DNA of 32,000 nt, from the NCBI RefSeq assembly GCF_000341395.1, contig NC_020304.1, forward strand, positions 2,790,001-2,822,000, in the 5' to 3' direction. The position numbers and the translations under genes were made by a program. This stretch comes from Desulfocapsa sulfexigens DSM 10523 (GTDB lineage: Bacteria; Desulfobacterota; Desulfobulbia; Desulfobulbales; Desulfocapsaceae). The notes below the pieces were generated by a model. It worked only from the letters and a program-made list of their open reading frames with translations. It searched no databases and was not told where the DNA came from. Shown one piece after another: positions 1 to 32,000 of this stretch; positions within the stretch are counted from its first letter, which is position 1; the number at the start of each line of letters is the position of its first letter.

Positions 1-1
1 T

Positions 2-472
2 TTACTCGATAGTATTACTCGTCTGGCCAGAGCCTATAATACCGTTACACCCTCCAGTGGTAAAATCCTCTCAGGTGGTGTTGAAGCCAACGCCCTGCAT
101 CGTCCGAAACGTTTTTTTGGTGCTGCCAGAAATATTGAAGAGGGAGGCAGTTTAACCATTATAGCCTCAGCTCTTATTGATACAGGTAGTCGTATGGATG
201 AGGTTATCTTCGAAGAGTTCAAGGGAACTGGTAATATGGAAGTTGTCCTTGATAGAAAGATGTCAGACCGACGAGTGTATCCCGCCATTGATGTGAAAAA
301 ATCCGGAACCCGAAAGGAAGATCTGCTTCTCGAGCCTGTTCTTTTAAATCGTGTCTGGATATTGAGGAAGCTGCTGGCTTCCATGAATCCTGCCAGTGGA
401 ATGGAGTTTATTATTGATAAATTGAAGCAGCATGAGACAAACGCGGAATTTATTGATTCCATGAACAGCTGA
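2..472 (+). CDS. rho: transcription termination factor Rho, C-terminal part (5' end lies outside the window)
   Basis: Translation from nt 2 is open and reads [109 protein letters not shown]..., the conserved Rho ATPase C-terminal region. Stop is TGA at 470-472. The ORF track shows only the part after the internal Met at 194. Confidence 0.93.
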
Positions 473-495
473 TTGTAACCGCTGTTTCTTTTTTT
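464..495 (+). terminator. putative intrinsic terminator downstream of rho
   Basis: Inverted repeat AACAGC (464-469) / GCTGTT (481-486) with an 11-nt loop, followed directly by TCTTTTTTT (487-495). The stem overlaps the rho stop codon. Confidence 0.45.
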
Positions 496-518
496 ATTGT
501 ACTAATAGATGTTTTTGG

Positions 519-547
519 TTGAAATTCTTATCTGGTTTTATTATTCT
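519..547 (+). promoter_or_regulatory. candidate sigma-70 promoter for rpmE
   Basis: TTGAAA (519-524), 17-nt spacer, TATTCT (542-547), about 70 nt upstream of the rpmE ATG. The region is AT-rich, so a chance match is quite possible. Confidence 0.25.
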
Positions 548-615
548 TTTACTCTTTTGAGATAAAAAACAAACGTGTGCCGAAAGGTCACTCCTCTTTT
601 TAAGGAACATTAATT

Positions 616-831
616 ATGAAAAGCGACATACATCCTGAATACCACAAAGTTACTGCCGTTTGTGGTTGTGGCAATACGGTTGAGCTGGGTTCTGTAAATG
701 AAGAGATGGTTGTGGAAATCTGTTCTGCCTGCCATCCATTTTTCACTGGAAAGCAAAAACTGATTGATACCGCCGGACGGATTGAGAAATTCAAGAAACG
801 CTACGCCAAGCATTACGAAACAAAGAAATAG
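616..831 (+). CDS. rpmE: 50S ribosomal protein L31 (zinc-binding type A)
   Basis: 71 aa: [27 protein letters not shown]...[13 protein letters not shown]...[10 protein letters not shown] is a canonical L31 sequence with CxC...CxxC cysteines. AAGGAA Shine-Dalgarno at 602-607. Confidence 0.95.
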
Positions 832-958
832 AGACAACAGTTTGCTAGCTAGTGCTTTCGATTGTTTGTGTTGCATAGCCTGCTGGCTGGAGCATCACAA
901 TCATACTCACGCTTAACAAGCACTTCTAACACTCACATTCCATTTCTGTTTTATGTTG

Positions 959-1000
959 ATCCACAGTCTGTATAGCAGGTTGTGGATTTTCTGTTTTTAT
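959..1000 (+). terminator. weak hairpin plus T-tract, possible rpmE terminator
   Basis: ATCCACA (959-965) / TGTGGAT (981-987), 15-nt loop, then TTTTCTGTTTTT. The stem is short and the loop long, so this is tentative. Confidence 0.3.
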
Positions 1001-1029
1001 TCAAATGTATTATTCCCAGGTATTCTTTC

Positions 1030-2100
1030 ATGATAGATAAACTTACTGACCTTGACGAAAAAATATCTCACCTCGAAGGAAGGCTTTCGGATCCGTCACT
1101 GATTTCTGACCAGAAAGCATACCAGAGAGTTGCGCAGGAACATTCTCATCTGACCAAACTCCAATCCTTATATGGCAAGCTCGACTTGGTTCTTGCTGAT
1201 ATAGCTGACAATCGAGAGCTTATTCAAGAGGGAGATGAAGATCCTGAATTACTCGAGCTTGCACGCGAAGAGATGGAAGAGCTTCTCGAAAAGGAAAAAA
1301 GCCTTGAGCAGGCAATCCTCATTTTGCTTTTACCAAAAGATCCAAATGATGAACGCAACACCTTTCTAGAGATTCGTGCAGGGACCGGTGGGGATGAAGC
1401 CGCACTTTTTGTCGGCGATCTCTTTCGTATGTATTCCCGTTACGCTGAATCCATGGGATGGAAGGTTGAGATTATGAGTTCTAGTCCTCTCGGGATAGGC
1501 GGCTTTAAGGAAATAATTGCGCTTATCAGTGGAGATGCTGTTTTTTCAAGACTCAAGTATGAGAGTGGGGTGCATCGTGTTCAGCGTGTCCCCGAAACAG
1601 AAACCCAGGGGCGTATTCATACCTCGGCTGTCACCGTTGCAATCCTGCCCGAAGCTGATGAGGTGGAACTCAATATTAATCCAAGCGAATTGAAATTTGA
1701 TGTTTACCGTGCTTCAGGTCCCGGTGGCCAGTCTGTTAATACCACTGATTCCGCTGTTCGTATTACTCATTTGCCCACAGGACTAGTGGTAACCTGTCAG
1801 GATGAGAAGTCGCAGCATAAGAACAAGGCCAAAGCTCTTACCGTTCTTCGGGCACGTCTTCTTGATAAGATGGAACAGGAGCACCATGATAAAATATCCG
1901 AATCAAGGCGGAGCCAGGTTGGAACAGGTGACCGAAGTGAACGTATTCGAACCTACAATTTCCCGCAGGGGAGAATGACCGACCATCGAATCAATCTGAC
2001 CCTCTATAAACTTGATTCCATTATCGCCGGTAAGCTGGACGATGTTCTTAGGCCACTTATCACACATGATCAGGAAGAAAAACTGAAATTGATTCAATAG
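1030..2100 (+). CDS. prfA: peptide chain release factor 1
   Basis: RF1 hallmarks are present: [12 protein letters not shown] (PxT-type codon-recognition region), the GGQ motif in [26 protein letters not shown], and [11 protein letters not shown]. Start is placed at ATG 1030 ([11 protein letters not shown]...). The track ORF starts at GTG 982, but that extension overlaps the hairpin/T-tract upstream and is non-homologous looking. Confidence 0.95.
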
Positions 2101-2170
2101 GCCGCGTTCACTATCCGGTATCTCCGGGATTTTGGCCGTACAAGTGAAATATCAGGCTTAAGGGCGATTT

Positions 2171-3046
2171 GTGCAGATTCGTGAAATTCTTAAGAGTGCC
2201 TCTGCAGCACTTGTCAGATCTGGGGTTGATACTCCTGAGCTTGATTCTGCTTTGCTCCTTGGCCATTGTCTCGGAAAATCTCGTACAGAGTTATATCTGA
2301 TGGCTTCAGAAGAGCTTGACTCTGAAATAGAAAGAAAATTCCTCAAACTGCTGCAGCGTCGCCAACAAAGAGAACCTCTTGCCTATATTCTTTGCGTTCA
2401 GGAATTCTGGTCTCTCGATTTTCATGTTACCCCCGATGTCTTGATTCCCCGTCCGGAGACGGAATTGCTAGTTGAGCGCGGTATTGCTCTCTGGAAGGAT
2501 GGGGGGCAATCCAGAGGCGCTATTCTTGATCTTTGTACCGGGAGTGGCATCATCGCAGTTGTCCTCGCTAAAGAGCTGGATCGACCTGTGATTGCAGTTG
2601 ATGTTTCCATGAGAGCTCTTCAGGTGGCCAGGAAAAATGCCGAACTCCACGGAGTTTCCCATCTTGTTTCCTTTGTCCAGAGTGATCTTCTCACCGCTTT
2701 TTCTTCCAGACCTTATTTTTCTCTTGTTCTCTCAAATCCACCATATGTGAGTATTCAGGATTTGCAGGATGGCCTGCAGGCCGAAGTCGACCAATATGAA
2801 CCACATCTTGCCCTGGATGGCGGCGATCGTGGACTTGAGATTATTAGGCGTATTCAACAGCAACTTATCCCGCAACTTCTACCAGGGGCAAATTTACTGA
2901 TGGAAATAGGTGCAGATCAGGGAACTGACTTGTTATCTATATTTTCACCAGAATCAGCAGGATCGGAAATTTTTGAGGAAGTTCGGGTAGAGAAGGATTA
3001 CAGTAATCATGATCGAATCTTTCATGGGAAAGTGAAAACCAGCTAA
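2171..3046 (+). CDS. prmC: release factor glutamine N5-methyltransferase (HemK/PrmC)
   Basis: Sits immediately downstream of prfA. Contains the SAM-binding ILDLCTGSGIIAV motif and the catalytic NPPY motif (LSNPPYV), with REPLAYILCVQEFW typical of HemK. GTG start is preceded by AAGGG. Confidence 0.9.
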   Translation: MQIREILKSASAALVRSGVDTPELDSALLLGHCLGKSRTELYLMASEELDSEIERKFLKLLQRRQQREPLAYILCVQEFWSLDFHVTPDVLIPRPETELLVERGIALWKDGGQSRGAILDLCTGSGIIAVVLAKELDRPVIAVDVSMRALQVARKNAELHGVSHLVSFVQSDLLTAFSSRPYFSLVLSNPPYVSIQDLQDGLQAEVDQYEPHLALDGGDRGLEIIRRIQQQLIPQLLPGANLLMEIGADQGTDLLSIFSPESAGSEIFEEVRVEKDYSNHDRIFHGKVKTS

Positions 3047-3094
3047 CAGACAACTGTTATAAAACTGCTATACAACTGTTCAGGTGATTTGGAG

Positions 3095-4363
3095 ATGGAA
3101 AAATTAGTTATTGAAGGTGGTAACCTTCTGCACGGTGAAGTGAGGATCAGCGGAGCCAAGAATGCAGCCCTGCCGCTGATAGCCGCAAGTCTATTGGCAC
3201 CCGGTATCCATGTCCTCCATAATGTCCCTGATCTTCGAGACACCAGGACCATTCTTCGTCTTCTTGAATCTCTTGGCCTGAGCTGGGAGCGTGAAGGTTC
3301 AACTCTCAGGATAGACGGTAGCGGTTTGCGTTACTCCGAAGCCTCCTATGAACTTGTTAAAACCATGAGAGCGTCCGTTCTTGTACTTGGACCTCTGCTG
3401 GCAAGGCTTGGGCGAGCGAAGGTGTCACTTCCAGGAGGCTGTGCCATAGGGGCACGCCCTATTAATTTTCATCTTATGGGCTTTGAACAGCTCGGGGTCA
3501 CCTGTGATCTTGCTCATGGCTATGTCGATGCTCATATTGAAGGAAGAATGCAGGGGGGAACAGTTTACTTTGATATCCCTTCGGTTACCGGTACCGAAAA
3601 TCTGCTTATGGCTGCAGCGCTTGCAAAGGGGACCACGGTTATAAAAAATGCCGCACGGGAACCTGAGATAGGTAACCTTGTTAATATGCTAAATGCCATG
3701 GGAGCTGATATTGAAGGGCGTGACAGTGAACGGTTGACAATCCACGGTGTAGAAAATCTCACAGCAGCAGAAAGTACTATCATTCCCGATAGAATCGAGG
3801 CTGGAACCTATGCCATAGCAATAGCTGCAGCTGGTGGAGATGCTGTCATTAGCAACTGCAATCCTGGTCATTTGCCATCCCTCGTAGAAAAGCTGCGAAG
3901 CGCAGGTGTAGAAGTGGAGGTCGGTGATGATTTTCTTCACGTAGCATCCGACAGAGCACGTACTATTCGGCCGGTCAATATCACCACCATGCCATATCCC
4001 GGATATCCCACTGATCTTCAGGCACAATTCATGGCTCTTATGGCTGGCTGCAAAGGTCTGAGTGTGATCCATGAAACCATTTTTGAAAACAGATTTATGC
4101 ATGTTGCCGAGTTGAAACGTATGGGAGCCGACATCCAGATTGATGGTAGGGTCGCCATGGTTAAAGGCCTGGGAGACGTTCCATTGACTGGAGCGCAGGT
4201 TATGGCCACGGATCTCCGAGCCAGTTCGTCACTGGTCATCGCCGGCCTTGCGGCTGAAGGCCGGACAGAAATATCGAGAATTTACCACCTCGAACGCGGC
4301 TATGAGGATCTTGTCGGTAAGCTCACGGCCGTTGGGGCCAGGGTTTGGAAGGAAGATGAATGA
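3095..4363 (+). CDS. murA: UDP-N-acetylglucosamine 1-carboxyvinyltransferase
   Basis: [35 protein letters not shown]... closely parallels the MurA N-terminus. The active-site loop [13 protein letters not shown] is present. ATG 3095 has AGGTGA 7 nt upstream; the track ORF starts 6 nt earlier at TTG. Confidence 0.95.
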
Positions 4364-4384
4364 TTGATTGCAGCAGTTGAAGGA

Positions 4385-6100
4385 CTACGGAAGCGGAAAG
4401 TTGACTGTGAACTTTGCTCCGCCTAGAGAAGATTTGCCAACCTCTATGCTTCCATTATGTTCTGTCATCATCTGTTTAACGATCGCAAGTCCCAGGCCAG
4501 TGCCATCAACTCGTCTGGTATAGAAAGGTTCGAATATTTTTTCCTCTTTACCGGGGGTGATACCAGGCCCATTGTCTTCCACTGTTATCTGAATAGTATC
4601 AGCTCCGTCTTCTCCCTTAATTTCCACGGCCTTTATTCGTATTTTTTCATCTCCAAGAGGTGTGAACGCCAAGGCGTTCTGAAGGAGATGATTCAGGATT
4701 GTGAAAAGCTGATACTGGTCGGCCCAGATATCGACGACGCTATCGATATCAATGTCCAGCACGCATTTCTCGGGCCAGGAAGCTGCCATTCTCGCAACCT
4801 CAAGGACTTCATTGAGGCAGCGTTTCAACGAGAACCAATCGTTTTCGGCATTCTCAGGACGTGCAAATTTAAGAAAATCGGAGACCGTATTTGAAAGACG
4901 ATTCGATTCTCTCAGGATAATAGTGATTAACTCTGTATTTGTTTCCTGTTGCGAGGATTGCATCTGGCTCAACTCATTAGCAAGTACCTGGGCGGATCCG
5001 GAAATGGCAGTGAGTGGATTCCTGAAATCATGGGCAATTCCGGCACTCATTCTTCCTATGGCAGCAAGCTTTTCAGCCTGTTGCATCTGTTTTTCCAATC
5101 GTTCCACTTCACTGATGTCCTGAATGGTGATAACCCTGCAATTTGCACAGAAATCATCAGTGTCTTTGTAATTTTTAGCCGGCTGATTGTACTGCAATTT
5201 AGCATACGAGTAGCCGATTCGGGTAGGCTCGCCGTCTTTTCTTTGTAATTCAGCAGAATGCCGTGAGCCCTGATCTGTAAAACTGACATTGGGGAAGATG
5301 CTATGGAAATCCTCGTCGAGTAACTCATCAACAGAATAACCGGTAATCTGGGCAGCGGCATTATTAACTGAGGTGATTCTATTCCGGTCATCTGTTGTAA
5401 CAATACCTGTGCTGATATCATCAAATATCTGTTTGTACAAAAGACTGAGCCTGCCAAAATCACGGACGGAATCAGATAGGGCATCCTCTGTTCTACGCAG
5501 GCGTCCGGCGAAAAGACTGCTCAGGATAGCTGCTAGAAAGAATGTCAGTCCGTAAACGGCAAAAAGATTTAGCGTTGCCAGTATATCTCGTGCATTGTCG
5601 TATAAGGGAACTCTGAGGAAATCCGGAAAGATTTTATAGTATTCCAGTATCAGTACAACGGCGAATTGCAGAGTTGTCGCCCCTGCAGCGATGAGTCCTC
5701 CGAGGCGGGGTAGTATCAGGCCACCGGCTATAATCGGAAAGAAAAAAATTGGTGAGAATATCGATTGTGAGGCACCGGTGTAATAGACCAGAGACGAAAT
5801 AAAAAAGGTGTCGAGGAGGATCTGTTCAAGACCAAACCGTCTTGGATCACGATTTGCCTTAAGGAGAAACAGACCGGATCCTATGGATGTTGCGTAAACA
5901 AGAATGATAAAGAAAAACAAATGGGCTGGGGGAAGGACAATTACATTAAATTGTCCAGACTGCAGGTATGCACTTATCCCAAGGATAAGGGTGTAGAGGA
6001 CAACTCGAAGAAAAAGCATCCAGAGCAACTGGTTTATAAGTAACCTGTGGATCGTTTTTCTATGTGAAACAGGTTTTCCTTCAGGTGGTAATAAGGTCAT
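4385..6100 (-). CDS. sensor histidine kinase (multi-TM N-terminus, PAS, HisKA, HATPase_c), PilS-like architecture
   Basis: The N-terminal ~200 aa is hydrophobic (about 6 TM helices). It is followed by a PAS-like segment (GIVTTDDRNRITSVNNAAAQITGY), the H-box AAIGRMSAGIAHDFRNPLTAI, and N/G boxes (LLQNAL..., VEDNGPGI, GTGLGLAIV). The ATG lies 7 nt after the stop of the upstream response regulator. Confidence 0.88.
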   Translation of the reverse strand: MTLLPPEGKPVSHRKTIHRLLINQLLWMLFLRVVLYTLILGISAYLQSGQFNVIVLPPAHLFFFIILVYATSIGSGLFLLKANRDPRRFGLEQILLDTFFISSLVYYTGASQSIFSPIFFFPIIAGGLILPRLGGLIAAGATTLQFAVVLILEYYKIFPDFLRVPLYDNARDILATLNLFAVYGLTFFLAAILSSLFAGRLRRTEDALSDSVRDFGRLSLLYKQIFDDISTGIVTTDDRNRITSVNNAAAQITGYSVDELLDEDFHSIFPNVSFTDQGSRHSAELQRKDGEPTRIGYSYAKLQYNQPAKNYKDTDDFCANCRVITIQDISEVERLEKQMQQAEKLAAIGRMSAGIAHDFRNPLTAISGSAQVLANELSQMQSSQQETNTELITIILRESNRLSNTVSDFLKFARPENAENDWFSLKRCLNEVLEVARMAASWPEKCVLDIDIDSVVDIWADQYQLFTILNHLLQNALAFTPLGDEKIRIKAVEIKGEDGADTIQITVEDNGPGITPGKEEKIFEPFYTRRVDGTGLGLAIVKQMMTEHNGSIEVGKSSLGGAKFTVNFPLP

Positions 6101-6107
6101 TTGCCGA

Positions 6108-7484
6108 TTACTCTATATCATACTTTTTGACTTTGTAGCGGAGCGACCTGAAACTGATGCGAAGAAGCTCAGCTGCCCGCATTTTTGAATTACCGCTTTT
6201 TTCGAGGGCAGCCATGAGAAATCTTTTTTCAGTTTCAGCCATTACCTCTTCAAGGCCTCGGCTGAAAAGTTCTTCCTCATCAGATACCACCTGGAAGGGG
6301 GATGGTGCCTGGTTGTTGTCCTCACTTTCTAAAAATCGAAAAGTGGAAAGAGTCAAGCTTTCCGGAAGGATAATGTTTGATGTTTCGAGTGCCACACCAC
6401 GTTCAATGATATTTTCAAGTTCCCGGACATTGCCAGGGAAATCATATTTCATTAAAACTTCCATCGCGTAGGATGACATTTCCTGGACCTCTTTATCAAA
6501 CAACTTTGAGTATTTCTTCAGAAAAAAATCAACGAGAAGCGGAACATCTCCTTTTCGTTCGCGAAGGGGAGGGACTCTGAGCGGGACAACAGCTAGTCTG
6601 TAGAAAAGGTCCTCTCTGAAGCGTCCGGCCATAATCTCTTCTTCGAGAATTCTGTTGGTTGCTGCAATGATCCGGACATTGACATTCTGGATCTCAACAC
6701 TACCAACCGGTTTGACTTGACGCTCCTGTAAAACCCGCAATAACTTTGTCTGAATGATCGGCGTGAGTTCCCCTATCTCATCTAGAAATGCTGTTCCATT
6801 GTTGGCAAGCTGAAACAAGCCTTTTTTGTCGCCGATGGCACCGGTGAAGGATCCCTTCACATGACCAAAGAGCTCACTTTCCATCAGCTCTTCCGGAATG
6901 GCACTGCAAGTAATGGGAACAAATGCGTGTTCTGCGACCTTTGAATGGCGATGAATTGCCTGGGCGACAAGTTCTTTGCCTGTGCCAGATTCGCCATAGA
7001 TAAGAACATTTGCAGGGGTAATGGCAATACGCTGGATCATTTCAAAAATCTTGACCATTTCGCGACTTTCACCAATTATTTCAGGAAACGCTGCAGAAAT
7101 GGATTTTGCCTCGGCGCTCCGTTTCCCCTTGGAAGTAGCGGAACAGATAACGGATTTGATTTCATCAACATTAAAGGGTTTGCTGATATAATCAAAGGCC
7201 CCGTTCTTCATGGCAAAGACGGCATCATCCGGTGAGGCAAATGCTGTTATCATAACAACGGGAAGTGTTGGGTATTTCTCTTTGACAGCATTCAGGAGTT
7301 CAAGGCCACTCATGCCGTCCATGCGGATGTCGGTGATAACCAGGTCGAATGTCTTTTCTTCGAAATATTCCAGTGCCTGGCGACCACCGGGCGCGGTTTC
7401 AACCTCATAACCCTCTTTCTTAAGAAGGATTTTAAGGAAGTCACGCATGCTGCGTTCATCATCAACGACGAGGATCGAGGTCAT
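6108..7484 (-). CDS. sigma-54-dependent response regulator (NtrC family: REC, AAA+, Fis-type HTH)
   Basis: Receiver domain (ILVVDDERSMRDFL...DLVITDIRMDGMSG), Walker A GESGTGKE, the GAFTGA-type loop GSFTGA, ESELFGH, and a C-terminal HTH (AAELLRISFRSLRYKVKKY). Start is placed at ATG 7484 (MTSILVVDD). The track's TTG at 7592 adds 36 non-homologous residues and would overlap the upstream gene. Confidence 0.9.
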   Translation of the reverse strand: MTSILVVDDERSMRDFLKILLKKEGYEVETAPGGRQALEYFEEKTFDLVITDIRMDGMSGLELLNAVKEKYPTLPVVMITAFASPDDAVFAMKNGAFDYISKPFNVDEIKSVICSATSKGKRSAEAKSISAAFPEIIGESREMVKIFEMIQRIAITPANVLIYGESGTGKELVAQAIHRHSKVAEHAFVPITCSAIPEELMESELFGHVKGSFTGAIGDKKGLFQLANNGTAFLDEIGELTPIIQTKLLRVLQERQVKPVGSVEIQNVNVRIIAATNRILEEEIMAGRFREDLFYRLAVVPLRVPPLRERKGDVPLLVDFFLKKYSKLFDKEVQEMSSYAMEVLMKYDFPGNVRELENIIERGVALETSNIILPESLTLSTFRFLESEDNNQAPSPFQVVSDEEELFSRGLEEVMAETEKRFLMAALEKSGNSKMRAAELLRISFRSLRYKVKKYDIE

Positions 7485-7572
7485 GGTTTCGTTTGTGGAG
7501 GGTGAAAAAGCTTTACTTGTTTTCTGTTGTGATAGATTCAATCTACTGCATTCATCAGAACTTATCCAATCC

Positions 7573-7851
7573 TTAAATTTTTGAAAATTCAAAATCCCTG
7601 ATGAGCGCCTCTTTGTCTGTCCTGTTGAGACGTTTGATTGCGTACTCTCGGGAGGAGGCTAAGGATCGTGAGTCCTGTTGTTCAATATAGACAAGATAAA
7701 CGGGTCTACGGCCACGAGTGTACTTTGCACCTTTGGTGGAATGATTGTGTTCCAGGAGTCGTTGATCCGGATTGGTTGTTATTCCGGTATAGAGTGAGTT
7801 GTCTTTGCATCGAAGAATATATACAAACCAGGGAAAAGAATTTTCAGGCAC
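7573..7851 (-). CDS. GIY-YIG nuclease superfamily small protein (UPF0213-like)
   Basis: 92 aa: FVYILRCKDNSLYTGITTNPDQRLLEHN...GAKYTRGRRPVYLVYIE...AIKRL is the classic stand-alone GIY-YIG pattern. GTG start has GGAG 6 nt upstream. Confidence 0.8.
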   Translation of the reverse strand: MPENSFPWFVYILRCKDNSLYTGITTNPDQRLLEHNHSTKGAKYTRGRRPVYLVYIEQQDSRSLASSREYAIKRLNRTDKEALIRDFEFSKI

Positions 7852-8058
7852 CTGTTACTCCATTCAAAAAGAGGACTCTCATTTATTTCACCCATATCTT
7901 CGGTCATCATGTTCCAGCCATAGCAGTTAGGGCAATCAGGATTACCATGAAAAAATACATGGTAAGCACACATCGTCATCCTCTATATACAACCGTATCA
8001 GAACCTGAGCAATGGGGGAAATTTTGTCCAGTTCCTTGTGCATTGTCTCGCTCTTCTC

Positions 8059-8087
8059 TTGTCAGAAAGTGGGATTTGCTGTATTAA
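8059..8087 (+). promoter_or_regulatory. candidate sigma-70 promoter for tatC
   Basis: TTGTCA (8059-8064), 17-nt spacer, TATTAA (8082-8087), about 35 nt upstream of the tatC ATG and its AAGGAGAG ribosome-binding site. Confidence 0.3.
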
Positions 8088-8122
8088 GAGCAGGGAAAAG
8101 CTATGATTTCAAGGAGAGTATA

Positions 8123-8955
8123 ATGAGTGAAAAGAGTGTTTCAGAAGAGACAAAGGCGATTGGAAGTGAACAGTCATTTGAGTCACAGGCTTTGACCGAT
8201 CATCTGCGTGAACTCCGTTCCTGCCTTATCAAATCACTCCTTGTGATTATTCTCGGTTTTGTCGCCTCCTATGCATTTATAAAACCTATCGGGACGTGGT
8301 TCTTCAAGCCTCTGATAGAGGTGCTTCCCGACAACAGTTCGCTGATTTTTACTTCGTATCAGGAAGGGTTTTTTTTTATCTAAAGCTCGCGCTTGTCTGT
8401 GGTCTGCTCCTCGCCAGTCCTGTGATTTTCTATCAAATATGGCGGTTTGTCGCTCCTGGTCTTTATAAACATGAAAAACGGGTAATTGTTCCCTTTACAT
8501 TTCTGTCCAGCGTCTGTTTTATTGGCGGCGCTGCTTTTGGCTATCTTGTCGTTTTCCCGCCAGCCTTTAAGTTTCTGGTTGGCTATTCCAATGAATATCT
8601 TACCTCGATGCCTGCGGTAAGTGAATATTTTTCACTTGCCCTACGCCTGCTAATTGCCTTTGGTGTCATTTTTGAGATGCCCATACTGATGGTGTTTCTT
8701 GCCAAGATGGGAATTGTGACGGTGCCCTTTCTCAACAAAAATCGTAAATATGCAATTCTCATTAACTTTATCATTGCTGCCATCCTCACCCCCACCCCTG
8801 ATGTTGTGAATCAGATGATGATGGGGATACCTCTGCTGATACTCTATGAAATCAGTGTGGTTGCTGTATACTTTTTTGGAAAGCAGACATTTATGGGGTT
8901 TCGTGAGTATGAGAGGGAAGCAACCGACACGGAGTTACTGGAAGACAAAGAATAA
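8123..8955 (+). pseudogene. tatC: Sec-independent (Tat) translocase subunit TatC, reading frame broken in a T9 homopolymer (true pseudogene or assembly error)
   Basis: ATG 8123 is preceded by AAGGAGAG. The N-terminal piece (...HLRELRSCLIKSLLVIILGF...LIFTSYQEGFFFI*) stops at 8381-8383. The TatC sequence continues in the -1 frame ([36 protein letters not shown]...TPTPDVVNQ...). The switch point is the T run at 8369-8377. One extra T would give ...[12 protein letters not shown]..., an uninterrupted TatC. Confidence 0.85.
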
Positions 8956-9035
8956 CATTTCTGTCACTTCTGGATTTTCCACCCCTGATACGGTATAAGG
9001 GTGGGTAATAAATATTTCTGAAGAACATTTGAACC

Positions 9036-10328
9036 ATGGAGATTATTATGAGCAACAGTGCTGAATTCGTCAGACTTCTTGAAATCGGTCGCCCACCTAA
9101 TATTCAAAAACTTTTTCCCAATTCCCATGCCCTTCTTGTCAGTGGAAAGGTTATAGATCGGGCTATGATTGCTAAGGGCGGTGCCATGACCATTGCTGCC
9201 AATGCTCGCTCTACTTTTGTCGTTCGTGGCGCTCTACAGGCAGCACAGCGGGCCAACAGCGCTATTATCATTGAGATTGCCAGATCTGAAGGTGGAACCA
9301 ACGCATACTGCCCCGTGAGTCTCTGGAATATGGCTACGGTGGTGGACAGTATCTGTAATCAACTTGGTATTACAATTCCCGTTGCCATTCATGCTGATCA
9401 TTTTGGAATCAAAAAGGAAAGCGATATTGATCTGGCCAGGGTGGAAATAGCATCTATTTTTGATGCCGGAATAACGTCCATCGCCGTAGATGCATCTCAC
9501 ATGGAGGACGATAAAAATCTTCTTGCCAATATCGAACTCAATGCCTGTATTCCTGGATGGGCTGGTCTTGAAACAGAGGTTGGAGAAATTAAAGGAACTC
9601 TGGGACTGTCCACCGTCGATGACGCCTCATTTCTTATTAAAGGTCTGAATGCTCATGGCATCTGCCCTGATTGGATCGCATTGAACAATGGAAGTGTCCA
9701 TGGACTTGAGGCATCGGGGCAGGGGATTCAGGTTGAACTTACTGCTGATATCCACAGGGCTCTGGCTCCCTATGGCACGTCTGGTGCCCAGCATGGGACA
9801 TCCGGAAACAGCTCCGAGCGGCTTCGCGCCATATGTAAAAAAACCGCAACAACCAAAGCAAACGTTGCAACAGCCCTGCAGATGGTTTCCTGGGGTATTG
9901 AAGTAAATGACGATGGAAACGCCATTAGCGATGCTAGTGGAAGATTTGTAAAGATACCAGGAGAAGGGGTATCCGAAGAGATGTGGAAGCAGATGGTCTC
10001 CTACGCAGATGATAAGGGATGGAAGGGAGGAGACTATAAGAAATTAAATCTGCCCTTTGAAAACAGTCTTTGCAGTCAGGAAAAAGAGATTAGAGACAGG
10101 ATGTGTAAACGGGTTGAAGATTTTGTTTATAATATGCTTGTGAATGTTTTTTCTGCAGAAGGAACAGCTGACCTTGCCAAACAGGCAATTCTTGAGGCGG
10201 GGTCTTATGATCTTGGTTCTAAAGTTGGACGTATAGAAGATCCGGCGGATTGGACAAAGGAAAAAATTGTAGCACGAGCAGCAGAGTTAGACTCAGATAA
10301 AGGACCGGAAGGGGATTTTGATGACTGA
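9036..10328 (+). CDS. fba: class II fructose-1,6-bisphosphate aldolase family protein (long form)
   Basis: Matches class II ketose-bisphosphate aldolases: ANARSTFVVRGALQAAQRANSAIIIEIARSE, VAIHADHFG, SIAVDASH, ETEVGEIKG, and NNGSVHG. The second ATG at 9048 has a GGAGA Shine-Dalgarno 5 nt upstream and may be the real start. Confidence 0.8.
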   Translation: MEIIMSNSAEFVRLLEIGRPPNIQKLFPNSHALLVSGKVIDRAMIAKGGAMTIAANARSTFVVRGALQAAQRANSAIIIEIARSEGGTNAYCPVSLWNMATVVDSICNQLGITIPVAIHADHFGIKKESDIDLARVEIASIFDAGITSIAVDASHMEDDKNLLANIELNACIPGWAGLETEVGEIKGTLGLSTVDDASFLIKGLNAHGICPDWIALNNGSVHGLEASGQGIQVELTADIHRALAPYGTSGAQHGTSGNSSERLRAICKKTATTKANVATALQMVSWGIEVNDDGNAISDASGRFVKIPGEGVSEEMWKQMVSYADDKGWKGGDYKKLNLPFENSLCSQEKEIRDRMCKRVEDFVYNMLVNVFSAEGTADLAKQAILEAGSYDLGSKVGRIEDPADWTKEKIVARAAELDSDKGPEGDFDD

Positions 10329-10341
10329 TGGAAAAAAAGAA

Positions 10342-11358
10342 ATGCCAATGAAAAAGATACTGGTAACAGGAACGGCTGGCTTTATCGGTTCTTTTCTGGC
10401 ACGTACCCTGCGTGAATCGGGTTGTGAAGTGATTGGAATTGATACAATCACCGATTATTACGATGTGGGTTTGAAAAAAGATCGTTTGGCGAAGATTGCA
10501 GGGGGGGAAGGGTTCCAGAATCTGGAGGTTGATATCTCGGATCGCGGGGCCATGGAGAAACTGTTTACAGATCATAGCTTTGATGCGGTGGTGAACCTGG
10601 CCGCCCAGCCGGGGGTTCGCTACTCGCTCATCAACCCTGCGTCCTATATTGATACCAATATTGTCGGTTTTGCCAATCTTCTTGAAGGCTGCCGCCATTC
10701 AGGGGTGAAACATTTTGTCTATGCCTCTTCAAGTTCGGTTTATGGGGCAAACACCCATCAGCCCTACTCAGAACATGATAATGTCAATCATCCCGTATCT
10801 CTCTACGCAGCATCAAAAAAGTCCAATGAACTGATGGCTCACTCCTATAGTCATCTTTTTGGTCTTCCCTGCACCGGGCTGAGGTTCTTTACAGTGTACG
10901 GCCCCTGGGGACGACCTGATATGGCTCCCATGCTTTTTGCCAGGGCTATTCTGGCCGGAGAGCCAATCAATGTCTTTAATAATGGGAATATGGAGCGTGA
11001 TTTTACCTTTATTGACGACATCGTTGAAGGGGTGGCCCGAGTGATCCAGAAACCTGCAGCACCGGATTTTGAATGGAAGAGTGAGGCGCCTGACCCTGCC
11101 ACGTCATACTGCCCCTATCGCGTCTATAATATAGGCAATAACAGGAAAGAGCGTCTCCTCTATTTTATCCAGCTTCTTGAGGAAAATCTTGGCAAAAAAG
11201 CAGATAAGAATTTTCTTCCCATGCAGCCGGGAGATGTGCAGGCAACCTATGCCAATGTAGATGATCTGATCAGGGACTTCGATTATAAGCCTGATACCCC
11301 TCTGGATGTTGGGGTGAAGCGTTTTGTTGACTGGTATCTGGACTACTACAAGCAGTAA
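10342..11358 (+). CDS. NAD-dependent epimerase/dehydratase, UDP-glucuronate 4-epimerase-like
   Basis: KKILVTGTAGFIGSFLA Rossmann motif, the TDYYDVGLKKDRL segment typical of UDP-glucuronate 4-epimerases, the catalytic SSSSVYG...YAASKK (YxxxK), and FFTVYGPWGRPDMA. Start could be 10321, 10342 or 10348. Confidence 0.85.
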   Translation: MPMKKILVTGTAGFIGSFLARTLRESGCEVIGIDTITDYYDVGLKKDRLAKIAGGEGFQNLEVDISDRGAMEKLFTDHSFDAVVNLAAQPGVRYSLINPASYIDTNIVGFANLLEGCRHSGVKHFVYASSSSVYGANTHQPYSEHDNVNHPVSLYAASKKSNELMAHSYSHLFGLPCTGLRFFTVYGPWGRPDMAPMLFARAILAGEPINVFNNGNMERDFTFIDDIVEGVARVIQKPAAPDFEWKSEAPDPATSYCPYRVYNIGNNRKERLLYFIQLLEENLGKKADKNFLPMQPGDVQATYANVDDLIRDFDYKPDTPLDVGVKRFVDWYLDYYKQ

Positions 11359-11386
11359 AGATAAAAAATCTTTAAAGACATTGTAT

Positions 11387-11422
11387 ACGTTCTGCAGAGG
11401 CCTGGCCCCTGTAGAACGTTTT
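11387..11422. terminator. hairpin terminator between the convergent epimerase and dxs genes
   Basis: ACGTTCTGCAG (11387-11397) pairs with CTGTAGAACGT (11408-11418), with one G-U/mismatch position and a GC-rich loop region AGGCCTGGCC. TTTT follows on the + strand. Confidence 0.55.
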
Positions 11423-13326
11423 CAGTCCTTCATTAACTCCATTGCGGCATTGATGATAGAGGGGGAATCCAGTTTAGAATTTTTCCACAGTGTTTTCTGC
11501 GGGCCGTGTTCAATGAAATGGTCCGGGTAGCCAAGTAAATGGGTTTTTACTGCAAAGAGTTTGTTTTTTGAGAGAAGTTCAAGAACCAGGCTTCCAAAAC
11601 CGCCGTGTTCAGCATTGTCCTCTATTGTTACCACCCTTCCCGTTTTTCGGGCCCATTCACAGATCAGTTCGTCATCCAGTGGTTTAATAAAGCGTGGATT
11701 AATGACAGCGGCATTGATACCAAGCTTTTCGAGTCCTTCAGCGGCCTTAATTGCGGGGTAAACTCTATTGCCAACTGGCAGCAGCAGAATGTCTTCTCCC
11801 TGGCGCAAAAGTTCTCCTTTGCCAACTTCAAGATTCACAAAGTCAGGGTCGAGGGGGACATTTTCTCCGGCTCCGCGTGGGTATCTGATTGCAGCAGGGC
11901 CGGGAAGGGAGATTGCTGTGTGGAGCATATGCTGCAGTTCGTTCTCATCCTTTGGTGCCATATAGGTGAGGTTTGGAATAAATCTGAGGAAAGAAATATC
12001 GAAAACACCATGATGGGTAGGCCCGTCATCGCCCACTACACCGCCTCGGTCAATGGCAAGGGTAACCGGAAGAGAGGGGATACAGACATCGTGGATGATC
12101 TGGTCAAGAGCCCTCTGGAAAAAAGAGGAGTAGATGGCTACAACCGGTCGCTTCCCTTCAACAGCAAGACCAGCAGCAAAAGTCACTCCATGTTGTTCTG
12201 CTATGCCTACATCAAAAAAACGATCAGGGAATTCTTTGCTGAAATTTGTGAGCCCTGTTCCAGCAGGCATGGCAGCTGAAATAGCGACCACGTCGGGGTT
12301 GTTTCTCGCAATGGTGCAGATTGATTTTCCGAAAACCTCGGTGTAACTGATGGGACTGGATGATGGTATCGGAACACCGGTCAAGACATCAAACGGACCA
12401 ACCCCATGGTAATTGCCGGGGTTTGCTTCTGCGGGCCCATAGCCTCTTCCCTTCTGGGTGATGACATGGACAAGTACCGGACCGTCAACATTATCCCTGA
12501 TGTTTTCAAGGGTTGGAATCAGGTCTTCAAGTTGGTGGCCGGAAATGGGTCCGATATAATAGAACTTCAGGGCCTCAAAGAGCATTGCCGGGGTAAAGAA
12601 ACTTTTGATATTTTCTTCACTCTTTTTCAGGACATTCAAGAAACGGTCACCGACACCATGAAGATCCTTCAAACGGGTGGATATATGTTTACGAAGTCGT
12701 CTTACAGTCTTGCTGGTGAGTTGTCTGGAGAGAAAACTTGACATGGCGCCAACGTTTTCCGAGATGGACATTTCATTATCATTTAGAATTACGATAAGAT
12801 CCTTATCCAGATGTCCAGCCTGATTCAGGGCCTCAAAGGCGATACCAGCAGTCATGGAACCATCTCCGATAATAGCGACAACCTTATTCGAATCTTTCTT
12901 GAGATCTTTTGCACAGGCCATTCCCAGAGCTGCAGAAATGGAGGTGGAAGAGTGACCCGTTTCAAAGGCATCGTACTCGCTTTCCTTGAATTTCGGAAAA
13001 CCGCTTAAACCTTTATACTGGCGGAGAGTAGAAAATTTATCCTGCCTGCCAGTCAGCAGTTTGTGGGCATATGTCTGATGCCCAACATCCCACACAAGCT
13101 TGTCATTCGGCGTGTTGAAAACATAGTGGAGGGCAAGGGTGAGTTCAACAACGCCAAGGCTCGGTGCCAGATGGCCTCCTGTTTTGGATACGGTATTGAT
13201 GATGGTTTCACGCAGATCGTCAGCGATGGTTTCGAGTTCAGGTATTGAAAGCTTGCGAAGGTCTTCGGGAGACTTGATATCGACGAGTCTGGTAACGATG
13301 GAATCTGTATTCTCTGTTGTTAACAT
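11422..13326 (-). CDS. dxs: 1-deoxy-D-xylulose-5-phosphate synthase
   Basis: 634 aa with the DXS signatures GGHLAPSLGVVELTLALHYVF, DVGHQTYAHKLLTGR, the TPP motif GDGSMTAGIAFEALN, and DRGGVVGDDGPTHHGVFD. Confidence 0.96.
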   Translation of the reverse strand: MLTTENTDSIVTRLVDIKSPEDLRKLSIPELETIADDLRETIINTVSKTGGHLAPSLGVVELTLALHYVFNTPNDKLVWDVGHQTYAHKLLTGRQDKFSTLRQYKGLSGFPKFKESEYDAFETGHSSTSISAALGMACAKDLKKDSNKVVAIIGDGSMTAGIAFEALNQAGHLDKDLIVILNDNEMSISENVGAMSSFLSRQLTSKTVRRLRKHISTRLKDLHGVGDRFLNVLKKSEENIKSFFTPAMLFEALKFYYIGPISGHQLEDLIPTLENIRDNVDGPVLVHVITQKGRGYGPAEANPGNYHGVGPFDVLTGVPIPSSSPISYTEVFGKSICTIARNNPDVVAISAAMPAGTGLTNFSKEFPDRFFDVGIAEQHGVTFAAGLAVEGKRPVVAIYSSFFQRALDQIIHDVCIPSLPVTLAIDRGGVVGDDGPTHHGVFDISFLRFIPNLTYMAPKDENELQHMLHTAISLPGPAAIRYPRGAGENVPLDPDFVNLEVGKGELLRQGEDILLLPVGNRVYPAIKAAEGLEKLGINAAVINPRFIKPLDDELICEWARKTGRVVTIEDNAEHGGFGSLVLELLSKNKLFAVKTHLLGYPDHFIEHGPQKTLWKNSKLDSPSIINAAMELMKD

Positions 13327-13353
13327 GGTGGATATCCCGGAGGGCCGCTCTGA

Positions 13354-14250
13354 CTAATGCGACCGAGTATATATGTAGTCAGCCAGTAGGCGAAGTGGCT
13401 GTGCTTTGTCATCAAAATCTTTCAGGCAGGTTTTCGCCTTTTCAATAGCATTGAGGGCACGTTTCCGTGTCTCTTCAATACCAAAGTAAGCAGGATAGGT
13501 GGCTTTGCCAAGTTCAATGTCGCTTCCCGCAGCTTTGCCCAGTTGCTCTGTGGTGGCTGTTGCATTGAGCAGATCATCAACAATTTGAAAGGCCAGGCCG
13601 ATCTGATGCCCATACTGTTTCAATGCTTCGGATTGCTCTCTGTCTGCACCGGCTGCTATCGCACCGGAAACAACGGAAGCTGTGATCAGTGCTCCTGTCT
13701 TACTTCTGTGTATTGTTTGCAGGGTTTCAAAAGGAAACCGGGTGTTTTCACTCGCTATGTCCAGTGCCTGCCCACCAACCATCCCGAAGGAGCCAGCGGC
13801 GTGTGCTATGCAGTGACTGATTGCAAGTTTTTTTTCGGAATCAAGATTGCCGTGACTGGGGTTGCAGAGGAGATCAAAAGCCCAGGTGAGAAGTCCATCA
13901 CCGGCAAGAATGGCTCCCGCTTCACCGTAAAGGACATGGTTGGTAGCTTTTCCACGGCGTAACGCATCGTTGTCCATGGCTGGCAGGTCGTCATGGATAA
14001 GTGAATAGGTGTGAATGCATTCAAGAGCACAGGCAACGGGAAGAATGTTCTGGTCATCAATGGTATTTCCACCAACTGCCCGGGCTGCTGCTATGCAGAG
14101 AATGGGGCGAACCCGTTTTCCTCCGGCAAGTAAGGAGTAGCGCATGGCTTCGATATGCTTTGCAAAGTCACCAGTTGCAGCCGGGATATAGCTGTCAAAG
14201 GCAGCCTCAACCAGAAGCCTTTGTTCCTTAAGATAGCTCTTGATCTCCAT
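13354..14250 (-). CDS. ispA: farnesyl diphosphate synthase (geranyltranstransferase)
   Basis: Both aspartate-rich motifs are present ([17 protein letters not shown] and FQIVDDLLN), in the conserved xseB-ispA-dxs order. Start is placed at ATG 14250; the track starts at TTG 14265. Confidence 0.9.
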
Positions 14251-14473
14251 GATCCAACTCGTCAAATGGTTGTTTGGTTAGGCCACCCTGTTTTTCGAGG
14301 AGCAATTCTACTTTTGCCTTTGCTTCGGTCAGCGTTGTGTTGCAGTATTCAACCAGACCGATTCCTTCATCGAATTTCTTCAGGCTGACTTCAAGGCTGA
14401 GATCGCCATTTTCAAGCTCTTCTGTGATCTGCTCGAGTTTTCCTAGTGCATTTTCAAAAGTTCGTTTAGCCAT
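14228..14473 (-). CDS. xseB: exodeoxyribonuclease VII small subunit
   Basis: 81 aa: [51 protein letters not shown] is the XseB helical-hairpin consensus. It lies directly upstream of ispA-dxs, as in many bacteria. Confidence 0.9.
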
Positions 14474-14590
14474 TTTTATTAATCTGTGTGAAGGTGCTGA
14501 ATTGCTTTTCTTTCCCTCTAAAGACCATTATATATATTCATAGTTGAAGGAGAAGTCGAGAAGAAAGTGGTTTGAGCTACCCCCCTGAAT

Positions 14591-15499
14591 ATGACGAAGA
14601 TTGATACCCAAATAGAAGCATTTTTGACCTGGCTTGAAGTGGAAAAGGGCTATTCGCCTCACACTGTATCCGGGTATGGCCATGATCTGTCTGAATTTGC
14701 AGCAATGCTCGGAAGGGATGAAAAAACAGAAAATATTGAGTCGCTCCACATTCGCCGCTTTGTCGTGAGTCTCCATGGGAATAACAGTGCGGCAACGGTT
14801 GCCCGAAAACTCTCTGCGCTGCGATCATTTTTTAAATTCCTCCTTCGTGAACATATTATCAAAAGTGATCCTGTTGCCGGGATAACAGGTCCAAAGACTG
14901 GAAAATATTTACCGGTTTTTCTCACCGTTGATGAGGTTTTTTCCCTTTTAGAAGCACCTTCTGAAAAAGATAGATTTATGCTCCGTGATCGTGCAATTCT
15001 TGAGCTTTTATACTCAACGGGAATGCGTGTTGCCGAATTGGTTTCACGAGACCTTTTGAACCTTGATTTTGTAACTGAAATGCTTAGGGTGAGGGGCAAG
15101 GGAGATAAGGAACGCCTTGTTCCAGTTGGACGACCCGCCCTTGAGGCCGTGAAGGCCTGGTTGTTTTTGCGCGATCAGCTTATCTCCGATCGTGCAAAGA
15201 GAGGGCGACCGGTGGAAAGAATGGCCCTCTTTCTCAATGGCCGCGGGAGTCGCTTGACAACACGAAGCGTGGAACGACTGGTAAAATCATACGGAGAGCG
15301 GGCAGGCATTCCTCAGATTGTGACTCCCCATGCCCTGCGTCATTCATTTGCCACCCATCTGCTGGAGATGGGGGCTGATCTACGCTCTGTTCAGGAACTT
15401 TTGGGACATGCCAGCCTGTCAACCACACAGCGCTATACGCATCTAACTCTTGATCATTTAACGGAAGTATATGATAAAGCGCATCCACATGCCAAATGA
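14591..15499 (+). CDS. xerC: site-specific tyrosine recombinase XerC/XerD family
   Basis: The N-terminal SAM-like domain (FLTWLEVEKGYSPHTVSGYGHDL) and the catalytic residues are present in MRVAEL (Arg), HALRHSFATHLL (His-x-x-Arg) and LGHASLSTTQRYTH (His, Tyr). Position directly upstream of hslVU favours xerC. Confidence 0.88.
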   Translation: MTKIDTQIEAFLTWLEVEKGYSPHTVSGYGHDLSEFAAMLGRDEKTENIESLHIRRFVVSLHGNNSAATVARKLSALRSFFKFLLREHIIKSDPVAGITGPKTGKYLPVFLTVDEVFSLLEAPSEKDRFMLRDRAILELLYSTGMRVAELVSRDLLNLDFVTEMLRVRGKGDKERLVPVGRPALEAVKAWLFLRDQLISDRAKRGRPVERMALFLNGRGSRLTTRSVERLVKSYGERAGIPQIVTPHALRHSFATHLLEMGADLRSVQELLGHASLSTTQRYTHLTLDHLTEVYDKAHPHAK

Positions 15500-15543
15500 A
15501 GTGGAATTAACTCAACAAACCAATTGATAGTAAGAAAAATAAT

Positions 15544-16080
15544 ATGAAAATACGCTCAACAACAATACTTGCGGTTCGTCATAATGGTCAGGTTGCTGTG
15601 GCCGGGGATGGTCAGGTTTCTCTCGGGAATACGGTGATGAAGCATCACGCGAAGAAGGTGAGACGTTTGTACCACGGTAAGGTCATCACCGGCTTTGCAG
15701 GCGCTACTGCCGATGCCTTTACCCTTTTTGATCTGCTCGAGCAGAAACTTGAACAGTATAAGGGGAATCTTATGCGGGCAGCTGTAGAGCTTGCTAAAGA
15801 ATGGCGTACTGACAAGATGCTGCGCAGGCTTGAAGCAATGCTGGTAGCTGTGGATGAAGATTACTCATTGCTTCTCAGTGGAACCGGCGACGTTATTGAG
15901 GCTGATAACGGTGTTCTTGCAATTGGTTCGGGCGGTCCCTATGCCCAGGCTGCCGCTTTGGCACTTATTGGGAATTCAGAATTAAGTGCTGAGGAGATCT
16001 GCCGTGCTTCCATGACCATTGCTGCAGATATCTGCGTATTTACCAATCATTCCGTCATAATTGAAAAAATAGAAAAATAA
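15544..16080 (+). CDS. hslV: ATP-dependent protease HslVU, peptidase subunit
   Basis: [37 protein letters not shown]...[10 protein letters not shown]...GSGGPYA is canonical HslV. A short N-terminal propeptide (MKIRS) precedes the catalytic Thr. Confidence 0.95.
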
Positions 16081-16084
16081 AGTG

Positions 16085-17500
16085 ATGATACCTACACAAT
16101 CCCTTACCCCTAAAGATATAGTTGCTGAGCTGGATAAATATATAGTCGGGCAGGCTGATGCGAAAAGATCCGTTGCAATAGCACTGAGAAACCGTTGGCG
16201 GAGGCGTCAGGTACCATCTCCGCTCCGTGAGGAAATTGCCCCCAAAAATATTATAATGATCGGACCCACCGGGGTCGGGAAAACAGAAATTGCCAGGCGT
16301 CTGGCTACCCTTGCTCAATCGCCTTTCTTTAAAGTTGAGGCTTCAAAATTCACCGAGGTAGGCTATGTGGGACGAGATGTCGAATCCATGGTTCGGGATC
16401 TTGTTGAAATCGCGATCAGTATGGTGAAAAAAGAAGAGCGGGAACGCCTTCAGGGACTTGCTGAGGCCAATGCCGAGGAACGCATTCTTGATGTTCTGCT
16501 TCCCCCAGTGAATCCACCAAGCCATATGCAGGCAGGTCCCGATGGTCTCAACTCGTTTGTGACAAGTAAGGATACGCTGGACGTGGAAAAACTTCCGGAG
16601 CAGGTAAAGACTGGTGATTCCACCCGCGAAAAATTTCGGGAAATGCTGCGGCAGGGGAAACTCGACGAACGGGAAGTGGAACTTGACCTTGAGGAATCCC
16701 GTTCCACACCCATGGTGGAAATAATGACCACATCCGGGATGGAAGATATGCAGTCCAACCTTCAGGATGCCTTCAGTAAGATTTTTCCGAAAAAGAAAAA
16801 GAAACGCCGGGTGAAAATTCCTGACGCCATCAAAGGCTTGACCCAGGAGGAAATGGAACGTCTCATCGATATGGATAAGGTGACCAGTGAAGCCCTGAAA
16901 CGTACCGAGGAGTCCGGTATCATATTTCTTGATGAGATTGACAAGGTCGCTTCACGAAGCTCAGGGGGGCATGGCCCCGAGGTGTCACGTGAAGGCGTGC
17001 AGCGGGATCTCCTTCCCATCGTAGAAGGGTCCACTGTCACCACAAAGTATGGAATGGTCAAGACTGATCATATTCTCTTTATAGCAAGTGGTGCTTTTCA
17101 TCTCTGTAAGCCATCTGATCTTATTCCGGAATTACAGGGTCGTTTTCCCATTCGTGTTGAACTTACTCCTTTGGGAAAAGATGAATTTGTACGTATCCTG
17201 ACTGAACCTGAAAGTGCCCTGGTGAAACAGTATATAGCCATGATGGCAACCGAAGGTGTGGAACTTGTCTTTGAGCCGGAAGCTATTGAAGAACTTGCCG
17301 CTATTGCTGTTGAAGTTAATGAGAACACAGAAGAAATTGGCGCGAGGCGTTTGCATACCGTAATGGAAAGAGTTCTTGACGAGCTCTCTTTTGATGCAAG
17401 TGAGCGTGGAGAAGAACAGTTTGTGGTGACCGCTGCCTACGTAAAGCAACAACTTCAGAGTGTGGTTGAGGACAGGGATCTCAGCCGATTTATCCTCTAA
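16085..17500 (+). CDS. hslU: ATP-dependent protease HslVU, ATPase subunit
   Basis: [34 protein letters not shown], Walker [16 protein letters not shown], Walker [10 protein letters not shown], and the C-terminal [17 protein letters not shown] 16085 is 2 nt after the hslV stop. Confidence 0.96.
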
Positions 17501-17530
17501 TATATTTGAACAATTAGGAAGCAAAAAAGT

Positions 17531-18052
17531 ATGCGCTATATTGATCCGGACCTGAAATACTGCCCCCAATGTGATGAAGAGTACCGAGAAGAAATAATCA
17601 GCTGTGCGTCATGCGGTGTCCCACTTATAACGGGCACCGAAAGGCAGGCGGCGGAAGAGGCGGCTAAAATAAAACTTGCTTCACGATCCATGGATATATC
17701 CCCTGATGACGAGCTTGTGAATATCAGGAAAGGTCCATTGGGAGAGATGAAACAGCTGCAGGCTTTGCTCGGTTCTGAAAATATCCCATCACTGGTTGCG
17801 GGAGAAAAAAGTAATTGTGGTAAAGGCTGTTGTGGCGGAGATATGTATCTGCAGATAAAAAGGGCAGATGGGGAGGATGCAATGGAGGTCCTGGCTCAGG
17901 AATTCAAACGAACCACAGCGCTCGATTCCCATGATTTAAGTAATGTACACGCAGTCTTTGATACAGGGGCAGCAAAGTCTACCTGCCCCGCCTGTGGAAC
18001 CATGTTTTCAACCAGCGAGTCCACCTGCCCCGATTGTGGTCTGTGTTTTTAG
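17531..18052 (+). CDS. hypothetical protein with N- and C-terminal zinc ribbons flanking a DUF2007-like core
   Basis: CPQCDEEY...CASCG at the N-terminus and CPACGTMF...CPDCG at the C-terminus. The middle (VNIRKGPLGEMKQLQALLGSENIPSLV...MYLQIKRADGEDAMEVLAQEF) resembles the small 'putative signal-transducing' DUF2007 fold. AGGAAG ribosome-binding site, 30 nt after hslU. Confidence 0.6.
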   Translation: MRYIDPDLKYCPQCDEEYREEIISCASCGVPLITGTERQAAEEAAKIKLASRSMDISPDDELVNIRKGPLGEMKQLQALLGSENIPSLVAGEKSNCGKGCCGGDMYLQIKRADGEDAMEVLAQEFKRTTALDSHDLSNVHAVFDTGAAKSTCPACGTMFSTSESTCPDCGLCF

Positions 18053-18080
18053 GGGTACCGCCTTTAAAGAAAAAAACTTA

Positions 18081-19553
18081 TTAAACCTTTGTTGGAAGCA
18101 GCACAGATTCATTGTTGCGAAAGATTGCAACCCGGTTACGGCCCATATGCTTTGCATGATAGAGGGCGGTGTCTGCGGTGTTGATCAGATCATTTTTGTT
18201 CTGAGTGACCAGTGAAGAGAGACTTGAAACACCAAGGCTGATGGTTACCAGGATAAGTTTGTCTTTATGATAATACCCCTGCCGTTCTACAACGAGCCGT
18301 AACCGTTCTGCAACCAGCCCGGCTTTATGAAGATTAGCCATGGGAAGAATAATAAGAAACTCTTCACCACCATAGCGACAGATAACCTCTTCATTACGGA
18401 GATTGAGGGCAAGTGCCGAGGCAACATTCTTTAGTATCATATCCCCAGCTTCATGTCCGAATGTATCATTCACTTTTTTGAATTTGTCGATATCAATCAT
18501 TATGGCACTGAGGTCACTTCTATGTCGAAGTGCTGTGGAAAACTCTTCTTCAAGACGAACCAGGCCGAAACGCCGGTTCAATATATGGGTTAGCGAGTCA
18601 TAGGATGCCATCTCCTGGATTTTATTGTGGAGCAGTGCATTTTGCAGGTAGGGTGCCATGTAACTTGCGTAGGTCTCAAGCATCTCCTTCTGAATGCTTT
18701 CAGAGACTTTACTGTCTCCGCAGGCTGCGATCAAAAGGCCAACGGTGCTCTTGTCTGCTATCAGAGGGATAATACGGATAAATTTTGGTTTGAAGGTGCC
18801 TAAAGGGGTGCTAATGGTAATCCAGTTGAAATTATTTGCCTCGGTATCAATGGTGTGGATAGTGCCGGATTCAATGGTGTCGCTGATGGTACCCTGCCAG
18901 GGTTCAAGTTTGCGTGGCAGTTTGTCATCCGTGTCAACGTCATGGCTGGCAAGGAGAATCATCTCATCTTCTATTTTTCCGTACAGGACTCCTGACGTAA
19001 TACAGGTGGTCTCTATAAAGTACCTGAGGATAATATCACTGGTTGTGTCCAGATCAATATTGGCTGAGAGCGTTGCAACAATTCCTCTGAAACTGGCTTC
19101 ATGGTTCAACCGCTGTTCAACAGTACTGCTCATGGTGTTAAATGCCTGGGTGACCTGGCCGATCATGTCATTGCTTTTTACTTCGATTTCGTAGCTTGTC
19201 TGGCTATGTTTTCTGCTGAACATGGCGGAACGGATTTGTTTGTTGACCTGGTTCATTCCTTCAACAAGAAATCGAAGTTGCTTGGAAACGACGAGGGAAA
19301 AAAGCATGTAGTTCGCAACGCCAACGGTTATTCCTGCAGTTATGCACATCAGGGTGAAACTGATGGAAACGGCACGGGGGTCACTGAAATAGACTTTCAC
19401 GATGGGTGGAAATGCTACCCCCATGGCAAATCCAAATGTGACCATGCAGAGAAAGAGAATCAGAAAGACATTCTTGAGTTTTCCCTTGGGTGCGTTTCTG
19501 ATGTCGATCTGGTATTCGATTGGTGACGTATTTTTGAGGAATTGGTCTGTCAT
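18081..19553 (-). CDS. membrane-anchored diguanylate cyclase (TM, HAMP-like, GAF-like, GGDEF)
   Basis: The C-terminal GGDEF domain carries DSLTHILNRR, IMIDIDKFKKVNDTFGHEAGD and the active site RYGGEEF. Two N-terminal hydrophobic segments are present. Start is placed at ATG 19553 (MTDQFLK...), 4 nt after the dnaE stop. The track's longer ORF would overlap dnaE by 100 nt. Confidence 0.88.
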   Translation of the reverse strand: MTDQFLKNTSPIEYQIDIRNAPKGKLKNVFLILFLCMVTFGFAMGVAFPPIVKVYFSDPRAVSISFTLMCITAGITVGVANYMLFSLVVSKQLRFLVEGMNQVNKQIRSAMFSRKHSQTSYEIEVKSNDMIGQVTQAFNTMSSTVEQRLNHEASFRGIVATLSANIDLDTTSDIILRYFIETTCITSGVLYGKIEDEMILLASHDVDTDDKLPRKLEPWQGTISDTIESGTIHTIDTEANNFNWITISTPLGTFKPKFIRIIPLIADKSTVGLLIAACGDSKVSESIQKEMLETYASYMAPYLQNALLHNKIQEMASYDSLTHILNRRFGLVRLEEEFSTALRHRSDLSAIMIDIDKFKKVNDTFGHEAGDMILKNVASALALNLRNEEVICRYGGEEFLIILPMANLHKAGLVAERLRLVVERQGYYHKDKLILVTISLGVSSLSSLVTQNKNDLINTADTALYHAKHMGRNRVAIFRNNESVLLPTKV

Positions 19554-19557
19554 TGTT

Positions 19558-22500
19558 TTAGGAGGCTTTTGCCTGGCCCCAGCGTTTTTGTTTGTGACTG
19601 ATAAGCGTTTTTTTTCTGTATGACAGCGCTTTGTATCCAAGAATTTTTTCGGTTTCATCCGTGAATTCGCGGCATGGTCTTACTGTCAAATCCTTCAAAA
19701 TTTCAATATCGACCTCTCCCTGGCCGGGAAAATGCATGGTAAGAAGCAGGGGGCAGTTACCGTGGTAGCGGTATAACACCTGTTTCAGGGATTCCAGACG
19801 TTTCCGGCTGATCTTTTCACTGTTAAGCTTGATTTTTATTGACTCCGTATGCTTTTCTCTGGCCTGGGGCAGCAATTCAAGGGATTCGGCAATAATCTTT
19901 GGCCCTCGTTCATCGATTTGCACGGTTCCCTGAACAATTATCGTTTCAGTGGACGAGAGCAGGGGGTAACATTCTGCAAAAGTATTTGGAAAGACGATAA
20001 CCTCCACAGCATTTAGAAGATCTTCAATGGTAATAAAGGCCATAAGATCGCCTTTCTTACTTTTCAGCTGCTTACAGCTGCGGATTAGTCCGCCAATCCT
20101 TACCGGCTGATCTTCACTATATTCAGCAAGACCAGCAATGTCAGTGTCGGTGATGGTTTTAATCTCTGCAATATCCTCATCAAGCGGGTGGCCGGTAATA
20201 TAGAAACCAACAGTTTCCTTTTCCATGGTGAGGCGCTCCCGTTCTTCCCACTCAGGAATATCAGGAAGGATAATTCCGCTTTTGTCCGTTGTGTCCGTTG
20301 CAGGAGACAGGCCAAAAAGAGACATCTGACCGCTTTGTTTGTCACGTTGTACAGCCTTTGCTTTGTCCATGGCCTGGTCAACAATGGCCATGAGTTGAGA
20401 ACGCCTGCAGCCCACCGAATCAAATGAACCTGATTTGATAAGACTTTCGATGACTCGTGAGTTTACTTTTCTTGAATCAACACGGTTACAGAAGTCTTCA
20501 AGGGATGTGTATTTTCCACCAGCTTCCCGTTCCTCAATGATTGAGTGGAGGGCAGACTTCCCGACATTCTTTACAGCGGCAAGTCCAAAACGGACCCTGT
20601 CGTTATGTACCGAGAAATCGATAAGTGATTCATTGATGTCAGGAGGCATCACTTCAATGGAATGCTCTCTGCACTCATTGATATACGAAACAACCTTATC
20701 CGTATTGTTCATGTCGCAGGAGAGGAGGGCGGCCATAAACTGGGCAGGATAATGGGCTTTGAGGTAGGCGGTCTGGTATGAAATAAGGGCGTAGGCAGCA
20801 GAATGGGATTTGTTAAAGCCGTATCCCGCAAATTTTGCCATCAGGTCAAAAACATACTCAGCCTTTTTTTCATCAACATTGTTTTTCTTGGCACCCTCCA
20901 TGAATTTGATTTTTTCTTCATTCATGACCTCGACTTTCTTTTTCCCCATGGCCCGCCGTAAAATATCGGCATCACCCAGGCTGTAATTTGCCAGAATGTT
21001 GGCAATTTTCATAACCTGTTCCTGGTAGACAATAACGCCGTAGGTCTCTTCAAGAACGGGCTTGAGCTGTGGCAGCGGGTAATTGGCAGTGGCCCGGCCA
21101 TGTTTGGTCTCAACAAAATCATCAACCATACCGGAGTCGAGAGGTCCCGGACGATAGAGAGCAACAAGTGCAATGAGATCGCTGAACTGTGCAGGTGCCA
21201 TCTTTACCAGTAGTTCACGCATCCCTGAACTTTCAAGCTGAAAGACACCTAGGGCGTCTCCCGAGCAGAGTAGTTCAAAGGTCTTGATATCATCCATGGG
21301 CAGAGCGTTGATGTCAAGGTCAGTACCAATGTCCGCTTTGATGTGTTTTAAAGCGTAGTCAATTACGGTGAGGGTTTTGAGTCCAAGGAAATCGAATTTG
21401 ATGAGCCCGGTCATTTCAGTATGCTTCATATCATACTGGGTTAATGTCTCTCCTTCTTTTCCCTTGCAGGTAGGCAGATACTCAACCATGGGTTTTGGGG
21501 AGACGACCACGCCGGCTGCATGGGTGGATGTATGGCGAGCAAGTCCTTCAAGGGTCTGGGCGACTTTTATAAGTTCCGCAATGCGTGGATCCTTGTTTGC
21601 TGCATCAGCAAGACGTGGTTCCTCGTCGATGGCCTTGTCAATGGTCATTTTCAGGGCATCGGGAACGAGTTTTGCTATTTTGTCCACTTCATTGAATGGA
21701 ATATCCAGTGCTCTGCCAACGTCCCGGATAACGCCCTTTGCCTTCATAGAGCCAAAGGTGATAATCTGGGCCACATTGGGAGCGCCACCGTACTTCTGAC
21801 GGACATAGTCAATCACTTCACCGCGCCTGTCCTGGCAGAAATCAATATCAAAGTCAGGCATACTGATTCGTTCAGGATTGAGAAATCTCTCGAAAATAAG
21901 ACCGTAGGGAATCGGGTCAATATTAGTGATACGCATGGCATAGGCTGCCAGACTGCCGGCTCCGGATCCACGACCCGGTCCAACGGGAATTTGATGGTCT
22001 ATGGCCCAGTTAATAAAGTCAGCAACAATAAGGAAATATCCGGGAAAACCCATGGAATTGATGATGCCGATTTCATACTCAAGACGCGCCGTATATTGTT
22101 CTTTCACCTCTTTGCTGAAGGTTCCTGCTTCCCGCATTGCAGCAAAGCGATCCTTAAGGCCATCCCGACATGCATCAATAAACATTGTTTCAAGGGTCTC
22201 ACCTTCGGGCACGGGAAATTCTGGGAAATGATACCCCTCAAGATCAATTTCAAGATTACAGCGATCGGCTACTTCAATGGTGTTTGCAAGTGCCTCGGGG
22301 TGATCCCTGAAGCTGTCCTGCATCTCCTCTGGAGTTTTAAAGTAGAAGGTGTCTGAGGAAAAGCTGAAATGTTTTGGGTCATTAATGGTTTTGCCGGTCT
22401 GAATACAGAGCAGGACTTCATGGGCGTGGGCATCTTCCCGATTCAGGTAGTGACAATCGTTGGTGGCAACGAGTTTGATTCCGAGTTCTTTGGATATTGT

Positions 22501-23073
22501 AATAAGACCATGATTGGCGGTCTTCTGTTCAGGAATTGAGTTCTCCTGAAGTTCCAGGTAGAATCTGTCTCCGAAAATATCCTGGAATTGTCTCGCTTTT
22601 TCTCTGGCAGCATCAAGACCTTTGTGAACGACAAGCCAGGGAACTTCTCCATGAAGACAGGCGCTGAGGCAGATTAAACCATCACTGTGGGATTCAAGTA
22701 CCTCCATATCAATTCTGGGTCTGGAGTAGAATCCCTCAAACTGCGCAATTCCGGAGAGTTTCATTAGGTTCTGGTAGCCCTGGTAATTCATGGCCAGCAG
22801 AACTATATGATAGGCTTTGGTAGGAGCAGAGGCATTACGCTCTGTTCGGTGGCCGGGTGCAATATAAAATTCACACCCGACGATGGGTTTTATTCCTTTG
22901 GCCTTTGCCTTCAGGTAAAATTCCAGCGCCCCGTACATGGCACCATGGTCGGTCATTGCGACGGATTCCATTCCATACTTCTTACACTTGGCAAGGAGAT
23001 CTGGAACGCGAATAGCGCCGTCGAGGAGACTGTATTGGGTGTGGACGTGGAGGTGGGCGAATCCGGCTGACAT
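19558..23073 (-). CDS. dnaE: DNA polymerase III alpha subunit
   Basis: 1171 aa with an N-terminal PHP domain (FAHLHVHTQYSLLDGA, MTDHGAMYG), the polymerase core (PGRGSGAGSLAAYAMRITNIDP, MPDFDIDF, FDFLGLKTLT, YGFNKSHSAAYA) and a C-terminal OB-fold region. Confidence 0.97.
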   Translation of the reverse strand: MSAGFAHLHVHTQYSLLDGAIRVPDLLAKCKKYGMESVAMTDHGAMYGALEFYLKAKAKGIKPIVGCEFYIAPGHRTERNASAPTKAYHIVLLAMNYQGYQNLMKLSGIAQFEGFYSRPRIDMEVLESHSDGLICLSACLHGEVPWLVVHKGLDAAREKARQFQDIFGDRFYLELQENSIPEQKTANHGLITISKELGIKLVATNDCHYLNREDAHAHEVLLCIQTGKTINDPKHFSFSSDTFYFKTPEEMQDSFRDHPEALANTIEVADRCNLEIDLEGYHFPEFPVPEGETLETMFIDACRDGLKDRFAAMREAGTFSKEVKEQYTARLEYEIGIINSMGFPGYFLIVADFINWAIDHQIPVGPGRGSGAGSLAAYAMRITNIDPIPYGLIFERFLNPERISMPDFDIDFCQDRRGEVIDYVRQKYGGAPNVAQIITFGSMKAKGVIRDVGRALDIPFNEVDKIAKLVPDALKMTIDKAIDEEPRLADAANKDPRIAELIKVAQTLEGLARHTSTHAAGVVVSPKPMVEYLPTCKGKEGETLTQYDMKHTEMTGLIKFDFLGLKTLTVIDYALKHIKADIGTDLDINALPMDDIKTFELLCSGDALGVFQLESSGMRELLVKMAPAQFSDLIALVALYRPGPLDSGMVDDFVETKHGRATANYPLPQLKPVLEETYGVIVYQEQVMKIANILANYSLGDADILRRAMGKKKVEVMNEEKIKFMEGAKKNNVDEKKAEYVFDLMAKFAGYGFNKSHSAAYALISYQTAYLKAHYPAQFMAALLSCDMNNTDKVVSYINECREHSIEVMPPDINESLIDFSVHNDRVRFGLAAVKNVGKSALHSIIEEREAGGKYTSLEDFCNRVDSRKVNSRVIESLIKSGSFDSVGCRRSQLMAIVDQAMDKAKAVQRDKQSGQMSLFGLSPATDTTDKSGIILPDIPEWEERERLTMEKETVGFYITGHPLDEDIAEIKTITDTDIAGLAEYSEDQPVRIGGLIRSCKQLKSKKGDLMAFITIEDLLNAVEVIVFPNTFAECYPLLSSTETIIVQGTVQIDERGPKIIAESLELLPQAREKHTESIKIKLNSEKISRKRLESLKQVLYRYHGNCPLLLTMHFPGQGEVDIEILKDLTVRPCREFTDETEKILGYKALSYRKKTLISHKQKRWGQAKAS

Positions 23074-23075
23074 GT

Positions 23076-24014
23076 TTATTTGAGTCCCTTTACACCCTCC
23101 TGGAGGGTATTTTCAAAAATACAACCCTCTGTGTCAGCACCGGTGAAATCAACCTGAATGAGGTTTGATCCGGTGAAGTCAGCGCCTGAGAGGTTGGCAT
23201 CCTTAAGATTAGCACCCGGCAGGTTTGTGCTGAGCAGGGTGGCGCCTGAAAGGTTGGCACCTTCAAGATTGGCACGACGCAGATTGGCACGACTAAGATC
23301 AGCTCTTTTGAGGTTGGCACCCTTGAGGTTGGCACCGACAAGATATGCCTTGCGAAGATCGGCATCTTCAAAGTTGCAGTTGGGACAATCCTGAGCCATT
23401 GTCTTCACGCTGTGTTTTACCTCTTCCTGTGAGGTACTCGAAACACTGTTCGTAGAAACGGGGACAGGAACTGGAGTGGCTTCAGGGACGGATTGTGTAG
23501 TGGTTGGTTCGTTGGAACGGCGGGTTGCCTGTCCCTGACTTAAGCTGCTACGGACATAGGCTGTTTTTTTGTCTTTTTTGTTCTTGATGGCCATTCCCTG
23601 GGAATTACCGGAAGAGGCCTTTGCAGTGTAGGCAAGTGCGCCATTACTGGTAAACAGGAGGTACTGATCGCTCTCGGGATCCTTATAGGTTGAATAGCAA
23701 TTTATATCACCAAAATACCAGACGTTAAATTTGATACAGAGTTTTCCATCACTTGCAATATCCCAGGTTCCGAAATCAGTGCTATTGTTAAAGATAGAAC
23801 CCGCAGAAAGGGAACCATCCTGGCTGAAATAGATATAGGAGTCAAAGTCGGAAGAAATGAGGCGAAGCGTGTTTCCGGAGGTCAGGTCAAATATTTCCTG
23901 AGTATTTAATGCAGCAGCTCCTTTTTCCTCAGCTCTGTTGGCAGTGGATGGCGCGCAGTTTGAAAGAGCTAGAAGGACGAAGATGCATAAGAGTTTCGAT
24001 AGGTAGTGAGTCAA
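23076..24014 (-). CDS. exported (possibly lipo-) protein with a C-terminal pentapeptide-repeat beta-helix
   Basis: TTG start has AGGAGA 7 nt upstream. Signal peptide is MTHYLSKLLCIFVLLALSNC (Cys20; lipobox atypical because of Asn at -1). Next come a beta-rich domain (GTWDIASDGKLCIKFNVWYFGDINCY), a T/P/V/S-rich linker, and about 18 consecutive A(D/N)LxG-type pentapeptides (ADLRK AYLVG ANLKG ANLKR ADLSR ANLRR ANLEG ANLSG ...). Confidence 0.75.
   Translation of the reverse strand: MTHYLSKLLCIFVLLALSNCAPSTANRAEEKGAAALNTQEIFDLTSGNTLRLISSDFDSYIYFSQDGSLSAGSIFNNSTDFGTWDIASDGKLCIKFNVWYFGDINCYSTYKDPESDQYLLFTSNGALAYTAKASSGNSQGMAIKNKKDKKTAYVRSSLSQGQATRRSNEPTTTQSVPEATPVPVPVSTNSVSSTSQEEVKHSVKTMAQDCPNCNFEDADLRKAYLVGANLKGANLKRADLSRANLRRANLEGANLSGATLLSTNLPGANLKDANLSGADFTGSNLIQVDFTGADTEGCIFENTLQEGVKGLK
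23109..23378 (-). repeat. coding tandem repeats (15-nt periodicity) of the pentapeptide-repeat region
   Basis: On the + strand AGGTTGGCAC recurs at least 4 times and AGATTGGCACGAC twice within about 200 nt. The periodicity matches the 5-aa repeats of the encoded protein. Confidence 0.7.
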
Positions 24015-24146
24015 AATCTTTCTCCTGTAGAAGAGGAAATGAGCAAAGGTACAAACACAGGGGAGAACATACCATACTCATCGTGACAATGCACTTTGAA
24101 AGGGCCATAAAAATCACGATATTCGGAGAAAAATATATGGAAACTG

Positions 24147-24950
24147 TCAGGCTTTTATGTTGAAACGCTCCTGTAGTTTTTGGTAGGAGACGAGTGTTTC
24201 CTGACGTTCTGATGGGGTTAGGAAGGATTCCAGTTTAGTTCTGAGGATTATGGGATTCATTTCAGAATCGATGGCAATAACACCCTCCATGATAATTTTC
24301 TGCAGCAATAATTCCTGGTTGGTACGTTCTCGGAGAAAGGAGGCGAAGGGAAGGAAAAAGAAATTGGCAAAGACGATGCCGTATAGCGTTGAAGTAAGGG
24401 CGATGGGGACAGCCTTTAAAATAACTGATGTATCTCCAATACCACCAAGCATGGAGATGAGTCCCACAACACTACCGGTGATCCCGAAAGCAGGGAAAAA
24501 GTCAGCAATGGTCCGAAGGACACGCTCTGAATCTTCTCGCCGCATTCTGAAAAAATAGATTTCAGTATTGAGAATGTCGCGTATCTGTTCAACTTTGTAG
24601 CCATCGACAAGGCAGCCGAGAGCACGTCTTAAAAAAAGGATGGAGGTCTCATTCTCTTCCTCCTGAAGGGAGAGAATTCCCTGCATTCGTGATTTAATGG
24701 ATAGATCGATCAGGATACGGACAATCTCAGTTTCTTTCTTGATTTTTTTACCATAATTTGCCCGCAGTACCTTTGAAACAATGCCTAGCTGTTCAATCTT
24801 AAAACTGAGCAGTGCGGCCCCGGCAGTTCCACCCAGTACAATTAGGATTCCTGAGACATTAAAATAGAGACTAAGGTTTCCATTAATAAAAAAGCCTAAA
24901 CAGAAAATAAGGATACAGAGGAGGAGTCCGATAAAGTTTTTATTTTTCAT
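24147..24950 (-). CDS. motA: MotA/PomA-type stator proton (ion) channel protein
   Basis: 267 aa with 4 TM segments. LRRALGCLVDGYKVEQIRDILNTEI, FPAFGITGSVVGLISML and ALTSTLYGIVFANFFFLPFAS are MotA/PomA consensus stretches, including the two conserved prolines. Confidence 0.82.
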   Translation of the reverse strand: MKNKNFIGLLLCILIFCLGFFINGNLSLYFNVSGILIVLGGTAGAALLSFKIEQLGIVSKVLRANYGKKIKKETEIVRILIDLSIKSRMQGILSLQEEENETSILFLRRALGCLVDGYKVEQIRDILNTEIYFFRMRREDSERVLRTIADFFPAFGITGSVVGLISMLGGIGDTSVILKAVPIALTSTLYGIVFANFFFLPFASFLRERTNQELLLQKIIMEGVIAIDSEMNPIILRTKLESFLTPSERQETLVSYQKLQERFNIKA

Positions 24951-24963
24951 AGGGGTATATTTT

Positions 24964-26082
24964 TTATAGGAGGTTATCCGAAGTTGCTTTTATTGCTGGG
25001 GCCAGGCGTTTGGAAATAATGATTTCGACACGTCTGTTTGCAGCACGATTCTCGACATTGGTATTTGGTCTTCTCGGTCGCTGGGACCCGTAGCCTGAAA
25101 CAATAAACTGTGCCGGGTTCATTCCCATTTCATTAATGAGGAATCTGGCAACACTGCTTGCCCGTACAACTGAGAGTTCCCAGTTTGAGGCAAAACGGGA
25201 AGAGTGCATGGGTTGATTGTCTGTGTGACCTATGACGTTGATCATATAAGGAGAATTTTTAATGACTGCAGTAAGTTTTGTAAGAGATTGCCTGGCAGCA
25301 TTTGAGAGGTCAGCCTGACCGGTATAAAAGAGCAGATCCCCGGTAAGAATAATGCGCATGGTTTTATCGGGTACAAGATCTATGGAGGCAAACTGATCCA
25401 GCGCACCGTCGCTGAGAGCCTGTTGACTCATGTCATACATTTCACTGAATGTCGTCGTTTTCTTGACTTCTGGCAACGCCTGCTCTTCTGCTATGATGAT
25501 AGGTGCAGGCTCTATGATGTCTTTTGGCAGGGGGGAGGGGACGGGAGAAGCCATTTCAGGGGGATTGGATTCGGAAATTCTGGATTCATCAACTGCTTTG
25601 TCCAGGGAAGGTTCGACGTAAACGGTATTTTCTTCGAAGATCCCATCGACATCAATATCGTTGATTTGAATTTTTTCGATCTTTTTTACTGTTCCAGAGT
25701 TGATTAGAGGGGCAGGCCGATTCAATGGCATGATAGGAACAATAAGATCACCGTCACCCAGGATATCAAGAGCTTCTGTTGTGCTGCCGCCTATGATTTC
25801 CGGAGTGTTAGTCAGGAGGAATTCTTCGTTAGATGCCTGATAGACAAACATGGTCAGGAAAAGAATAAACATGGTCATCATCAGATCCGACCAGGCAACA
25901 GACCAGTGCACCGGGCGTGAAAGGCGCGCGCGATAGAAGGAATCTTCGATGACAAAACTGTTCATTGAAAAGCTTCCGCCACCTGAAGGGTGTGTCGGAT
26001 AAGTGTGTGAACTAACAGTATCCGCCCCTTCGGGTACATCAGTTAAAGAGTGGTCTGTTGCAATATCTGGCTGCTCGCTCAT
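24964..26082 (-). CDS. motB: MotB/OmpA-family stator protein with a long proline-rich linker
   Basis: A single TM with the conserved Asp (HWSVAWSDLMMTMFILFLTMFV) and a C-terminal OmpA-like peptidoglycan-binding domain (VIGHTDNQPM...SNWELSVVRASSVARFL...NRAANRRVEIII). The start is uncertain: TTG 26163 (track), ATG 26082, or ATG 25965 (MNSFVIED, which gives a canonical short MotB N-terminus). Confidence 0.8.
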   Translation of the reverse strand: MSEQPDIATDHSLTDVPEGADTVSSHTYPTHPSGGGSFSMNSFVIEDSFYRARLSRPVHWSVAWSDLMMTMFILFLTMFVYQASNEEFLLTNTPEIIGGSTTEALDILGDGDLIVPIMPLNRPAPLINSGTVKKIEKIQINDIDVDGIFEENTVYVEPSLDKAVDESRISESNPPEMASPVPSPLPKDIIEPAPIIIAEEQALPEVKKTTTFSEMYDMSQQALSDGALDQFASIDLVPDKTMRIILTGDLLFYTGQADLSNAARQSLTKLTAVIKNSPYMINVIGHTDNQPMHSSRFASNWELSVVRASSVARFLINEMGMNPAQFIVSGYGSQRPRRPNTNVENRAANRRVEIIISKRLAPAIKATSDNLL

Positions 26083-26306
26083 GTATGGTGTCTTGGGTGC
26101 GGTTTGATTAGGTACCTGTAAATCCTTACTCGTATATATATCGGTAGAAAAGCTGAAAATCAAAAGGAATTTGTGAGTAGGTTATTGTTCAGGAGAGCGT
26201 TGTTCGTCGTATGGATGATTGGTTTTCAATTTATAAATCCGCGGATAGTACTGTTTTCCTTGCTGGTCAGCCACTTTTTATCGATATCAATATCAAATTT
26301 CATTGT

Positions 26307-27245
26307 TTAACTGCCTGTATGAAAATATTTCATTTCATACACACTCGATCTGACTTGTCCGGTCTCAAGGGAGGGACCAACCGGCAATGAGGTAGTACCA
26401 TCGAAAAACGCTGGCAATAAATGGCAAAACTCCAGAGTGTCGTACACCGCACGCTCTTTCATTGCTTGTAGTGTGGTGATGTGTGGCTCATTGGTTACCG
26501 TGTCAAAGTAAGTTAATTCACCCGTCACGTCTGATGGAGTATAGTACTTGTGCTGATGGTACGAAAGTTGTTTGATCGCTTGTAAACTTTTGGGGAGCAG
26601 TGGTTCGCTAAGAGCCATAATATTGACCAAAAAACCATTGATAAAGAGTTTGCGCGCATAATTAAAATTTTTGTAAGATCTTAATATGTCATCAATAATC
26701 AATCGCACACCATATTTCTTGTATTCTATACCGTTGGAGAAAATCACCTCTAGATACTGCCTGGCATCTTTGTACATGGCACTGATATCATATGCCTTGT
26801 GGCTATTTGCATCTTTCTCCAAGCAGCAGTCGATTACACATTCGATTTCGCGATGTTTTTGCACAGCAATCTTTCGTTTAACAGGATCTGTGTCGTAAGA
26901 GTTCCCGGTCATATAATAGACGAAAGGGTGAAAATTGATATCGACGAAGATATGGGAAGCAAAACCGATTGTAAAGGCTCGTACTACCGCCTTATCAGGT
27001 TTGTCGGCTTGGTTGTACAGATTAATCAGTCCCTCGACAAAATAGAAACTATCTTCTTTGTTGGAACCATGAAACTTGTCAGGCAACCTAGCCAGTATTT
27101 CTTTGTCCCTTTTGATGTAGTAATAGAGCACATCATGAAAAACAGCACCTAGCAAGACAACGTTTCTGTATTCAGGTCTGATATTGATCGTTCTATGTTT
27201 GCACACTTCATCGGCTATCAGCCAATGGGTCACTTCTTTTGGCAT
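26307..27245 (-). CDS. zinc-dependent phospholipase C family-like protein (PLC / S1-P1 nuclease fold), cytoplasmic
   Basis: There is no signal peptide. His/Asp-rich motifs are spaced as in the bacterial 'zinc dependent phospholipase C' family: THWLIADEV near the N-terminus, LLGAVFHDVLYY, KFHGSN, and GFASHIFVDINFHPFVYY. The assignment is by motif pattern only. Confidence 0.5.
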   Translation of the reverse strand: MPKEVTHWLIADEVCKHRTINIRPEYRNVVLLGAVFHDVLYYYIKRDKEILARLPDKFHGSNKEDSFYFVEGLINLYNQADKPDKAVVRAFTIGFASHIFVDINFHPFVYYMTGNSYDTDPVKRKIAVQKHREIECVIDCCLEKDANSHKAYDISAMYKDARQYLEVIFSNGIEYKKYGVRLIIDDILRSYKNFNYARKLFINGFLVNIMALSEPLLPKSLQAIKQLSYHQHKYYTPSDVTGELTYFDTVTNEPHITTLQAMKERAVYDTLEFCHLLPAFFDGTTSLPVGPSLETGQVRSSVYEMKYFHTGS

Positions 27246-27331
27246 CAAGTACCCTTTTATAATGACATTATTTGTACATTTTTCATCTGGTCCCTTTTAC
27301 TTCACGTATGCGCGAAAAGCTTTTTTTGTCA

Positions 27332-27360
27332 ATTATCATATATCGTTTAGGTGGGTTCAA
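27332..27360 (-). promoter_or_regulatory. candidate sigma-70 promoter for the PLC-like gene
   Basis: On the minus strand: TTGAAC (27360-27355), 17-nt spacer, GATAAT (27337-27332), about 85 nt upstream of ATG 27245. Confidence 0.3.
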
Positions 27361-27440
27361 AATTTCGGAGTATCCTCCAGCTGGTCAATCCACGCTGAGG
27401 TCTGGCCATGTTATCAAGTTACAACTAAAGATTAACATCC

Positions 27441-28565
27441 CTATTGTTCTTTGAACTCTCTACTGTGTAGATGTTGCAGGAGTTGCTCCGGGCTATTGAT
27501 AAATTGCTCAACATCTTTGCTGAGAGCGAAGAATTCATCGTTAAACCCTGAGATAAGGTTACGCTGTTCCCATCGTGAAATGTAGTAGTCTATAAGTTCA
27601 GGGAGTTTTGAGTAAATGGTCTGTTCCGGCCACGGGTCAATAAATGAAGATCTTCTGAGTTTGCTGTTGTCCAGAGTCTGTGTTTTATAGAACTGGCTTA
27701 AGAACATAAGTTCTGCTGGCATTTTAGTGTAAATTCCAATCCTTAACAGTCCTTTGAGTAACCTTTTCAGAACAGCTGAGCCAAATTGTGCAACCGGGAG
27801 TGGCAGGAAGATATTTCTTGGTTTTTTGACGCCCAGAAAACTTTTTATTGTCTGGATCAGGTGTACAAGCTCAACAGGTTCTGAATCGACAAAATTATAG
27901 AATTCCCCGGTGAATTCATCGCGGTTGATGAGGGCATGGTGGATGAAGTATGGGACTTTTTCAGCATTGGAATAGGAGTGTTGAACTCCTTTAGCCGTTA
28001 AGAAAAGTGGCATTGCCTGATCGGCAATCGAGTGAAGCAGGCGATGGAAACCCTGGGTTTTGTGGTCGTGTTGTCCATAAACGATACCGAGCCTGATGGC
28101 TGTGAAATCGAGCCCTTCCTTCTCATACATATGCTGGAGTGTTCTCTCGCTCATGAGCTTTGACTTCGCGTAATTGGAAAGAGTCGGGCTAAGGTTAAGT
28201 TGTTGCTCCTCTGTGAGGAGTCTTCCCATGGGGAGAACAGCAGCTGAACTGATGTGAATATAAGGAATCTTGAGGTTAAGGGCAATCTTTGCCAGATTGA
28301 TACAGCCCAGATAATTGATTGTATAGGCGAGTTGTGGATCGGCGTCAATCGCTGCAATTGCGGAGTTAATTATAAAATCTGGCTTCCAGCGTCTGGTGTA
28401 GCGTTCTATGTCCTTTTTGCTGCCAAGGCTCATAGTTTTCGAATTAGGCGAAAGGATTTCAATGTTATTACCGCAGTACGATTTGAAATAATGGACCATG
28501 GTTCCACCAATCAGACCGGTACCGCCAACAATGATGCCCCGCTTTTTTTTTGATTGCCGTGTCAT
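27441..28565 (-). CDS. NAD(P)-dependent epimerase/dehydratase family (extended SDR) with a C-terminal extension
   Basis: GIIVGGTGLIGG Rossmann motif, SSAAV...YAKSK (Ser...YxxxK catalytic set), and about 100 extra C-terminal residues with no motif I recognise. Confidence 0.7.
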   Translation of the reverse strand: MTRQSKKKRGIIVGGTGLIGGTMVHYFKSYCGNNIEILSPNSKTMSLGSKKDIERYTRRWKPDFIINSAIAAIDADPQLAYTINYLGCINLAKIALNLKIPYIHISSAAVLPMGRLLTEEQQLNLSPTLSNYAKSKLMSERTLQHMYEKEGLDFTAIRLGIVYGQHDHKTQGFHRLLHSIADQAMPLFLTAKGVQHSYSNAEKVPYFIHHALINRDEFTGEFYNFVDSEPVELVHLIQTIKSFLGVKKPRNIFLPLPVAQFGSAVLKRLLKGLLRIGIYTKMPAELMFLSQFYKTQTLDNSKLRRSSFIDPWPEQTIYSKLPELIDYYISRWEQRNLISGFNDEFFALSKDVEQFINSPEQLLQHLHSREFKEQ

Positions 28566-28729
28566 TATGCTTTGAGTATCAGGTATCCTGAGTTACTGTC
28601 ATTGAAGAATGATGGGAACTGTTCCTGATCATCTCTTGTTTAACAGAAGAAAATTAAAAAAAACAGGTGAAAGGAATTAGTAAGCCTGCCATACCCATTT
28701 TTTATACACTGTACCCTACAGGATCAACA

Positions 28730-29413
28730 ATGAAAATCATGATCTGTTTTCTGGTTGTATTGTTTTTAGCTGCCCCTATCTTTGCCATGGATACTCCTCA
28801 GCAAACGAGAAGCTGTCATTGCTTCCAGGATAGAGTTTTTGATCCGGATCGAAAATTTGCTGCCGACAAGTACCTGCTTACCACCAGCTTTAACTCCTTT
28901 ATCTCTGCAAACTTTCATATTTCTAAAAGTCAGATTGTTATGATGAAAATGAAAGGGGGAGTGGATCCGGACGATCTACTTATCGGTCTTTTTGTCGCTC
29001 GGATTTGTGATGTAGAGGTCAACAGTCTACTGGCCATTTTGGACAGTGGTGGAACCTGGAAGCAGATCCTGACGTCTCGGAGTCTCAAAAAAAATGAAAA
29101 AAATAAAAATTTATTGAATACTCTTCTTGCTGCTATTGATACTGAAGAAGCGGCAGTGGAGGTGGTCACCGATCAGTTGGTAAAAGAATTTTTCAGAGTG
29201 TCGGATTTAGAGATTGCATCGTTACGTGAGGAAGGTGCAACAGGCCGTGAAATTGTACTTATTTACCTGATGGAGCGCTATGGGAAAACCGATGCGACCG
29301 CAGCTGATATCCTGAGTATGTACACCAAAAAGAAAATGAGCTGGGGAGAGATCGCCAGTTATTTTGGACTTACTCCTAAAGAGACCGGGAAACTTCTTCA
29401 GAATCAGGGTTGA
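28730..29413 (+). CDS. secreted hypothetical protein (signal peptide, CHC motif, duplicated helical module)
   Basis: ATG 28730 is preceded by AGGA. MKIMICFLVVLFLAAPIFA is a Sec signal peptide, and the mature protein starts MDTPQQTRSCHCFQDR. The track ORF begins 63 nt upstream at GTG, but that extension has no signal-peptide logic. Confidence 0.6.
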   Translation: MKIMICFLVVLFLAAPIFAMDTPQQTRSCHCFQDRVFDPDRKFAADKYLLTTSFNSFISANFHISKSQIVMMKMKGGVDPDDLLIGLFVARICDVEVNSLLAILDSGGTWKQILTSRSLKKNEKNKNLLNTLLAAIDTEEAAVEVVTDQLVKEFFRVSDLEIASLREEGATGREIVLIYLMERYGKTDATAADILSMYTKKKMSWGEIASYFGLTPKETGKLLQNQG

Positions 29414-29417
29414 GGAA

Positions 29418-30224
29418 TTACACCTGATCCAGCAGTTTTGTTCTGTGTAGATATTCTAGAGCGTGCCAAAGGTCGTCTTCGCTATGTGGTTCAAGAGTTA
29501 CCAGTGGATGAAGATTGTTTACCGCCAGGAAATCGAAAAGACCTTTGAAGTCGAATTTTCCCAGCCCCAGCCCCAGGTGCTGGTCTTTTTCTCCATTATT
29601 ATCATGAAGATGAAGCTGGCCCAACCAGGGAGAAAGTATGGGGAGCCAGTTCTGCCACGGTGTTTTAGCAAAACTCATAAGATGTCCCACATCAAGACAG
29701 AATCGTGCGTTTTCTGAATCTAATTTTGTAAGAACTGTTTCATGGGCATCGGGACTGGTTTCATAGGTGTTTTCAAGCATAAGAATGCAATCCTGCTCCG
29801 TTGCAATCCCGAGCAGTTCCTGCCAGGTTTCGGAAGCTGCCAGAAGCCACTCATTCCATTTGTACCCCTGTTTGTTTTCCTCAAAATTTAAATGGCAAAC
29901 CATGGATTTTGGCTGGAAAATAGTAATCAGCCGAGCTGCCTTTCTTAGTTTGTTGCGGCTGGCATCAAGGATTTTCGGATCCAGGGCTCCGGGAGCAAGG
30001 TCAAAAAAAGGTGCGTGGAGGGTACAGGAAAGTCTGTTATTCTTCAGTGTGTGGGCAATTTTTTTGAATTCATCCTCTGATTCTTCGTAGAGACAAAGAC
30101 CTTCCAGGCCAATTTCAGGTTGAATGCCATGTTGCAGAAAGAGATCAAGGTAGCGATTCTTTAACTCATACCAGGGGGCATTTACGAAACAGCGTGGGGT
30201 GATATGTTTGTATTTTGCTTCCAT
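29418..30224 (-). CDS. xylose isomerase-like TIM-barrel protein (sugar phosphate isomerase/epimerase; AP endonuclease 2 superfamily)
   Basis: The motif series is typical of this fold: TLHAPFFDL, ILMLENTYE, CLDVGH, HLHDNNG...DQHLGLGLG, and VTLEPH. ATG 30224 is 1 nt after the upstream stop. The alternative GTG 30236 would overlap the upstream gene by 11 nt. Confidence 0.72.
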   Translation of the reverse strand: MEAKYKHITPRCFVNAPWYELKNRYLDLFLQHGIQPEIGLEGLCLYEESEDEFKKIAHTLKNNRLSCTLHAPFFDLAPGALDPKILDASRNKLRKAARLITIFQPKSMVCHLNFEENKQGYKWNEWLLAASETWQELLGIATEQDCILMLENTYETSPDAHETVLTKLDSENARFCLDVGHLMSFAKTPWQNWLPILSPWLGQLHLHDNNGEKDQHLGLGLGKFDFKGLFDFLAVNNLHPLVTLEPHSEDDLWHALEYLHRTKLLDQV

Positions 30225-30225
30225 C

Positions 30226-31839
30226 TTAACGTTCACTCAGGTATTTGATCATTTGGCTCATACTTAATTTAATGCTCGAAGGTCCGGAGCGAATATAGAA
30301 ATCCTCCTGCCTGCCTATGGAAAGGAAGACAGGACGACGAACCCGTTCACATTCAACAATACAAATTGTTTTGTCTTTGATGATGGCAATTTTGAGATGA
30401 ATAAATCTGGTGAACTCTGCACCAATATGGGTGTTCAGTAGGTTTTTGAAGTGTAGTCGACACTTGTCTTCATTGTCAAAATTATCTGCCTCTGTGCCAA
30501 GAATTGTTCCGGAATCATCCACTCCGATGAGAAGAATCCCCCCATCGCTGTTCATAAATCCGACTACGGTTTTCAGCCATGCTACCTCAATTTCTTTTCC
30601 TGGTCTTCCGGAATTCAGGTTGGTTCGCATGGTGGATTTGAACTCAAGAGTGGTGGATTCACCGGCTCTGATGAGTGCTGCGACTTCAGTTTCATAGCTC
30701 TGAGTGTTTATATGCTGCTGTGGCAAATCCTTTAACTGATAGCTGTACTTTCGAACAAGAAGGACTGTCATTAGAACAGCAAGTAGAAAAATAGAGCCAA
30801 CAAGCAGAGCGAAGCGAATCCACTGCCGATGCAGGTCGGAAAAAATATCATCTGCAGGGATGATCACTGCGACCCAGATATCGGGGTTTGATTCGTGGAG
30901 CTGGCTAAAGCCAAGCCACCAGTTTTTTCCGCCATTCCTGATGGAGAGTGGTTGGGTGGTCTGTTGTCTGTTTGTTCTGAGCAGGGTTCCCACTGTACTG
31001 AGAAGTTGTTCTGAAAGACTGACTTCTTCGACAGAGGCGCTAACTATTTTGTTTAATCGGTCTTTTCCTGAACTATTCAAGGGTATTCCTTCTTTGTCGT
31101 AGAGTACAATACGGCCGTTAGGGGTAATCTGAAGGTCTTCCAGAAAGGTCATCAGGCTTTGTGTGGTGAAAGAAACACCTGAGACATGGTTACCGTCCTT
31201 GCTGTTACGTATCTTCCACTGAAGGCTTGCTGTGATGACAGTATCTCCAGTCGTTTTCTGAAGATAGGGTTCTGTCATGAAAAATTTGGTGCTGGAAGGG
31301 GTGAGCATGGCACCCTGGAACCAGTTAGCAGTGGACATGGTGTAGCGTCTTTCGTTTACGGTCTCCTGGCCTTCAATCTTTCCGTCAACAAGGCGGGAGG
31401 TTGTGGCGTTACTTTTGTGGGATTCATCTACAAGCCATTCGTCATTGTGGTGAGAGAGTTGGAAACAGTTTTCGTTTGTATCGGCGATGGATATGGAATG
31501 GATGGTTTGTTGAATTTCCATAAGTGCCTGGAACTGGCTGGCGAGAATCTCAGGAGTCTGCATGTTGAACAGCCCGGCTTCCCCCCATTTTCCCAGTATT
31601 CTTAAAATATTTGTAAGTGGATCTGTATAAGATTGGAAATGTGCTGCGACCAGAAGGTTAGCCTTGCCTATAATAGAGGTTGAAACCTCACGCTGGGTTT
31701 TAACACCCTGGAGCATCACTATGGTGAGAATGGCACCGGATATAACGAAAAGGATAAGCAGGATATCACGAAGAAGACGTCTTTTGATATTTCGTGGACA
31801 TCCCCGTATCAGGCCGGAAAGTGTTGAAAATATAGGCAT
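30226..31839 (-). CDS. membrane protein: TM, periplasmic Cache-like sensor, TM, cytoplasmic AlbA_2 (Schlafen-type) domain
   Basis: TM1 at aa ~24-44 and TM2 at aa ~340-362. Between them is a Cache-like pattern (NWFQGA...TEPYLQKTTGDTVITASL...GVSFTTQSLMTFLEDLQITPNGRIVLYDKEG). After TM2 comes AALIRAGESTTLEFKST...VVGFMNSDGGILLIGVDDSGTILG...FYIRSGPSS, which matches the AlbA_2 hallmark (E-x4-EFK ... GG-hhhhG-V-D-D-G). Confidence 0.7.
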   Translation of the reverse strand: MPIFSTLSGLIRGCPRNIKRRLLRDILLILFVISGAILTIVMLQGVKTQREVSTSIIGKANLLVAAHFQSYTDPLTNILRILGKWGEAGLFNMQTPEILASQFQALMEIQQTIHSISIADTNENCFQLSHHNDEWLVDESHKSNATTSRLVDGKIEGQETVNERRYTMSTANWFQGAMLTPSSTKFFMTEPYLQKTTGDTVITASLQWKIRNSKDGNHVSGVSFTTQSLMTFLEDLQITPNGRIVLYDKEGIPLNSSGKDRLNKIVSASVEEVSLSEQLLSTVGTLLRTNRQQTTQPLSIRNGGKNWWLGFSQLHESNPDIWVAVIIPADDIFSDLHRQWIRFALLVGSIFLLAVLMTVLLVRKYSYQLKDLPQQHINTQSYETEVAALIRAGESTTLEFKSTMRTNLNSGRPGKEIEVAWLKTVVGFMNSDGGILLIGVDDSGTILGTEADNFDNEDKCRLHFKNLLNTHIGAEFTRFIHLKIAIIKDKTICIVECERVRRPVFLSIGRQEDFYIRSGPSSIKLSMSQMIKYLSER

Positions 31840-31844
31840 AGTGA

Positions 31845-31859
31845 TTGTTTCGTAAACAA
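31845..31859 (-). promoter_or_regulatory. 6-3-6 perfect inverted repeat in the leader of the Cache-AlbA_2 gene
   Basis: TTGTTT CGT AAACAA at 31845-31859, 6 nt upstream of ATG 31839. No Shine-Dalgarno is recognisable in that leader. Confidence 0.3.
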
Positions 31860-31896
31860 ACAGATTGGCAGAGAAAACCTTAACAGGTTCAGGAAA

Positions 31897-32000
31897 CTAT
31901 TCCAGCTCACTGGTGCATAAGCGCAGGGAGATATAGCCAGCGATCCCTGCAAACAGCGATGCCGCAAGAATACCAATTTTTGCATTGAGCAGATGCTGTG
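31897..32000 (-). CDS. 3' end of an unidentified membrane-protein gene (runs off the window)
   Basis: The minus-strand frame is open from the window edge to TAG (31899-31897). It encodes ...QHLLNAKIGILAASLFAGIAGYISLRLCTSELE*, a hydrophobic helix-like C-terminus. It is too short to identify. Confidence 0.3.
   Translation of the reverse strand, partial: QHLLNAKIGILAASLFAGIAGYISLRLCTSELE

Follow-up and report, generated by a model that had tools for sequence, protein, structure and literature searches.

The locus described here raises the question of what a bacterial transmembrane receptor would do with a Schlafen-type nucleic-acid domain as its cytoplasmic output, and whether it would act together with the TIM-barrel gene that follows it. 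Both genes lie near one end of the window, the 32,000-nucleotide stretch of the Desulfocapsa sulfexigens genome that was analyzed. The original prediction placed reading frames at 30226..31839(-) (537 aa) and 29418..30236(-), and both were recovered in the ORF list; WP_015404752.1 of D. sulfexigens is a 100% match to the first. The features are as follows.

31897..32000, (-) strand: 3' end of nhaA (Na+/H+ antiporter), from a reading frame ending ...LRLCTSELE*
30226..31839 including the stop codon, (-) strand: receptor gene, an ORF for a dCache-TM-AlbA_2 protein of 537 aa (AGF79066.1 / WP_015404752.1)
31768..31839, (-) strand: N-terminal cytoplasmic segment, aa 1–24, with six Lys/Arg in 24 residues
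31711..31767, (-) strand: TM1, aa 25–43 (Kyte-Doolittle score 2.68 in a 19-residue window; helix in the AlphaFold model)
30811..31710, (-) strand: periplasmic double-Cache (dCache_1-like) sensor, aa 44–343 (profile against the PDB, Foldseek, motif mapping)
30754..30810, (-) strand: TM2, aa 344–362 (Kyte-Doolittle 2.86; continuous helix 329–364 in the model)
30664..30753, (-) strand: cytoplasmic juxtamembrane linker, aa 363–392, between TM2 and AlbA_2, with no HAMP in Pfam
30229..30663, (-) strand: Schlafen-type AlbA_2 domain, aa 393–537 (PF04326, domain model, Foldseek)
30637..30660, (-) strand: predicted catalytic motif E394-S-T-T-L-E399-F-K401 (E-x4-E-x-K), from invariance and spacing
30514..30516, (-) strand: codon of D442, the predicted catalytic Asp in a G-V-D-D motif, from invariance and alignment with SLFN14
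29418..30224, (-) strand: AP_endonuc_2 / xylose-isomerase-like TIM-barrel gene, 268 aa, WP_015404751.1 (PF01261; ORF 29418..30236)

A Kyte-Doolittle scan of the receptor identified exactly two hydrophobic segments, residues 25–43 and 344–362. The basic residues that precede the first place the N-terminus inside, residues 44–343 outside and residues 363–537 inside. The predicted arrangement of TM1, an extracytoplasmic Cache-like domain of ~295 residues and TM2 was therefore borne out, with 300 residues outside the membrane. The predicted lack of a conventional output after TM2 was also upheld, as Pfam found no HAMP, HisKA, MCPsignal or GGDEF domain in the protein at E ≤ 0.1; NCBIfam gave no match to it at all. 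The stretch between TM2 and the GES motif, put at ~20 residues, is in fact about 30 residues long. The AlphaFold model of the whole receptor has a pLDDT of 81.5. Conservation was assessed in an alignment of 154 homologues from Desulfobulbales, Desulfoluna, Gammaproteobacteria and Myxococcota. The N-terminus carries the conserved motif P15-R-N-I-K-R-R-L-L-R24-D25, in which L22, R24 and D25 are at least 97% conserved; TM1 starts at D25. The linker carries a second motif, V-R-K-Y365-S-x-Q-L-K-D-L-P373-Q-Q, followed by a helix (residues 380–392); Y365 and P373 are 99% conserved. Residues 371–379 have pLDDT values below 50 and are predicted to be disordered.

The sensor region of the window protein scored 30.4 bits against dCache_1 (PF02743) in Pfam, below the cut-off of 45; precomputed Pfam assigns PF02743 to this protein and to many of its homologues. 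The assignment was rescued by two structural comparisons. A profile of the receptor family retrieved dCache ligand-binding domains from the PDB with E-values from 3e-12 to 1e-6 (best match 7w0w_A, 3e-12; PctA, 3e-8), and Foldseek aligned the AlphaFold model with Tlp3, PctA, Mlp24 and PscC over ~290 columns, with target-normalized TM-scores of 0.65–0.69. The region has the double-PDC fold with a long stalk helix, set between the two TM helices, and the Cache domain of the original prediction thus stands despite the sub-threshold score. Chemoreceptors and sensor kinases of the dCache_1 type (PctA, Tlp3, Mlp24) share both this fold and the TM1-dCache-TM2 topology with the receptor. Their outputs are HAMP plus MCP, HisKA/HATPase or GGDEF/EAL modules, whereas the receptor has no HAMP and ends in a Schlafen nuclease domain.

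The ligand pocket divides the family. The AA_motif of dCache_1AA domains comprises Y121, R126, W128, Y144 and D173 in PctA numbering, and binding by PctA is impaired or abolished by the R126A and D173A/N substitutions (PMC8915833). The complete pattern [YF]-R-W-[FY]-Y-D at PctA positions 121/126/128/129/144/173 was found in at least 75 of the 154 family members, approximately half, and with this pocket those members probably sense amino acids. Motif mapping places Y166, A171, W173, F174, Y192 and S223 at the pocket positions of the window protein, which therefore fails the motif; A171 and S223 replace the equivalents of R126 and D173. Amine sensors likewise conserve D173, so this protein does not match the amine motif either. 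Judged by these residues, its clade probably senses something other than amino acids.

The assignment of the output domain was clear. SLFN_AlbA_2 (PF04326) matched residues 394–525 at 72.7 bits (cut-off 25.3; E = 4.9e-20; profile positions 1–117 of 118). The top 21 PDB matches of the domain model (pLDDT 92.5) in Foldseek consisted of SAMD9, SLFN5/11/12/13/14, DIP2311 or 2kyy and nothing else, with E-values of 2.8e-5 to 2.1e-3; the next-ranked match had an E-value of 0.33. An AlbA_2 domain had been predicted, and both searches agree on it; the alpha+beta fold is like that of the nuclease C-lobe in SLFN proteins. Residues E394, E399, K401 and D442 are invariant in all 154 homologues. The acidic residues proposed as the Schlafen site thus hold for E394, E399 and D442 and fail for D441, which varies. 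A profile alignment sets 'FMNSDGGILLIGVDD' on SLFN14 'FANTQGGYVLIGVDD', so that D442 corresponds to SLFN14 D249, and the E-x4-E-x-K spacing is that of E17-D22-K24 in CbCash and of E14/D19 in Avs9. The CbCash triad E17/D22/K24 binds Mg2+ and cleaves tRNA (PMC13462974), and the Avs9 active site is E14/D19/D45/E65 (PMC12680541). As far as sequence can tell, the receptor domain carries the acidic site of the active Schlafen nucleases (SLFN11/13/14, SAMD9, Cash, Avs9 and RzAgo). Mean column identity in the 154 sequences is 0.77 for the AlbA_2 domain vs 0.41 for the sensor; such a bias toward the output would suit an enzyme whose substrate is universal.

Certain AlbA_2 domains bind DNA but do not cut it, and the best structural match of the receptor domain is the DNA-binding domain of SAMD9 with DNA bound (7ksp), which counts against a nuclease. 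The receptor might accordingly be a membrane-tethered regulator, its AlbA_2 domain binding DNA (or mRNA) uncut while the Cache ligand shifts transcription, in the manner of the ToxR/CadC-type membrane-bound one-component regulators. The bacterial AlbA_2 protein DIP2311 (3lmm) also ranks high among the structural matches, which include N-domain structures of SLFN5 that are described as binding DNA/RNA, and public records name the receptor, among other things, 'HTH domain-containing putative transcriptional regulator' or 'putative DNA binding domain-containing protein'. However, in the receptor Pfam recognizes neither an HTH nor any other domain for DNA binding, which indicates that the names were carried over from other architectures. 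In one bacterial family, annotated as 'ATP-binding protein', a GHKL-like ATPase and an HTH come after AlbA_2. The public names 'ATP-binding protein', 'transcriptional regulator' and 'DNA-binding' probably derive from this family; a supradomain of AlbA_2 and GHKL has been reported (bioRxiv 10.64898/2026.05.29.728809). DIP2311 (3lmm) and the RecG-related N-domain 2kyy share the AlbA_2 fold of the receptor (query-normalized TM-score 0.54–0.60). Proteins of the DIP2311 type are soluble, with AlbA_2 at the N-terminus, in contrast to the receptor, in which Pfam finds neither ATPase nor HTH. A pure binder would have no need of the full acidic/Lys catalytic set that is invariant in 154/154 sequences, ~77% conservation across phyla would be unusual for a transcription factor with genome-specific targets, and no conserved target gene adjoins the receptor. 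We regard the regulator as unlikely, though the strongest of the rivals to a nuclease receptor.

The reading that we favor, with a probability of roughly 0.5, is a dimeric one-component receptor, gated by an extracellular ligand, with a Schlafen nuclease as its output, probably a tRNase. The periplasmic double-Cache domain would bind a small extracellular ligand, the two TM helices and the conserved juxtamembrane segment would relay the signal inward, and a cytoplasmic Schlafen (AlbA_2) nuclease domain with a single lobe would respond. Receptors with dCache domains generally work as dimers, and we infer the same here. Ligand binding would then alter the packing of the two AlbA_2 domains, so that a composite active cleft is assembled or disassembled. 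The substrate would be RNA, most likely tRNA, and an outside chemical cue would directly adjust translation or growth. The TIM-barrel gene, though almost certainly co-transcribed here, would have no part in this mechanism. Precedent comes from single-lobe prokaryotic SLFN domains, which are active as tRNases only once sensor-driven oligomerization pairs two of them (RzAgo, bioRxiv 10.64898/2026.05.29.728809; Cash filaments, PMC13462974). Pairing of two SLFN domains in RzAgo rebuilds the two-lobed Schlafen cleft and is needed to cut tRNA (bioRxiv 10.64898/2026.05.29.728809), and the activity of Cash is gated by a ligand-induced rearrangement of its oligomer (PMC13462974). The predicted disorder at 371–379 would be awkward for rigid piston or rotation signaling, and may leave room for proteolytic release or the docking of a partner.

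The closest parallel is CbCash (PMC13462974), in which, as in the receptor, a small-molecule sensor is joined directly to a single prokaryotic Schlafen/AlbA_2 domain. Both have an E-x4-[ED]-x-K motif at the start of the nuclease domain, which in Cash is N-terminal. Cash is soluble, encoded in defense loci and equipped with a cytosolic Rossmann-like Csx15 sensor for cA4 from type III CRISPR; the receptor, unlike Cash, has a periplasmic dCache between two TM helices, housekeeping surroundings and a nuclease activity that is only predicted. SLFN-pAgo (RzAgo, bioRxiv 10.64898/2026.05.29.728809) and Avs9/SAMD9 (PMC12680541) are likewise single-lobe AlbA_2 effectors with the same acidic site. Sensing falls to Argonaute plus a GHKL ATPase, or to STAND NTPases; these systems are cytosolic, defense-linked and toxic once activated, and in none of them, unlike in the receptor, is the sensor membrane-bound or extracytoplasmic.

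No extracellular sensor is commoner in bacteria than the Cache domain, for which kinases, chemotaxis modules and cyclases are the known outputs. If the favored reading is true, a Cache domain wired straight to a Schlafen nuclease is a new output class in bacterial transmembrane signaling, and the receptor is the first non-defense role proposed for bacterial Schlafens. The prokaryotic Schlafen nucleases in the literature that we found are tRNA-cutting immune effectors with cytosolic sensors, switched by cA4 (Cash), Argonaute/ATP (SLFN-pAgo) or STAND (Avs9) (PMC13462974, PMC12680541, bioRxiv 10.64898/2026.05.29.728809). More tentatively, and at odds that we would put clearly below even, an amino acid in the universal dCache_1AA pocket of many members may directly switch a membrane-anchored Schlafen tRNase from outside the cell, a hitherto unrecognized, non-immune, housekeeping route. 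The tRNA pool and translation would then be tuned without phosphorylation, a second messenger or a transcription factor. Since half of the family keeps this well-understood pocket, the idea of a ligand-gated tRNase is directly testable, and the family is a potentially clean system for ligand control of Schlafen activation.

The receptor belongs to a large, unstudied bacterial family, found in 554 species genomes and comprising at least 427 clusters at 50% identity. A homologue search with the window protein returned 475 homologues, mostly full length. Of the AlbA_2 subfamily (at least 427 clusters at E ≤ 1e-30), nearly all of the top 150 are proteins of 500–560 aa that carry the domain at the extreme C-terminus, which ties the domain to this architecture. 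Shorter relatives of 216–385 aa were considered as alternative architectures and rejected, most being N-terminally truncated metagenome fragments of the same one. Of these, P0208 is possibly a variant with a single TM helix, and P0127 seems to be a chimera. The architecture had not been recognized as a described one, and the searchable literature likewise yielded no description of a transmembrane Cache+AlbA_2 protein; in the main text of the papers on prokaryotic Schlafen/AlbA_2 proteins that were checked for the words Cache and transmembrane, neither occurs.

Since every characterized prokaryotic Schlafen nuclease in the literature found is a defense effector, the receptor could itself be an anti-phage sensor. 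Infection, sensed through a cue in the periplasm or envelope, would trigger the nuclease, with tRNA depletion and growth arrest as in Cash, Avs9 and SLFN-pAgo. One survey reports bacterial AlbA_2 clades enriched near defense systems, and PADLOC gave a weak match of the receptor to the SLFN end of its pAgo model (E = 0.0011). The genomic setting argues against such a role. The region covered by the window is one of core housekeeping genes (prfA, prmC, tatC, dxs, ispA, xerD, hslVU, dnaE, nhaA), and recurrent neighbors over 80 receptor loci are of the housekeeping type: NhaA, a CPA2 antiporter, Usp, squalene-synthase genes, UvrC, aconitase and a putative CCA-adding enzyme, the last assigned by reading its sequence. 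In 19 loci nhaA is directly upstream of the receptor (the L001 orthologue matches PF06965 at 490 bits); in the window it ends 57 nt before the receptor ATG. No defense neighbor recurs, as no PADLOC family matches more than two of the 149 distinct neighbors, and a search of 72,556 plasmid and 50,697 phage records found no full-length family member. Synteny is stable over a genus-level clade, and approximately half of the family retains the amino-acid-binding pocket. The abortive-infection-like or toxin-like flavor suggested for the locus thus finds no support in its context, and we consider a defense role improbable.

The partner suggested for the receptor is its downstream neighbor. Reading the junction (...CGT TAA G ATG GAA...) confirmed that the receptor TAA (30228-30226) is separated by one base from the ATG at 30224, where the 268-aa NCBI product starts. 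The AP-endonuclease-2 fold proposed for this product is supported by a PF01261 match of 78.8 bits. The two genes are almost certainly co-transcribed in D. sulfexigens. A promoter/terminator scan of 28500-32000 was uninformative, as counts were no higher than in shuffles; tRNA and Rfam scans across the window gave no match, so the vicinity holds neither a tRNA gene nor an RNA partner.

The original prediction took the pair to be a two-gene module, in which the TIM-barrel protein, as a phosphodiesterase or isomerase, would act jointly with the receptor, for example by processing ends made by the nuclease. The 1-nt gap speaks for this, as does adjacency in the Desulfocapsa clade (receptors at least 52% identical), where 17 of 18 informative loci have the TIM-barrel gene after the receptor. 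The gaps in this clade range from about 1 to 615 nt, however, another ORF is interposed in L005, and L006 has no TIM-barrel gene. Beside more distant receptors the gene is missing in all 59 loci, even by HMM at E ≤ 10. The genes upstream (Mla genes, DUF3124 and NhaA) are kept equally well within the clade, which indicates general synteny rather than specific coupling of receptor and TIM barrel. Orthologues with 59–63% identity occur without the receptor in other Desulfobulbales, in the arrangement MlaE-MlaF-MlaD-aux-TIM-MotB-MotA, where they are coupled to the Mla-like ABC transporter by a 4-nt overlap with the auxiliary lipoprotein gene, and also to the MotB/MotA-like pair. At the level of the family the module is refuted, and joint action of the two proteins is highly improbable; the TIM-barrel gene is a lineage-specific local neighbor of the receptor, and no family partner. 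A Zorya-like reading of the nearby MotB/MotA-like genes was rejected, since the ZorB matches are generic OmpA/MotB ones; the MotA-like protein and the other neighbors had no PADLOC matches.

The best NCBIfam match of the TIM-barrel protein is CbiR (NF041277), a phosphodiesterase of the AP endonuclease 2 superfamily, which adds some weight to the module. The two proteins share this xylose-isomerase-like TIM-barrel superfamily (PMC7733943). Identity with CbiR was rejected, as the score of 85.7 bits lies below the cut-off of 105 and neither the window nor the orthologous loci contain cobamide genes. Of the cbiR homologues, 80% adjoin cobamide genes (PMC7733943), whereas the conserved neighbors of the TIM-barrel gene are the Mla-like ABC transporter and MotB/MotA-like genes.

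The window, from Desulfocapsa sulfexigens DSM 10523, encodes a 537-aa receptor, 100% identical to AGF79066.1 / WP_015404752.1, and downstream of it a TIM-barrel protein, AGF79065.1 / WP_015404751.1 (268 aa), for which the NCBI start is the ATG directly after the junction. An ORF check of the window placed both reading frames exactly where the original prediction had put them. The junction reads CGT-TAA-G-ATG, with 1 nt between the stop codon and the next ATG. On the other side, the window edge falls within nhaA (Na+/H+ antiporter), 57 nt upstream of the receptor gene. The features of this region are as follows.

31897-32000: 3' end of nhaA
30226-31839, minus strand: receptor gene
29418-30224, minus strand: TIM-barrel gene
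28667-29413, plus strand: open reading frame of 248 aa
27441-28565, minus strand: atypical SDR epimerase gene, 374 aa
26307-27248, minus strand: Zn-dependent phospholipase-C-like gene
23076-26163, minus strand: consecutive MotB/OmpA-like, MotA_ExbB-family and pentapeptide-repeat genes, upstream of dnaE

The surroundings of the receptor gene are core housekeeping; the window also holds prfA, prmC, an EPSP-synthase-family gene, a PilS/PilR-like pair, tatC, dxs, ispA, xerD, hslVU and a gene for a GGDEF protein. Scans of the window for tRNA genes and for Rfam families returned no matches.

The receptor has exactly two hydrophobic segments, at residues 25-43 and 344-362. Together with the six Lys/Arg among residues 1-24, these put residues 44-343 on the periplasmic side and residues 363-537 on the cytoplasmic side. 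SLFN_AlbA_2 (Pfam) matched residues 394-525 at 72.7 bits, well over threshold; dCache_1 scored 30.4 bits, under the gathering score of 45, and Pfam detected no HAMP, kinase, MCP or GGDEF domain. When a profile of 27 homologues was compared with solved structures, dCache ligand-binding domains were retrieved (7w0w_A, E 3e-12; PctA, E 3e-8). The AlphaFold model of the full-length protein (pLDDT 81.5) resembles Tlp3, PctA, Mlp24 and PscC over ~290 columns, with target-normalised TM-scores of 0.65-0.69. For the C-terminal domain modelled alone (pLDDT 92.5), the best 21 PDB matches were all Schlafen-fold (SAMD9 (7ksp, 9o0d), SLFN13, SLFN14, SLFN11, SLFN5, SLFN12, bacterial DIP2311 and 2kyy), and the next match had an E of 0.33. 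The protein is a two-pass receptor that joins an extracytoplasmic dCache sensor to a cytoplasmic single-lobe Schlafen domain. Topology, Pfam, profile and structural-model matches bear out the architecture first proposed. The linker between TM2 and AlbA_2 (~30 residues, of which 371-379 are predicted to be disordered) contains the near-invariant residues Y365 and P373.

The AlbA_2 domain begins G-E394-S-T-T-L-E399-F-K401, and in a profile-to-sequence alignment G-V-D441-D442 matches G-V-D248-D249 of SLFN14. CbCash cleaves tRNA and has an E17-D22-K24 site plus Mg2+ (PMC13462974). In Avs9 (site E14, D19, D45, E65), toxicity is abolished by D45N (PMC12680541), and in RzAgo (site D32), tRNA cleavage is abolished by D32A (bioRxiv 10.64898/2026.05.29.728809). 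Across 154 aligned, non-identical members of the family, drawn from several phyla, E394, E399, K401 and D442 were each present in every sequence (154/154), and D441 was variable (D, N, A or E). D452, D458, H471 and R517 were also invariant, and mean column identity was 0.77 in the AlbA_2 domain, whereas it was 0.41 in the sensor. The alignment indicates that the predicted catalytic residues of the Schlafen domain are under strict purifying selection. The acidic Schlafen triad named in the original prediction was thus right at the sequence level, as judged by the invariant residues and the SLFN14 alignment.

In general, dCache receptors work as dimers and pass their signal through TM2. The RzAgo and Cash papers imply that prokaryotic SLFN domains of the single-lobe type gain tRNase activity only once a sensor-driven oligomeric change pairs them, restoring the two-lobed cleft seen in mammalian Schlafens; in RzAgo the paired domains form a horseshoe with a basic cleft (bioRxiv 10.64898/2026.05.29.728809; PMC13462974). 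Because dCache dimer signaling and the pairing in RzAgo and Cash meet here in a two-pass receptor with conserved Schlafen residues, the most economical model would be a dimeric, ligand-switched, RNA-cleaving receptor. Ligand occupancy would move the dimer's two cytoplasmic AlbA_2 domains relative to each other, and their repositioning would switch cleavage of RNA, most likely tRNA, on or off and in turn adjust translation or growth. The main rival is that the domain acts as a non-catalytic, membrane-tethered nucleic-acid binder; the conserved Schlafen residues are part of the case for cleavage. A conserved N-terminal motif (P15...R24-D25) and a post-TM2 motif (R-K-Y-S-x-Q-L-K-D-L-P-Q-Q) probably form a juxtamembrane relay, and the disordered stretch after the latter leaves room for proteolytic release or partner docking. 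The family offers a directly testable hypothesis, in which Schlafen nuclease activity is linked to ligands outside the cell, in many members amino acids.

The amino-acid motif of dCache_1AA domains consists, in PctA numbering, of Y121, R126, W128, Y144 and D173; in PctA, binding is 61-fold weaker with R126A and is lost with D173A or D173N (PMC8915833). Motif mapping found [YF]-R-W-[FY]-Y-D at these positions in at least 75 of the 154 members, including gammaproteobacterial, Desulfoluna and myxobacterial proteins; orthologues from Desulfoluna butyratoxydans, D. limicola and Ca. Competibacter carry the motif. The window protein and the Desulfocapsa clade (receptors at 52% identity or more) carry Y-A/S/T-W-F/Y-Y-S and so lack both charged ligand contacts. 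Since amine sensors also conserve the Asp at the D173 position, the window protein fits neither the amino-acid nor the amine motif. At three loci (L030:7040-7924, L045 and L038), a gene for an SBP_bac_3 solute-binding protein lies 57-61 nt upstream of a receptor with a degenerate pocket; the L030 receptor has FSIYFF at the motif positions, without Trp, Arg or Asp. This hints that degenerate-pocket receptors sense indirectly, via a periplasmic binding protein.

The tight junction with the TIM-barrel gene had suggested a two-gene module, and we examined this adjacency across 80 receptor loci. The TIM gene is downstream of the receptor gene in 17 of the 18 informative Desulfocapsa-clade loci, at gaps of ~1 to ~615 nt; an additional ORF separates the pair in one (L005), and the TIM gene is absent from another (L006). 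It follows none of the more distant receptors (0/59), even in an HMM search at E ≤ 10. In the reverse test, TIM orthologues (59-63% identity) from other Desulfobulbales occurred in loci that lack the receptor. There, the order is MlaE-MlaF-MlaD-ABC_trans_aux-TIM-(OmpA/MotB-like)-(MotA/ExbB-like), or Peptidase_S11 | TIM-MotB-MotA in others, and in L084 the TIM gene shares 4 nt with the gene for the auxiliary lipoprotein (neighborhoods at L084:2290-9234, L085, L086 and L081-L083). The Desulfocapsa clade has the same Mla genes upstream, and its auxiliary and TIM genes are separated by DUF3124, NhaA and the receptor. The tight junction in the window therefore reflects local packing in a syntenic block and no conserved module, and a two-gene mechanism is less likely than the readings of the receptor given above. 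Of the original interpretation, the architecture and catalytic residues stand and the module does not.

Pfam assigns the TIM barrel to the AP_endonuc_2 superfamily (78.8 bits), and its nearest solved relatives, MJ1311 and TTHB071, are both uncharacterised. Its best NCBIfam match was CbiR, an assignment we rejected: the score of 85.7 is under the cut-off of 105, and no cobamide genes are nearby. The conserved Mla-like / MotB / MotA neighborhood suggests that the enzyme's role is tied to the envelope or to lipids rather than to nucleic acids.

Across the 80 loci, the receptor has no family-wide conserved partner, and its recurrent neighbors are housekeeping or membrane-physiology genes. NhaA lies directly upstream at 19 loci, among them L033 and L074, which are more distant. 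Two others (L026 and L031) have a CPA2 Na_H_Exchanger+TrkA_N gene 2-3 nt upstream and a Usp gene downstream. A cation/proton antiporter is immediately upstream of the receptor in three subclades (besides the window, at L001:6521-7954, L026:4373-5992 and L031), and the receptor may be linked with ion or pH homeostasis. At seven gammaproteobacterial loci (L049:7015-13092, L070, L075, L076, L077, L079 and L080), two squalene/phytoene-synthase-family genes (hpnC/hpnD-like) flank the receptor. They are followed by an amine-oxidase (HpnE-like) gene and a gene that is SDR-like, judged from its sequence. The synthase and HpnE-like genes place these seven receptors within a gene cluster for making squalene or hopanoids. 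Further recurrent neighbors, judged from their sequences, are presumably UvrC, a putative CCA-adding enzyme and aconitase.

For the receptor family a defence role is less likely. A PADLOC scan of 149 distinct neighbors found no defence family matched by more than two, and plasmid and phage collections yielded no full-length member, only other AlbA_2 architectures with 25-41% identity to the C-terminal domain. Both results argue against a typical defence-island gene.

The receptor family is large, conserved and unstudied. A pattern scan (one genome per species) found relatives in 554 genomes, from taxa including Desulfocapsa, Desulfobulbaceae, Desulfopila, Desulfoluna, Competibacteraceae, Sedimenticola, Chromatiales and Myxococcota. 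With the C-terminal domain as query, an exhaustive HMMER run retrieved at least 427 clusters (50% identity) at E ≤ 1e-30. Of the best 150 matches, almost every one is 500-560 aa long with the domain at the extreme C-terminus, which ties this AlbA_2 subfamily to the dCache-TM architecture; the shorter matches inspected were mostly truncated fragments. Two family proteins, each either real or an assembly artefact, differ: P0208 (216 aa) looks like a single-TM anchor directly on AlbA_2, with Cache absent, and P0127 (385 aa) has an unrelated N-terminal region before the TM2-AlbA_2 part. They are possible minor architectures of the same subfamily. Database names are generic or inherited from proteins of a different architecture ('ATP-binding protein', 'putative DNA binding domain-containing protein', 'HTH domain-containing putative transcriptional regulator', 'RNA-binding domain-containing protein'). 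We found no mention of a Cache-TM-AlbA_2 architecture in the searchable literature, and 'Cache' and 'transmembrane' are absent from the main text of the prokaryotic Schlafen/AlbA_2 papers searched for both words; all clusters listed in the Cash survey are linked to defence (PMC13462974). The family is a variant of two kinds already known: Cache receptors, and Schlafen nucleases fused to a sensor.

The product of the 248-aa ORF has a hydrophobic signal-like segment at its N-terminus and matched neither Pfam nor NCBIfam; the ORF is convergent with the TIM gene, 4 nt from it, and is kept in the Desulfocapsa clade (46-72% identity, 7 loci). The MotB/OmpA-like protein (399 aa) matches OmpA, with MotB_plug under the Pfam cut-off, and the MotA_ExbB-family protein (267 aa) is 74-90% identical across Desulfobulbales; the order MotB then MotA is unusual. 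PADLOC matches to ZorB look like generic MotB matches. Two genes lie between the TIM/ORF248 and MotB/MotA pairs: the phospholipase-C-like gene, which had no tblastn match in any of the 80 related loci, and the SDR epimerase gene, which is syntenic in the Desulfocapsa clade.
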